A stretch of DNA of 63,541 bases, filler included, from Rhabdomonas costata (lineage: Eukaryota), in assembly GCA_019059605.1 (NCBI GenBank). It is 39 parts of 39 records of this genome, joined end to end, with 100 filler letters (N's around TTAATTAATTAA, not from the genome) between each part and the next. Parts side by side here need not be neighbours in the genome. Positions count along the whole stretch, not along the records: positions 1,634 to 3,166 come from JAHMHO010013629.1; positions 3,267 to 4,796 come from JAHMHO010013630.1; positions 4,897 to 6,423 come from JAHMHO010013631.1; positions 6,524 to 8,057 come from JAHMHO010013632.1; 35 more parts are not named here. One strand, 5' to 3'. Every line of letters starts with the position of its first letter. Within the stretch, counting starts at the first letter, position 1. The notes beneath the pieces were generated by a model that ran no database searches, had not been told where the DNA came from, and worked only from the letters and a program-made list of their open reading frames with translations. The translations under genes and the position numbers were made by a program. Positions 1 to 63,541 of this stretch are shown here, piece after piece.

Positions 1-882
1 TGTTGTGGGTGGGTCTCAACGTAGGCAGCAGCGGGTAGCGTAGGGGAGCACTCGCACCCCTGCGCCCAGCATCTCCCGCACTGCGGCCTCAACCGAGGAG
101 CGGCCACCAAACTGCGGGCTAGGAAAATAGTTCCCCGCCCGAGCCGCGCACAGGCTCAGATCAACAACCTAACACCCCGCCACGCCAATCACAATATATA
201 AGACCGAACGAGCTCAAACAGCAAGCACGCACCCCTCACTGAACTGTGGTGTCCCAGAAAGTGTCCCAAGAGGCTGACACCCAGGCACACTCAGTCACGT
301 GGCACACTCTCTCATATGAGTGGGCGCAGTCGCCGTTGTAAGACAACACTACTGTTGCAAATTCTAGAAAGGCAGCATCATGAACCAAATTTGTTATATA
401 ATAAAAAAGTGTATCAAAAGTGTATTAAAAGTGTAAAATAAATTGTATTTAAAATATAGTGTATTTAAAATGTAGTGTACTATTAATGTATTATTCACCA
501 CGGCACCTTACAGGGCTGACTGACTGGCGAAGACTGGGGGGGTGGGGGCTACCTGGTACACTGCTTCCCTGCTTCACTGCGCCCTCCCGGTTGCAGCTCC
601 CATGCTGCACATACTCCCCAATGTTCAGTCTGCGTCTTTTGTATATACAGCAGGCATTCCGAAACGCTGCGTGGCCGGTCCTAGGGGTCAGAATGTTCTT
701 TCCTTTCACCCTCGGCCGGTAGCGGTGCTTCTTGGGTTCTTGGGTTCTTTAATATCCGTTTTGTTCTGCTTTTGCGGCAAGTCTCCAATTGGTCTCCGTT
801 TTGCAAGGAAACCCCTCATCCTCACCCCCGAAGCCGAACTGAGACTTGTCCAGCAGCATATGCTCAACACGGGCATACATAC

Positions 883-1533
883 CCTCATCAGCAAACGAGG
901 GCAGCGGGTGCTCTGCGGAAGTGAGCGGTCAGACTCGTTGAAGAAATCGCAGTAGAAGCAGTCAACCACTTCGATATAAAAATACAGCCTTTCAGAAGCA
1001 ACTTCCTCTTCAGGAAAATTCAGAAGGGATCGGCTGAAAATGCAAAGACACATGAACCTTCCCCCACGCAGCGGAGGTTTTACGACAGCACCCACAACGT
1101 ATTTACAAAAGCCAATCCAAGCCAACCGGATTAGCTTGTCCTTTCTGAGGAAATCGTCGTGCATGTGTGCATGTGGGTGTAAAGTGTGTGCATGTGAGTC
1201 GAATACCACGCTGCTTGTTCTGTCATTTCAGAGGAGATGCGAAATTCTGATATACTGTTTCAATATATTTCCAACTAAAGGATCAACAATAACATGCTTA
1301 TCTTTGGCCAACTCTCACGGCCAGCAATGCGCACTGTGCAGGCTGTACTGTCAGTGGTCCCAGGCCTCATTTCTTACGCAAACAATATTAGTTTGAACAC
1401 CCCGCTCATTGTGTTTGGTGGGGTGAAGTTGTTCTTCAAACAATTTGGAAAATGTTGATGCCTCGCAGAGTCCCTGGACCTCTCCAGCTCCTCCAGCATC
1501 CCCTCGGAGCAGGAGCTGCCTTCCCCAACCACC
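883..1533 (-). CDS. Dcp2-like mRNA decapping enzyme N-terminal (Box A) domain, partial and divergent (possible pseudogene)
   Basis: Exons ~1533..1480 and 1033..883 join across a phase-2 GT-AG intron to give MLEELESRSLLNFPEEEVASERLYFYIEVVDCFYCDFFNESDRSLP. This resembles Dcp2 Box A (LDDLxxRFILNLPxEExxSxERxxFQIEQAHWFYEDF...LP). The next donor is AGG|GTATGT. Confidence 0.65.
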
Positions 1534-1633
1534 NNNNNNNNNNNNNNNNNNNNNNNNNNNNNNNNNNNNNNNNNNNNTTAATTAATTAANNNNNNNNNNN
1601 NNNNNNNNNNNNNNNNNNNNNNNNNNNNNNNNN
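1534..1633. other. Artificial contig linker (first of 38): 44 N + TTAATTAATTAA + 44 N
   Basis: The same 100-nt spacer, with stop codons in all six frames, recurs about every 1.63 kb (e.g. 3167-3266, 4797-4896, 6424-6523 ... 61910-62009). It separates 39 contigs of near-identical length. Confidence 0.98.
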
Positions 1634-2086
1634 TGTGTGGGGGGTGTCCCTGAAACCGTGCGAGCTACTCTGTATCGATCGCCTGCTATCGTGGGTCCTC
1701 CTGCCGAGCGTGCTGCAGTGGTGTGACACGGCGACCCTGTACATTGCTCTTTCCCTTTGTTAGGTGTCCATTAGTGGTGATGTGGGCCGTTCTTTGCGAG
1801 AGACGAAGGGATTCAAGGAATTAGTTTGACATGATTCACCTCATGATCGTTATCTTTGGGTGGCAACCTGTGGTTGTGGTCTCCAAAAGGGACGGATCAC
1901 GTGCAGCTACTCTGAAGTTTCGCACAAGTGTGCGCGTGGGCTGGGTGAGCTCGAGCTGAAATGATACGGGTATGTTTTCTTTTTTTTTGTTGTTGCTTGC
2001 TTGCCAAAGGTTGTCGAGCGCCCTGGCGAAACGCATCCATAGCAGCCGTCTGAGGAGCTTCCCTCTCCTGTCTCCCTTGAAGGAAG
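1634..2086 (+). CDS. Hypothetical protein, two putative exons
   Basis: LKPCELLCIDRLLSWVLLPSVLQW|LSSALAKRIHSSRLRSFPLLSPLKE joins across a phase-2 GT-AG intron (TG|gtgtga ... ccaaag|G). No family recognised. Confidence 0.25.
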
Positions 2087-3282
2087 GTGTTCCTTCCTTC
2101 TCGCTGTACCACTGCTACAAACACCCTCGCATTGGTACAGCTCTTGCAGCCGCAGGGTTGCACGGTTGCGCTTCTTGGAACTCCTTCGATTGCTGTGGGT
2201 CCACGTAGCTCCAGACTTCCTTCTCCACACCCCACTCGACTCACATCCAAATGGAATAGTTTTTTCTTGCTCTTGTCTGCCCTACAATCGATGATGCATG
2301 TGCAGGTTTGATGTAGCAATCCACCTTTTTCCCCCACCTCCATTATATCCCTCCGATTGGATCCCTCTGTGTTAAGTAGTCACAGTGGTGGTGTTTGTCT
2401 GTCGCATTCGGTGTATCCTTGTCGTGTCATCGGCACACATAGCACGCTCACTCGCCCACGGGGCTTTACGTTTTGTGTTGTTGTTATGGTGTGTGGATGC
2501 CCATCACAGGATGAAGAGAATGAAGAGAATCAAGGTTGCCGGGGAAGGATTGGCCCACCGGCTTGGTTTAGCTAACACCATAACGGGCTCCCATTATGCA
2601 CGTACCCTTGATCGCCTCACAACCTCTGAAGTAAAGCTGCATTGAGAACTCCATTGACCAATGTTTTTTCGGAGCTTGTCTTTCCATTCACTCGGCATCG
2701 CCACCAAAAAACGGGCTGCTACTGTGCTCGAGATACGTCGGGTTGAGACCCTCCATTTACACATTTACATCAAGGAATATGTTGATTTCCAAATGCATCA
2801 TCTCATCTGCAAAGATGAACATGAGAGTCAGAGCTGTACGCTGTACGAAAATGGAGGGTCTGTGCTTCTTTTCGCATCTTACATTGTATATTGTGTCCAT
2901 CGGGTTCTGGTCTTTTTCCGGGAAATTGTTTGTCTCACCTGAAGGACTGATTGACCCACGTCGTTCTCCGCACCTCGTTCACATTTCACTTGTTGCATTT
3001 CAGTGGCTTCATTCATTTCGACCCACCTTTGCCGTTTAAGTTCTAAAAAGCTGGTTGTTCGATTGAAGAGTACAATGTGCCTGTTATGTGTGGTTTCTTG
3101 CCTTCTTCAGGTTGTTTTCTTTATACTGTGTTCTATCGTTCACCCTTCTCACCCCCCCACCCCCACNNNNNNNNNNNNNNNNNNNNNNNNNNNNNNNNNN
3201 NNNNNNNNNNTTAATTAATTAANNNNNNNNNNNNNNNNNNNNNNNNNNNNNNNNNNNNNNNNNNNNTTTTTTGTTGCATTTT

Positions 3283-4083
3283 TTACATGTCATCATTTTT
3301 GTTTTGTATTAATGTTGTATGTTTTTCAATAAGTTGATTAAGTTTTTGTTCATGTTCAGTTATTTTTTCTGTAATTTGTACAATAGGAGTAGATCCGGTT
3401 GATTGTTGTGCTTGAAGAAGGTCTATTAATGTTTGAATGGTACTCATGTTTATACTAAATCTTTCTGTTATTTTTGCATCAATATATGCATCTAAACTAT
3501 TTATTTTATCAATTACTTGTTTATCTAATAAATTTAAACGATTATCTACTTTTTGTTGTTGTGATAATAAATAAGAATCTACGTTGATTCAAAACCATGT
3601 ACTTTTTCATTTAATGATATCAATCTAGATTCTAAACTTTTTAAATCATCATAATTTTTTGTTTTTCTTTTCACAGTTGATTCAATAGTCTTTTCAATTG
3701 CAGGACCTATAATATCATCATTAGGATCAAAAAGAATATGTTTGTCATGTTTTAGGATATCACGAATTTGTTCACGAACAGAATTTCTGGATGTGAAAGA
3801 ATAGAGACTATATTATTCATTTTAGTACAGAAAATTTCAGTTTCAGGCACAACACCACCTTTTTGTTTTACGATAGTACAAAATACATTTTCTTTATTAA
3901 CATTAGATACTTTAAGAAAGTTTTTAGAATCATCTACTTTCTTCCGATCATCATTTCTTCGTATGGTTTGCACCATAATTCGTTATTGTCATTAATTTTA
4001 CATATAATATCAGTCATGATATGTTTATTTTTAGTAGAAGGAGGCAGTGGTAATATTGGTTCAATAACACTTACTGATGACAT
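3283..4083 (-). pseudogene. AT-rich hypothetical coiled-coil protein broken by about 4 frameshifts
   Basis: From ATG 4083: MSSVSVIEPILPLPPSTKNKHIMTDIICKINDNNELWCKPYEE / NDDRKKVDDSKNFLKV...LSHP / NSVREQIRDILKHDK...VHGFES / NVDSYLLSQQQKVDNRLNLLDKQ...QITEK / NTEHEQKLNQLIEK. The reading stays protein-like across successive single-base frame changes. Confidence 0.55.
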
Positions 4084-4129
4084 ATATTATTATTTATACT
4101 TTTTTTATGTATTGCTTACATATGAATAA

Positions 4130-4636
4130 ATGGCATCTTCCACTGAGTCAGAAAGTAACGATCGAGAAATAATAGCTGGAGGATTATTAATTTATAGATA
4201 TAGTAAAACATCAAAAATAGAATTTTTATAAATGAAAGTAAATAGACGTAATAAACCAACATATGAAGATTTCGGAGGAACACGAGATAAAAAAGATAAA
4301 ACAATTTATGACACAATAGCACGTGAAGTACAAGAAGAAAGTAATAATGTAATAAGAAAAGAACATGTTAAAAAAATAATAGCATCAAATAAATATATAA
4401 AATGTTATTGTAAAAAATCAAAATACATGTTTATAATTTGTAATATTCGAGATCTAGGTATTTCATTAAAATTATCTAAATTAGGATCTGTTGAATTACA
4501 TGATAATATAGAACGTACATTTCATTGGATATCTCTAGATGAAGTAGTATCAAAAAAGTTTATGAAACAAATAAATTATAGACTGATATGTCAAGATTTT
4601 TTTAAATTTATAAAGTTTATAAAGATAAATACATGA
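4130..4636 (+). pseudogene. Nudix hydrolase (NCLDV-like) with a premature TAA
   Basis: From ATG 4130: MASSTESESNDREIIAGGLLIYRYSKTSKIEFL*MKVNRRNKPTYEDFGGTRDKKDKTIYDTIAREVQEESNNV. It has a Nudix box (GG...D...AREVQEES) and the N-terminal AGGLLIY strand. The in-frame TAA at 4229-4231 splits the domain. Confidence 0.8.
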
Positions 4637-4642
4637 TACTAA

Positions 4643-4650
4643 AAAATTGA
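4643..4650 (+). promoter_or_regulatory. AAAATTGA, mimivirus-type early promoter motif
   Basis: Exact octamer immediately after the Nudix stop. It lies ~45-55 nt upstream of a degraded ORF (SDLR*LLTAQLSALIQLRSALSAQLPKKMS). A chance match is possible in AT-rich DNA. Confidence 0.5.
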
Positions 4651-7600
4651 AAAATAATATTATTGATAGGTCTATATATTTAATATAAAGTAAGGTATGC
4701 TTGGTCTCTGATCTTCGCTAACTGCTTACTGCTCAGCTTTCTGCTCTTATTCAGCTTCGTTCGGCTCTTTCTGCCCAGCTCCCAAAAAAAATGTCGNNNN
4801 NNNNNNNNNNNNNNNNNNNNNNNNNNNNNNNNNNNNNNNNTTAATTAATTAANNNNNNNNNNNNNNNNNNNNNNNNNNNNNNNNNNNNNNNNNNNNTGGT
4901 TTGTGGGCTTAAACTTTCTAAACAGCGCAGCACTTCCTTCACAGGTGTGTTGCTTCACAGAAGAAGTCACCCTTCGTTTTTTTTGCCTTCGCGCGCGCGC
5001 CTAGGTATGCGGAAACAGACAGCAAGCGCCACCTCAGAGAAGGCCCAATCTCAATGGTCGTAAAAGTGCCAACAATCTCGATATAATCTCGTTCTTGTTT
5101 ACTTGGAGATCACATAAAACTGAGTGTTTTTCGGCATCAGAACGTCTCACTCCGCTCCCAGGCCAGCTCCCAATCCACCAGAATGTGTTATAATACTGCA
5201 TTTTTTGGTGTTCAGGGGAGTTAAGCTCAATTCCAAATTTACCCACTTGCTCATCCATTGAGCTACATCGATTCTCGAATCCAAAGCCAATCCCAATTTC
5301 TTGGAGTGGTATGTCCACTGGCCGAATGAAATTGAGGTACTTGGGATATACCCGAATTGAGCTCATTGCTTTCGACCACCTCCGTGACACAAACGTGGTC
5401 TGTTGCAGACAACATACAAACCTTGCGCGTCCCCGCGGTGGGATGCAGGCACGGGTGTGCAAACACACGCAAACCTCGGGCTCCCAGACGGGGCCTTGGC
5501 GAGCTGCGAGGCACCCCGCGGAGTATAGCACCTCGGGTTGTTCCGGAAACCGCTGGATACCGAACTCCACCCCCGCCCTATTCAAATTTCAAGGCACAAG
5601 GTCAGGCACAAGTTCCGTGTGGACTCCAAGCCTCAAAATTTCAAGCCCTCCTGGCTAAGGGCAGATGCAAACCCGAGTGCCAGAAATGAGCATGCGCTCC
5701 ATTTGTTGGTGACGCAACAGCACCTGCTCCGGGGGAAACTTCAGCAACTAATAATACGGCTGGAAACGCACCGCTAAGCCAACGATAACAGTCTGACGAC
5801 GAATATTGCACAAACAGGCAAGGGTATCATGCCTATCATGACCTCATCAATAGAGAAGTTGCGGAAGGTAAACAAGGATTCACCAACGCGTCAGCGGTTT
5901 CACACCCATCCTACGCGCTCTATTAACAGCAAAAGGGTATGCGGAGGCGTGGGGAATGAGATTAGTGCCTGAGAATGCTGAGGTCGCTTCCGGGTTCACC
6001 GCGATGAGGAATCGCCCCCAGAGCCTGAAGGAACTCGGCCCTGTCCAGGGGAAACCGGCAGGGGCAGTAGGGGTACCGCCACTCCACGACCACCTCCACG
6101 TCGGACAGGCGCCCTGTGCCCCCGGAAGCCATAAAGAAAGGAGAGAACACTCCCCTGCGCAGAAAGCTGCGCTAAGAAACATGGATGCAAAATGGCTTGA
6201 GCTGGAGAGTGCGTATGATCATATGAAATAGGGTCAAGTGAAGCAGTGATAAGGGCGAATCAGAAGGGGCTACTGCTTCCCCTGTCAGGACGAGGGTACC
6301 TCGGAATCAAAAAGGTCCGTAGAATGCCCTTGGAACAGTTGCAAAGCTTCTTTAGAGGGAACCCGCCGAGAAGAACGCTCCCTTACACATCGGATATCAG
6401 TATCAGTATGACCACCCCACAACNNNNNNNNNNNNNNNNNNNNNNNNNNNNNNNNNNNNNNNNNNNNTTAATTAATTAANNNNNNNNNNNNNNNNNNNNN
6501 NNNNNNNNNNNNNNNNNNNNNNNACGCTTCATGGTAACTAATCATTATGGGGAGGGAACAGGACCTGAGAAGCGTTTGCACGCGAGAAGGTGAATTATTG
6601 TCCATTTTTTCCATAGTGATGGCCCCTTTTTAAATCGAGTTTTGTCATATGTAAAACTCACGTTATTATCGGAGAATCCTAGCCAGCATGAAAGGTCCCT
6701 CGGACCGAAAATGGAACGGGCTTTCAAAAAGCAGGTAACACGAAACACTTATACGTACTGTGTAGATAATATTAAAATCTTGGCTCACAATCAGCCGGAG
6801 GCCTTCTACAGGGCTTTCCGCCGCAAAGAGTCTCTCTCTGGGTTTGTTGGTCTGCATTGCAGTACCAGCTCACAGACAGACTAGCCAGCCAGATTCATTC
6901 ATTCGGTAGCACTCCCTGCGATCATCGGATTCCCGCTCTGGCAGATAACCACACGCAGCCGCGCTCACCCCAGAGCCGACCGCGGCCGACAGCGGGCGGC
7001 TCGTTTCCCCCCAAAATGATCGCCAGGTCTGGTGGTCCTTAAGTTTTGATGCATGAATGCAAGCGTCGGTGTGGATGGGGGGCAAAACGGATCTGAACAC
7101 AGCGGCGCAGTGAACTGTCGGCATCCGTTTGTGCGGGCATGCGCGGAGAATGGCCTTTCAACGAATACAATAGGTGTCATCACCTTCGTCTTTACAAACA
7201 TTGCCTCGGAAAGGTTTTTATTATCATTAATATTGCAATTTCGATTCAAAATAACGTTTGTCTGCCAGGCGGTGTAGTACCATGCGCTGAACAATCTTCT
7301 TTGATTTGATTTGACGACAAGACCGGGTATCCAAGCGTTTTCTATCCCATCGGGAAGGACGAAAACACTACCGTACCCCAACGGTCGATGCGTACCACCA
7401 CGGTGCATCGAAACTCCAGAAGGCATCGGCACCGTGTGAAACAGCGTGGCCTTTGCAACCCTGTGTCGCGGACCACCAAAGTACACTATTGAGTGCCTGA
7501 GTATTATATAGGTTACAAAGTTTCAAAGTTCAAAATGACCTAACGATATCACTAGATAAAGATTGAATTATGTGAATTTTCAGCTAGCAACAGCGGCCAT

Positions 7601-8157
7601 TAGCCTGGGCCCCGCGGGGATAGGGCAGATGGTTTTTCTATATAGGTGCGGATTTTTTTGGACGGTGCGAGATCGCTGAAAAAGAGACCAGAAATGAATG
7701 CCGCATGCTGTAACACCAACAGGCACGATTCGAGGCCAATTAACCCAAATTAGCAAAATGCGCAAAATTGTCAGAACCGTCAACGAGAAACAGCTTAAAA
7801 TCAAATCAAATAACAGTTATTAAGAAACAATACTTTTCATTAATTGGCGCTTGCACCGACAATTTTCCGACGATCCCGCAGCAACAAAAATTACGTTGCT
7901 TTCCTTAACATAATGAGTTTGATAGTTCCTTTAAATTTTAAGTCCGATAGCTAATAGCAACAGTATAATGTAATGTAATGCCCCGGTACACAAGTGAGGC
8001 TTCTTTGCAACTTCGCATTTCTCACTTGACCACGCACGCCCACGCTACCCAACACCCNNNNNNNNNNNNNNNNNNNNNNNNNNNNNNNNNNNNNNNNNNN
8101 NTTAATTAATTAANNNNNNNNNNNNNNNNNNNNNNNNNNNNNNNNNNNNNNNNNNNN

Positions 8158-9475
8158 TTGTTGTGTGGAACCCCAACCATCTCGAACCAGTCGGCGGGAC
8201 TCCGCGAGTGACTTGGACGAACCCATCACTGCCTCGAACCGGGACACACAGATGGACGTACAGAAGAACACCAGGTCGCTCTGGCTGCAGCTGCGGTTGA
8301 TCCATGGGGCGGTAAATGTGATTAAAAGTTCCGCCGTACTCCACCTGAGCAACAATGTGGCAAGTATCTGTGCCATTTCGAACAATAATGCATGTCATCA
8401 ATATGATCTCCCTGACATCGGTCGACTGCCAATTGCTACACGAGGACTGTCGAATTCAAAAAAAAACTGGATCAACGTAAGTTCTGTACCTGCAGTTGTT
8501 ACTGACCCCCGGGGCTTCAACAGGGGTCAGTTTCAGAAGCAAGATTGAGATGTCAGGTTCTCCTGGCGCATTTCGGGTGAAGCGGTTACCCAGAACGTTG
8601 TCCAGAGTGCTAAGCGCAGCAGCCCGGCCCAAGATCAGCGAATGTGTGGTGATAAATGCAGGGCTCTGTGGTGGTTTTCTTTGGTATTTGTTAAGAGCAT
8701 TTTCCTTTGGGGAAGGACTTCGGAACATAACCGGTGAGTAGATATCTTGGTGGTTATTGTTATGTGAGAATAAAGGACGTCTCCGCGTCCCTGAGCGACG
8801 AGCAAGAGACGATGGCTGCGAAGGCACCGACTTACGTGTCGGAGAAGAGAAGAGAAGACCACTTCCCGCCACCCCCTCCAAACTTCAACCGCGTATTCCG
8901 GTACCTCCTTCGCCTTTCTTCTTTTTATTCGAAGTGGTAAAAGTTGAATTGAAAAACTAGGCTGGGGCTCCGCCCCCTCCCCCCATTCCCCCCAGATGAC
9001 TGTGGCATTTCCATGGTCCCCGAAAATTCACAAAAAAAAACCTAGTCAATATCCCGCCTCAGCCCCCTCTGGCCGCGTGTATGCTGGCCTCCGCCCCAAT
9101 AATAAACCTGTCCTACTCGTCTGCATGAGCCCTAAGATGAAGCTTGCGCTGATTTATCATCATATCTGTCAAAGAGAAGCTACGTTAGCCATTAGTTTTA
9201 GCTATTTTCACATGAGTGCTGACATCTCAGAACCAGAGCCCGGCCCCTACCGGCCGCTCTAGCCTAGGTCTGTTTACCGGTTCAGGCTAAAAAAGAATAC
9301 GGCGTGCTGGCTTTTCTGTGGTTTGATTCCCATGTGTAATGCAACCAATAGGTCGTCAGGGTACGCGCATTGTGAGGTGGAGGTCCAGTTGGAGATCACC
9401 AACCACACTTCCTCACCCTTGGACCTGGCCGTGGAGACCCACCGCCCAGCTTCGGGGTACCACTGGGTGGGCAAG
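8158..9475 (+). CDS. Hypothetical protein, three exons; last exon resembles a TRAPPC8/Trs85 C-terminal region
   Basis: Exons 8158..8311, 8776..8900 and 9352..9475 join in frame via GT-AG introns: ...QLRLIHGA|DVSASLSDEQ...NFNRVFR|SSGYAHCEVEVQLEITNHTSSPLDLAVETHRPASGYHWVGK. The family call is weak. Confidence 0.4.
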
Positions 9476-10346
9476 GTGTGCGGTGCAGTACTGTTTTGCA
9501 TGGTCAAACCTGTAGCTCCCCAAGGCATTGCCAACTGTTGCTGGACTGTGGAAGAACTTCACTGGCCGTCCGAGGATGCGATTTATCTGTTGCAATTCTT
9601 TTCCCCGCTCCAACTACTAAGGTTTCCCAAAAAAAATTTCTTCACTGTGGCAAAGTGATATCTGGACTATATTTGTGCGGTGGCTACCCCNNNNNNNNNN
9701 NNNNNNNNNNNNNNNNNNNNNNNNNNNNNNNNNNTTAATTAATTAANNNNNNNNNNNNNNNNNNNNNNNNNNNNNNNNNNNNNNNNNNNNGTGGTGGGTG
9801 TGTTTGGTGTGTTTTTGCCCTGTTTATAGTGCCGCCAACTGTACATACATACTCTGCCTTGCGTGTTCTGTCTTTCAGTAGGTTTTCAAAATGGGTCAAC
9901 GCGCCCCCTTTCCTTACTGCTGCACACGTTCGCAACAAATTGTGCACGAACCTCCGCTCAAGTCGAGGACTTCAAGTTATGGTCCAATTATTTTCCTATT
10001 GCGATTGCTATAACTATCATCAGCATCCTGACTTCCTTGCTCCCCAGCCTGCGCATGGTGATTTCTCTGAATTGCGGGTTTTGTAATATGGTTGTTGTTG
10101 TTTTGGGAGTCTCGACCGGATGCCATTCAGAATGCAACGACCGAAGATACTATTTATATGAGCATCACATGACCCCGTGCTAGATCAATAAATTGTGAAT
10201 TGTAGCTCCGGTTTGATGCAATCCTGAATCGCGTCTAGCGGTGTAGCGGCTTATTGCGTTGATCTTTCTTCCCTTCTTCTGACTTGTGAACGGATTCAAG
10301 CTCTGTCGCCTTTTTTTGGCCCCGAGAAACTTCTTTGGCCATAACG

Positions 10347-10881
10347 ATGAAGGTCGACAGGAAGTTGGGATCGTCCACCAAGCAGGGACGTCGCGTTGAG
10401 AAATGGCAGACGCACCTCCGCACCAACCGCACCATCAAGCGCCTGAACATGTACAACAACAAGGTCATTTGCTCGCACCTGTCTTTCATCATTTTTTTCG
10501 GTAGTCTACCTGTTGTGGTTGTCCCTTTTTGTGCGTTTTGTGATTTTGTGATGACCATCCCAGTAGTCTGCTTGTGAAGTTATCATGGTACTTTTTCCCG
10601 CCTGACAGTAGATTTCAAGAGCGACGCCGATGGCGATGGCCTGGGGTCTTTTTGTCATTGATAAGGCTAGTAACATCCGGAAACTGAGAATTTATTATGT
10701 GACATTTCGAACATAAGTCTTTTTCCTTTCGCTGATACACACCCTTTCTTCGTCCCGAGTGGACAGCACAAGGTGGTACTGCTGTGCTGGTTCTTCTTCC
10801 CGCTTCCAGATCAAAAGAAGCAAGGAGACGGGCGAAATCGTTCGGGGCAGCGTCATGAAGACCTCGGACAAGATTCCCAAG
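10347..10881 (+). CDS. NOG2: Nucleolar GTP-binding protein 2 (NOG2/GNL2), N-terminal two exons
   Basis: Exons 10347..10463 and 10810..10881 (phase-0 GT-AG): MKVDRK...HLRTNRTIKRLNMYNNK|IKRSKETGEIVRGSVMKTSDKIPK. This matches the TIKRLxMY...xRxxxGxI motif of the NOG2 N-terminus. Confidence 0.8.
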
Positions 10882-11949
10882 GTGGGTCCACGTCTTTGTG
10901 GGAGGAGATGTCGGAAAACGTGTTTGAACTGCTGTATGGTCCCTGTCTCTGAGTTTTGTCTCTGAAATCTGCAAAAAAAAAAGGTGCTATGACGTCATAT
11001 TTTTCTGCGATGAGAAGACAACAACAATTGGTCGGCGGCGGGTGGAGAGGAGATGAATGGGTGTGTTTTGAAATATTAATGCCAAGGTGTACATACTTGA
11101 TGCAGAACCCACGTATTTTGTCCTCACTTTCGTTAACCTGTGTTTTCTTTTGAAGTAAACTTTGCTCTTGATACCGAAATCAAGGCAAGGCGGTGTAGTG
11201 CATTGCACAATCGGAGAAACCCGAGCAAGTCAGAATTGAGGATGGGCAACCAGAGGAGGAGCACCTAGAACAGACCCGCGCAGAGACGAACCCAGTGCGC
11301 AGAAGTACAAGCGGACCATCGAGNNNNNNNNNNNNNNNNNNNNNNNNNNNNNNNNNNNNNNNNNNNNTTAATTAATTAANNNNNNNNNNNNNNNNNNNNN
11401 NNNNNNNNNNNNNNNNNNNNNNNTGTGGTGGTGTCTCCCACAATCTCTGCAAAACGACCACAGCATTAATCTAATGGAAGATGCCAAGGTTCAGGCACGG
11501 CGTCTCTACCGTGTGTAACCCATGAAGGGCAAAGATGATGAAGGCTTTGACAGCTGGTGTGGTGACGTTTTATGTGAAGTCTTTGGTAGGGGAGAATTTG
11601 AAACAGTTTGGGCTGGAGTGTTATTATTTGATGCGCGATTTACTACAGTTGAAGTAACCCGCACGTAGCTTTGAACGTTGTTCGAGGTTGCTGTGGAACC
11701 TGTGTCAAGGATTGCACTGGGTGTTTTTGCCACCACGGTGTCTGGTGTAACATGGTATCCCGAGGATCGCGTTGCCTTAAGTGAGTCGTTCGAGCTGTGT
11801 GCGGTGGTGTGACCGGAGTTAGGGGTCATCTGACGCGCCGTCACAAGCGACCACACAAGATTTACGACAATGCGGAAAACATCGGTTGCCGGTAGTGCGG
11901 GGGATTATGTAGGTGGTCTCTCTGCGAACAATCTGAACTTCCCTACGTC

Positions 11950-12437
11950 AGTCAACCAAGGGATGATATCTGAGGAGGAAGGTGTAGCCCAGCACGACAG
12001 GAATTGTGGACACTATCACTCTAAAAACAGCTGAGTTGGCATTGTGCCGAGCAAAACCAAAAAACGGACGTAGGTTTCAGTGATAGTCGCCCATTGGCCA
12101 CTCGCACTGCCATTAGGTGCTTCAATTGTTTCCGCGGTAGCTGGAGCTCCTTTACCAGGTTGTCGCTGATGAAACAGTCCGAGGCGCCCGAATCCAGATG
12201 GGCCGGTACGGTATTATTTTCAAATGTAAGTGGTAGGAAAAGCAATGGCTTTGGCGCTGGTGGGTCGTGTGTGTCACTTCCAACATCTGCAAGATCTACT
12301 CGTTTGGGAAGCACCTTGAAAAGAATGGTACAGAAGGGTGATTTTGCGGTGGGTTTATTGGTTTGGAGAAAGATTGAGTAATAGTCAGGAAGAAACATTT
12401 GTTCGGGTCGTTGGTCAAAGTGCCATTTTCCCACCAT
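11950..12437 (-). mobile_element. Ty3/gypsy-like LTR retrotransposon aspartic protease remnant (frameshifted)
   Basis: Retropepsin motif AHLDSGASDCFISDNLVKELQLP...VRVANG. After frameshifts it continues VVLGYTFLLRYHPLVD* (ILGxxFL..P.IDW-type motif). Confidence 0.8.
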
Positions 12438-14820
12438 CTTATCTCAGTATGCCCTTCACCATTTTCACTCCTGGATACAGGAAACGAAGACAAGACTCCC
12501 ACCGAAGGGACCAACTGCATCTCGCAACTAGGTGTATTGGGGAGGCTACCAATCAGTGAGCCGCTGGCTCCGCTTTGTATGTTAGCCGATGACTCAAATG
12601 CCAACAAAGTACTGCCCACTTTCTCTGGTCGCAATTCACGAAACAGCAAGATTGGGTTTCCCAACGGTGGCTCTTCCTGGAATTCACGCGGCAGAGACTC
12701 CGGATTGCATTCCGGAGGTGGTCCCACAGCTACGCAAAGCACGTTAGTCGGGAAGATGATGAGGGTACCAACGTCGCTTCTCGCAAACGCCGGTATTTGG
12801 AAGTGGAGTGATGTCTGAGTTGAAACTTCCGACTTGCGTGTCACTGGCGTAACGCACGTTTATGACAGTGCTGGTCGGTTCCCATCACATTTTCCCTCTG
12901 TTTTCGGTGTTTACTCCGTCCTACTCACACCTGGTGATTCCTATAACAACTCCACGNNNNNNNNNNNNNNNNNNNNNNNNNNNNNNNNNNNNNNNNNNNN
13001 TTAATTAATTAANNNNNNNNNNNNNNNNNNNNNNNNNNNNNNNNNNNNNNNNNNNNTGTTGTTGGGATGCAATTTTTAAGGAGCTGTGTTGGAATCGGTC
13101 GGTGCCAGACTGTACGTGTGTTGGGCGCAATGCGTGCTGGTTTTTGCCCGGCAAACAAATGAAATAGAGAGAGAAACGGAGCTGATAAAAGTTATTGACA
13201 GGACCAAGATGCATTGCGGTGCGGAAGAAAGCAACCTCTAATGGAGACAATTGGTGTGAGAGCAGCGAGGAACCTACCAGGTGGTCGCATGGGCGGTCCA
13301 CGTGCTTACAGGAGAGGGCATAGGGAAAACAACAGGGCCCGACAAGCGGTGACACCACGAGTAAGTGCACCTCGATGTCAACCGATCACCGCCCCCAACG
13401 AACACTTCCAAAATAATTGTTTGCTTCGGTGGTCCACCGGAACCAGCCCGACCACAAAGTACGAACGCCCATTCGAAGCACCGCCCATTCGCGGTGGAAC
13501 CGTTCAAGCCGGCTCACGGCTGAACTCGGGAACGCCACCTACCGGGCGCAAACCACCCCCAATCAGCTCAATACTCGATGCTTCATTCGGTTCAAAAAAG
13601 TACAACGCTTCCCACGTCTGCGTTCGGTTTCTGGTTGGGGAATTGCTGCCTGAGCGTTTTTGGGTGACCATTTGGCTTACGGGCAAAGCTTTTGGCGGCT
13701 TGTGCGCGCGAGTTGGAAAGAACGGAACCGGAACCTGCTCACTCTTCAGCCGCCCCGTTCTCGAGCCAATGTCGCGCAGCTGCTTTATCCCGCGGCGGGC
13801 ATCACCGCGACGGAGGTCTCTGTGACTCCACACTTCTTCCTCGGGGAATGGGGGTTTCCCCCCCGCAAAAACGACCCTTGAAGCTTTTCTGTTCGGACGG
13901 GCCCCCTGGGGGTGTCGGTGGTCCCTTCCCTGCCGTGTGTCCTCTGTTCTCTGCGGATGCTCCATGCTTGATCCCCCGCAGCCGTCTTTCGCTATCACTT
14001 CTCTGGATTCCTATCCATCGGCTCCGGGCCATTTCTCTCGCGCTCCCTGCCTCTCCCTCGCTCCCGTTGCTGTTGCACTTTGCAGTCCCCATCTTCGGCT
14101 ATTCTCCTTCACCCGCAGATGACCTGGGTTTGGAACTGGGCGCCTGTTCTTTATAGTCAATGACCTTGGTGAATGACCCCGACGGATATACCCCCTCCCA
14201 CCGCGCTGCTGCCACATGCATGATGATTATCAAGTGGACAGAGATCAAGTGCAGTCGTGGGGGTGGCGCCGGCCTCGGCACCTGAAGTGCTCTTATTTCA
14301 TTTGTCTATTAAAAGGCCCAGCAAAGGTTCCGAAATCCGAAAAAGCCGAAAACTTTTAATGATCCCCAAATATCACCGCCCACCGACGGAGCACGCGAAG
14401 ACAACAAGATGCATACCTGAGATGCAGAACCGAGCACGGATGTCCGCAAAATGTGGACACGAATCACTTCCGAAAAAGATGCGCATCCATCACAACCGCA
14501 GGAATAAAGGCACAGGAGGGAGGGTAGAGGAACTGTGGCCCGTTAAACTCAATCGGCAGGAGCTGCCGTCACAGCTGGGAAACAACGAGNNNNNNNNNNN
14601 NNNNNNNNNNNNNNNNNNNNNNNNNNNNNNNNNTTAATTAATTAANNNNNNNNNNNNNNNNNNNNNNNNNNNNNNNNNNNNNNNNNNNNGGGGGGGGTGG
14701 TCTGTGGCGTGCATAAAGGGTAACAATGGGTATTCAGGCGTGCCCTTTACGCCGCCGCGGGTGGTAAGACTGGCTGTGTGCGTCTGTCGGCGTGTCGGCG
14801 TGGTGGCGTTTCCCTTCTTT

Positions 14821-14884
14821 CTCTCTCTCTCTCTCTCTCTCTCGCTCGCTCGGTCGCTCGCTCGCTCGCTCGCTCGGTCGCTCC
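14821..14884 (+). repeat. Compound microsatellite (CT)n-(CGCT/CGGT)n
   Basis: Directly visible in the sequence. Confidence 0.9.
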
Positions 14885-15930
14885 AACTGTATCTGTTGCT
14901 ACATGGCGTTCCAAGATGCTGCTCCTGTCACCCATTACGGTCTCGATCACGTTCGCAGTTTCTACGCGGCGATTTGCGGTGAATGCTGCCCGGCGTGACG
15001 GCAAATTTTCTCGCAATTATTCTGTGTTATCTTTTTTGCGCTGGGCTCTGGGGCCGCCGCGAGGGTTCTGCGAAGCGGTGGTACTGCAAAACCATAATGC
15101 GGGAGAGCGGAAATTGATTTTGCTTCGGTGGGCGCTTTTGAATTAGAAGAAGAAGAAGGGAATTTGGAGGAGTTGGAGGCAGATAAAGCAAGACAATCTC
15201 CAAGTCCATGTGAATAGTGATGAGAGTGCAGAGAAAAATGACGTGATGATGCGGCGGTTAAAAGCTGCTTGAACTACGTCGGTGGCTTGTGGTGCGTCTT
15301 GCATTGAAGAAACTACAACAGGGACGCTCACATCCACAGGACATCGACACTTTCGAAGGGTCTTATGTTTCTGGGGAAGCTTTTTCAGATGGAATCCCGG
15401 GTTGAATAAATACAGGTTCAGAGAAAGCTCTGGTCCAAGGCAGGCGAGAGGGATTTAACCAGGATCCGATTGTGGGGGATCCGAGAGTGAAGTGCTGTGT
15501 GCGGAGTCTCAGATTGGGCGCCAGGGTGTGCTCCGTGCCCTTTTGCTTGCCCTAAGGGAATGCCTGAGGGGTTCTAACGGCATCCAGGCCTTTGTTCTCC
15601 TTGACTCTAAACACATAAACACAGAAAGGCAGTTATTTTTGAAGTACAAGTGAAAGCTCTGGCAAACGTTGAACTTGACATGGGACCGATGGGATTCCAT
15701 TGGCTCTTGCACGTTATAGGATGGTGCGTCTTTGTGTGGCTGGATGCCTCGGCACTGGGGTTTCCCAACTTCGCCCTGCAGAAGAAGGGAGACCCCAAGT
15801 TGCCAGGGAGCAGGAGATGATTGGGAAGCCCACTGGAGGCAGAAAGGCCTTCACATCGAGAATGCCTGGAGCACGCTGTGGTTTTGATTCTTGGGGGGTT
15901 GCGTGCGTGCGTCCCATAACACAGCCACAC

Positions 15931-16060
15931 CCTTCTTGAAATCCATCTCGTCGAGGTCGCGCTCTTCCAGGGCCATTATGCTGCGCATATCATCGAATCC
16001 CTCAGAGAGTAACAGCCCGTAGTACTCCTCCAGGTTCGCCGAAGCCAGCCAGGCCCTGAC
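15931..16060 (-). CDS. SAM (sterile alpha motif) domain exon
   Basis: cacag|VRAWLASANLEEYYGLLLSEGFDDMRSIMALEERDLDEMDFKKG|gtgtgg matches the SAM pattern VxxWLxxxxLxxYxxxLxxEGFD...LxExDLxxM. Confidence 0.8.
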
Positions 16061-16712
16061 CTGTGTGTGTACGTGAGGGTTGACAAACGACCTAAAGGAT
16101 CCACTTCGGGACCTTTGACCCTTATTTATAAAACCGGCCGTATTGCTCTGCACTTAAGGCCGCAACTTGCTGATGGGAAAAGGGGTAGAGGGCGCAAAAA
16201 GTGCATGCTCACCATAATGCTGNNNNNNNNNNNNNNNNNNNNNNNNNNNNNNNNNNNNNNNNNNNNTTAATTAATTAANNNNNNNNNNNNNNNNNNNNNN
16301 NNNNNNNNNNNNNNNNNNNNNNTTGTTGTGGGTTTCTGGGTGTGTATTGTGCGTGGTCTTTGTGGTGTGGCTGGTGGTGGTGGATGAAGTGTGGTTGTGG
16401 AGTATGCGCGTACTGGTGCTGGTGGTGTTCCTTGCTGTGGGTGTTGCGTTGTGGTTGGGTGTCGAGGGTGTGGATGGTATAGAGGGTGTTGCGTTGGACG
16501 CTGGTGTTGCTGTGGCTCATGGTATTTCTTCTGTGATGGGTTCTTTGTTGTGTGGTGTGTCCTTGGGTGCTTTGGTGCTTGTTGAAGTGTTGGTTGTGTG
16601 ATGGACTACGTGTTTGGTACTGGTTTGTGTTACGGTGTGAGTAGGTGTCATATGGTGAGAGGTGAGCTTATGGATTTCGTTGGTATTGGCGGCTGGAATC
16701 CTTACGTGAAAA

Positions 16713-17800
16713 GTGGGCGGAAGCCGTCCACGAGCACTTCAGGATGAATTGGGCCTAGAAGCTGCAAAGCCATGGCTTTGTGCCGGAGAACCCATCTGGG
16801 TACCCGCACCTTCGCCGCGTGATCCAGGAGTCACACAAGACTTTGGTATTCCTCCTCTATTATCGTGCGCCCCACGGTTTCTTCGTGGTGTGCAAAAGGT
16901 GGTACCAAGGGAGATGGCGAAATACCTCGCTGATAACAATGTCTTTGAGCCCGTCAGCATGACCTTGGAGGACGTGGTGAAGGAGGCTAAAGAGTTTAAT
17001 GAGCGAGGTGAATTCACCACGGGAACTGGCATCGTTTATAATTATGGCATCTGGAAGCCCACAAATGGCAAGTTCCTGTTCATCTACGGCACAAGGTCAG
17101 GCCCGAGACACCAAGACGCTGCCAGCAAGACAGCTGGCCCTCCTCGACAACAACGTTACGAGGCCCACAATGCACTCGTGCGGATCATCCAGCACATCGA
17201 GGACGCCATGCAGGAGAAGGATAAGATTCACCAGTCAAAGGATGGAATCAAAGCGTTTTGGGGCATCGACAGCGTGAACGCCTTCACCCGGATGGTCCGA
17301 GCCAACGCCAATGTTGTGCTGGAGAACTGGCAAGAGGCGGTGGATTTTTGCACCATGTACACCTCCTTCCAGTTCCGGTCGATGATCAACCGGACCATTG
17401 AATCTGTCGATGAGGCTTGGGACTTCGTCATCCAGCTGGATTCTGGGATGACGGAAGACGGAGCTCCACTTGAATGGACCCTCGTACCTAAGTGGTGGTC
17501 CAAGATGGGAAAGGGCTACACTCGAGCCCAAGTCGCATAAATCCTAACCTACCTGATCGAGCACAACTCCAAATCAAGTGGATGCCAATGGGAATGCAGG
17601 CTGCCACGAAGATCGCCAACATTGCATGCTACCATGTCGAGAAGGCGCAGGCATACCGTCTCGGTCCCGGAAGGTCCCTTGCGGTTTGCCGCTGCATCGA
17701 TGATATTTACTCGGCAGGCGTGCCACTACCCTCGCAAGACGCCTACGGCATTGAATACAAGACCACAGCGAGGGGAGTTCGGTTGTGTACCTCTGGGTCC
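16713..17800 (+). mobile_element. Penelope-like retroelement reverse transcriptase, degraded
   Basis: Motifs in order: YNYGIWK..KFLFIYG, FWGIDSV, VDFCTMYTSF, then premature TAA 17538-40 (YTRAQVA*ILTYLIEHN), a frameshift, QIKWMPMGMQAATKIANIACYHVE, and CRCIDDIY. These correspond to PLE RT motifs 1-5 (DFxxLYT, QxxGxPMG..AxL, RYIDD). Confidence 0.75.
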
Positions 17801-20800
17801 GCGTCTATAAGAAGGTTCGGGAGGACGGCACCAAGGTCCTCCACACTCCCACCACNNNNNNNNNNNNNNNNNNNNNNNNNNNNNNNNNNNNNNNNNNNNT
17901 TAATTAATTAANNNNNNNNNNNNNNNNNNNNNNNNNNNNNNNNNNNNNNNNNNNNGCTGCCAATGTCCCGCGGCCGAGCGATGTCCCTCTCCGTGTTTAA
18001 GGCATGTGTTGCCCCATTCTGCGAGATCGCGGATCCCTCCTGCTTTGATTCCAATGGTTTAGGTGGATAACTCACAAATTTAACAGAGGCTCAGAGTGTT
18101 CGCAGACAACAGACAGCTTGTATCCCTCGGTTCTAACTTACTGTACTTTCAGTGCTCAGGGATGGTTATCCACGTTAAAGACCAGCGAGAATTATGACAT
18201 GATTGATGACACCAAGTTTTTCTGATCCGACCCGGCATTTCCAATGCTCTTCACTGCAATTTTCCATTTTCTTACTGCTTTTCCGAGTGTCCTTCTAGGT
18301 GGGCGTCAAGTCCCCTCAGCCTCTTCATTTGGACTCTCACCAGTCGGGTCTGACCACACACATTTTGGTCCAAAGTGTCGACTTATTTTTCCAGACCAGA
18401 CCAGATGAGAGCAGTTTCAGAATGGGCTGAAATTGTTTGAACTGAAGAACCACTGCAGCATCAATGGCATCCTCGCTGTTCGGCCATCGTGCCCATGCAT
18501 ATATCTACGCACCACATGCCCGTGCACTTGTGCGGCGCTCGGGATGCATTGGTGGTGCATCGTGTGTGCGTATACTTTGTTCGTCAACCCCTTGTTTTTG
18601 ACTCCCTCCCGCCTCTGTCTTAATAGTTTCCAACGCTGGGGGTGCCACCCACAACTTCGCCACCGCAGATCGGTCGCGCTTTGCTGCGTGAAGAACGCTG
18701 AGGTCCCAGCGTCTCACGGACGCTGAGAAGGAGGCAACGAGGAGGAGGCCATACAGGAACATTGGAGGTTTGGAGGTTTTGGGGCAAGAGGTGCTCATGG
18801 GGGCACCCCGCTGGGAGAAACTTGCCTTGCGCGCGGGGCCCGGGGTCGCGCTGGGGTCAGCAACCTATCCCGGCTGTTGGCCGCGGCGACGGCTGGAATA
18901 GGGCGGGGGGTTGTGCTCGTCGAAGCGGCGCCCGTTCTTTGAGGTGTAAAAGGCGGAAACTGGAAGGAAGAGGTGGTAGAGGGTAGGTCGGTCATCGTTA
19001 AGCGAGAATACGGGCCACACAAACAAAAAAGTGAATCTAGAATGACGAGTGGGAAAACAGCAGCAGGATGCCTTACCAAAAAAAAACAAGTGACCATGTG
19101 CAAAACGAATCAAAATCAAACGACCAAACCGGCTGCCGGCTAAAAACCCGGCCGTGACACAGCTTCAGGGCAGACCCGCAAACAAACAACGCAAGGGTAT
19201 GCCCAAAGAGCAGGCAAACCACCAGCTGCGACATCGTTGATGCCGACATGGTGGATGGATTCTTGCCCGGGGCCCTGCGGCAACTCTGTTTGCTGAACTG
19301 AGTTGAACATGGTAGCCAGTCCGGTATAAAAGCGGCAACACGGTGCAATAAACCGCTCGACACCCACCCACACAAGCGCCTCCATCCACATAGGTGGTCC
19401 TGAATGTGTTCTGAATGTGATTTGCTACCATTTTGTGCATCGTGTGTGGAGCCTTATCCGAACTCGTGTCTGTGGAACCCCCCAAACCNNNNNNNNNNNN
19501 NNNNNNNNNNNNNNNNNNNNNNNNNNNNNNNNTTAATTAATTAANNNNNNNNNNNNNNNNNNNNNNNNNNNNNNNNNNNNNNNNNNNNGGGGTTGGTTGC
19601 TGCTGAAGCGTTTCGCGGCACATGGAGGAGCTGTTGCCATTGTGGCACGCCCAATGATCCTCCAAAACCAGAGTCCCGGTTTAAGGTGTTTTAAGATGTT
19701 GCAAGATTAACCCAGATAACCCACACCAGTCCTTCAACACCTCAAGCGTTTCCGCGGAACGCCACCTTCTCCGCTTTGCACACCACTGAAGCCTGCATTC
19801 CGAACAAGGTCACAAGGACGCATCAACGGACATGACCATTGCCCTGGAACCAGATTTCTTTGCAAATCTTCAGCCTTTCTGACAAGCGCAGAACAGCATC
19901 ACAATCAATATGCGTTGTGCACCGGGACCTCTTGGTATCTGCGGGACAACTCGTCCAGCCCATGTCGGGGAATCATTCGCCAGGAATTGAGCACGGACTC
20001 GTCCGCCGATGCTGAGAAAGACGGTAGGGACATATCGCGCTCTCTAACTTTTTATAATCTGGCTTGCAGCGAGCTTATAGCAATTTGCTTCTATTGCGAG
20101 TGCTTTGCGACCACGGTAATCGACTGACCTCACACAAGAGATTGGCAAAGGCAGTGGACCCTCGAACCGTCACAGTTTGGGGTGCATCAATTTGAGCGGT
20201 TTCAATTTCTTCCCACTAACCGGTCATACACATACATACCAAGGCCACCACTTTTCTTTATTTCCATGCCCTTGGAACCCCTTCTGCATTCTTGCCCCCA
20301 TTTATTCTGAGGGTCTCTTTCCTCTCTAAAAGGTGACTCTCTCTCTCTCTCTCTTTCTGACGCCACCTGCCTTAACCTGCAACTGTGGGCGGGACTGGGA
20401 CGTGGGGTCCCGTCGCCAATTGGTTCTGTGGCCTTCCTTGCAAGGTCGCATTTAGCTTCATTTCCCACCCATCTGGTTAGGACCGTTCCCCTGCTCAACT
20501 AGCTGTGGACTTTCCCCTTTCTTAAATGATCGTTTTGGCTTTGCTCCAGAAGGCATTCGCTTCAACATTCGTCCCAAAAAAAAAGGACTGTCTTCAAGCA
20601 ATGCTCCCAAAGGATTGATGTCTCCGTCAACCTCCCCTTTCTCAAACGCGTCACTGTGGCCCATCCAACCATCGCCCCTCACATTATCAGTGGCACAGCC
20701 TTCCCCGTTTCCCCACGTCTCGTCCACCAACAACCTCTCTCTCTCTCTCTCTCCCTTTTCTCCCAAAACCTTTCCTTCCCCCCTGCACTTCATCCCCGCA

Positions 20801-21493
20801 ACCTGTTCTTTTTCCCAATGCTACTGTACCCTTGTGCTTTCGCGCCAGTGTTGCTCCCACAATCAAACAATCCTGTGTCGCGCATCAAACCATGCGGACC
20901 TCTGTTGCAGAAGTGACGCCCCAAAAGTTTAAACTAATCTAGATCTGGGTAGCAAAGACTTACCATTTCTCGTCGATCAGCACGACACCTTGCAGGCCCT
21001 TACCCCATAAAGCGCAGAGGACCTGTATCCTGAGAGATCTCCACGGTGGACCTAAGGGAGGCATCCGTGCTGGCCGAGGTGGAGTGAGCATTCCGGTACA
21101 GTGGCTCGTACACCACAACCCNNNNNNNNNNNNNNNNNNNNNNNNNNNNNNNNNNNNNNNNNNNNTTAATTAATTAANNNNNNNNNNNNNNNNNNNNNNN
21201 NNNNNNNNNNNNNNNNNNNNNTGTGTGTGTTTCCGAAAACCCCTGATTTAGTGCACACTTTTGTAAAAGTGCCTTTTTGGTGACGCGGTCAATATATCCA
21301 TCAGTGCATCGGTGGCAGTGGGGTTTCTGAGATGAGAGAAGAAACGGTGACATAAACTTTGAGCTCCCATCCCAACTGTAGGACTTTTCGGAAAGTGAGG
21401 TGCACACAAAGCCCGATGGGAGCTGCACTTAGAACGTAGAGTGCAGAAAGTTGAAGCAATTAATAGAGGGGGGAGATGCGCGGCGCATTGGAC

Positions 21494-22274
21494 CTCCTCG
21501 CTGAGCTCTTCGATCAGATTCTTGCGCTCTTGCGCGGTGGTGGCCCCCTTCCATTTTGCTGAGCTGCATGAGGGATAACCCAGAGAGATGCGCCGGGTAG
21601 ATGCATACAAGCGGAGTAGATGCAAACCCGTGTGGAGAATCAGAGAGCAACTGGGAAGGCTTGACAAAATTGCAAATTCGTGTTATATCAAGACGGGCAA
21701 GATGGCAGGAAAAGGAGCGGGAAGGGTAAGGGAGGAACACCCCAGAGTTAGAAGGGACGGGCATGCATACACAGAAAGTAGTTGAGGTAGTGATGGAATA
21801 GTAGGGACATGGGGCGGTGCAGCGGATAGAGGGTATAAGAAAATGAAATTACTGATGTTCAGAAAAATTGATGATTGTCACTGAGAAACAAAGGATGTGC
21901 AGGAGACGGCATTGTGGGGAACCGGCAAAACCACCGAATCACCCCCCCAACCAATGAAGAGCGGTGCTTCATCATCTAATCCCCTAAGATTCTGATGCAC
22001 TACAAATTTTTTTTAAAAAAATATTGCGGCAACTTCGGGATCAAAGGGATTCAAATGTCGTCTCCTGCCTGCCTGCCTCCTGTGGTGTGTGCGTGTGTGG
22101 GAGGTGATACTTCATGAGCTTGCGGAGGGCTTGCCGGCCTGCGCGGCGGGACTCAGACTTCTTGCTGCGTTTGGTGCTCAGGGTGGAGCGCGAGGATACT
22201 GAATTCAAGTCGAACCCAGAGTCCACAAAGGCCTGCCCATGCACGGAGTTCAGCCAGGCCTCCATTCCCTTGAT
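21494..22274 (-). CDS. Hypothetical protein, two exons
   Basis: Exons 22274..22111 and 21563..21494 join in phase 2 (GT-AG): IKGMEAWLNSVHGQAFVDSGFD...RKLMN|SAKWKGATTAQERKNLIEELSEE. Codons are GC3-rich. Confidence 0.55.
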
Positions 22275-22856
22275 CTGTGCATGTGTGGATCAGTGTGTGT
22301 GTGTGTGTGCCCTGGCATATGTGCGGTCCTGTGTGCACCAGAAAGAGGCACAGTGCCGATGAAACTGACGAAGAAACCAAAGGTTACTTCAACGCATAGT
22401 TCCGCGCACCGCCGTCCCCCATCCCGAACGAAAACCTTTAAAGGTTCCCTGGTTACCTGAGCGTTGCATCAGTTTTCGTACATGATCTAAAAAGTATAAA
22501 AACCCAGCTCCTCAGATTTTCCAGTCGCATAATCCAGACACAACGTTGACCTGCCTTGCGAATCTCCTTGCGACAAGACCACCTTATCAGTCTTCAGAGC
22601 CCATAAAATACATTTCCCACCAATGACGCTCGACGTTCCAGCGCTGGGATTGGAATGAACAATGAACATCTCCTGGGAACCAAAACATGAAGAATAAACA
22701 TCCTGTCAATCAGTTTTTACAAAAAAAAAAGACGCCGGCCACCTNNNNNNNNNNNNNNNNNNNNNNNNNNNNNNNNNNNNNNNNNNNNTTAATTAATTAA
22801 NNNNNNNNNNNNNNNNNNNNNNNNNNNNNNNNNNNNNNNNNNNNTGTGGGGGGGGG

Positions 22857-24169
22857 ACTCCAGAAAACAGCGCGGCAGGCCGCGTGGGCAGGACCGCCGC
22901 CTGCCCACCCGGCGCGGAGTCGCTGTGCCATTGCTGGCCCTGGCCGAACCAGTACCCCATCCCGCCCAGGTAATTGCTGAGGCCCTGCCGCGCCATCTCA
23001 ATCTCCGAGGAGCCAAAGCCCTTGGCCTGCCACAGGAATGTGCCACGGTTACGGTTACTTATATTTACGGGGGTAATATATATGGTTATCCCCCTTCCCC
23101 CATATAAGCGGTTGCTTATATTGGGAGCGAGCAAAGAAGACTGCCGAGTCCATTCTGCTGCCAACTCCGAAAGGTACGACTGGATCCAACGGTTACATTG
23201 TGTATAAGGAACCACGTACCTGTATCACGAGCTGCAGTGAACGACACACAGAAAAATATGCGCCGTACTGATCAAAAGACCAGCATCTTCCTCTGTACAA
23301 CGATAAGTAAAAAGCATATACGAACCAATTCAAAAGGCACCATCAGGGACGATGCCAATTGGACCGCCGGAGACCCACCCCGAGTGCCTGCGTCACGTAA
23401 CACGGAGCAGCAAACGACACGGGCCACAAACCTTCAGGTGGAAGGTCTGCTCGAACCTCCGGTGGAAAGCCCGAGCCCTCTTCGCGACAGTCCGGCTCAA
23501 CCCGCAGCCACGCAGGGAGAGCCCCTCCAGAGCTCTCCGGACCGCTGGGGCGGAGCCCAGCTCTGTCGCAGAGCGGCTCTCGTGGCTCAGCAGGGCCACG
23601 TCGACCCGGAAGTCCCCCACGGGAAGCAATGTCTGGAACCGCACCACGTTCTCGCTCCCCGTCAGCGCAGCAAACTTGGGGCTTTGCATCACAGACAAAC
23701 AATAAACAGAGGTCACGCGACCTCATCCTCATCACGCGACACGTATTATCCGAACACACGGACAACGAACAATCAGGGTCAATGTTTCAGCGTCACGTGT
23801 CCTTCACGCAAAACGGTGGCACAAAAGAAAAAAGGAGGCAGGAAAAAAGGGGGGGGGGTTGCTCACGTGCAGGCACCTCGCATCTGGTACAGCAACTGAA
23901 GCACTGACCCAACAAAAACCAAAACCAGACGAAGCGTGCAGAGACCTTTTCCGCAGGTCCCACATCTCCCGCTTGCGCTTCTTTCCGGTGGCCTTCCACG
24001 AAACGTTACCCTTCGCAAACTCATTGGAGAGCAGGACGCTGAACGCACCAATGTCCGGGGCCTCGGCCTGCATCAGAGCGGTTCCCCCGGACTGCTCCAC
24101 CACAGTGAAGGCGCTGTCCTCGTCCTCGACGCCAAAGTAAAGCGTGAACCGCACAGGCACCAAGGTAGC
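22857..24169 (-). CDS. MOGS: Mannosyl-oligosaccharide glucosidase (glucosidase I, GH63), internal exons
   Basis: Exons 24169..23946, 23681..23432 and 23026..~22857 (GT-AG, in frame). They contain FHRRFEQTFHLK|AKGF..MARQGLSNYLGGMGYWFGQ...ALFSGVP, the SNLLGGIGYFYG...LFTAVPSR region of GH63. Confidence 0.85.
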
Positions 24170-25108
24170 CTGAATGTAGACCACAGCACGTGATGTGAGC
24201 ACCTCACTGCTTGGTCCAACAAAAGCACTGCCCAGCCAGGGACGCAATGAACGTGATGCCAACGTGATGCCCGTCATCTCTCAGAAACGTTCAAACGACT
24301 GATGCACGACCGAATAAAAATCAGAGTCGCGAAACCTGCTTTGTCTCAGTAAAACCACTGCGTTGACAACTTAANNNNNNNNNNNNNNNNNNNNNNNNNN
24401 NNNNNNNNNNNNNNNNNNTTAATTAATTAANNNNNNNNNNNNNNNNNNNNNNNNNNNNNNNNNNNNNNNNNNNNGTTTTGACGATTGCCATCTGTTGAGA
24501 TGACAGAAGCTCTTGGTGTCAGAGGGGTCCTCCCAACAGCAGAGGGTTTACGCTACGAAGAAGATGGAGATGGGCGGTCAGTGTGCCAAACCCAAAGTCG
24601 ATGCTGTGCTTCAGTGGGACGTCGGACTCCAGTTTCGCGAGATCGATGGACTGAGAATTAACAAACAGCAGAAGCTGAAGGAAACGGGTTAAACGGAAAG
24701 TTACAAAACGACAAAATAATCCTATAATTAGGTGCAGAAAGAAAGCTGAAGACGAGCCAACGAAGCTCTATCATCCGAGCGTCCGACGCATGCCATGAAT
24801 AAAAAGCAGCCTGCTCAAAGGATGAATTCAAAGACTTATATGTGAAGCTGGAAAAGTGTAGTCGGGTTCGGGGCAATCATTGGCACGTCACCCCCCAAAG
24901 GATTCCGTATAAGAAAAACTGAGCGCCAATATTTCAATAATTACGTAACGAGTTGAGCAGTCGTGACATTGACCACAAAAGACGACAGAGGGCTATCCAC
25001 TCAGGGCTGTCATGCGATCAACTCACCTCGCACAGCAGTATGCTGAACCTGCATGCTATCAACTCTTGGACTTAGGGAGGGTGGGGTAGAGGGGCAACTG
25101 GAACGTAC

Positions 25109-25443
25109 CATGAAAGAAAGCGTGGTATTGGTGAGCAGCCCCACGGCCTCCAACTCCAAGCGCAGTACAACCCCACCCGAACCCCGGCGAGGGTGCACAG
25201 CGACTTCCAGGCCCTCGGCCCAGCTCGCACTGGCCAGCCCGTTGCGGACTTCTGGGCGGACTCTCCCGGAGCGCAGCGCGCGCCCCTCGTGCAACCGCAG
25301 CGCCATCCGAAGGGGACGGCGGAGGTGCCTCCGTACGGGAAGCGCGGTGAAGGTTACGGCGAGGGCAGAGATTCGCACGCAGCCCGTGGACTGCGGCTGG
25401 AGCGGAGGGGTGGGGCTCGTCACGCTGAACTTCACCGACAGGA
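25109..25443 (-). CDS. Hypothetical protein exon (beta-rich, possibly C2-like)
   Basis: The ccacag| acceptor and ATG|gtacgt donor bound a GC-rich open frame: LSVKFSVTS...CVRISALAVTF...ASWAEGLEVAV...VLRLELEAVG. Confidence 0.45.
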
Positions 25444-26869
25444 CTGTGGTCAAGCAAAAATGATAAAGAAACGGTCACGCGTCCACACATCACTGGACAA
25501 ACCCCGTGTCTGTGGTGTCTGCTTCATGGGCTTGCTCCCAGGGAACAAGGCAGCAATGAGTTCAGAGTTCTGTTCAGCGAAGAAAAAAAGGGGAGAAAAG
25601 GAGAAAAAGCGGGTTTGAAACCCAATTTTCTCCCGCAAACATGTTTGGCATAACTACAGAATCCCGCCCCACAGAGGAAAGAGAACATCACTGAAAACAA
25701 CAGCAATCCAGCAAAGCCAAAAAAGGATCAGAGTGTGCAGGCAAGTTAGGCAAGTAACCCTAACTCTAACAATAACCCAAAGGTTGCCCACTACGATAGC
25801 TGTCAACATCGCTCACAACTCCATAACCTTTCCAGAACCCTCTCAGCCTCTCCTCCTCATCGCACAAATCTTACAAGTCAAAAACCAAAAACATGACAAA
25901 TCTGCCTTCTTCTAATTGGATCCCAAGGGGCACGTGCATCGCAACCTAACCCCTACCCTTCTTCTAATGGAATCCAAATTGGGGCGGGATAATACAGTGC
26001 AGCCACANNNNNNNNNNNNNNNNNNNNNNNNNNNNNNNNNNNNNNNNNNNNTTAATTAATTAANNNNNNNNNNNNNNNNNNNNNNNNNNNNNNNNNNNNN
26101 NNNNNNNAACCAAAAAGAGGAAACCAAGTTGTTTTCTGGAAGTTCGGCCATTCCGATGGGAAAAAACGCGATGCAAAGGTCTGAGGAGATTAAAAAGAAA
26201 AAAAAGCTCAAAAATAACAAGCGCAACTCGAAAAAACATACAAACGCAGCACCTGAAGGCTAAATTCATCCTTTTTGCAACCCGTCTTACGGCAATTTCA
26301 ATGGGTTTTGACCATGTGTGTCATGGGTCATGTGTGTATTCCTATGCATGAGAGTCCGACCGCTATTTTGGCTTGGTCGCTGAGACGACCATTGATTGCC
26401 ATAACTTTCCTTTGCAACATGGTTCCCTCCTTCTGCTCTCTTCCTCTCACCTCGTTTTCCATTCTCTTCCACTGCTTTTGGCCGCTACAATTGCGTGATT
26501 CCTCCTGGACCTATGCAACTGTAACGTCCGGCAAAAGTACCAAGCAAAGGCTGCATTTGGTTCCAGAAGGAGACTCCCAAACCGGCCCAAGGAATCCCGA
26601 CCAAGGTAACCCAAGAAAACACAGCAAATACCAGCTTGTACTTCACACAGAGATGCATCAGAATCCACTCCTACGAAGCAAGAGCGGAACCTACCTGCAA
26701 CACAGAAAAAACAACCGCCAGAAACGGGACTATAGGGCTTCAATGCTCGGGACTTCCCCACTGTCAATGGGAAATGACCTACTCAATGAAGCTTGTGAGG
26801 GGGGGGGGGTAGAATTCACCCTTCTCGGACTACAAAGAATCGCGCACGCGCAGCCCCCGCCCGTGGTCA

Positions 26870-27385
26870 TCACAGAAGCTGGCAAAACGATACATTGTCG
26901 CGCAACCACGTGGGCGCGACCCACGCGAACAGAGCCAACATCTTAGCCGTGTACCCGCAGCGGTACCGTGTGGCAGGGCACCGGGACAGCACGGCGTGCT
27001 CCAGGTCGTCCAGCACCACACAGGGGTCATCCGCAACGTCCTCCAGCAGGGAGAACCTGTGCCGCACACACAAAACACAGAAAAGGAGCACTGCAGTGGG
27101 AGTGGCGGTGGGAAAGGGTAAACGCAAGAAAAAAAGGGTAAAAGAAAGCGAGAACACTATTCAAAGGAAACAGCAAAGGAGACAACACCTGACCTCCAAC
27201 AATGAGCCATCCGAGCGAAATGGAAGAGCCAAGGCACGCAAAAACCTCGCCTTTGCTTCCGCAAGAAAGTCCGCCGGGAAGTCTCGCCGGACCTCTTCCG
27301 GGGCGGCTTCAAACAGCCGCAGTGCAATCCTGCTGCACTCCTCCACCATCGGGGTGCGCGTGAAGAACGGTTCGACAATGCAAAC
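26870..27385 (-). CDS. Short-chain dehydrogenase/reductase (retinol DH/HSD-like), C-terminal exons
   Basis: Exons 27385..27246 and 27056..26870 (phase-2 GT-AG): VCIVEPFFTRTPM...APEEVRRDF...DPCVVLDDLEHAVLSRCPATRYRCGYTAK...PTWLRD, typical of SDR9C-type C-termini. Confidence 0.75.
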
Positions 27386-27740
27386 CTTTGAATAGCCCAA
27401 TTCAAAAAGCGTAGGCAAAGAAGGGCCTCCGACACATCGAAGGCAAACCCCAGGCTGGGCAACCCGTGGTTGCAAAGCCCAGGCCTCTAACGTCCACCTC
27501 GCAATGGAGTTGTGGTGCACATTGCTTGGTGTTCAGCGAACTAGAAACATGACAGAACGGAAAGGAGGTGCCCCAAAAGGTGGAGACCTTCACAACGGCA
27601 AACATGACATGACCAGCTCTGCGATGACGCCCCAAAAAACNNNNNNNNNNNNNNNNNNNNNNNNNNNNNNNNNNNNNNNNNNNNTTAATTAATTAANNNN
27701 NNNNNNNNNNNNNNNNNNNNNNNNNNNNNNNNNNNNNNNN

Positions 27741-29271
27741 TTTCGGGACCTGCTCTGGCCGGAAGTTCTTGTCCCTAATGTATGGCATGATCTTCTCAAT
27801 GGTGGACTCCTTGATGTTCTCCTTGTCATACGCTATCAGGCGGCCGCGGAACTGCTCCGTGTCCGCCATGACCTTCTTCTTCGCAACCTGTGCATTCAAG
27901 TTTTGAAGAAGCGGATGAATCCGAGACGCAAGCACGAGTAACGTGGAAAGCAAAACAGAAGATCATCCCCGCCCTCGTAACATCATGACGGATGTTTTGT
28001 GTGAAGCCTAATCAGGGAAGGTACCCCTTAACTGTAAATACTGAGGCAACACCAATTATTCTATGCACCAGACGGGAAACCTGATCGAGATGAAATAGTG
28101 TTACACCAGTGAAGAAATACGCTGTTGAAAGCAAAGTGAAAAAGAATGAAGCCAGGTATAGTAATGCAACGAAACACGTGGAAAACGAGAAAGACAGTAT
28201 AAAAAGGTGCCCCAACCACCCCAGACGTCCTAGGTGCACCTCCCAGTAGTCGAACGTGGCCTTGCCGTTGGCATCGAGCACCCTCTTGGGGTTCTCCTCC
28301 AGGCACACGCACACGGCCTCGATGACGCGCTTGATCTTGTCTGAGGGCGCGGCCATACTGCGGATCTCAGTCAGCTCCTTCTTGCTAATGTCACTGACCG
28401 CCTTCTCCGCGGCCATCAGCGCAGGCATCGCCTCGGAGAGCTGCACCTGAACATCGGGGCACACCCCACGGACACACCACCCACTACCAGTACCACTGCC
28501 GCAAATAAAGATATACAAGGAGTAGTCTTTGGTAAAGTTGTGGAAGCACCGAAACCCCACTCATAACCTTCAGAAACGCGAGGAAAATAAGGGGGCGACA
28601 ACAGTGGGACCGATTGCATCCACATCCATCTTCCGACTCCTGCGCAGCACACCTCGCACTCGTCGCGGATAACCTTGCTCGCCGCCGCCTTCTTGTTGCA
28701 TGCCGCCTCCTCCACTGCGACCACGGCGCGGGTCTTCTCGGCCTCTGTGCTCTCGCTCTCGATCGTAGCAATGAGTTCTTCCGTATCCTTCGCAGTCTTC
28801 AGGAGATTGGGCTTGAGTTGCTCCAAGGTACGCGTCATCGCCTCCACTTCCTCCTCGGTGCGGTAGAGCTGCTGCAACCCGCTGTCGTAACGGTGCTTCA
28901 GGGCGCTGATCTGAGAGAATGGCAAAGACAGGGAGTGGGGTTTGATAGGGCTCACATGAGATGAATCATGGCCGCATGACAGCTGCCAAATTCAACCATG
29001 TGTTCCCGGGATATAACAACTCAGTGTCTCAAAGATATCAGCTTTTTTTTTGAACTTTCCTAGCGCATCGGTGCACCTTTGTTGGAAGTGGATGCTTGGG
29101 GAAAAGACGGCAGACAGAAGAAAGTCAAAGGAAGGAGACGGTGTAGCGCAACAGATCGAAGAGAGTCAGTTCGTAATTGTTTTTTGGGACTCCTCGCTGT
29201 TTGGCCAATGTCAACGCCAGCGCCAACCTCGGTGCGCTTCTTGTTCAGCAAGGTCTTGAAGGTGGTGATCA
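27741..29271 (-). CDS. Axonemal dynein heavy chain, stalk CC1/microtubule-binding region, four exons
   Basis: Exons 29271..29228, 28910..28653, 28446..28240 and 27887..27741, all phase-0 GT-AG: ITTFKTLLNKKRTE|ISALKHRYDSGLQQL...DECE|VQLSEAMPALMAAEKAVSDISKKELTEIRSMAAPSDKIKRVIEAVCVCL...DYWE|VAKKKVMADTEQFRGRLIAYDKENI. Confidence 0.95.
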
Positions 29272-29377
29272 NNNNNNNNNNNNNNNNNNNNNNNNNNNNN
29301 NNNNNNNNNNNNNNNTTAATTAATTAANNNNNNNNNNNNNNNNNNNNNNNNNNNNNNNNNNNNNNNNNNNNGTTGTG

Positions 29378-29637
29378 TTTGTTTCAAAAACCTTCAAATT
29401 CACCTTTTATTGGGCCTTTTTTTTTTGGAAAGTCAGAAACTTGTGGTCAAGTCAGCTTCAGAGCAAAGTTTGCGGTTTGTGATAAAGGGGTTTTCATACA
29501 AAAACTTTGGTTTTAAAACGGATTTTGCTGGGACTTTTTGCCCACAGAAACGAGATGATAGTGTGCAACCAAGTTTGATGACTTTCCAAAAAAAAAAAGG
29601 CCCAATAAAAGGTGAATTTGAAGGTTTTTGAAACAAA
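29378..29637. repeat. Long inverted repeat at contig start (arms 29378-29435 and 29579-29637)
   Basis: Arms are reverse complements except for a T10/A11 homopolymer difference. Confidence 0.9.
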
Positions 29638-31004
29638 TACAACTCAGACAAAGTTGAACAGGGCATGTCCGCACAAACGGGGAGCCAAGAATACGGTCGG
29701 GATGGCCCATCCCGCCATTTACATGTTCACCTCGCCCCCCCCCCCCCCACTCCGAAAGCAACTGTGTACATGAAGCGAATGGCGAATGCGCTCGTGCATG
29801 GATGTGAGAAATGGATGTGAGAAACACGGCACCTGTTTCAAGTTAGTCAACGAGGACAAGCGGTTGCGTTTGCAAACACGACAGAAGCAATTCAATAATC
29901 AGCTCAATAACAGACTGCGAAATTGAGGTGAACAAAGCAAATGCAACAGGCTGACATACAAGGGGCCAGTTCAACTTCAAGAAGGGAACGCGGAAGCAAG
30001 TGCGGTGTGTCGCAACTTTAAACCAACTGCGTTCAACAAAGAAACTCGCAATGCCAGTTTCAATGCACCACCGAACCCAAGCCCACAACCCAGCGCAAGC
30101 ACCACGAAACCCACGCAAGGCCCCACCAGCACCCAAACCGCACGTACACCCAAAGAAGAAGCACCCACCGCAGCGAAGGAACAGCACACAACGGAACCTG
30201 CAACCCAACACCCCACCCAGAACTCCCACCCACGACACCGTAACCCCACACGCAAGGAACACCAGCAGCAGTTTAAGAACGAGAAGTGTTTTTGTACCAA
30301 TCCAGTCTTGTAAGTTCATATATTTTGTGTTTATAGTCGTTTTGTTTCCCTTCCCATCTTTTCGTTCCTCCTTGTACACTGTTTGTTGCCGAACCAGGAA
30401 ACCGGTTCATTTTCTTTTTGTTTATAGTCGTTTGTTTCTCTTAGTTTTCCCCTGCAGATCTTTTCTCGAGTTCCTTCTTACAAACGCGCTCTCACGCGCA
30501 CCCAATACTTTCGGCAAATGGCCACCTTTGGGCTGGGGCGCATCCCACCCTCTCTCTCTCACTCTCTCTTTCACCTTTTCCCCGATAGACATCTCGTTCT
30601 GCCTGGAGCAGTCCTTCCTCACCCTGGGTTACCCCCCTCGACCCAGTACCACCCGCCTTTTTCTCTCGTCATGGGCCCACCTTTCCCTTGCAGGTGTGCT
30701 GCCCGTTTCGCCCAGCGCTCCCACAGGTCCGCCCTTTCCGGCCTTGGCCACCTGCCTCCTTCCGAACCACCCAGCATTCTCACTTTCACGTTCCTCCTCC
30801 GAATCTTCGAGCTCCGCAGTCTCATGCCAACTGACCTCTCCCTCACCCATCTCCGAATTAAGCCTGCCAAAAGTCAGACGCAACAAGTTTGGCGACAACC
30901 ACCCNNNNNNNNNNNNNNNNNNNNNNNNNNNNNNNNNNNNNNNNNNNNTTAATTAATTAANNNNNNNNNNNNNNNNNNNNNNNNNNNNNNNNNNNNNNNN
31001 NNNN

Positions 31005-32536
31005 TGACTAAGTGGTGGCTGCAGTGCAGGAATGCTTCGGGTGTCCACTTCAGCCTGGGGCGGTGCTCACAAGAGTCTCTCAGCCACTGCCGCTCTTCGT
31101 CCAGAAGAAGTGCAGCGTGTTCCTGGGTCGGCAAGGCCTGACACACGGTGCAGCTCGAGAACTGCTTTCCGGCAAGAAGAGTCCCCTCTCTGCAGCTGGG
31201 GCACACGAAGACCCTCATATCGTCCGACGCTGCCGTGCACCGGAGGCAGCAACAGATAAACCCATAGTGTGTCTGCAGCCATGCCTGGCGCTGTTCTGTG
31301 GGCCACCGGCGCGGGCAGTAGCACAGCGAGAGCTGGCCAGCAGGGGGGATGGCTGAAATGGAGCGAAGCGTGAGCTTCACGGCGCCACCACGGGGATCGT
31401 CTTCGGTGAAGAAAAAGCAGTTTGGGCTGCACTGATGTTGAATCAGCGAACTTGTGAGGAAAAGTGCGAGACCATCGGAAGTGCACATCGCGTTGGTGTG
31501 CAGCACAGCGGCCATCCTGCTCAGCAGGAATAGGGGGACCTGACGCTGAGAGGACTCAGGCAACGCACGGTGCAGGCCCTGCAGCTTGGAGTCAAGCGCA
31601 CGCAGCTCCTGCGAGAAATTCGCGCAAAGCGCGCAAGCCGCAAGCTCCACCACGCCAGGCTGCCATCCTCCACAAGGATCGCCGCGTGCAGCAATCTCGG
31701 CCAAGTACTTAAGCTGGAGGAAGAAACCGGAGAGAAAACAAATCCTGCATCCTGTCAGTTTTCCACGTGCAGCGGACGGGCGTTCCCTGGCCCTGGAGGC
31801 TGTGTCGCTGCACCGGTCTATTCACACAGGAGTCCCCAAACAAATGCAGTTCCAAAATATGCTACTTCGCTTTGTGCATCTGGAACCCATACCCATGGGG
31901 CGGGTGGCACAACTTGGTTTGTTGTGTGGTGAGTGTGCTCCCAATCCCATCGGCGTCCATCGTGCGAGTACCCACGAAGCGCGCGTAAAAGCGAAGGACA
32001 CCTTCACTTTTCCAAACTCTTCATTGGTGCCTGGTTCCATCCATCCTCTTACCTTCTTGCTGTCCCAACCAAAAAATATGACGAAATATTTTCCAAGTTA
32101 ATCAACTGCGGAGTCAAATGTCCAAATCGTGATCAATGAATGACGCTTTCTGTGGTGGTTGCTCTTTCGTCTCGCCCGAGGCAAAACAATGAGACCCATG
32201 CGGACGACTTCAGTGGAAACAAATGTGCAACCGCTTTGGATCGTACGAAAAGACGATCTGGGTTGAAACACATCAAACAGGACATGGACCTGTTGTGAAA
32301 GTGAAACTTATCGTCCTCTGTAAAAAAAAAACGCACACCACAAACTGCAGAAGCAGGGCTAGAGACAGGTTGTCCTCATCATCCTTAGACAGAAGAAGGG
32401 CACCCCCCAGGAGTTCCCCGGCCTGGGATTGCTGGGGACACCCCGCTGAGCGGTGAACAGCTGTCTTTCCGCACAGAGAACAGCAAGATCGACCCACGCA
32501 TAGCACAGCACTCACCAGACATCTCTGATGCCCAAC
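31005..32536 (-). CDS. SMYD-like SET-domain lysine methyltransferase, partial
   Basis: Exons ~32536..32342 and 31713..31005. Contains LHTNA...GLALFLTSSLIQHQCSPNC...LRSISAIPPAGQLSLCY...RQAWLQTHYGFICCCLRC, i.e. SET motifs plus the post-SET CxCxxC. Confidence 0.85.
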
Positions 32537-33633
32537 NNNNNNNNNNNNNNNNNNNNNNNNNNNNNNNNNNNNNNNNNNNNTTAATTAATTAANNNNNNNN
32601 NNNNNNNNNNNNNNNNNNNNNNNNNNNNNNNNNNNNGTGTGGGTGTGTACCCCTGTCAACTTAGCCCCGCCCTTCTCAGTGTGTTCTTGCGCTTTGCTCT
32701 GACCTCTCTCTGTCCGCCCCACCGGAGTGCTTACCGAAGAGACTCACACGCTTTTCGGGGAGAATCCACTCCGCTGTACAGAGTTACCATCGCATTGTCC
32801 ATGGAACTAAGGCTTTCTGCGTGCTCTTATGACTGAGCTCTTTTCCCACGGAAGGTGATGAAGCGAACTCAAAATCTTTTTACATTCAGAATGCAGCCCC
32901 GTCGTTTGGAAACTCGTTTCAAAGACGCACACGGCAAAGGTGGGGTGGATTGCCAGTATGTCTTGTGAAGTTGCTTGCTTGAGCCAAATCTCTACATTGA
33001 ATGAATGGCACCGCAGGTTTATCCTTTTTGAATGTGGTCATGAATCTTAAAAAAAAGAATCACAGGTTCTGGCCTGGCTTTCGGCACCACACCACAATGC
33101 AGAATCGCAAATTCCGCATGGGCATTTCTTCGGGCTTGATGCACCGATTTATGGGGAACCTCTGATTTGGAGGGGTCTGCCAGGGTTCCAGTTTTCGATG
33201 GTTCTTTATGAATTGCTCCCCCATGCAGAAGAGCATTGCCCCCTCCACTTCCTTTGAACCATTCAGACGCCAGGTGGAGCAGCATCAGGTAGTTGCCAGA
33301 TTGCAGCTTTCACAGTTCACTTCCACCCTGTGAGGAACAGTCTTGCGCGCCTGCGTACTGTGCAGGTTGCTTGTTTCACTGGGGACTTTTGCCTTTTCGT
33401 CTGGGATCTTTGGCTGGGAAAGCCTTTCGCTAAAAAAGCCGAGTGGGCCAAAATCGCTGCAAAATAATGGATAATAAATATCCCTCAACAATCGGCAAGG
33501 GAATCTCCATGGGGAGGACAGTTCTCTGCTGTTCTTTTACAGACCATTTGCAGCTTCTGGTGAGTGTGTACTGTAGTTTACCCATCTTAGTTTATATTGT
33601 TTTGTTTTACACCACGCGTCAACATCTGCTGAA

Positions 33634-34147
33634 ATGCCGTCCAAGTCCGAGGAAGTGCATGCGGATGCCGTCACGGACCTTCTGTCCACTCCTCAGGACA
33701 GAGCTCAGCAGCGGCGGGCTGTCATTCTGGACCAATTTCTCAACAAATTTGCCACTGTGCATAGATTGCGACACTACCCTGAGGATCCAAACTTCTGCCC
33801 TGTGCGCGCCTCGCACAAAGTTGCGGAGGCTCTGTCTGTGATCACTCACTCCTGGCCTTTGCTTCGGCTGCGGATCTCCATTCTGATCAACAGTGCGCGG
33901 CGAGTGCAGCGGTGCTTCCGGAGGTTTCTGAGTCTCCGAGACACCGTTCTCGCGGAGGTTGGTGCCCCATGCTTTTTGTCTCCATTTTTTCGTGTCGATC
34001 TTGCATCGCAGTGCAAAATCACAGACACGAAAAGGGTTTTCGTTTTATGCTGTGACGCTTGCGTTGTGTTCAGGCTCTTGCGCGGCTGTCTCTTGCCGCT
34101 GAGACGGCTCTCAAGACGTTGAAGAGCCAGGCCTACAAGGATTGCAA
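33634..34147 (+). CDS. IQ-motif-containing protein, 5' exons
   Basis: Exons 33634..33957 and 34074..34147 (phase-0 GT-AG). IQ-like SARRVQRCFRRFL. Confidence 0.6.
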
Positions 34148-34271
34148 GTATGGACCCCTCCCCATTCANNNNNNNNNNNNNNNNNNNNNNNNNNNNNNNN
34201 NNNNNNNNNNNNTTAATTAATTAANNNNNNNNNNNNNNNNNNNNNNNNNNNNNNNNNNNNNNNNNNNNGTG

Positions 34272-34407
34272 TTTGCAAGCATTGCTTCGACCCCCCTCCC
34301 CTTCCCATCAGAGCTTTTCTGGGTTTTGGACGTTGTGCGAACGACACATCCAAAACCCAGAAAAGCTCTGATGGGAAGGGGAGGGGGGTCGAAGCAATGC
34401 TTGCAAA
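34272..34407. repeat. Perfect 59-bp inverted repeat with 18-nt loop at contig start
   Basis: 34272-34330 is the exact reverse complement of 34349-34407. Confidence 0.92.
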
Positions 34408-35137
34408 TTCCTATCAAAAGGAACCTGAGCAGAGAAAAGAGAAAAAACCAATGATCACAACTATGGGGACCCCGTTCATTTGTGTACTACTAATCCTCTA
34501 GAAAAAAGGTTAATAAAAATGTCGTATTCACGGCATTTCTTGTGCTGTCTCCCACCTCTGTTACACTCCATTAAAAGGTACTCGCAGCGATTCAGAAAAT
34601 TTAATGGAGGCATTTAATGAAGAACACATCCGCACCTTCCAAACATCGTGTAATTCTATTCGGATGTGTTCGCCCCACTCTTCGCACCCATAACACCACC
34701 AAAACACGAAATCAAACTATGTCCATTAGGGTCTCCACTATACAGAAACGTATTCACGCGAAGGCCAAGATATTTAGCACTGCTCGGTTTCAGCAATAGA
34801 GAAATGCCCGTTAATCCAAGCCTCAAACTTTCCGCGCTTGATGGAATCTGCTTACAAGAGAATCGGTCCATTTCTTGGCAAGCCAAGAGAAATGAACCCA
34901 TTCCGTGTCATATGTCCTTCTTCTATTTCAGCACGCAAAGCTTTTCTACTCTCCAGAGAATGGCTGAAAGATTTCTGCTTCAAAACCGAATCAAGCAGCT
35001 GAGTCGACTTCCGAGGGTGGATTTCCACACCGGAATCCAGCTCACGTTTGAAGCTCTTTCTGACCAAGACCTTGCTCTTGACTGCATGGCTCGCAATTGT
35101 CGATAAGACCGAAACAGTGGAGTTTACCTTCTCCAAG

Positions 35138-35566
35138 ATTATTCTGAACAGGAGCAAAGCTCGCAAAACCAGTGCCAAGAAGAACATCTCGAAGATGTTA
35201 TGGACCACAGTGGAAACCCCTGCGCAGTCTTCATGAACGAGGAGCAGGGCGGGAACTGGGGAACGCACTGCAAGCCCGCTTTTCAAGAAGGAACCGGTAA
35301 GCATCTGTTTACGAGTTCATTTCTTATAAAAGAATGATTTTTAGTGAGATAATATTACCCTTTGTTTAAAAAAAATTGCGACCTGTTCCTCAGGACTCGT
35401 CACCAAGTTCATCGGTTCCGAAATATGGCCGGCGTCTCAGCGGGAAGTCGTCTACGTCGGCTCCGATATGCGGGTGACTCTCGCAGAGTTCATCGGCAAG
35501 CAATACAATCCTTTTGTGCACTTCGAGGCGGCTGTGAAGAAAGGCCTTAATGCCGTGCACGTCTGA
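35138..35566 (+). CDS. Hypothetical protein, last two exons
   Basis: ...HCKPAFQEGT G|gtaagc (35296) joins cag|GA (35394) to give GLVTKFIGSEIWPASQREVVYVGSDMRVTLAEFIGKQYNPFVHFEAAVKKGLNAVHV*. The 5' boundary is uncertain. Confidence 0.4.
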
Positions 35567-35900
35567 TCCACCATTTGAGTCACCTGGGGATACACAGAGA
35601 ATGAACGCTTTTCTAAATGATTTCTTGGCCGCTTTGCGAAGGCGACATCTCTGGAGATGAAGTTCTTGTTACATACCCAATCCGCATTGGGTTTTTGTTC
35701 TGCCGCCCTCAAGGTCGAGCAGGACAGGGGTAACGTCACGAGGTGAGCATTGAAAAAACTGCTAAAAATGCCCTCCAATTTCACCAGACTGACACACACA
35801 NNNNNNNNNNNNNNNNNNNNNNNNNNNNNNNNNNNNNNNNNNNNTTAATTAATTAANNNNNNNNNNNNNNNNNNNNNNNNNNNNNNNNNNNNNNNNNNNN

Positions 35901-37110
35901 GTTGGGGTGGGGGTTGCAGTACACGCCCGCGGAGCAGCAGTACTACAGCGGTGCACGTGACTACAGTGCGGGTGGCCAGGTGTGTGCATGGGTGTGTGCC
36001 CTCCTTTGCGGATAGGGTGGACTCTTTCTCGTCGCCCATTGCGTGAGTGAGCCCGCAAGATCTTAGAGAGGATAAGGTCACTGGGGGGCGACAGAAACGG
36101 TGTTTTTGCCCCCCCCCCCTCAAGTCTGAAACCTGCACTTTTCGTGCGAACCCCTCTTGCTGCTCTTCTCTTTTCAACTCAAGCTTCACTTGAACTTCCC
36201 TTTTCTCCTGGGTGTGCTCCTCTGCAGTCCACAGGGATCCTCCGGCATCCAGGGATGACACCCCCGCCGACGACCTCGGTGTGGGGGATGCAGTACACCG
36301 CAGCCGAGCAGGCCCGGTACAGCGGGGCCCACGACTACAGCCAAGGCGGCCTGTCTCAGGTGTTTCCGTGACGCTTCGTGTCTGCAAAGGGCCGAAGAAA
36401 TTCACCCCCCCACCACCACCCAAAAAGCGGGGACACGGTCGTTCACGGCTGCTCACCAAAGCCATCTCTCCTCAGCCCTCCCAGGATCCACTTTCACGAA
36501 TCTATGCGTTGCCCCACCCTGCCTTTTCTTCATTCTCGATGCCCCCATTGGTTTTATTTGTCTCTGTCGCCCTCAGTTTCCCACAGTGCATGCCGGAAAA
36601 TCAATCCAAGCTGCCCATGCATGACTTTGATCCCTCTCATCATCGTGGCTTCTCGCCGTTTTTCCCGTCTTGACCGATGCACTGCTTCTCCACACCCCCA
36701 CCCCGCCCTATGTAAGTTGATCATTTCTCTGCTTCCAGCTTCGTACGCCTTTCCCCTCCCTTGCGTGCCCATTGTTGTTGGCAGCTTATCCTGCTCTGCG
36801 TGTTACCTCAGATGCCCCCCGCTTCCCTCTTCTCCCTGTACTTTTTTTTTACTTTGTTCTGGCTATTTTCGGCGGGATCGATATTTTATGCTGAATGGTG
36901 TCGTGGACGTTGATCTGTTCTCTATCGGCTATCGGCAACTTTTCTGCGGTCGTGATCTGTTTTGTGGTCCTTCTCTATTTTGGGGTGGTTGCCCAGGGAC
37001 TGGGGTCTGGCCCCTACCTCCCCTTCCCGACAAAGTCGGTGTGGGGTATGGAGTACACTGCGGCGGAGCAGAAGAAGTTCAGCGGTGCATACGACTATCG
37101 CACTCAGCCG
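35901..37110 (+). CDS. Repeat protein with one repeat unit per phase-0 exon
   Basis: Exons 35901..35979 (WGLQYTPAEQQYYSGARDYSAGGQ), 36228..36359 (STGILRHPGMTPPPTTSVWGMQYTAAEQARYSGAHDYSQGGLSQ) and 36997..37110 (GLGSGPYLPFPTKSVWGMEYTAAEQKKFSGAYDYRTQP), all with GT-AG borders. Confidence 0.8.
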
Positions 37111-38699
37111 GTGCGTTGTTTGCTTGGCTTGCGTGCATCTTCTCATTAAGGGAACTTCACAACTGAAACCGAAAGGCACATTTCCGGGTCCTTTGTTGAG
37201 CTGAAGGTGCCGGAAAGCAACCCTCTCCAGCTCAACCAAGCAGACACTCACTTTCGTGGACACGCTCTGCCCACAAGTCGTCCGTTACTGTGCGTTTACC
37301 TCGTGTGTATGATTCTCCGTGGTTCGGTTGGGTTTGCTTCCAGTGGTGGTGGAGTCCTCGTCTCATTCAGCCCTTTTATCTGGTTTGGGGGTTCAGGCGG
37401 CTCCCGCTTATGGCGCCGCTCAGCCTGCCCACNNNNNNNNNNNNNNNNNNNNNNNNNNNNNNNNNNNNNNNNNNNNTTAATTAATTAANNNNNNNNNNNN
37501 NNNNNNNNNNNNNNNNNNNNNNNNNNNNNNNNGGGTGTGTGGAGCTTTGAGCGCACTGCTTAGTAATAAAAAGGATCCTGAAGCGCCGCTGTTAATGTCT
37601 TCTGTTGTGGTTACATTTCAGCCCTACCCTGAAGGGATCCCGAGGGAAGAGTACGATGAGACTCTTTGTTGTCGGGCCACCCACAATGGCTGCGGCAAGC
37701 TGAAATACGCATGTTCCTTCTGGAGGACGGGTATCATTCCGCGGACAATAGATACTTTTTATGCCATTTTCTCTCCAACATACTGAAACACCCCAAGCAG
37801 CAGGTTGGAACCAGGTTGGAACCAAGCTCCGGAAAAAGGTTCTTTGCGAGAAAATCCAATCACAAAAAACGCGGTCCGATGCATTTGGGGGTGGGGATGA
37901 GGAGTTTAACGACGTCAAAAGGTTTAAGATGCTTAAAAGGTGTTAACGTTATAAAGGTATTACAACACTGGACGTCTTCTATTGAGGTATCTTTCCTCGG
38001 TATCTTTTCTCTGGTATTTCTTAGAAGCTTACTTCGGTGAATTTGCCTGGAAGGGTGATGAACGGTTTTCTGGGACGCCACACAAATGGGACAGAGTTGT
38101 TTTGGTGAATGCCAGTGCCGCAGCCGCAGAAGCATGGCGCGACCGGCGCGGGAACGTTGCCTGGGAGTGGGGGAATTTTTTGGTAGCTATATGCCCTGTA
38201 AGGGACACATCGGGTTTGGGCTGGGGCTGGCGTGTCCTGGCCTGTCTTGTGGTGAGCCGGAAGCGCGCGTCTTGACCAGGACACCTTTTCTTTTCTTCCC
38301 CTTGATTTCCCGATTCCCCCTTGTCCTCAGTAATTTTCTTTCGTGCACAAAAAGTTTAACGCCCCCCCCCCCAAAAAAAACGCAACGGACCCCAAAAGGT
38401 GAGATACGCGCATACCAACGCCACTTGGTCCAGCGATGGCGAGAATTCGGATGGCCTCTGCAGAGGCAGAAGTCGCAAAATGGTTCCTACAAACTCTAAG
38501 GTGCCCGCAACGCAGCAGTGCAGTTGGTGGCTTCATTCGGACAAAAAGGAAAAATGACACAAAGGCAGTAAACGGACAAAAGAAGATTAACTGACCGATA
38601 AAAAGACGCCAGGGAACCAGCTGAAAGATCAATCCGCCTTCCCTTCATTGTCCCCTTGGATGGCATGAATGATGAATTCATTCCCTTAGTTTTGGGACT

Positions 38700-39063
38700 A
38701 GACCAAGACTTTGACCAATCCACCTCGCCAAAGCCCAGCATATCATCAATATAGCGATCCACGTTCTTGTATCTGCGGCAAGCTGAGACCCCGTAGAGTC
38801 GCTCGATATTATCGATGGCCTTGGCTTCAACACTATAACAATAAAGGTTTCCCAGCTCAGCTGAACATTTTTCCGCCCATCGGAAGGCCCGTCGTTTGCA
38901 ACCTGACCGGCCCATCTGCGACTTGCTGGATTGTTGTGCCGTTGACTACCTCCCGGAGAATCCGTTCGAAAATGTTCCAGGAAAGCTCACCTCCGGGGAC
39001 TGCCTGGGCTTCCATCTGCCCGCGTTGGCTTTTAGAGATGCTAAAGCCAAGGTCCCCCCAACA
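38700..39063 (-). mobile_element. Penelope-like retroelement RT fragment (second family), frameshifted
   Basis: ILREVVNGTTIQQVADGPVRLQTTGLPMGGK [extra A in the A5 run, 38868-72] CSAELGNLYCYSVEAKAID...DRYIDDMLGFG, i.e. RT motifs 4 and 5. Confidence 0.8.
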
Positions 39064-39171
39064 NNNNNNNNNNNNNNNNNNNNNNNNNNNNNNNNNNNNN
39101 NNNNNNNTTAATTAATTAANNNNNNNNNNNNNNNNNNNNNNNNNNNNNNNNNNNNNNNNNNNNGGTGGGTG

Positions 39172-39263
39172 GTGGGAGTAGGACGGTACTCGAACCCGTG
39201 CCCAAAGGATCGGCTTCCCTCATCCGAGCTGGGAGACACAACCCGAACTGAACCACAACCTCC
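39172..39263 (-). other. tRNA-like sequence (tRNA pseudogene or SINE head)
   Basis: The minus strand has an A-box-like TGGTTCAGTTCGG, a T-arm ACGGG-TTCGAGT-ACCGT (one mismatch), and partial GGAG/CTCC acceptor pairing. No clean anticodon arm. Confidence 0.35.
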
Positions 39264-42200
39264 GCCTTCAATATTTCAGTTGTACGGGCTGATTCGGCTG
39301 CTGCTTTCAGGGAGTAATGTTTAAAATCGGTATACCGCTGTCCCTAAGTGAAGGAGGACAACTGTCAAACGAAACATACGATGCTCAGCCCTTTTCACAA
39401 GGCACCTAGGTGCACATGACTTTGCGGGCCAGCGGAGAGGAAACGTGGATACTTTAACGCGCAAGAGCTGTTCTTTCAAACAACAGAGGGTGCTTCAGCT
39501 TTACTTCGGGCAATCCTACCTACCAGTCACTTGCAGTTTGGAAAGTGGGGTGTGATAAATGCTAAAAAGAGAGGGCTGACGGAACGTGGCGAATCTGTGA
39601 GATTTGTCACGTGCAGATGAATCGGGCTGATACAATGCTGTCATCGACTGACTGCATCATGCCATCAGCGCTTCTGCCAAGCGGGCGGTGAGGTCCTAAA
39701 GTCTCTCCCCAAACAATCAACCTGTCATACACACATATACACATATACACACCGACAACGACAGCAGCGCTGCCCTGCTCAGCGATCTGCTGCAGAAGCT
39801 GCGCTTGCGGCACCAGAGGGCCCAGAACCTGAGGCGATAACAGGAGGAAAAACGGAGGGCCAGAAGGAGCCAAAACAACGGGATGCAGCACATCATGTGA
39901 CGATTGCAGGCCATCGCTGGTCAATGCGCCTAATTATCATGGTCGCTCAGTGGAAATACAGACAGTGGAAAGACAGATCTTCCATTCGGGTGTAGCCCGA
40001 CAGACGCACCTGCCTGAAGATGAGCAGCATAGGACACCTAGGAAGGGAACTCTTCCGCAAGGGTTTACACATATGGCCACTGAAACTTTCCACTCCACTG
40101 CCCAACTTCCCAAAGTGGCGATCGCTATGCATGGGTTTGTATGGCGGGTATTTTTTTTCTGGGGCGGGGAGTCGCATAAAGCAACGCCCCGAAAAACCAA
40201 GAACAAGCGGGGTGCCCATCGATGAGTGGAGAAGGGCAGCTATAAATTAAAAGAGTAAAAGGGAAAAGTAAAAGGGGTGTCAACCGTCAGCGCGGACAGC
40301 GCCTCGCAGCCCACCGAGGTGTATGTGCCCTGTCCAAAGACGACACCGATACTGAGCTGCAGTGCCGAGCGCTGGGAGACCTGCACCAACTTCACGGCCA
40401 GCTGGCATGCCTGCGTACATGCAAATGCCGACCTAACGATCGAAGGGTGGCATAAAAGTTATCTCTTCAGTCCACTTGCCCTTGCCGCAACTGAGCAGAA
40501 GCTCAGGGACAGGTTTCCGTTGGTGCCATCGATACAGAGCAGAGCAGCGACACGGCATCGTCGTCGGAAATATCCGAAGCAATGCCAACCGCATCAGAAA
40601 GAAGGAAGTCGCAGGATCCCCGCTCAAGGAGCCTAAGGATTACTGGTCGGCTGATGTTGAAGCCATTTCATTCTTCAGAAGAGTACCCACAACCCNNNNN
40701 NNNNNNNNNNNNNNNNNNNNNNNNNNNNNNNNNNNNNNNTTAATTAATTAANNNNNNNNNNNNNNNNNNNNNNNNNNNNNNNNNNNNNNNNNNNNCCCTC
40801 TTCTCGGGTTTACCAAAACCAATGGGTTCCATTTCTCACTCTTGGGTGTGTGGTCTGTTGGACATGTGCGTTGCGCTTGCTTTGTAGAGTTCGCTGCCTG
40901 CCTAGCAGCCTTTCGGACTCTGTTTATGATGCTTCTCTGTGATACAGCTTCCAAGCGTTCGAACTGCTCAAAGCACTACTCGGGCTCGGGCGACTTGGAT
41001 ACAGGCTCTGGAAACGGTGAGAATACCTCATCAAAAAAAAAAGAATACCTCATCCCAAATTATTATTGGAGGGGGGCTCTCCCTGCGTCGCATAAATTTG
41101 TGCATTAGCTTCCGAAGGCGGAAGGTGAGATTATATTTTATGTTATGTCTAAATCAGTGCTCTTGAATAACATGAACTTACGAAATCTAAACAGGTTTTT
41201 TTTCACTTTTTCTACAACATTTTCCAATGTCCGCTGATAACAAGGACACGCAGAAACGTGGCGAACAAGCAAATGGGAGAGTGGAGGTATTTTAGTTGCA
41301 CCAGCGTGTTCCCTTTCTTCTCAGCTTTCTCAAAACTCATGGAGAGCAGACAAAAGGCAAAGGCTTCCCTGCCGAGAATGTCCAACACGGCTGAGGATCG
41401 GATTCCTCAGTGGGTCCGTGGCTCCCCTCACCCCTCCACCTCTACTCCCATCATCCCTTCCAACACCATCGGCATTTCCTGAAAATCTCGTATTCGAACA
41501 ATGTGAGCATCATCGACCTTGAGCTTCATCTTCGTTTTCCAGAATTCTTGGATAGAGACCTCACTTTTTTCTTGGGATAGGTAAGCGTTGTACTTCAGTG
41601 GTGCACAGCTCTTCGGATGTTATTGGGAGAAAAAACTGCAAACCAAATGCAACAATTGCAGGAGAAGGGAGTTAAAATATTGGTAAAGGTTAGTCTTTGA
41701 AGCGGATCCTGATTTAATTGCCTGGCGGCGTGTTCTTTCTGGGCAAGAATAATTCGGCCGAAGGAGCGACTTGGTGGCCCTTTAGAAGGAAACTTGAGAT
41801 CTTGAGATCTTGGGCCGCTGAGCGGTGGCCCAATTATTCTGGATAAAAATCTTCTATTGGAGGTCCCAGACACGTGCATAGCCCACCCTCCTCCCCTGGG
41901 AATTCTCTACGTGCCAGCTCATAGCCGTATTTTGAGGAGGTGCAGATCATATGGATGGGCACGGTCTGAAGGTGTGGCTGCGAAAGTGACTATTTATTAC
42001 GCGCAGTGCGTCGAAGGGAAATAGGCATTGATGTTGTGTCTTCCTTTCTGATCTCACCTCCCGTGCAGATGGGCACGTTGTGAGCCTCTTCTTGTGTCCC
42101 GTTTTGTGTCGTGTTGTGTGTAGTCTGCCAGCGTGTTGCCCTCAACCTCTTCTCCGTTTCTGCCTCCCGTCCGTTTCCCTCGCGTAGTATGTACCCCCTC

Positions 42201-42426
42201 TCCTCCTCCCCTTAACACACCTTTCTGTGTTTTACCTCAAAGAAGGAATTGCACCTCCCAAACGACCAAGGAGCTGGGGATGAGGAAATACAAGCCGGAG
42301 CATTTTGATTCCAAATAAAACCCCCCNNNNNNNNNNNNNNNNNNNNNNNNNNNNNNNNNNNNNNNNNNNNTTAATTAATTAANNNNNNNNNNNNNNNNNN
42401 NNNNNNNNNNNNNNNNNNNNNNNNNN

Positions 42427-43030
42427 GTGTGTGTGTGTGTGTGTTGGGCGCATTGCGCGCTGGCTGTTGCCTGGTTGCCTGGTTGCTTGGTTGTTGGTGA
42501 CCACTGTGGACTGACTGGCGCACTCGCTGTTGGACACGCCTGCTCTCGGGAGATGCCGTTGAAGCGAATGGTGCCGCCGGGAACCGATACCGGCTCACCG
42601 CCGAACGTCCCACATCTGGTAACCTCCCTTCTGCCCCACGGGTCCCGGGCCTTTGTCGCGCGGCTGCTCTTTTTCAGCAGCTACCTGCATTGCTCCATTG
42701 TTGCTCAGGTCTCTGCGACTCCACACTCCTTTCTTTGGGGGGCTGGGGCCTAATCTCGCGGGAACGACCCTTGGAGCTTTTCTTTCGGATGGGTGAACGG
42801 GCAGCACCGGTATCGACAGGCGTTGCCGTGCCAGCATATCACTGCGCTGCGGGCTATTCCTGCCCTCTTCATCTGAACCTCCTGTACCTCGGGGTTCCCT
42901 CACTGACTCTTTGCCTTGGTGTGCGTGTGTGTGTGTGTGTGTGTGTTGGGGGCATGTTGCTTGATTGAAGGTTGATGACCGCTGCGGACTCGCAACAGGC
43001 ACCGTTGGAGCGAACGGTGCTGCGGTACTA
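42427..43030. repeat. Two diverged copies of a (GT)n-headed repeat about 500 bp apart
   Basis: Both copies (42427 and ~42920) have (GT)n-TGGG followed by similar blocks: GTTGCTTGxTTG..GxTGACCxCTGxGGACT and CCGTTGxAGCGAAxGGTGC. Confidence 0.55.
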
Positions 43031-44271
43031 CCCGCTCTGCTTCGTTGCTGCAGCCAGGTTTGGGTCTCTGAGTGTGTGCGTGGGGTTTCAGGGCCTAGGG
43101 GGCAGCTTCGGAGCCTGCAGTGTCACATTTCTGCCGCGTTGAACCTCGGGTGAGCGGATCCGACGCGCTGTGACCACCTATCAAAACTTACCAGTTGCAA
43201 AAAAAACATGAAATACGCCCAGATAAGAGCAGCAAGTCAACACCGAAAAGATCAACACCTACCTCATCTTCTGCAGTCGGATTAGGACCCCCCCCTTTTT
43301 AAGGTCTTATTTAAATACAACAATGCAATTGAATCGGGTCGTCCTTCAAAAAAGCTTTTGACTTGGTGAAAACTCATCCGAACGCGTGCGCGGTCAGAAA
43401 CACACCACTCGGCCTCGACCTCTGCCGGGCTGACAAAGGTGGGGTTCAGACAAGACGGAGGGTCTCCAATAGAGGGAAGGCGCTTCACACAGGCCTCCCC
43501 AGAGCGCATCTGTTCAGCACACCAAAGACGACATATGGAGGTCATGACATGCAGAAGCGGGCTCAAAGCTCCATAAACACTCGCCCTTCTATCAAACTAT
43601 CAGCATCTCCAGATACCTTTTTGGGGCTTGACACCAAATGCCTGAGCCAGGACATGAGCACTAGAAAAGGCGGCGAAGAGGAGCGGGAATGGGAGTGGAG
43701 CGTCGGGAGTATATTGACCTTTCTCAAACGGTCTTGAAGGTGGGCGCGGTCCGCAGGCGTCCACCGGATGCGGTCAGGATTCCGCCGGGGCCGCGGGGCT
43801 TCCGAAGAAGCAGCCTCGGCCTCGGCAGGCAGACACGCCATTCCCACTGTTCTCTCTCTATCAAACTACCCTTTGCCTACAAACAGTTAGCCCACAAGAG
43901 GCCGAAAAGGTACTCCTGCAAAAAATAAACGATGCGAGCCTGAGTCTGCGGATGGGGGGTNNNNNNNNNNNNNNNNNNNNNNNNNNNNNNNNNNNNNNNN
44001 NNNNTTAATTAATTAANNNNNNNNNNNNNNNNNNNNNNNNNNNNNNNNNNNNNNNNNNNNGTGGGGGGGGTCATTTATTGATATGCTGCGGTTTTCTACA
44101 ATATCTGGTTTCGGTTCAGGCGCGCACGTTATAGGAGAATGTCGGGGGTCGGGGGCGGAGCCTCTTCGTTCTTCTCTGTTTCTTCAGTGGGTGCTACGTC
44201 TCTTCAGTGAGTCCTTTGGCATGGATACGCAACCACCTTCCCTCTTCCTTTCACTACTTTTCACTCCCCAG

Positions 44272-45314
44272 TTGCTCAGCTGGTGCGTGGTGGTCTTCCT
44301 GTTCATGAACACCTGCTACACCGCGAACAAGCTCTTCTCGGGGATGAGCTTCTATGGAGCGGAACGCACCAACCTGTACTTCTGGAGCTTCTTCGAGGTC
44401 AGCCTGAGAGTGAGCGTCTTCATGGGGATCCCTGTGATGTTCGGCTTCTTCGACAATCCCTTCGGAGACGACGCCGCTGGTGTGACCATAATGGCTTTGC
44501 ATTTGTAGGGCTCATTATCTCGTGCTTTTTTTTGGTGTCCTTTTTGTAAGCATCCCAGCCTCACCCCACCCCAACCTTAGCATTTGCCAGTTTTTGGACG
44601 CGGGAAATTGTAAAAGCAATGTAAATTAATGTAAAAAAAAAACGTGAAAATTTCGTTCAAAAGTTGCAAAAAAAAAAAAAACGGGGGGGATCCCTGTATC
44701 TCCCCCTCATCTGGATGTGCTTTATGTGTCATGTGGGCAAAAGATTCACTTTGCCTTGGCTTGCATGATACACAGACTTTCCGACGGATAAGTTCAGCCT
44801 CGACTTGTGGAAGAACACCAACGAGTGCATCAGGCAGTCCCAGAACATTCCTCGTCTCTGCGCCCCGCCCGCAGCCAAGCCTGCACCCACCCCAGCCGCT
44901 CCAACGTCATGCCAGAAACTGCCCACGCTGTGGTGCAAGCTCGTGGCAGGGGTGGACCTGTTCCGGAGCCCTCTGAGGGTGATCAAGTACGAGGCCTGGA
45001 AACTCCACTTCATCGCAGCATACGCCTTTATTCCCTCCACCCCGTGGTGGAAGGGGACCTTCCTCAGTGCGGGGTTCATGTGGGTGATGATGGGTCTGGG
45101 CCTGTCGTACGTCTCCTACCTTGGGTTCTCCACCGACCCCTTGGCCCGCACCCTGCGGTTGTGCTCGTACACCTCCACCACGACAACCAGCGTGCCCTGC
45201 AGCAAGTGGAGCACAGACACGGTGTCCAACCTGCAGAACCTGACCAACTTCATCCTTGGGCTGTACATTGGGCTGGTGCTAACTCGATGGTGGAAGACCC
45301 GTGAGCTCTACCAG
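44272..45314 (+). CDS. Bestrophin-family anion channel with two tandem bestrophin domains, partial
   Basis: Exon 44272..44479 plus exon 44776..45300/45314 (phase-1 GT-AG). The first domain ends FFDNPFGDDAA|DFPTDKF. A P/A-rich linker follows, then a new domain start IKY...WWKGTFL...LTNFILGLYIGLVLTRWWKT. Confidence 0.8.
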
Positions 45315-45938
45315 GTTTATTGAGATGCTCTTGTTTAGCAAGAGAGACTGCCCTGAAAAGCCCAGGAGTCAAAGTTCACAATCCTGTAGCAAAGGCTTTC
45401 TTCTCCAAAGATTGCACCACCCGAACAAGGGGGCCCAGGCAGATGGCTTAAGGCCGTCCAAATGGAATAACCAAAGAAGAGAAAGGAGAAGCAGAGAAGC
45501 TGTTGAAGCCACCATCGTTGTGTTGTATCTCTTAGGTTGTGTTTGGCCGCACACAGCACGGCGATGTCATTGGTGCGGCCAAACACAACCACNNNNNNNN
45601 NNNNNNNNNNNNNNNNNNNNNNNNNNNNNNNNNNNNTTAATTAATTAANNNNNNNNNNNNNNNNNNNNNNNNNNNNNNNNNNNNNNNNNNNNTGTTTGTG
45701 TGCTTATTATGCAGCACCTCTTGACTTCTATTGTTTTTCTTGTTTGTGCGCGTGTCCTGCATGCGGGTTTGAATCTTTGGTGGCCCGGAAGGCGTGCGCG
45801 GGGCGTCCTTAAAGAGCTCAAGAATGCGGGGAGGTACTTCATTAAAGTGGAGGATTGCGTCTCAATCGGTAAGGGGGTGGGTGCACCGGACCTAACGTGG
45901 CCTTAATAAATTAAGCAAAAGTGGCGGGTTGGGGCTCA

Positions 45939-45978
45939 TATTTGGTTATTTGGTGATTTGGTTATTTGGTTATTTTTG
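45939..45978 (+). repeat. Short tandem repeat (TTATTTGG)n
   Basis: About four to five near-perfect 8-mer copies are visible. Confidence 0.8.
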
Positions 45979-47662
45979 GACGTTGAGATGCTCCCCAACC
46001 CAACACCGCTGCGCAAAAGAGTCGTAGAGGCAATAAATTTTATCAAGACGGGCTACAGATACCGGCCAAGGGTGCAATGATCGGCACGCAGCGAGTTTGT
46101 GCAGCAAGCGCCCCACAAGTGTGCAGCAAGAAGCCGCAAAAACCCTATAAGAATTTTTGGTCCGATGATGTCTGGCCCAAAAGGTGTTGTTCATGCAGTT
46201 ATGGTGTATCTGTGAGGTTGGTAAGGTTGATGTCTCTTGCACCCACGCTGCGCCATTCCAAAAGCCACACCCTTTTCAGCTTCGAGTCCGTATACAGCAG
46301 CCCCTCCACACCCGCGCTCTTCAGCAGTAAGAAGACCAGAGGGGCGGCCATCCCAGAACCTTTGATTGTTGGATTGCAACTTTCTTCGAGAAAAAAAACA
46401 GCCAGAAAAAAGAACGTTGCGTGTGTACGACGACGCATAGCGCGCTGGCAGTTGCCTGATTCTGTTCGAGCGCCGTGACGGGGCGCACGCAAGCGCTGTT
46501 GCCCACACGGGTACACGCGAGCCTTCCGAGCGAGTGGTGCTCAAGGGGACCGGCTCACCGCCTTACGTCTTTCCGACCCCTCGGGTCCCTGGCTTTTATC
46601 GCACAGCCACTTTATTCCACCGGCTATTCGCGCTACTTCGTTGCTGCTGAGGTTTTGGGGAGAAAGGGCCGTGTGTTGTTGAAGAACATCTTCGAGTATT
46701 TCAGACGGAGATGTGAACAGACAGCAACGGTATCTCTGGAAAAACCTGTTTCTGCATGTGCGTGTGCACTTGAGGTCTTCGGGATGCCTGAGCTGATGAT
46801 AGGGGTTTACCACGACCCCAGAACCCCCGCAATTGGCTTAAACGTTTCAAGACGACTGGCGATGTCGCACGTATGTCCTATAACGATTATCCCAATCAGG
46901 GAATTGCCGCTGGCAGCATTCGAGAAGGGGAAAATGGTAGGGGAAGAGCACAACACATCAACCCTCGCTCAGGGTAATCTTCACAGGATCCGGCCTCCCC
47001 GCAGCGACAGTGAGCTCCACAGGGACAGCCTTTGGGAGGCGCATGGGCACCACAAAGACCCTGCAAGTAAAACAAAAAGAGAAATAAGAACAGGCCATCC
47101 AGAGGAAGGCCCTCCCCGCAAGTTCGATCCCTTCAGCAACCCCTTCAAAACATATTCAGTAGCTTCCTGGAATCTTTTGTTTTGCAGCGGACCTCTTTTC
47201 AACCCACCACGTCTTTACAAAAAANNNNNNNNNNNNNNNNNNNNNNNNNNNNNNNNNNNNNNNNNNNNTTAATTAATTAANNNNNNNNNNNNNNNNNNNN
47301 NNNNNNNNNNNNNNNNNNNNNNNNGTGTTGGGTGTGGTTGGTGTTTTGGGGAGGATTGTGCAGAAAAGGGAAGTTCGCCGTGCTTGTCAAACTTGAAGGG
47401 TTACCGTGCAGTCTGTTGTTAGGGTTGCCGTGCAAGGGTCGCCGTGCAATCTGTTGGGGATTGTGAACTCCATACGTAAAAGTGAAGCAAGGGCTGCACA
47501 GTAATTCACCCTGCGTTGAAGGTGTGAAATTGAGACTGAGATTGAGAGCGCTTTAAGGCCCAGTAGACTGGGCTTTTTCTTTATCATTTCCTTTCCCTTG
47601 TATATTTTAGCGGTGCTACACCCCCATTTTTATTTTTCTTTCCTTTTCTATTCCCTTTACAG

Positions 47663-48537
47663 GTCCATGAGCGAGACATCACCACTGATTTCCTACTGAT
47701 CGTATGTCGCCCCAATCGTTTCCCTTTCCTTCCTGGCGCGCAGAGGTTAACGATTTTGCTTGCTTTCGTTCCAGTGGACGGGTTTGCCTGGGTGCCTGGT
47801 TTGCTCGTCTCTGCAACCTTTTATTCTTATACAGATAGCTCTGTTTGTAAACTTACTTGGCACGAGAAGTAGTGGAGGCGGCTTATAGAGTCAGTCAGCT
47901 GCTTTCCTAAAAAGACGCTTGCAAACGTCACCTTTGATGGCTTTGCCGTGGATGTGGGAAGGGACGGGGGCGCCAACGCCGTAGTGCTTCCTTTTGCTGG
48001 TTTAACGGCGCCCACGCATTGGTGTGGCGGCGCGGAGGGGAGGGGAAAATATTATCCCTCATAGCGGGTTCCACCCGAAAACACTACCTCCTGGAGGAGG
48101 ACTTTCAAGCGAACTCATGCCTTATGCAGGCAGCGTGCTGTGGGTTGAGGGCGACCAAAGGAGGGGCACAGGGGAGAGGAATTAGAATATTCCGCATGGA
48201 AAAAGCAGAGAACTCTCACGCCAGAAAAATACGCGTGTTTGTGTTGTTGAATGACGCGACCCACTCTCCGACGCTCACATATCGGTATCGCTAGGTGCTC
48301 AGGGAAGTTTTGACCCAGAACCCCAAGCTCCGCCTGGTTGTCATGAGCGCGACGCTGAACTCGGAGCAGTTCTCGGAGTACTTCGGGGGCTGCCCTACCG
48401 TGCACATCCCGGGGAAGCTCTTCCCCGTGGAGTCAGTGTTCCTGGAGGAGCTCCCCGCGGCTTTGCTGGGGAAAGCGTCCGCCGCCATCCAGGCGGAAGC
48501 CGCCCAGCTTGCCGAAGAGGCTTTGGCCAACTTTGAG
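47663..48537 (+). CDS. DEAH/RHA-box RNA helicase (DHX36/DHX57-like), motif II-III exons
   Basis: Exons 47663..47701 (VHERDITTDFLLI) and 48295..48537 (VLREVLTQNPKLRLVVMSATLNSEQFSEYFGGCPTVHIPGKLFPVESVFLEE), phase-0 GT-AG. Confidence 0.93.
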
Positions 48538-49082
48538 GTTGAGGGGCCGGATCGATTGTAGTCAAGTCCTAAATATTGGTGGAAGGCAATCAATGCCTTC
48601 GGAGTAGTTTTTTTTGTGAACGTAATTAATTGTGCCAGGGCTCGTTTTTATTTTTGCTTGAAGGGGAGCTCAAAGTACTGCTGACGTAGGACAGGGCGGT
48701 TGCTCAGCGCTCTACTTGAGAGGGGGGGCGTTTGATCTCGAATTGATGTCTTACTGTAAACTGACCGGCCAACGCACCCGCTGTACATACAAAAAACCCC
48801 AGGCCTGCTTCGGCTTTGCCCTCTCAAACAGTCTCTGATTATCTACCAAACAACAANNNNNNNNNNNNNNNNNNNNNNNNNNNNNNNNNNNNNNNNNNNN
48901 TTAATTAATTAANNNNNNNNNNNNNNNNNNNNNNNNNNNNNNNNNNNNNNNNNNNNGGGGGTGTGGGGTGTGACACGAAAGCTTTGTGAGTGAGCACAAG
49001 GTTGTGACGAGAGCAGCCGTGGTGCTGGTGTGTGAGATTGTAGGTGTGGGTGCATTTTGCTCTGGGTGGAACGGAATCCCAA

Positions 49083-49600
49083 ATGGCCGTCGCTGGCCCG
49101 GTGGCACTGTCTGGGGACCCTGCGGAGCTGGTCCTGGCCCATGTACAGAACACGGGGATGTTCGACCGGTGGAGACAGGTTGTCCACCGTCTACCCTGGA
49201 TACCTACACACCAGCTACCTACCACACGGCACATTCCAGCGGGCTGTGCGCCCAATACGCCTTCTAACTGACACCATTGGTCACCCTCAGGTTTCCAGCC
49301 CTGGTTCGGCTCTCTTTCACTGCTCTTTAGTTTGTGTGTTGTATGCGCTGCAAATGAAACGGGAAATGAAAAACGGAAATTGGATGAAATTGGATGGCCA
49401 CCGCAGGAGGCTTCTCCCAAAGAATCTCGGGGTAGGGGGTTGGCCGCAGCGGCGCACAGCTTCATTTGTTCCACTGCCCATTGCAGGTCATTGTGGCCGC
49501 GATGGAGGAGTCCAAAACCCTGGAGGACTTACGGGCCCAAGCACTGCGGCTTGTCCGAACCAAGCTAACTTCACTGCATCGCGCGCTTCCTCCAGAGCAG
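49083..49600 (+). CDS. Putative BOD1/Shg1 (COMPASS-Shg1)-like protein, 5' exons
   Basis: Exons 49083..49178 and 49487..49600: DPAELVLAHVQNTGMFDRWRQ|VIVAAMEESKTLEDLRAQALRLVRTKL, resembling the GxFDxxR helical motif of Shg1/BOD1. Confidence 0.5.
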
Positions 49601-50767
49601 GTATCCGCCAGCCGGCGTGCGTTAGAAGCCCAATCCTGGTTTCACCACCGACCGTTTTGTGAAAGCCACCAGCCTTATCCACTGGAATCGACCCCAAACC
49701 CGTTCCACTGCGGTCTCTTTGCCTTTGCGTTTGTTGCGCAGACTGCACCCCTGCGTTCAGTTCGTATAATACAGGTGTTCCTTTGAATTGAGGAGTTACA
49801 GCAGGCCAGAAAACCGGTGCCGCGGTTGACGGTGAGGGATGATGAACTACGGGGACCGTTACAAACCCCACGATCCCTTCGCACTAACGATTTCAGAGTT
49901 CTAGTGGTGGCTGGGTAACAGCTGAAGAAAGAAGGTTGCCGCCTTCTGGATGCATGCACATTCAGGCAAACGAAACCACTCTGCATCACCAATGCCAGAA
50001 AGTTGGGTTTCGTCATTCCATCCATATGGAGGGGGGTACCCGTTTAGCGAACGAGAGGGCTGCCTTTTTTTTTCTGGAAAAATGACCGTTTACCACGTTT
50101 ACCACTTAAACGTCCTGAACCGTTTTTTTAGCTCCTCTTCCACGTCCTCCAAACTTCGTCCCACCTCCACATGCACACGGTATTCCTGCACGTGCACGGG
50201 TGAATTCACGAGGATGGAAAATCCCGAAGGAAGTCTCTCAAAAGGTTCGGAAAAATGTACTCTCCTCCTCCATTGAATGCAGCCTGAAGCCTTTCATGAT
50301 AAAAAAGAACAGTAGATCCCTACAATAAGAACATGATGAGAGAAAAGACACAAATTACGTAAAGAACGCATCCGAAATTCCCCTCCTTTTATTCCTCTCT
50401 GCCTTTTGTGTGGCTCTTCCATGTGGGGGACCAGTGCCGCTGGACATTCACTATGTTGTTGTCGCGGAAAACCTCTCTAAAAAACCCCNNNNNNNNNNNN
50501 NNNNNNNNNNNNNNNNNNNNNNNNNNNNNNNNTTAATTAATTAANNNNNNNNNNNNNNNNNNNNNNNNNNNNNNNNNNNNNNNNNNNNGTATTGCCGATG
50601 CTTATGTGATTAAAGCCTCGCAGTCCCCCGTTTTTTGTGTGTACAAGCTGTCTAACAGTTTCCACGTTTGATGTAAATTATTTTTTCCTTCCGTACAATG
50701 TGTACACCATTTTGGTGTTGATTGAAGTAGTTTCACTTTTTTTTCTGTGCGCTTGCCTGCGGCACAG

Positions 50768-51833
50768 GCCGAGGAGCGGAAGATGCGGCAGCGGGCCCAA
50801 GCCCTGGCCGCGGCGCGCCGTGAAGAAGCCTTGGAGAGGGTTGCCATGGCCGAGGAGGCATGCCGGAATCCCTTTGGACCTTTTTTCCTTTTCTTAATCG
50901 TGAAACGTAAGCAGTAAATGCGTGCTGCATTCAGTTCTTTAACTTTGCGCGCTCGCAGCGGTGCACACGCGGACCCGTATGTTTGGAATCGCGCATGGTT
51001 TAGGTAGCTCCAAGCTGGCATCTGATCCTGAAAATGCGGCAACACTCGGACACTTCTTGGTCTACCCTCTCCCCATTCGGTCGCATCCGGTGGATGTTAC
51101 CGTCGCGAAAGATACCTTCGCGTATGTGCTGCAGGGTGCATGTGTAATGGATTCCCAGGACCGTGTGGAGGCCACGATGGAGAAGGAGGTTCAGCGTGAA
51201 ATCCGCTCTGAAGAGCTGCAGCTGCAGAAGGAGGCACAGCGCAGGCTGCACGCCGAGCAGAGGAAACTGCAGCTGGCGGAGCGGAAGGAGAACGTGGAGA
51301 GGATCCGGAAGGCTCGCCCCCCCCCCCAACTTCTCTCTCTGTCTCGGCGTGCGTCCTCACTGCACGATGGAACTGGCGTGATCGGCCTTTCAACTTTCTC
51401 TCGGAAAGTCAAGGAGACGAAGAGTGCCGTGTGAGTCTTTGCGTGAGGAAAGTATCATCACCTGAGGGATGTGGCAGCAGCACATGCGTTCACCGGGCAG
51501 CAGGGCGTCCATTTTTGGCGAATTCCGATTTGCTGAATTGTCAGTCTCAGTAGTCTTCTCATATGCGTCTCATCAGTCATCCAGCGGGTTCTTATTCCTT
51601 TTCCTCATGGTTTTACCCATGAGGCTCCCCCTTCTCTGCGCAACTTCACATATCTTATGTTTGTTCCTCATGTTTGTGGGTGCATCTGTTTCCGACAGGT
51701 CTTTGACTACCGTAGCTTTGGCATCCTGAGCCAGATTGAGCAGAAGAACCAGCGGGTGGAACTTCTGCAGCAGCAGCGGAAGGAGATCCAGCGCCGCCGC
51801 AGGGAGCGCGCTCAGGCCCTTGCCGCAGCCAGG
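50768..51833 (+). CDS. Coiled-coil protein, three exons, with at least one probable GC-AG intron
   Basis: Exons 50768..50839/50857, 51159..51311 and 51699..51833: AEERKMRQR...|DRVEATMEKE...ENVERIRK|VFDYRSFGILSQIEQKNQRVELLQQQRKEIQRRRRE. Confidence 0.75.
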
Positions 51834-52720
51834 GTGGTGGTGGTCCCCTCCACGCCGGGCCCAGCCGATACCCTGGGTCTGTGTGTCTGTGTGTCTGTGA
51901 CAGAGTGTGCGAGTGAGTTTGTGTGCCCATCGGTTCGCTGTTGTATTTCTTGCATCTCGCATTTATCCCTCCCCCCTCCCACCGCACACACACACACACA
52001 CGTATCAGTTGTCGCTTGCCCCAGGAGTGCGATGCTGGCACGGGATATCATGCAAGTTCCAAGCGGACCATCGAGTTTCGCAAGAAATCAAAGCCCCTAT
52101 GCTAGGGCCAACAAAAACCNNNNNNNNNNNNNNNNNNNNNNNNNNNNNNNNNNNNNNNNNNNNTTAATTAATTAANNNNNNNNNNNNNNNNNNNNNNNNN
52201 NNNNNNNNNNNNNNNNNNNGTTTTGGTGTTACTCCTTCATCCCACCTCTCTACTATTTTCTTGATGTTCCAGGCCGCCAATGCTACTGTTTTTTCAATTT
52301 GTTTACGATGGACCTTCAGCAGCTCTCCTCTTGCCTTGCTCACTTGTTAACTTGATGAATTGCCACGAGAGGTCACTTCTCTAAAAAAAAAACTTGTCCT
52401 TTTCTCTTCTCGGTTGATGGTCCTGTGCTCCTTTCTACACCATTTCACCTGCTTTTGTACATAGTGCACTTTTGGAACTCGCCCTGTAATGAACACTTTT
52501 AGTTGTGCTGCAAAACAATTCTGGAGGTTGCCTCCCAGTGTCTACACATCATTCCACAAAAAACCTTTTCATTTTCTAAAATCTCTCGCATCAAAACGCC
52601 AGTCGAAAAGGAAATTTAGGAAAATTTATTGACAAATTTACTATCACCAGTAACAAAAAGGCGATGAAAGATGTTCAGCGCACAGAAAAAATTGCTCAGA
52701 GGCGACAGAATTTAGGTCCT

Positions 52721-53750
52721 ATGCACATCATTGTGGGTTTTTTCGTGATTGCTGCGCTTCTTGGCAGTGGAAGTGCAGAGGTTTCGGTAACCGTGAATGG
52801 GGTGAGTGTTCAATATCCTTCTTCCTTGAAAACTCCTGGATGGGTGAACGACTCCGCTGACTTCAAGCTCTCATTGGGAAAGGTAATTTTGCTGTTTTGC
52901 ATGTGCCTTTCAGGTTTCATTTCCCTTCTTTTCACGTTTTGTTTTGGTTTTCATTTCCCGACTTGGGGAGCAACCAAAATTGCAAGAAATTTTTCTTTTT
53001 CACACTTCAAGTGTGTAATTTTTTGTGGCGATCTTCCAGGAGCTGAAAACCTCTCCGGAGCAGGCTGTTTTAGAGTTTTCGACCCCAGAGGGTGAGAACG
53101 TGTACTTCCCCTTCGTTCTGAAGAAGCAGATTCTTCACGTCTTTGTGGTGCGCCGTGTGTTTGGTTCCATTTTTTGACTCAATTGATTCTGGTCTTTTTT
53201 TGGCAGGACAGTGTTTAGAATTTCACCAACCACTCCTCTCACTTTTTGTTGTAAAACTACGGTACTGATATAAATTCGTGTCATTTTTCTCAGGACATTG
53301 CAAAGGACCTGGAGACACCCTGCGCCTATGTCCGCTCGCCTGAAGTGGAATACACTGTTCGAATTTATCTCAGCGATGACAAAGTATTGGAAACGCCCTT
53401 GAAGTGGGACTTGGGAAAGGTTCATTTGACGCGCACAACTGTAAATTAATGTAAAATTGTTATTCAATATTTTTTCTTTTTTTTTTACTTTCTCTTTGGC
53501 TCACAGCTTCGAGTTGAGGTCAAGCCCAACCAGGCTTTGCAGCAGAAGTGTGATCACTCCGAGGAACGTTTGTGGAAGCCAAGAAGCGAGTTTACCCACC
53601 AGTTCAGGTACGTGTTATTATGCACTCTTTAACATCACTGCGGAACCGGTACTGTTTGTTTGGCAATTGCCTTAACGCAGTTTGTCCGTTCAAAACAACA
53701 TTGTGACAACTTTCTCAGGCCTCCGGCACCTCGCGCACCAACGATGGTCG
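52721..53750 (+). CDS. RPN2: Oligosaccharyltransferase subunit ribophorin II/Swp1 (short form), five exons
   Basis: Exons 52721..52882, 53040..53147, 53294..53419, 53507..53607 and 53719..53750, all in frame. Signal peptide, PEQAVLEF, YTVRIYLSD...PLKWDLGK, and WKPRSEFTHQFRPPAPRAP (cf. PKPEIxHxFRxPEKRPP). Confidence 0.85.
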
Positions 53751-56324
53751 NNNNNNNNNNNNNNNNNNNNNNNNNNNNNNNNNNNNNNNNNNNNTTAATT
53801 AATTAANNNNNNNNNNNNNNNNNNNNNNNNNNNNNNNNNNNNNNNNNNNNGGGGTTGGTTATATCTGTCTTGGCATACCCTTTATATATTTTGCCACCTC
53901 ACTTACTGCCATCGAAGCGAGCCGGCTCTTTTGTTGACGTTTCGGTGGTTTGCCTCCTGCTTGCGGAAGAGGTCCTTGGGATACCGCGGCTCTGCATATG
54001 TGAAAGATTTGGAAAACGTACATTACAGCTTGGCGATGTTGACACATGATTGGGTACGTATGTTCGTATGTGAATTATCTTCCTTTCACTTTCGATGGGG
54101 GCCGTTGGATTTGTTCCACCGTTATCCCACAAAGAGTGGCTAAGCGAATGATTGTATTCCCTTCTGGTTGATTTAACATTTGGAGCTGCATGCTCGGTAG
54201 AATGAGCAACACACCTTGCAGCGCGCACGGTGCTTGGTACCAAAACTGAAAGAGGCATCGTTTTATTAAACACAGCCTGTGAAAGGTTACGGCACGGAAG
54301 TATCGCTGGTTGGTGGCGTGTTTGCGCGAACACCTCTGACGACGTTACAGCGGGCACCATCATAGACAATTTGGTGGTTGAAAACCGGTTGTTCTCGCGG
54401 AGGATTTTGCGATCTTCCAACACGACCAACACGACGCCTCTGTGCAAATAACAGCCGGGGTACAAAATGTGGACAAGCAGAGGTTGCAAAAGCCGGTCGC
54501 CCCAAACGAAAAAGGAACACCCGCGATAGAACTAATGGCGCCAACCCTCCATGTCACTGTGTTTCAAAACTTGGCTATCAAGAAAAAAAACGACAGGTGA
54601 CCCGCCCACCGCTTGTTTCGTTAAACCCTGCGCTTTTTTTGTGCATTGTACATTTTGCCTGCCTTTTTTGTGGAAAGTTTGCTTGCTTTTGCCTCCGTTT
54701 CTGTTCCGTATTTTTCGCCACGTGGCGCAAACCTGTGGACATTTTTTTTTGGCTGCTGGGCCATTTGCGCTATGAAAACCTCCGCGCAAGAAGCATTTTC
54801 ATGGCACCAGATTTCGAAACAATCCCTTGAATAGGTACGTTTTTTGTGTTGCTGTTCCGGCTGCTGTCAACAACGGTATTCGTCAAAAGCACGATCACTT
54901 GAAATAGCCGGGGGAAAGCTTTTCCTTATTCATCCGTGTCCGTTAGCGCCCCATTTCCTATAGAAGAATTGGGACGCTATCAAATGCCGGAGGATTTGTG
55001 TGTTTGCAGTCGATGGGTTCTTCGTTCTGTTGAGGCTTCCGGGTTTCCATGCCATATGGCCTGAAATTTTCACGCTATTTAGGATTAAAGCCTTTAATCC
55101 TAAATAGCGTAATAAGCCGGAAAATTGTCGGATGAAGTAGCGATTGATCGTTCGTTTGAGTCCCTGTCCTTTTCTTCCACGCAAACGCTCTATTCCACGG
55201 CCGCAGCATGTATTGGCGAATTTTGCCGCGGTGGACGGGATGCCTCATACACATATTAGTGCGCATATGGACGATGTTTTTTGGCCCTTGGTATGTGACC
55301 TTTGGGGCGCCGGGTTCTTGTTAAGCATGTATTGTGATAGCTCCGAACGCTTGCGTTTTGGGGCCGTTTTGTACGCGCATTTNNNNNNNNNNNNNNNNNN
55401 NNNNNNNNNNNNNNNNNNNNNNNNNNTTAATTAATTAANNNNNNNNNNNNNNNNNNNNNNNNNNNNNNNNNNNNNNNNNNNNAACCCGAATACATGATAC
55501 CCTACTACGGCATGCCTCGTATCTCGACATGCCTACGTGTCTGAGAATTCAATACCACCCAAGATGATACCCTGATTGAGAGATGCCCCGGCACCTTCCA
55601 CCTGGGGGATGTCTAAGCGTAGGAACCCACATGATGATGATACTGGTGTCGAGAAGAGGGGTGCCGGGGCGTAAAAAGACCACGTATAATCCACTTGAAG
55701 ACCTACTACCCCACTCACTGCGGTGCCTAAGATGCCAATACCGACTCCGTGATGACCTTCTCTAGCGCTCAGGGCATCATGTCGTACCTAGAGATGATGC
55801 CTAAACCCACCCAGTGGTATTCCGCTACGGCTACGCCCGATCGGAGTGAGCGTGTAGCGAACGGTGAGACAATCAGAGTCGAGGGAGGGACGTAAGGACC
55901 CACCGAGGGGACCGAGGGGTGAGATGTCTTGAAGTCGGTCGATGCTGCGCATCTCCCTCCTAAATGTCTTGGTCGCTCAGTCACTGCGTTCCTTCGCTCC
56001 TACAACCTACTCTTCATGGTCGTCGTCGCTGCGCTCCTCCTTCCTTAACCCCAATACAGAACCCACAATGATATCCAAACAGAGAACACCACCAAGAATG
56101 CTTGAAATACCTACCTATAACCCACTTAGCCCTGGTGGGCCGTTGTAATCCATTGTCAAGGGGAGACCCGAGCCAGAGAATGTTTCTTCTTCTCTCTTTC
56201 TCTTTTTTTTTTTGGGATTCCCTCGAATTTTCTATTTGACCTTTCTTCGCTCGAAGTGGCGCTGGAATTCTTGCCGGTTCAATTGTCGTCGTTTTATGGC
56301 CCGAGTCCCAGTTCACATACTCGC

Positions 56325-56769
56325 GTACATATATGTGGCATAACTTCGGTATTGGACCCACCTAGAAGGCCATCACGAAGGAAAGTGTCCACAGCGAACA
56401 TGGTCTAGTAGTGTCAAAAAAAAAGGGTCAGCAGTGTCAGAAAGGTTATCTCCTTTGATTCTCCCACAAAAGGTGATCTTTGACGCCCACACGAGCATTC
56501 ATTCAACGTCAGGTCACTCACAAGACAGGACCATCACAAGTAGGGCAAGAGGAAACAATGTTCCCCAACTTCCCCAACAGGCCATATTTTGACAGGAAAG
56601 CAGTAAGTGTCTCACGATCCCTACACAAACCCTCAAAGTCAAAGAAAGAAAACATATTCTGTGAGAAGGCAAAGCTCCCTAACCTGCACGTGCGTGCCCC
56701 CCCACCCTGTGCGAGAAAACTTTGTTCCCAAGGTGGGTCCAATACGGAAGTTAACCCATGTATGTGTAC
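56325..56769 (-). mobile_element. Merlin/IS1595-like DNA transposon remnant with 38-bp inverted repeats
   Basis: IR arms 56325-56362 and 56732-56769 (32/38 identical) enclose MFSFFDFEGLCRDRETLTAFLSKYGLL...CPTCDGPVL / frameshift / ECSCGRQRSPFVG...FLTLLTLF, a Zn-ribbon-type transposase N-terminus. No TSD found. Confidence 0.5.
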
Positions 56770-57645
56770 CAATTTGCGTTGGCACACCGGTAGAAGTAAT
56801 CCAAGCGGTAACCCCGCAATGTGCCAATTAAATTGCTTTTTTTTGTTACAAGCTTTTAGGAGCAGCAGTTTCTTTTCTCTAGTCCCGTTTTAATGGCGAG
56901 TGCTGACAATAGCCTTGACCTTGATAGTCTTCCAACCACCGATCTGAAGAGCAAGAACCCTGAAACCTCGCCGCCACCCCCCCCGCTGGCACCCCTAGAT
57001 TTGGAAAACCCACNNNNNNNNNNNNNNNNNNNNNNNNNNNNNNNNNNNNNNNNNNNNTTAATTAATTAANNNNNNNNNNNNNNNNNNNNNNNNNNNNNNN
57101 NNNNNNNNNNNNNTGTGTGGTTGAAATTGTGGTGTCATCTCCTTTTTTTGGGGGGGGGGGGGTATTCTCAGTTGAAGGAAGGGGAGCAGGGAAGCAGCTA
57201 GCGGAGTGAATTGAGAGTTGGGTTGTGGCTAGGTGCCTGGTCGTTGACATCTGTATTTGTTCATCTGAGTTGTGGGCACCCACGTAAGCCTCCAGCAGCT
57301 GCGGCCAACAAGCTGCGCAAGAATATTCAGTACCTCATAGCGGCTTTTTTCCTCATGGCCGCTGAAGGAAGAGAGTCTGGAGGCGAAGGATAAGCGTGCA
57401 TTCGTTTTGCTGTACTTCCGGTTGAGCCCCAGCTGGTGTGAACCGTAGCCTTTGGAAACCAGAATTTGTTTCAGCCCCGCAGGCTGGTCGTTTTTTATTT
57501 CGAACTTCCATTCACCCTGAACTTCTGGAAATTATTTCGAAGCGAATTCCTCCTTGTGGGCTTTTTCGCATCTCAGTCCTTTTTTTGCGGTTCTCGTTCA
57601 CCTCTCAACCGCTCTTCTCCCTAAACCAAAATGCCAACTCTGCAG

Positions 57646-57832
57646 GTCATTATCTCCTTGGTCGCTGCACTTTCTTCCGAGACTAGTGTCACGCTTAAGC
57701 TGTACGTTCACGACAAAGCATTGGCGGGTGCCGCTGCGGGCTTGGCTGGAGAAACCGTGGTCACCATAGCCCCTGGCTCCATGGGCCCAATCAACGCGCT
57801 GGTTAGCGTGGACCCGGACGCCCAGCAGGCTG
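57646..57832 (+). CDS. Hypothetical protein exon (beta-sandwich-like)
   Basis: ctgcag|VIISLVAALSSETSVTLKLYVHDK...VVTIAPGSMGPINALVSVDPDAQQAG|gtattc. Confidence 0.45.
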
Positions 57833-58389
57833 GTATTCTCCCATCCGTTGTGCACCGTCACACAAAGAGAAGAGAGGAATACGTTTCATCTGGTTCATTG
57901 GTTCAGTGTCGCGCGGGTGCTCTTTCATGTTCAACAGAGAGCTGTAGAGAAATGGGTTCTTGACATTGCTCCTGTCCAACCGGAATGCCGAATGAGACTC
58001 ATATGATGTCCTTGTCTGAGGCCCGTGCTCTCCAACCGAGTGAAAAAGAAACGCTGCAGCTTACGGCTTCAGCACCCCTGCTGACAGTTACCATGTTCCA
58101 CAGGTAGAACGGCTTCCCAGATGGTGTACCCTGCGCACTACCTCTCGGTGTTGAGTGACCAGGTCATGACCACGCAGGTCCCTGAATATGGTGATGGGGC
58201 ACCCTACTTTAACTTGGACATCACCCAGCCTTTGAATGTGAAGCTGAAGCCTCGCTGACTTCGTGAAGCGATACGACATTTCTATTGTACTTTTTCAAAA
58301 AAGGGATATGTGATCAGTCCATCATTCCTTTTTTTGTGTGTTTCCCTGTTGTTCGGGGGATGACCGGTTGTCCGCTCCTGTCGTCGGCA

Positions 58390-58639
58390 TGGTTTTTAAA
58401 GAACGCTTTTGACGTTGTGAATCGATTTCTTATCTTGCCCAAGGGCACAGAACTTTTTGGGATTTGGGAATTGTTGAGTGGATTTCGCTGCCCTAACGTA
58501 TATGTGAATCCTGTCCTTCGTGTCCTTCAGCCTGGCACCGTTTACTTAACTTCGGCGCTGCCCTAATCCCAAAAAGTTCTGTGCCCTTGGGCAAGATAAG
58601 AAATCGATTCACAACGTCAAAAGCGTTCTTTAAAAACCA
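58390..58639. repeat. Perfect 75-bp inverted repeat at contig end
   Basis: 58390-58464 is the exact reverse complement of 58565-58639. Confidence 0.92.
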
Positions 58640-58893
58640 CACCACNNNNNNNNNNNNNNNNNNNNNNNNNNNNNNNNNNNNNNNNNNNNTTAATTAATTA
58701 ANNNNNNNNNNNNNNNNNNNNNNNNNNNNNNNNNNNNNNNNNNNNGTGTGTATCAGGGTGCACGATGTGCACACAAGTGCTAGAGTTCTCTCTGTGTTTT
58801 ACTCAGACTGTGTGCCATTACCTCTCCTTTTCATTTGATTGAATCCATGATCCCTTACTTTCTTTTGCTTGCTTATTTTTCGCTTCTCTGCAG

Positions 58894-59008
58894 GCACATG
58901 TGGTGGGAAATGTGTGATGATATCACACTGCAGCGCATCAACGACTTCTTCGCAACTGCGGACACAGCCCGCAGGGATGCCGCGGTTCACGGCGATTTTG
59001 TGCACTAG
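58894..59008 (+). CDS. Putative terminal exon, possibly an alpha/beta-hydrolase C-terminus
   Basis: Polypyrimidine tract + ctgcag|, then HMWWEMCDDITLQRINDFFATADTARRDAAVHGDFVH* (cf. GHxxxxE...IxxF). Confidence 0.35.
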
Positions 59009-62000
59009 AAGGGTGGCTGTTCTTCGCCTAAAACGTTCCGTGGGTATTCCAGTGGCAACTCAAAGTGGGAACCGAAAAATTGACTCAACAAGATACGAAG
59101 GACTCACGTGGAGACGGGCGCTTTCCCTTGTTGTCGCACGATGAGTTGACACGGAACTTTTACAGCGTTTCGGAGCTATATAAGCCACTGTGATTGACAC
59201 TCCTCAGTACTGGTTCTCAGCTTGGCTTCACTCTTTGAATGCTGCGCGAGTGGTGGGGGTGCGCTTTGGGTGTGAAAGATTCCCCGGTTCAGTAAAAAGG
59301 ATTCCAGTTCCTGTTTATTTATAATTGATGCTGGGCTGCGTTGAAAACTCAGTGTCAGTGCGATCGGGCGCGCACTCACACACGCACAAGACACACACCA
59401 GCGCCACCGCCAGCCCGCCTCTGTACATGATGCCCTCCAGTACTTTGTTTTTTGCCGATTGGTTTTTTATCGTTTCTGATTGGGTTCTCCCGTTGTCCTC
59501 GTTCCCAAAACCGGGGATCCGAGGTCCTTTTGAAACCCACCATGTCTTTGGAAGCGGACAGAAAGTTTCAAGGCAGCGCCGCCGAGACCCGCAAGTATTA
59601 AATAAGGCCTTCAATGCCGGAAGGGCAGGAAAAGCCGTTGAGTATAGTATTCTGGTTCGTTTGATGGTTGTCCCCGACGGCCCCTTCTGGTTCCGTTTGC
59701 GCCCGGGTTTTCGGCCCGGCCCCGCTCTGTAAAAACCCTTTGCTCTCCTGTTGTGCTTTCTTTTGTGTACCGATGGTTCCCGTTTTTCGCCCCTGGGTGG
59801 ATCACACCTTGTCTTCCTGGTCGGGTTGTCCGGGGCTTCCTGGCCCCCCTCCGTCGCCTTTTAGGGTATTCCAAAATTTCCGTGTAGGCAACGTGTTCTT
59901 TTGTACTTAGGTGCCCCATTTCGCAACAAACCAAAACCCTCGAGAGATATGGGAAGAAACGGCTCCCACAGACCAAACCGGAAGAAGGCCCGAATTGGTA
60001 CCACAAAAGCGGCAGCGTAAAACCATGACCCCCTTCATCTGTCCGCCTCCCCCCGGTTGGCAATAAGCCGGGGGGAAACACCGCAAACCCGGATCCCCCG
60101 TCCAGGCCTTCTGCCTTTCGGCGCCTATTTTTGGTGGTTATCAGATTCACCGGCTAAATGCTTTCTGTACGGAATGGAATGGAATGGAATTGGTAACACA
60201 CCTTTGGATGCAGGCATTTACACCCAAAAAAAATTCCCCTATATATAGCGCTTCCAAAGGTGTGTTACCAACCCCACNNNNNNNNNNNNNNNNNNNNNNN
60301 NNNNNNNNNNNNNNNNNNNNNTTAATTAATTAANNNNNNNNNNNNNNNNNNNNNNNNNNNNNNNNNNNNNNNNNNNNGTTTGTGTTTATTCTTTTTACGT
60401 GTGCGTGTTGTTGTTTTTGTTTGAGGAGGAGAAGTTGCTGTAAGTGTTGTTGTAGGTGTCACTGTTGGATGTACGGTAGGTGGTGTGGTGTTGGCTAAGG
60501 TGGTGTGTAGTGTGGTTGTGTGCTAATTGGTGTCACTGTTGCTGCTAGTTGGTGTGTCGTGCTGTGTTATGTTGGCGTATGGTGCTTTGTGCTCATTCTG
60601 TGTGTTGTTGGCTGCTTTTTGTGTTGGTGTTGTGTCTCTCGATGTGTGAAGTTTTTGTGGTGTCGTTGTCTCAAATTTTGTCTCCTGTCGGTGTGTGTCT
60701 CTGCCTCCTGTTGTCGTGCGCTTCATCTGTCTGTTTCTACGTCGCGTGTTGTTGGTTTTTGTGTCCTGACATTGCCGTGTGTGATGACATTTCTGTGTGA
60801 CATTGACATTTGCATCACTTTCCTGTGGTCTGTGTGTGTTGAATCAGATGACGTTTCTTGCCTCTGTGTGTTTAATGACATTGGTGACTCTGCTGGAATT
60901 CATTACATTATCGTGGGTTGTTGTCTCTCTCGACATCAGCAGGTGTGCAAAGGTGAACTCTATGCCATGACGTGTATCATGAACCAGGCGCAACTATGGT
61001 GGGAGTTTCATCTACTGATGCTGAAGTGAGTGTTGTCATAATATTTTGGTGTTTAAGGAGGGTTTTAATGCGCTTCTGATGGCCTTTGTGTGTTGGAAGT
61101 AAGGGTGCTGGTATCTGTGTTGGCTTCGATTTCATGACACTGATGCGCACGTTGATGGTGATAGGGATGGTGGTAGTGATGATTGTGTTATTCATGACGC
61201 TAATGTTGGTGGAATGCATGGTGGTGGTAATGGTGATAAGGTGAGACCTTCCAATGTGAGAAGTGAACCATCATCATGACTCCTTCACTTCAATGCCACA
61301 ATTACTACGCACGAATCCATCCAATTCTTACGCATGATGTCATGATACCGATTCCTACCGATGGTAGCTAAGCGTAACCACGATGTAAGTCTAAGGCTGC
61401 TGCTAAACCCAAACGGAGGTGAATAGTGAAATGGAGGCCTAGATTTGTTCGTAATGCGCAAACGTATTTTGTTCGTCTTCAGCGCATCTACTCTTCCTCA
61501 CTTCATCTTTACGACGTGCTGACTTGCAGCTCTCTTCATTTATCCTTCCATCACAACTAACAATCGCAACGCTCGTGTTTGTGGGGCCACTTTAGATTAG
61601 TATACGTACCTCTATATGCTGAAACCAGTACCCCGGTCTGGGCCACCATCGCTGTTCTAGTGTGTCCAATTTCTACGTATCCAGTCACGCAAAGAGGAGT
61701 GCGCTGAGCCCAACTGTTGTCTTTCATCTGAATTGCCCCATACTTCTGCATGACACAATGTGTGACTCATGCATCCGTTTAGTAAGATGAGGGTAAAGGC
61801 AAAGACGATACCCAGCTGTGTGTGTAAATGGGCACGGCGCACACTCTCACCACAACGCCCGTCGTGTTGTCCAGCACAAACAGCAGCACCGTAAACGCTC
61901 CAAAAAAACNNNNNNNNNNNNNNNNNNNNNNNNNNNNNNNNNNNNNNNNNNNNTTAATTAATTAANNNNNNNNNNNNNNNNNNNNNNNNNNNNNNNNNNN

Positions 62001-62585
62001 NNNNNNNNNGGTTTTTGGGTATTTCGATCGTGTCGATTATCACTAGTATCACCCCATTTGTGCAGGTGCGTTGGCTTTGAGCAAGTAAGAGATGCGCATT
62101 TTTTATGGAAAAGTCATGATCGGCCTTGGAAGAGTTAAAAGTATATGTTGTCGCCTGAACAGAAAATATTTCAGATTTTCTTCCTCAAGGGTGGGTTTAT
62201 TGTGTCGTGGATAGACAAGAAACAGAGAAGGGAGAGATGAAGATGTCGCCCGCAACCTGAGGTTTGGATGAGTCGTGGGTCCCCTTTCAATCTGGGCTGG
62301 GAGAAAAAACAGCAATTAACAGCTGAGCATGCATGGTTGTCCTTTCTCCACCTACATGAGATTTTTTTTACCGAAAGAAGTCACAGCATTGCGGCTGGAA
62401 GTTCTTGCAGACGCAGGGTCAGTACCAAACGACCGATTATACAAGAAGGTGAAAACAACTTAGATGCCATGACGCTGAAACTTGAAACAAGGGGGAAGAC
62501 TGAGGACTGTCCTGAACAAAAACCTCGACCTGAACCACCTCCATAAGTTTTTGAGTTATTATATGAATTATTTGCTTTGTTTCAG

Positions 62586-63259
62586 GGTCACTATACGGGC
62601 CTTTGGGAGAACGGCATTTTCAAGGAAGGCCAGTGGGCCATGTCGGACGGCAACATCTACGAGGGAAAGTTCGACTCAAAGAATCGGTATTGCTTCGCGT
62701 GCTGCACCACGGCACTTTTTCGCATGTTGAAAAATTTAAAAGACAAGGTTCCTGTTTTGGTGTAGTCTTTCACACCGTCCAGGAAAAAGTACAGGTATAT
62801 CAGGGGTAACAGTTCAGCGGGGAGAAACCGCAGGAATGTCCCGTGAAAAAAGGTCTTTGGTTTTCGGCATGGGTTTTCTGATTTTCCCGCTGTCGCCGAG
62901 CTTTTTATCTGCGTGCTTCCCCCAACAACCCGCGGCAGCCTGCACCACGACAAGGACAAGGACGGACAGAAATTAGAGCGGTCTCCACACGGTGTCTCCA
63001 GTCACACCACGCTGTTCCCTTGGCAAACAAAAGCAGGCATTGTGCGTGGCCCGTTATTCTTCTGCGTATTCTTCTCAGGCCGTGTGACTCGATGGGTGCT
63101 ATTAAGTTCCAGGCTTGCCAGCTGGTCCAGCAGGGTGAGTACGACAAGGGCAAGTGGAGTCCCACAGAGGTCCTGATTCTTTCTCGGGACTATGACGCGG
63201 CCAAACTTGCAGCGCCGTCAGAGGGAAGCCCTGAGGCCGCTGCTCCTGTTCAGGCGTAG
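62586..63259 (+). CDS. MORN-repeat protein, radial spoke head RSPH1/RSP10-like, last two exons
   Basis: Exons 62586..62686 and 63079..63259 (phase-2 GT-AG): GHYTGLWENGIFKEGQWAMSDGNIYEGKFDSKNR|PCDSMGAIKFQACQLVQQGEYDKGKWSP...QA*. Confidence 0.75.
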
Positions 63260-63541
63260 CCCTCTCCGCTGAAGTAGCAGGAGCCGTCTTTTTCCCGTTG
63301 CCACTTGTGCGCCCCGATGTGCGATGCCCTCAGCCCCACCCGCCATTTTATGAATGTCCTGTGCTGTTTGTCTGTTTAAAAAAAACACGCTGTATGTTTT
63401 GTGTTTCATACTTGTCTTGTGTTACTTTGCTTGTGGTGTGAGTTCGCCTTCCCCACGCCTGCTGAAGCGACTGTGGCGCTCGCGAAGACCACCAAACACA
63501 GCGAGGTTGTTTTCCGACCAAACCTCCCGAGAAAACAACAA

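Follow-up and report, generated by a model that had tools for sequence, protein, structure and literature searches.

A candidate giant-virus relic with two interrupted genes in a Rhabdomonas costata assembly

Contig 3267–4796 of the Rhabdomonas costata assembly GCA_019059605.1 is read here as a fragment of giant-virus DNA in which both genes are inactivated and which survives as an integrated relic, a statement to which, taken whole, we assign a probability of about 0.5. The contig would carry two giant-virus genes, a Nudix hydrolase and a divergent gene of ~266 codons. The assembled sequence contains a nonsense codon and three breaks of frame, none of them in a long homopolymer. The features are collected in Table 1, with positions counted along the window, the whole 63,541-nt stretch of DNA that was analysed.

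A single AT-rich contig with two divergent genes

The window comprises 39 contigs of 1523–1534 bp each, parted by N..TTAATTAATTAA..N spacers. Contig 3267–4796 has a GC content of 25.8%, against 43.0–56.7% for the other 38, in agreement with a sequence-only reading of this DNA that had singled it out as the sole strongly AT-rich contig. The same reading had placed two divergent genes 46 nt apart, and the measured spacer has this length, with the minus-strand ATG ending at 4083 and the plus-strand ATG at 4130. Resemblance to viral loci was almost confined to this contig, as just 2 of 82 hits lay elsewhere in the window, both trivial.

Table 1 Features of contig 3267–4796.
Feature	Position	Strand	Description	Evidence
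Whole contig	3267–4796	.	3267–4696 at 24% GC, virus-like; final 100 nt differ	
Neighbour gene	3283–4083	-	~266 codons; four abutting open pieces; ends at TAA 3283–3285	Open frames
Neighbour-gene pieces	A 4083–3937, B 3982–3755, C 3812–3582, D 3588–3286	-	Frames 0, 1, 2, 0	
Frame break 3 window (C to D)	3582–3588	-	7 nt; longest homopolymer 2 nt	
Frame break 2 window (B to C)	3755–3812	-	Longest homopolymer 3 nt	
Frame break 1 window (A to B)	3937–3982	-	Longest homopolymer 3 nt	
Intergenic spacer	4084–4129	.	46 nt, separating both divergent start codons	
Nudix-like hydrolase gene	4130–4636	+	168 codons and TGA stop; in-frame TAA at codon 34	Translation, homologues, Pfam, model, fold
In-frame TAA	4229–4231	+	Codon 34	Hydrophobic in 40/40 intact homologues
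Variant Nudix box	4274–4345	+	G50-x5-D56-x8-R65-E66-V67-x-E69-E70-x-N72	Translation, homologue alignment
Single AAAATTGA octamer	4643–4650	+	7 nt past the Nudix stop	Within chance
Terminal 100 nt	4697–4796	.	47% GC, 66% pyrimidine; host-like composition	

The octamer AAAATTGA is an early-promoter motif, whose role is described in the available portion of PMC5294985. The sequence-only reading had invoked it as promoter support; it is indeed present once, but its count is no higher than chance would give, with 0.40 copies expected and at least one copy in 32% of shuffles. No copy lies in the 46-nt divergent spacer, and among the relatives described below, locus L001 has 6 copies (3.1 expected) and locus L002 has 8 (3.0 expected). 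The third interrupted ORF proposed downstream of the octamer is not supported as a gene: it consists of an ATG at 4697, four codons and a TGA at 4709, and sits exactly at the change in composition. No gene is demonstrable at 4697, and the claimed damage to three genes thus reduces to the two recognisable ones, both of which are broken.

Relatives of the Nudix-like gene are encoded by giant viruses

Six database homologues of the Nudix-like protein were found, with 38–44% identity (E 3e-23 to 2e-14), and relatives are encoded in both IMG/VR loci and in 38 metagenome loci, drawn from many freshwater, soil and sludge metagenomes. One IMG/VR locus belongs to a 478,666-base giant-virus bin with five NCLDV capsid-family matches over cut-off, and visual inspection of the translation also picked out an A32-like ATPase there. 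The flanks of the relatives encode thymidylate synthase, photolyase, XRN, TFIIS, capping enzyme, dynamin, class II tRNA synthetase and Hsp70, together with ankyrin, LRR/FNIP and EsV-1-7 repeats. All informative contexts of the Nudix relatives are giant-virus-like.

A structure search of BFVD returned Klosneuvirus, Fadolivirus, Terrestrivirus, Yasminevirus and Hyperionvirus as its top five, the best match being a NUDIX hydrolase of Klosneuvirus KNV1 (E 4e-17, TM 0.81/0.87, 35% identity). The proteins of Klosneuvirus KNV1 (A0A1V0SIF5), Fadolivirus (A0A7D3QW54), Terrestrivirus (A0A3G4ZLL5) and Yasminevirus (A0A5K0UAJ4) are all NUDIX hydrolases of like fold, with query-normalised TM of 0.78–0.82, E of 4e-17 to 7e-14 and 29–35% identity. 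At 156 aa, the Klosneuvirus KNV1 protein is similar in length to that of the contig, whereas the other three are longer (208–472 aa).

DNA of an AT-rich bacterium, endosymbiont or organelle would also have low GC and lack introns, and one homologue does lie on a contig binned as Beijerinckiaceae. That match, in a low-coverage metagenome bin, is the sole one among 185,579 prokaryote species searched with one genome each, and its contig (locus L010) is a chimera, with a giant-virus Nudix fragment joined to bacterial genes and 240 AT-rich bases preceding that bacterial part of 56% GC; no genuine bacterial relative was found in this set. Neither tRNA nor Rfam families were found, and with the informative contexts all giant-virus-like, a non-viral origin is close to refuted.

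Viral ancestry of the contig is thus highly probable, and the claim of a Mimiviridae-type origin holds up, with klosneuvirus-group proteins standing closest to the Nudix gene, further relatives on giant-virus metagenome contigs and no genuine bacterial one in the prokaryote set searched. Through the Nudix gene as its single basis, the assignment of the contig to giant viruses of the Mimiviridae sensu lato (order Imitervirales), nearest the klosneuvirus group, is supported. Bodo saltans virus, which infects a kinetoplastid, belongs to the same broad group as these nearest relatives. Its sole BFVD match among those listed comes at rank 31, an uncharacterised protein of 328 aa (TM 0.52, 16% identity), so weak that the gene is not specifically like that virus.

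The Nudix-like protein retains the fold and the core of the Nudix box

Pfam NUDIX (PF00293) has a gathering cut-off of 21.1 bits, and the contig's copy scores below it, with 19.3 bits when read through the stop and 19.8 when the second piece is taken alone. The corresponding genes of loci L001, L002 and L044 exceed the cut-off (24.5, 22.1 and 28.4 bits), and a match at E ≤ 0.01 was obtained for three of seven aligned family members. The canonical Nudix box is GX5EX7REUXEEXGU. Its core, REVxEE, is shared with the klosneuvirus-group enzymes and kept here as REVQEE (R65, E66, E69, E70), the core being invariant in 40/40 homologues; the first half lies one residue off the canonical spacing, with D for E, and N72 stands where G is expected. 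As aligned, this departure is a variant of the whole family. The motifs AGG, EDFGG and KY are specific to the family and occur in the 40 metagenomic homologues; like the core, the contig's copy has them in common with the klosneuvirus-group enzymes. All 17 columns invariant across the 40 homologues are retained.

An AlphaFold model of the protein was obtained with pLDDT 88.2 and pTM 0.84, and Foldseek gave 63 matches in the PDB at E ≤ 0.001. All of the PDB matches listed are Nudix enzymes or Nudix-domain proteins (probability 0.99–1.00), and the model has the alpha/beta/alpha Nudix fold. Enzymes of this class act in related large DNA viruses to strip mRNAs of their caps. The matches include the decapping enzymes Dcp2 and NUDT16 (E ~1e-4 to 3e-5, TM ~0.5), and Pfam Nudt16-like was matched by one of seven family members. 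Decapping is not singled out as the activity, because an Ap4A hydrolase ranks as high as the decapping enzymes in the PDB searches. The Mimivirus L375, vaccinia D9/D10 and ASFV g5R decapping enzymes are, like the contig's gene, NCLDV-encoded Nudix proteins, and the likeness is one of fold; for L375, hydrolysis of the mRNA cap is reported in the available portion of PMC8478210.

Both genes are interrupted in the assembled sequence

The sequence-only reading had noted a premature TAA in a Nudix gene, and the gene is Nudix-like, with the TAA in frame. In the 40 homologues, the residue in this column is M (19), L (16), I (3), F (1) or V (1), and all 35 complete ORFs among the relatives' loci are intact. 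With its frame cut by the stop after codon 33, the contig's copy is probably inactive.

Some protists have reassigned stop codons, and were TAA a sense codon in the virus or its host, it would be no damage to the Nudix gene. The TAA is the single in-frame one across ~434 codons of coding sequence at 24% GC, however, and known TAA reassignments, to Q, Y or E, yield none of the five residues found in its column in 40/40 homologues. In addition, the neighbour gene stops at TAA and the Nudix gene at TGA, both where expected, and a variant code would leave the frame breaks unexplained. We consider this explanation scarcely credible.

The neighbour gene forms an open-frame run of 801 nt, a length reached by none of 1000 mononucleotide shuffles (maximum 493 nt), and each of its four pieces is free of stops. 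Database searches detected no relatives. The gene had been described as carrying about four frameshifts; it is broken, but at three places, all shifting in the same direction. The two genes contain 21 homopolymers of at least 5 nt, all in frame, and within the break windows runs reach 3 nt at most, a pattern that argues against homopolymer miscalls.

The lesions bear directly on whether the contig instead represents a free giant virus, infecting or contaminating the material and sequenced at low depth, in which the stop and frame breaks would be errors and the contig end a chimeric or GC-rich viral sequence. The four lesions within 1.3 kb could be errors of a low-coverage contig, and the 17/17 invariant Nudix residues, together with the absence of internal stops from the neighbour pieces, favour this reading; for the same two reasons, any decay must be slight. 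On the other side, the breaks spare all 21 long homopolymers, which excludes the commonest mode of indel error, and four disabling lesions in 1.3 kb of coding sequence contrast with 35/35 complete relatives intact.

The Nudix copy also departs from its family in sequence, at 6 of 35 conserved columns, tied worst of 41 sequences. The family's N-terminal RPxF motif (R in 38/40, P in 37/40 and F in 38/40 homologues) is missing from it, and T52R and F118L fall at positions each conserved in 38/40. The codon-34 stop, the missing RPxF and these two substitutions set it apart from the klosneuvirus-group enzymes as well. Such changes at conserved positions, the lost RPxF included, go beyond what an error rate of 0.3% yields and further disfavour an intact virus misread by sequencing. 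The copy has no close relative (best identity 43–44%), and its end branch measures 1.52 against a median of 0.56. The intact gene of locus L002 is equally deviant; from the alignment, the long branch and missing RPxF could mark a divergent lineage instead of relaxed selection.

The contig ends in sequence of host-like composition

The last 100 nt differ in composition from the rest of the contig (47% against 24% GC). In a third-order Markov comparison, the log-likelihood ratio was virus-like in the 28 windows starting at 3267–4617 and host-like in the last two, starting at 4667 and 4717. Of 5,469 host windows, 344 combine GC and strand skew as this tail does, compared with 41 of 26,344 viral windows, a ~40-fold bias towards host contigs over viral loci that speaks against a free virus. 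Among 22,828 windows of 100 nt from related AT-rich viral loci, only 80 reach 47% GC; such rare GC-rich patches do exist in eight of these loci and allow for a viral tail. The tail (4697–4796) could stem from a junction between virus and host, from chimeric joining or from one of the rare GC-rich patches of viral DNA.

Locus L010 provides a precedent in the same Nudix family for a chimeric join to foreign DNA, which a free virus with an artefactual end could share. The contig is moreover short and isolated, and its base composition, 25.8% GC overall, has not drifted toward that of the host, which counts against a relic. Weighing these points together with the lesions, we regard a free virus as possible but distinctly less favoured than a relic.

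The tail has no match in the other 38 contigs, and no recognisable host gene or repeat was found that is physically joined to the viral part. The absence of any link between the contig and the other 38 would suit a relic or virus of another eukaryote in the material, such as a co-cultured or contaminating protist, as would the occurrence of klosneuvirus-group relatives in so many freshwater, soil and sludge metagenomes. The composition of the tail, however, resembles that of the other contigs of the window, and we judge such a source improbable.

Discussion

The reading we favour is that the lesions are most likely real mutations in a copy free of selection, and that the contig would be a young viral relic embedded in DNA of the eukaryote that was sequenced, passing from virus to host near 4695. 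A biological cause for the lesions, a host origin for the tail and an integrated state for the element are plausible inferences. The proposal of an integrated, unselected relic made from the sequence alone thus gains from the breakage of both recognisable genes, the loss of RPxF and the host-like tail, but is weakened by the isolation of the 1.5-kb contig and its viral composition. Both the damage to the genes and the change of composition towards the end of the contig are features of the assembled sequence and need confirmation at the level of the reads.

Giant-virus relics are already known, Euglena included. The available portion of PMC12455990 describes eight giant endogenous viral elements with eroded genes in Euglena gracilis, assigned to the order Asfuvirales. 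Like these, the contig is DNA of giant-virus descent within the assembly of a protist, its genes eroded; unlike them, it is a fragment of 1.4 kb and klosneuvirus-like (Imitervirales), whereas the Euglena elements are large. That portion of PMC12455990 documents, for the Euglena elements, that they are integrated and flanked by host genes and have undergone transposon invasion and duplications, whereas integration of the contig is a proposal. According to the same portion, no giant virus other than Bodo saltans virus has been isolated from a discoban host.

That the contig represents an integrated klosneuvirus-like (Imitervirales) relic in a euglenozoan nuclear genome, and the first genomic trace of this group there, is a more specific proposal that we advance tentatively and think unlikely as it stands. 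If true, the relic would represent something other than the Asfuvirales elements of E. gracilis and would be independent of Bodo saltans virus. As it is, the 1.4-kb piece with one recognisable gene serves as a flag for further viral contigs. If integration were confirmed, the past infections on record for this host group would come to include a second giant-virus lineage, unrelated to the first, and the fragment would offer a clue to the hosts of klosneuvirus-like viruses, which are mostly known from metagenomes alone.

The AT-rich contig and its two genes

The 63.5-kb window joins 39 unrelated contigs of 1523–1534 bp each, separated by N..TTAATTAATTAA..N spacers, so adjacency within it carries no genomic meaning. 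The contig at 3267–4796 has a GC content of 25.8%, against 43.0–56.7% in the other 38, and is the sole AT-rich contig, as the initial sequence-only reading had proposed. That reading also described a Nudix gene with a premature TAA and a divergent neighbour; we find the stop in frame and the two start codons 46 nt apart. The neighbour gene can be followed only from one open piece to the next, through three frame breaks, each of one base and all in the same direction, rather than the roughly four frameshifts first counted. Its open run of 801 nt was not equalled in any of 1000 shuffles (maximum 493 nt), and such open stretches at 24% GC are thus not due to chance.

Coordinates of gene features on the contig (window positions) and of upstream-family members in the loci of relatives
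Feature	Location	Strand	Remark
Nudix ORF	ATG 4130 to TGA 4634-4636	+	single in-frame TAA 4229-4231, codon 34
Neighbour gene	ATG 4083-4081 to TAA 3283-3285	-	traceable only via four abutting open pieces, frames 0, 1, 2, 0
Piece A	4083-3937	-	49 aa
Piece B	3982-3755	-	76 aa
Piece C	3812-3582	-	77 aa
Piece D	3588-3286	-	101 aa
Frame-break window	3937-3982	-	
Frame-break window	3755-3812	-	
Frame-break window	3582-3588	-	7 nt only
Upstream family	L014:6792-7919		
Upstream family	L017:3377-4525		
Upstream family	L027:6881-7921		
Upstream family	L043:6755-7885		
Upstream family	L015:6654-7802		
Upstream family	L047:6511-7761		
Upstream family	L018:3059-4024		
Upstream family	L032:6899-7819		
Upstream family	L039:509-2185		
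Upstream family	L042:1327-3003		

Few of the other window contigs contain convincing coding sequence; a weak Pfam SET-domain match lies at 31005–31821 on the minus strand. Across the whole window, neither Rfam nor tRNA scanning gave a match, nor did an Atlas search with a 208-aa host ORF. Comparison of the window with all fetched loci by tblastx returned two trivial matches outside 3267–4796 and no other viral contig.

The Nudix family and its predicted function

The window copy scores 19.3–19.8 bits with Pfam NUDIX, slightly below the cut-off of 21.1. The family is genuine all the same: matches to six database proteins have E values of 3e-23 to 2e-14 and 38–44% identity. Matching loci number 2 in IMG/VR, 38 in metagenomes and 1 in prokaryote genomes; all 35 complete ORFs among these 41 are intact, and the other 6 run off the contig end. 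The catalytic REVQEE core is invariant across the family and present in the window copy, and the first half of the Nudix box has a family-wide variant form, G-x5-D-x8-R. Two intact metagenome members, L029 and L040, lie on long branches and have GC contents of 44% and 51%, compared with 20–36% in the rest; they may come from viral lineages rich in GC, or be copies that sit in cellular genomes.

A structural model built on a seven-sequence alignment (pLDDT 88.2, pTM 0.84) was compared with solved structures, where this predicted structure matched a range of Nudix enzymes (Ap4A hydrolase, Dcp2 and NUDT16) with E values of about 2e-5 to 1e-4 and TM of about 0.5, while the sequence profile reached only E 0.067. 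Among predicted viral structures, the best match was the NUDIX hydrolase of Klosneuvirus KNV1 (E 4e-17, TM 0.81/0.87, 35% identity), followed by Fadolivirus, Terrestrivirus, Yasminevirus and Hyperionvirus. We take all five viruses to belong to the klosneuvirus group, within Mimiviridae in the wide sense.

Nudix enzymes of large DNA viruses (vaccinia D9/D10, ASFV g5R, Mimivirus L375) are described in PMC8478210 as removing mRNA caps and accelerating mRNA turnover. A decapping role for this family would agree with the matches to the Dcp2 and NUDT16 folds, and with the Pfam Nudt16-like match of one member. However, Ap4A hydrolase matches the model equally well as the decapping enzymes, so we infer the substrate rather than demonstrate it. 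In the window copy, translation would end after 33 residues, and a product restarted at the Met codon after the TAA would lack both the first strand and the invariant AGG motif. The copy is most likely inactive, and the neighbour gene can give no full-length product.

Origin of the lesions

The column holding the TAA is occupied by M (19), L (16), I (3), F (1) or V (1) in 40 intact homologues. A variant genetic code for TAA was considered and rejected, the column being a buried hydrophobic position and not a plausible recoded codon. False frame shifts usually stem from homopolymer miscalls. Since all 21 homopolymers of 5–7 nt in the two genes are in frame, and the longest run in the break windows is 3 nt (2 nt in the third), such miscalls are unlikely here; the lesions could still be non-homopolymer errors, should the contig be of low depth.

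The window copy retains 17 of 17 homologue-invariant columns. A leave-one-out count over 35 conserved columns has it departing at 6, a number shared with L002 (an IMG/VR locus) and exceeded by none of the 41 sequences; most others depart at 0 to 3. Its departures consist of the absent N-terminal RPxF motif (R in 38, P in 37 and F in 38 of 40 homologues) together with T52R, F118L and L148I. Its end branch of 1.52 (median 0.56) is the fifth longest of 41, and it falls in no supported clade. This pattern is consistent with a mild relaxation of constraint, and no less so with a lineage whose close relatives have not been sampled.

The neighbour gene and a conserved upstream family

None of the searches uncovered a relative of the neighbour gene. 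No match was found for pieces B and C in close-relative scans of IMG/VR, for B and D in word-index searches for longer proteins, or for C and D in the 478-kb giant-virus bin, and an ESM Atlas feature search with piece B gave no usable match. In the bin, piece B had two weak matches (E 0.008 and 0.05) to unrelated ORFs. When the four pieces were compared with 48 loci by tblastn, nothing fell under E 0.35. For piece C, HMMER run in full over 1.84 billion representatives returned a single match, to a bacterial RTX-repeat protein; it arose through the repeats and was judged spurious.

In the loci of ten relatives, a conserved family of 307–559 aa with no Pfam domain lies immediately upstream of the Nudix gene and is transcribed away from it, the same divergent arrangement as in the window. 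This common gene order is suggestive, but the family profile scores the neighbour pieces at no more than 3 bits, so homology is not shown. To our knowledge, the gene pair conserved in these ten giant-virus loci has no known function.

Viral ancestry from the context of relatives

The IMG/VR locus L001 lies within a giant-virus bin of 478,666 bases with five above-cut-off matches to the NCLDV capsid family, and is flanked by genes for thymidylate synthase, photolyase, XRN exonuclease, a RING protein and a DUF1796 peptidase. The flanks of L002 hold TFIIS, mRNA-capping enzyme, NIF phosphatase and helicase genes. A context scan covered 124 ORFs in 16 further loci. The AT-rich loci carry cargo typical of giant viruses: dynamin, class II tRNA synthetase, Hsp70, Clp protease, ABC ATPases, ankyrin and LRR/FNIP repeats, EsV-1-7 repeats, protein kinases and an actin-like gene. 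The actin-like protein (L032:12750-13550) and a Hint (intein-type) domain protein (L047:8617-10830) are both encoded on Nudix-carrying giant-virus metagenome contigs.

The sole prokaryote match, L010, is a chimera: the first 240 or so bases are AT-rich and hold a giant-virus-type Nudix fragment, and ordinary bacterial genes at 56% GC follow. It shows that low-coverage assemblies can wrongly fuse the viral Nudix family to foreign DNA. L010:1-760 was binned as Beijerinckiaceae, and its bacterial part encodes Bmp, a MiaB-like radical SAM enzyme, Dus and a histidine kinase. The initial reading had named best matches in AT-rich bacteria, in organelles or in some other eukaryote as the outcome that would tell against a viral source. 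The contexts found therefore do not refute it, and viral ancestry of the contig stands with a probability of about 0.9.

The contig end and the promoter octamer

Composition shifts at 4697: the last 100 nt (4697–4796) have 47% GC and 66% pyrimidine, compared with 24% GC before. In related AT-rich viral loci, 100-nt windows of at least 47% GC are few (80 of 22,828) and clustered in 8 loci. The combination of GC and strand skew seen in this tail occurs in 344 of 5,469 host windows versus 41 of 26,344 viral windows, and a third-order Markov log-likelihood ratio turns from virus-like to host-like in the last two contig windows only. The tail matched none of the other window contigs. It is the best hint of a virus–host junction, and could equally be a chimeric join, for which L010 provides a precedent.

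According to PMC5294985, 45% of mimivirus genes carry the octamer AAAATTGA in their upstream 150 nt. In the relatives L001 and L002 it is enriched roughly twofold. The single copy at 4643–4650, previously cited as promoter support, is nothing beyond chance (0.40 expected; one present in 32% of shuffles). The third interrupted ORF proposed behind it runs from ATG 4697 through four codons to TGA 4709. It falls inside the tail and cannot be shown to be a gene.

Relation to known endogenous viral elements

Giant endogenous viral elements are widely documented. In Euglena gracilis, PMC12455990 reports eight, assigned to Asfuvirales, whereas the present contig is klosneuvirus-like; the same source notes that, among giant viruses with a discoban host, Bodo saltans virus (Imitervirales) alone has been isolated. 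For the endogenous Mimiviridae-type relic first proposed, the Mimiviridae-type ancestry holds, and a viral relic, with its putative integration, is plausible at roughly even odds. If a relic of this klosneuvirus-like kind does lie in a euglenozoan, it would be a known type of element, of value mainly as a clue to the host.

Follow-up and report, generated by a model that had tools for sequence, protein, structure and literature searches.

The window, meaning the whole stretch of Rhabdomonas costata DNA that was analysed (63,541 nucleotides, filler included), was no single genomic stretch and consisted of 39 unrelated contigs of 1523-1534 nt each, separated by spacers of the form N44-TTAATTAATTAA-N44. 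Only the contig at 44061-45592 belonged to a bestrophin gene. It began with the 3' part of an intron (44061..44271, plus strand), which was pyrimidine-rich, ended with AG at 44270-71 and had a GC content of about 0.52, compared with 0.55-0.64 in the exons. Exon A (44272..44479, plus strand) encoded a bestrophin unit from its last membrane helices to NPFGDDAA. It was the equivalent of unit 3 of P0003, a transcript-derived R. costata protein from EukProt, whose homology to the contig started at 44269/44272. A conventional GT-AG intron of 296 nt followed (44480..44775, plus strand; GT at 44480-81, AG at 44774-75), which was A/T-rich with a GC content of 0.40-0.42. The start of exon B (44776..44843, plus strand) supplied the rest of an Asp codon and went on to the post-clasp helix FPTDKFSLDLWKNTNECIRQSQ, with which unit 3 ends at its C-terminus. 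The next segment (44844..44924, plus strand) encoded the Pro/Ala-rich inter-unit linker NIPRLCAPPAAKPAPTPAAPTSCQKLP, and the rest of the exon (44925..45314, plus strand), ending at the GT donor at 45315, encoded the N-terminus of unit 4, with the pore-lining helix motif NFILGLYIGLVLTRWW at 45243-45296 on the same strand. After a second conventional GT-AG intron of 221 nt (45315..45535, plus strand), the first 17 nt of exon C (45536..45552, plus strand) read VVFGR and the first two bases of a Thr codon. The translations of exons A and B are referred to as P0001 (69 aa) and P0002 (179 aa), respectively. The other contigs held no further piece of the gene, the remaining P0003 matches in a tblastn search of the whole window all having E ≥ 1.9. 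Moreover, none of the ten longest open frames on the other contigs (0 of 10) had a Pfam match, and an Rfam scan of the whole window gave 0 matches.

Exon A ended with ...FFDNPFGDDAA and a g at 44479, the first base of a split Asp codon, and exon B opened with 'ac' at 44776, completing GAC (Asp) and giving the spliced reading NPFGDDAA-D-FPTDKF. The preliminary description of this DNA had proposed that splicing from 44479 to 44776 restores NPFGDDAADFP, and this was borne out: the splice was in frame between GT and AG, and P0003 was colinear across it without indels, with a spacing of six residues from NPF to FP in both the spliced window and P0003. It had also claimed that one stop-free exon runs from the tail of one unit through a linker into the N-terminus of the next, and such a frame was indeed open from 44769 to 45323 (184 codons). 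Exon B contained CAPPAAKPAPTPAAPT, VIKY, PWWKGTFL, a hydrophobic stretch and NFILGLYIGLVLTRWW, and its unit 4 part also included W..L.G...PLRVIKY, the first membrane helix and an extracellular loop. For the helix FPTDKFSLDLWKNTNECIRQSQ (P0002 residues 1-22), the aligned counterpart in P0003 was FPTEKFSRDLWKHTNECITQSQ; it also aligned with the FP.E.F helix, with which each unit terminates. The linker (P0002 residues 23-49), at this junction 27-50 residues in length, was free of stops, Met and hydrophobic segments; its first third was conserved in P0003 and the rest was variable. The Met residues of P0002 were found solely at positions 101, 104 and 105. There is thus no Met from the clasp up to the first membrane helix of the second unit, and this unit is therefore not translatable as a whole on its own. 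Once the 221-nt intron was removed, ...TRELYQ was joined to VVFGRT, and P0003 has the colinear ...IREQHQVVFGRT.

The contig can be trusted only as far as the start of exon C at 45536..45552. Both tblastn and an inverted repeat identified 45553..45592 as an inverted fold-back copy of that start on the minus strand. The minus-strand match at 45589..45554 read VVFGRTNDIAVL and was identical, in 12 of 12 residues, to the last 12 residues of P0003, while the repeat had arms of 18 nt at 45535-45552 and 45573-45590, which were 100% complementary and enclosed a 20-nt loop. This fold-back is probably a misassembly. Terminal fold-backs were present at 2 of the 78 contig ends in the window.

Among 992 candidates, one was significant, namely P0003 (1315 aa), with 76% identity and 100% coverage. 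P0003 itself passed the Pfam bestrophin family PF01062 with an E-value of 4.7e-55 and 187 bits (cut-off 24.2) over three stretches, and its matches to solved structures were bestrophins in 13 of 13 cases (E 7.5e-9 to 1.8e-5). The claim that both halves of the spliced translation are bestrophin was supported through this protein, which matched exon B with E 1e-70 and exon A with E 1e-27. The expectation that PF01062 would recognise the translations directly failed, because the exon pieces are too short and divergent: Pfam returned 0 families for both pieces (2 of 2) at E up to 10, and the bestrophin support is therefore transitive. The exon A match covered residues 1054-1124 of P0003, the C-terminus of unit 3, with 76% identity (tblastn), and exon A also matched the C-terminus of unit 2 with E 4e-7 (tblastn). 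In addition, both pieces were compared by hhalign with profile A1, built from three single-unit proteins that each pass PF01062. Residues 56-179 of P0002 aligned with columns 11-111 of A1 at a probability of 98.8% (E 7.4e-17), and exon A aligned weakly with columns 298-331, the C-terminal end of the profile (E 7e-4, probability 26%). Against solved structures, the sole part of exon B with matches was NFILGLYIGLVLTRWW, and 7 of these 7 matches were to bestrophin residues 77-97, at weak phmmer E-values of 0.29-0.85, in keeping with a low sequence identity to the solved proteins. This motif, the pore-lining second helix with RWW, aligned to residues 78-97 of solved BEST1 chains, and it was present in all four units of P0003.

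P0003 comprised three complete units and the start of a fourth, its 3' end being cut off inside unit 4. The motif PLRxxxY occurred at residues 23, 399, 809 and 1188, RWW at 110, 510, 897 and 1294, and NPF at 323, 725 and 1116. The window matched the junction between units 3 and 4 best, with 72% identity over exon B, compared with 28-38% at the other junctions; exon B also matched the other two P0003 junctions and the N-terminus with E-values of 7e-21, 1e-16 and 3e-16 (tblastn). A second R. costata paralogue, P0004 (568 aa), contained unit 1, a linker and half of unit 2, was likewise cut at its 3' end and was 78% identical to P0003. Judged from these alignments, the gene in the window is presumably a paralogue or orthologue of P0003 with the same architecture, seen at junction 3 to 4. 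The earlier suggestion of more repeats beyond the contig edges was thereby strengthened, as the colinear P0003 has at least four units, and it is likely that the gene in the window has at least four as well. Identity between the units of one chain was 28-31%, compared with 75 and 85% for units at the same position in P0003 and P0004. Low identity within the chain together with high identity at the same position across paralogues indicates that the architecture is old and conserved. Outside the window, a single short-read transcriptome assembly from one species supplied all of the multi-unit evidence.

Euglenid mRNAs are trans-spliced, and a chimeric contig, or read-through between tandem genes that each have one unit and are in truth kept apart by trans-splicing, might simulate such a fusion; the fold-back misassembly at the 3' end of the contig also points in this direction. 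However, the genomic window and the RNA-derived P0003, which are independent assemblies and gene copies, shared a colinear stop-free junction. The frame was open at all junctions, that is, at three in P0003 and one in P0004, as well as at that of the window, and the second unit had no start codon of its own. An artefact is therefore highly improbable, and the multi-unit open reading frame is almost certainly real. The window covers one junction only, but as a single exon of genomic DNA spans this junction, the window shows that the fusion seen in the transcriptome assembly is real.

Searches for further multi-unit relatives were then compared. In an exhaustive search with exon B against 1.84 billion representatives, three proteins were found at E ≤ 0.001, namely P0004, P0005 and P0006, and none of the three was a fragment of a fifth unit. 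A search for other long multi-unit proteins (723-2302 aa) returned only P0003 itself among the 8000 candidates scored. A search of shorter proteins gave three matches, which were P0004, the 101-aa environmental fragment P0007 and the single-unit P0008. Profile A1 was also run over metagenomes, where relatives made up 4 of 199 pattern matches; all of them were one-unit transcripts resembling P0008, and a second unit was found in 0 of these 4. The nearest look-alike of P0003 in the Atlas was a cluster, mostly from Chlorophyta, whose 2002-aa representative carries Bestrophin_2; P0003 favoured PF01062 over the Bestrophin_2 type (187 vs 62 bits). An Atlas search excluding PF01062 found only clusters of single-unit size, with scores below 0.9. 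In the available text of the literature searched, including PMC11092101, PMC11142338, PMC11453091 and PMC8219788, no description of a tandem or concatenated bestrophin was found. The word 'bestrophin' had 0 occurrences in the available text of the R. costata paper.

The exons and P0003 can be read together as follows. The three exons of the contig would be part of a euglenid gene for a concatenated bestrophin. One of them, exon B, encodes the C-terminal helix of one unit, a cytosolic linker and the first, N-terminal third of the unit that follows, all in a single reading frame. Neighbouring units of the chain would pack side by side, like adjacent protomers in the ring of an ordinary bestrophin pentamer, and with such packing one chain would provide most, if not all, of the five subunit positions that surround one anion pore. 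We assign this explanation as a whole, including the packing within one ring, a probability of about 0.6. In published structures, bestrophin units cross the membrane with an even number of helices, and both of their ends are cytosolic. It follows that all units of such a chain would insert in the same orientation.

The proposed packing was compared with a complex prediction for units 1 and 2 of P0003. This pair scored 0.61, compared with 0.00 for the best of three controls; of the solved complexes, 51 of 78 attain the mark used for such predictions, as do 2 of 108 mismatched pairs. The prediction runs agreed in at least 85% of contacts, and the partner pLDDT was at least 71. The predicted interface was extensive and of the ring type, and it included the C-terminal tail of unit 1. 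Moreover, it was heterologous, with 8 of 154 contact columns common to both sides, as a ring needs and a two-fold dimer does not. The prediction supports ring-type packing, as a likeness that may echo the solved pentamers. It contained two units only, and packing within a chain and packing between chains look alike in it.

Packing between chains would be the rule if each position of the chain formed a homopentamer with four other chains, so that at least four laterally linked channels arise. To our knowledge, all bestrophins studied so far, be it the product of the human retinal disease gene or the bicarbonate channels of algae, assemble as homopentamers of chains with one unit each, and this precedent argues for linked channels. 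Units that are so different from one another, and whose clasp motifs differ, could indeed be different channels, and the linkers between them appear flexible. Nevertheless, a linker of about 27-50 residues would have to bridge neighbouring pentamers five times over, and the ring-type interface predicted between units 1 and 2 also argues against separate channels, although it may itself derive from the known structures. We consider linked separate channels unlikely, and the units of one chain probably share one ring.

With regard to the number of units, a chain of exactly five, forming a single-chain pseudo-pentamer, is the favoured count, yet it is unproven and we give it rather less than an even chance. 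A chain of four units could also be completed by a single-unit subunit in the fifth position. P0005 of R. costata would be a candidate, as this 360-aa member of the subfamily has a single unit and its distance from Met to PLR equals that of unit 1 of P0003; the absence of a fifth unit from all search results fits this arrangement as well. However, P0003 is merely cut off within unit 4 and gives no sign of a chain end there, and such a four-plus-one channel seems distinctly unlikely.

Concatenation in one ring was further weighed against a precursor that is cut in its linkers into ordinary single-unit subunits. Euglenids are known for such precursors, and the polyproteins of Euglena comprise light-harvesting (LHCPII) proteins and the RuBisCO small subunit (RbcS). 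Their units are near-identical, have a short, conserved linker between them and are separated by cleavage after import. The bestrophin chain shares with them the presence of several homologous units in one open reading frame, and its linkers are non-conserved and probably disordered, which would suit a polyprotein. Unlike in the Euglena polyproteins, however, the bestrophin units are strongly diverged and the linkers are mutually unrelated: the linkers of P0003 and that of the window were unlike in length and sequence and had no common motif and no hydrophobic segments, and thus no common cleavage motif. The contrast between 28-31% identity within the chain and 75-85% at each position indicates specialised positions rather than bulk production of a subunit, and no bestrophin polyprotein was described in the literature found. 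Cleavage into single subunits therefore appears improbable.

The concatenated chain was also compared with other known systems. Canonical bestrophins (human and chicken BEST1, and BEST2; 4rdq, 8d1i, 6n26) have a homologous domain, which P0003 shares through PF01062, and they have in common with it the pore-helix motif F.LG.Y..LV..RWW and the NPFG before the clasp. They differ in that each of the five chains of a channel has a single unit, whereas the window shows two units in one chain and P0003 at least four. The bestrhodopsins of unicellular algae are likewise natural protist fusions with a bestrophin channel domain, but the partner there is one or two rhodopsin domains, and each chain has a single bestrophin unit. 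Their channel is reportedly still a pentamer of chains. Four-domain voltage-gated Na+ and Ca2+ channels and two-pore channels consist of concatenated protomers, the repeats of which have diverged and the positions of which have become specialised. If the proposed ring is true, a single-chain euglenid pentamer would parallel the four-domain Na+ and Ca2+ channels, as a working analogy only; those channels have an unrelated fold and four-fold symmetry.

A natural chain of diverged units would break the homopentamer symmetry of bestrophins. Concatenation would let each pore position evolve separately, with stoichiometry and subunit order fixed genetically. Protein engineers build concatemers by hand to study pentameric channels, and a natural concatemer would reveal the asymmetries that were selected by evolution. 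Furthermore, it would be a ready-made construct for structural work and for determining the number of Ca2+ clasps or gates that a bestrophin needs. Euglenids may possess a natural single-chain channel with five different units that fold into one pseudo-five-fold ring and are specialised by position, for example with an acidic clasp in some units only.

The clasp and the pore neck were compared between the units. The NPFG motif was present in the window, and the clasp positions read GDDAAD, with 3 of 6 residues acidic. The six equivalent residues of P0003 units 1-3 were NFKAFG, GKEAQH and TRAATS, respectively, with 0-1 acidic residues each. The preliminary description had noted a reduced acidic clasp (DDAAD), which was fair but understated the loss in the family: compared with the canonical acidic clasp, the cluster was reduced to DDAAD in the window and was absent in the P0003 units, which hold at most one acidic residue, and the GDDAAD of the window was the most acidic clasp in the family. 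By comparison, the hydrophobic neck on the pore helix (L, F and L or M), at positions that we take to be 76/80/84, was kept in every unit. As the neck is kept in all units and the acidic clasp cluster is not, these residues suggest that classical Ca2+ activation is unlikely for most units.

The contig under study (44061-45592) carries exon A (44272-44479, with an AG upstream at 44270-71), the stop-free exon B (44776-45314), and the start of exon C (from 45536, trustworthy only as far as 45552). The introns between them, at 44480-44775 and 45315-45535, are both of the conventional GT...AG type, and the G+C content was 0.55-0.64 in the exons compared to 0.40-0.50 in the introns. The splice from 44479 to 44776 put forward in the preliminary description was reproduced: exon A ends in ...FFDNPFGDDAA plus one base, and the two bases that open exon B complete an Asp, giving NPFGDDAA-D-FPTDKF. 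Exon B then encodes, in order, a helix (FPTDKFSLDLWKNTNECIRQSQ), a Pro/Ala-rich stretch (CAPPAAKPAPTPAAPT), the segment ...LWCKLVAGVDLFRSPLRVIKY..., PWWKGTFL, a hydrophobic helix, and NFILGLYIGLVLTRWW. The observation at 44272-45314 is confirmed. In addition, a C-rich 27-nt stretch of the first intron (44550-44576) resembles the DNA coding for the Pro/Ala linker (44871-44897) with 78% identity, which is probably a low-complexity chance resemblance.

A Pfam search had been proposed as the check on both halves. When it was run on the translations of exon A and exon B, neither of the two gave a match, even at E ≤ 10. The phmmer comparison of exon B with solved structures returned seven chains, all of them bestrophins, aligned at residues 77-97 (the pore helix) with weak E-values of 0.29-0.85, which is suggestive and below significance. 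At the level of sequence homology, the decisive evidence for bestrophin identity is the relative P0003, a protein of 1315 aa that was the one match among 992 candidates (longer proteins) and is 76% identical across 100% of exon B. It is named in EukProt as a Rhabdomonas costata protein. P0003 matched PF01062 in three stretches with an E-value of 4.7e-55 (187 bits, cut-off 24.2) and PF25539 with 9.9e-17, and its 13 matches among solved structures were all bestrophins. In tblastn on the window, P0003 aligned with exon B at 72% identity (E 1e-70) and with exon A at 76% identity (E 1e-27), and the splice was crossed without an indel. As an independent check on exon B, a profile was built from three single-unit proteins (P0005, P0006, and P0008), each of which passes PF01062. 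Exon B matched this profile over N-terminal residues 11-111 with a probability of 98.8% (E 7.4e-17), and exon A aligned at the expected C-terminal place, although weakly (E 7e-4, probability 26%). By type, the euglenid units belong with PF01062 and not with the KpBest-like bestrophins.

The landmarks of a bestrophin unit recur along P0003: PLRxxxY occurs four times (positions 23, 399, 809, and 1188), RWW four times (110, 510, 897, and 1294), and NPF three times (323, 725, and 1116). These repeats indicate that P0003 consists of three complete units of about 360 residues with their linkers and the first 143 residues of a fourth, in which it breaks off without a natural end. A Met stands 22 residues ahead of the first PLR motif, as it does in the single-unit P0005, which indicates that unit 1 is the true start of the chain. 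P0004 (568 aa, R. costata) represents a second copy of the gene, shares 78% identity with P0003, and extends over unit 1 and the linker to halfway through unit 2. The units of one chain share 28-31% identity, while the same positions of P0003 and P0004 share 75% (unit 1) and 85% (unit 2). Exon B matched the junction of units 3 and 4 of P0003 at 72%, compared to 28-38% for junctions 1-2 and 2-3 and the N-terminus (E 7e-21, 1e-16, and 3e-16); thus the window appears to carry the 3-4 junction of an orthologue or of one more gene copy. The same-position identities and the junction match together indicate that the concatenation is older than the divergence of the copies and that every position evolves under a constraint of its own. 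The unrelated linkers and the diverged units argue against a polyprotein that is cleaved into monomers, which we consider quite improbable.

The frame stays open across five junctions: three of them lie in P0003, P0004 has one, and the window adds the fifth. They were read from two molecule types (RNA-derived assemblies and genomic DNA) and belong to different gene copies. The junction in the window lies inside one exon. From the clasp up to the first membrane helix of the second unit its translation holds no Met, which means that this unit could not be made in full on its own. An assembly or read-through artefact behind the apparent fusion is very improbable. The proposal that one polypeptide contains two bestrophin units arranged head to tail is supported. 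It can be extended to at least four units per chain in the gene family, which is documented only by a single junction in genomic DNA and by truncated transcripts from one species.

The last 40 nt of the contig are clearly faulty. Once 17 nt of exon C have been read, the sequence inverts (45535-45592), forming a fold-back with 18-nt arms of 100% complementarity and a 20-nt loop. The expected continuation of exon C, VVFGRTNDIAVL, lies on the minus strand and is identical to the final 12 residues of P0003 (tblastn). P0003 stops at exactly the same residue as the fold-back, so that both assemblies break at one point; chimerism of a read, a real hairpin, or the end of an exon could be the cause. 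The junction between the units is unaffected. Terminal fold-backs were found at 2 of the 78 contig ends in the window, the other being the 5' end of 34269-35800, a terminal inverted repeat with arms of at least 40 nt and a 56-nt loop, 3 nt off the end.

The 63.5-kb window was put together artificially from 39 contigs, each 1523-1534 nt long and apparently ordered by size, with N44-TTAATTAATTAA-N44 spacers between them; the overall G+C content of the contigs is 0.505. Neighbouring "genes" are therefore not genomic neighbours, and nothing beyond 44061-45592 counts as genomic context. No further pieces of the bestrophin gene were found by tblastn with P0003 on the whole window (remaining matches E ≥ 1.9), Rfam gave no match in the entire window, and none of the ten longest open frames on other contigs (187-276 codons; e.g., 16710-17537, 36372-37163, and 23108-23896) matched a Pfam family at E ≤ 0.001. 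Most of the other contigs may be non-coding or lineage-specific. The preceding contig holds (TG)n/(CA)n microsatellites at its start (42383-42430) and in its interior (about 42900-42960), which translate as VCVCVC / THTHTH.

The exhaustive search with exon B among 1.84 billion representatives returned three proteins at E ≤ 0.001, two from R. costata and one environmental fragment. Word-based searches revealed no other long multi-unit relatives, and among shorter proteins just P0004 and two environmental proteins. P0006 (321 aa) is an environmental protein with one unit and the clasp GEGAAD, and P0007, an environmental fragment of 101 aa, matches a portion of unit 1 of P0003 at 66% identity; their sequences point to uncultured euglenid-like organisms with related genes. 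The metagenome scan gave four single-unit transcripts (L001-L004), which encode P0008-like single-unit proteins (500-530 aa) that carry a coiled-coil-like tail. The nearest Atlas look-alike cluster of P0003, mostly from Chlorophyta, has a representative of 2002 aa with Bestrophin_2 (score 0.94). Of the described fusions, the bestrhodopsin family comes closest to the multi-unit euglenid chain: its proteins join one or two rhodopsins to one bestrophin unit and still form a pentamer of chains. We found no description in the literature of tandem, concatenated, or polyprotein bestrophins, nor of bestrophins in euglenozoans or Ostreococcus, and bestrophin is not mentioned in the accessible part of the article on the R. 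costata genome and transcriptome. The multi-unit chain represents a new architecture within a known channel family.

Both termini of a bestrophin unit are cytosolic in published structures. No hydrophobic segment was found in the linkers, and successive units would thus be inserted in the same orientation. All four units of P0003, and the window as well, retain the pore-helix motif including the hydrophobic neck positions, so every unit seems capable of lining a pore. The acidic cluster of the Ca2+ clasp is not kept: the six residues behind NPF are NFKAFG, GKEAQH, and TRAATS in P0003 compared to GDDAAD in the window. Classical Ca2+ activation via five equal clasps is therefore unlikely, and judging from these residues at most some positions could bind Ca2+.

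The complex prediction for units 1 and 2 of P0003 scored 0.61 (best of three controls, 0.00) and passed a mark attained by 51 of the 78 solved complexes and by 2 of the 108 mismatched pairs, but since bestrophin pentamers have been solved, the pass may be the memory of a like complex and shows likeness, not binding. The runs agreed in at least 85% of contacts, with a partner pLDDT of at least 71. The predicted interface comprises 273-290 contacts, takes in the C-terminal tail of unit 1 and the linker, and is heterologous (8 of 154 aligned contact columns used by both sides), a predicted geometry that fits a ring better than a two-fold dimer. Our preferred model, with a probability of roughly 0.6, is that adjacent units of a chain share one ring, side by side; neighbouring units of one chain would then take neighbouring positions of one ring. 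A rival arrangement, in which separate homopentamers are chained together, seems unlikely.

The unit count decides the most interesting claim, that one chain is one channel. If units share a ring as preferred, this would hold with five units, which we regard as possible but tentative. No fragment with a fifth unit was found in the exon B, word-based, or metagenome searches, which is weak evidence against five units or a mere effect of incomplete assembly. Instead, a chain of four units might be joined by a single-unit subunit, for example P0005, to complete the channel, which we judge somewhat less likely still than chained homopentamers. P0005 (R. costata, 360 aa) is a single-unit bestrophin of the subfamily of P0003 with its own Met start, at most 33% identical to the units of P0003, and could form an ordinary homopentamer or be a partner of the multi-unit chain.
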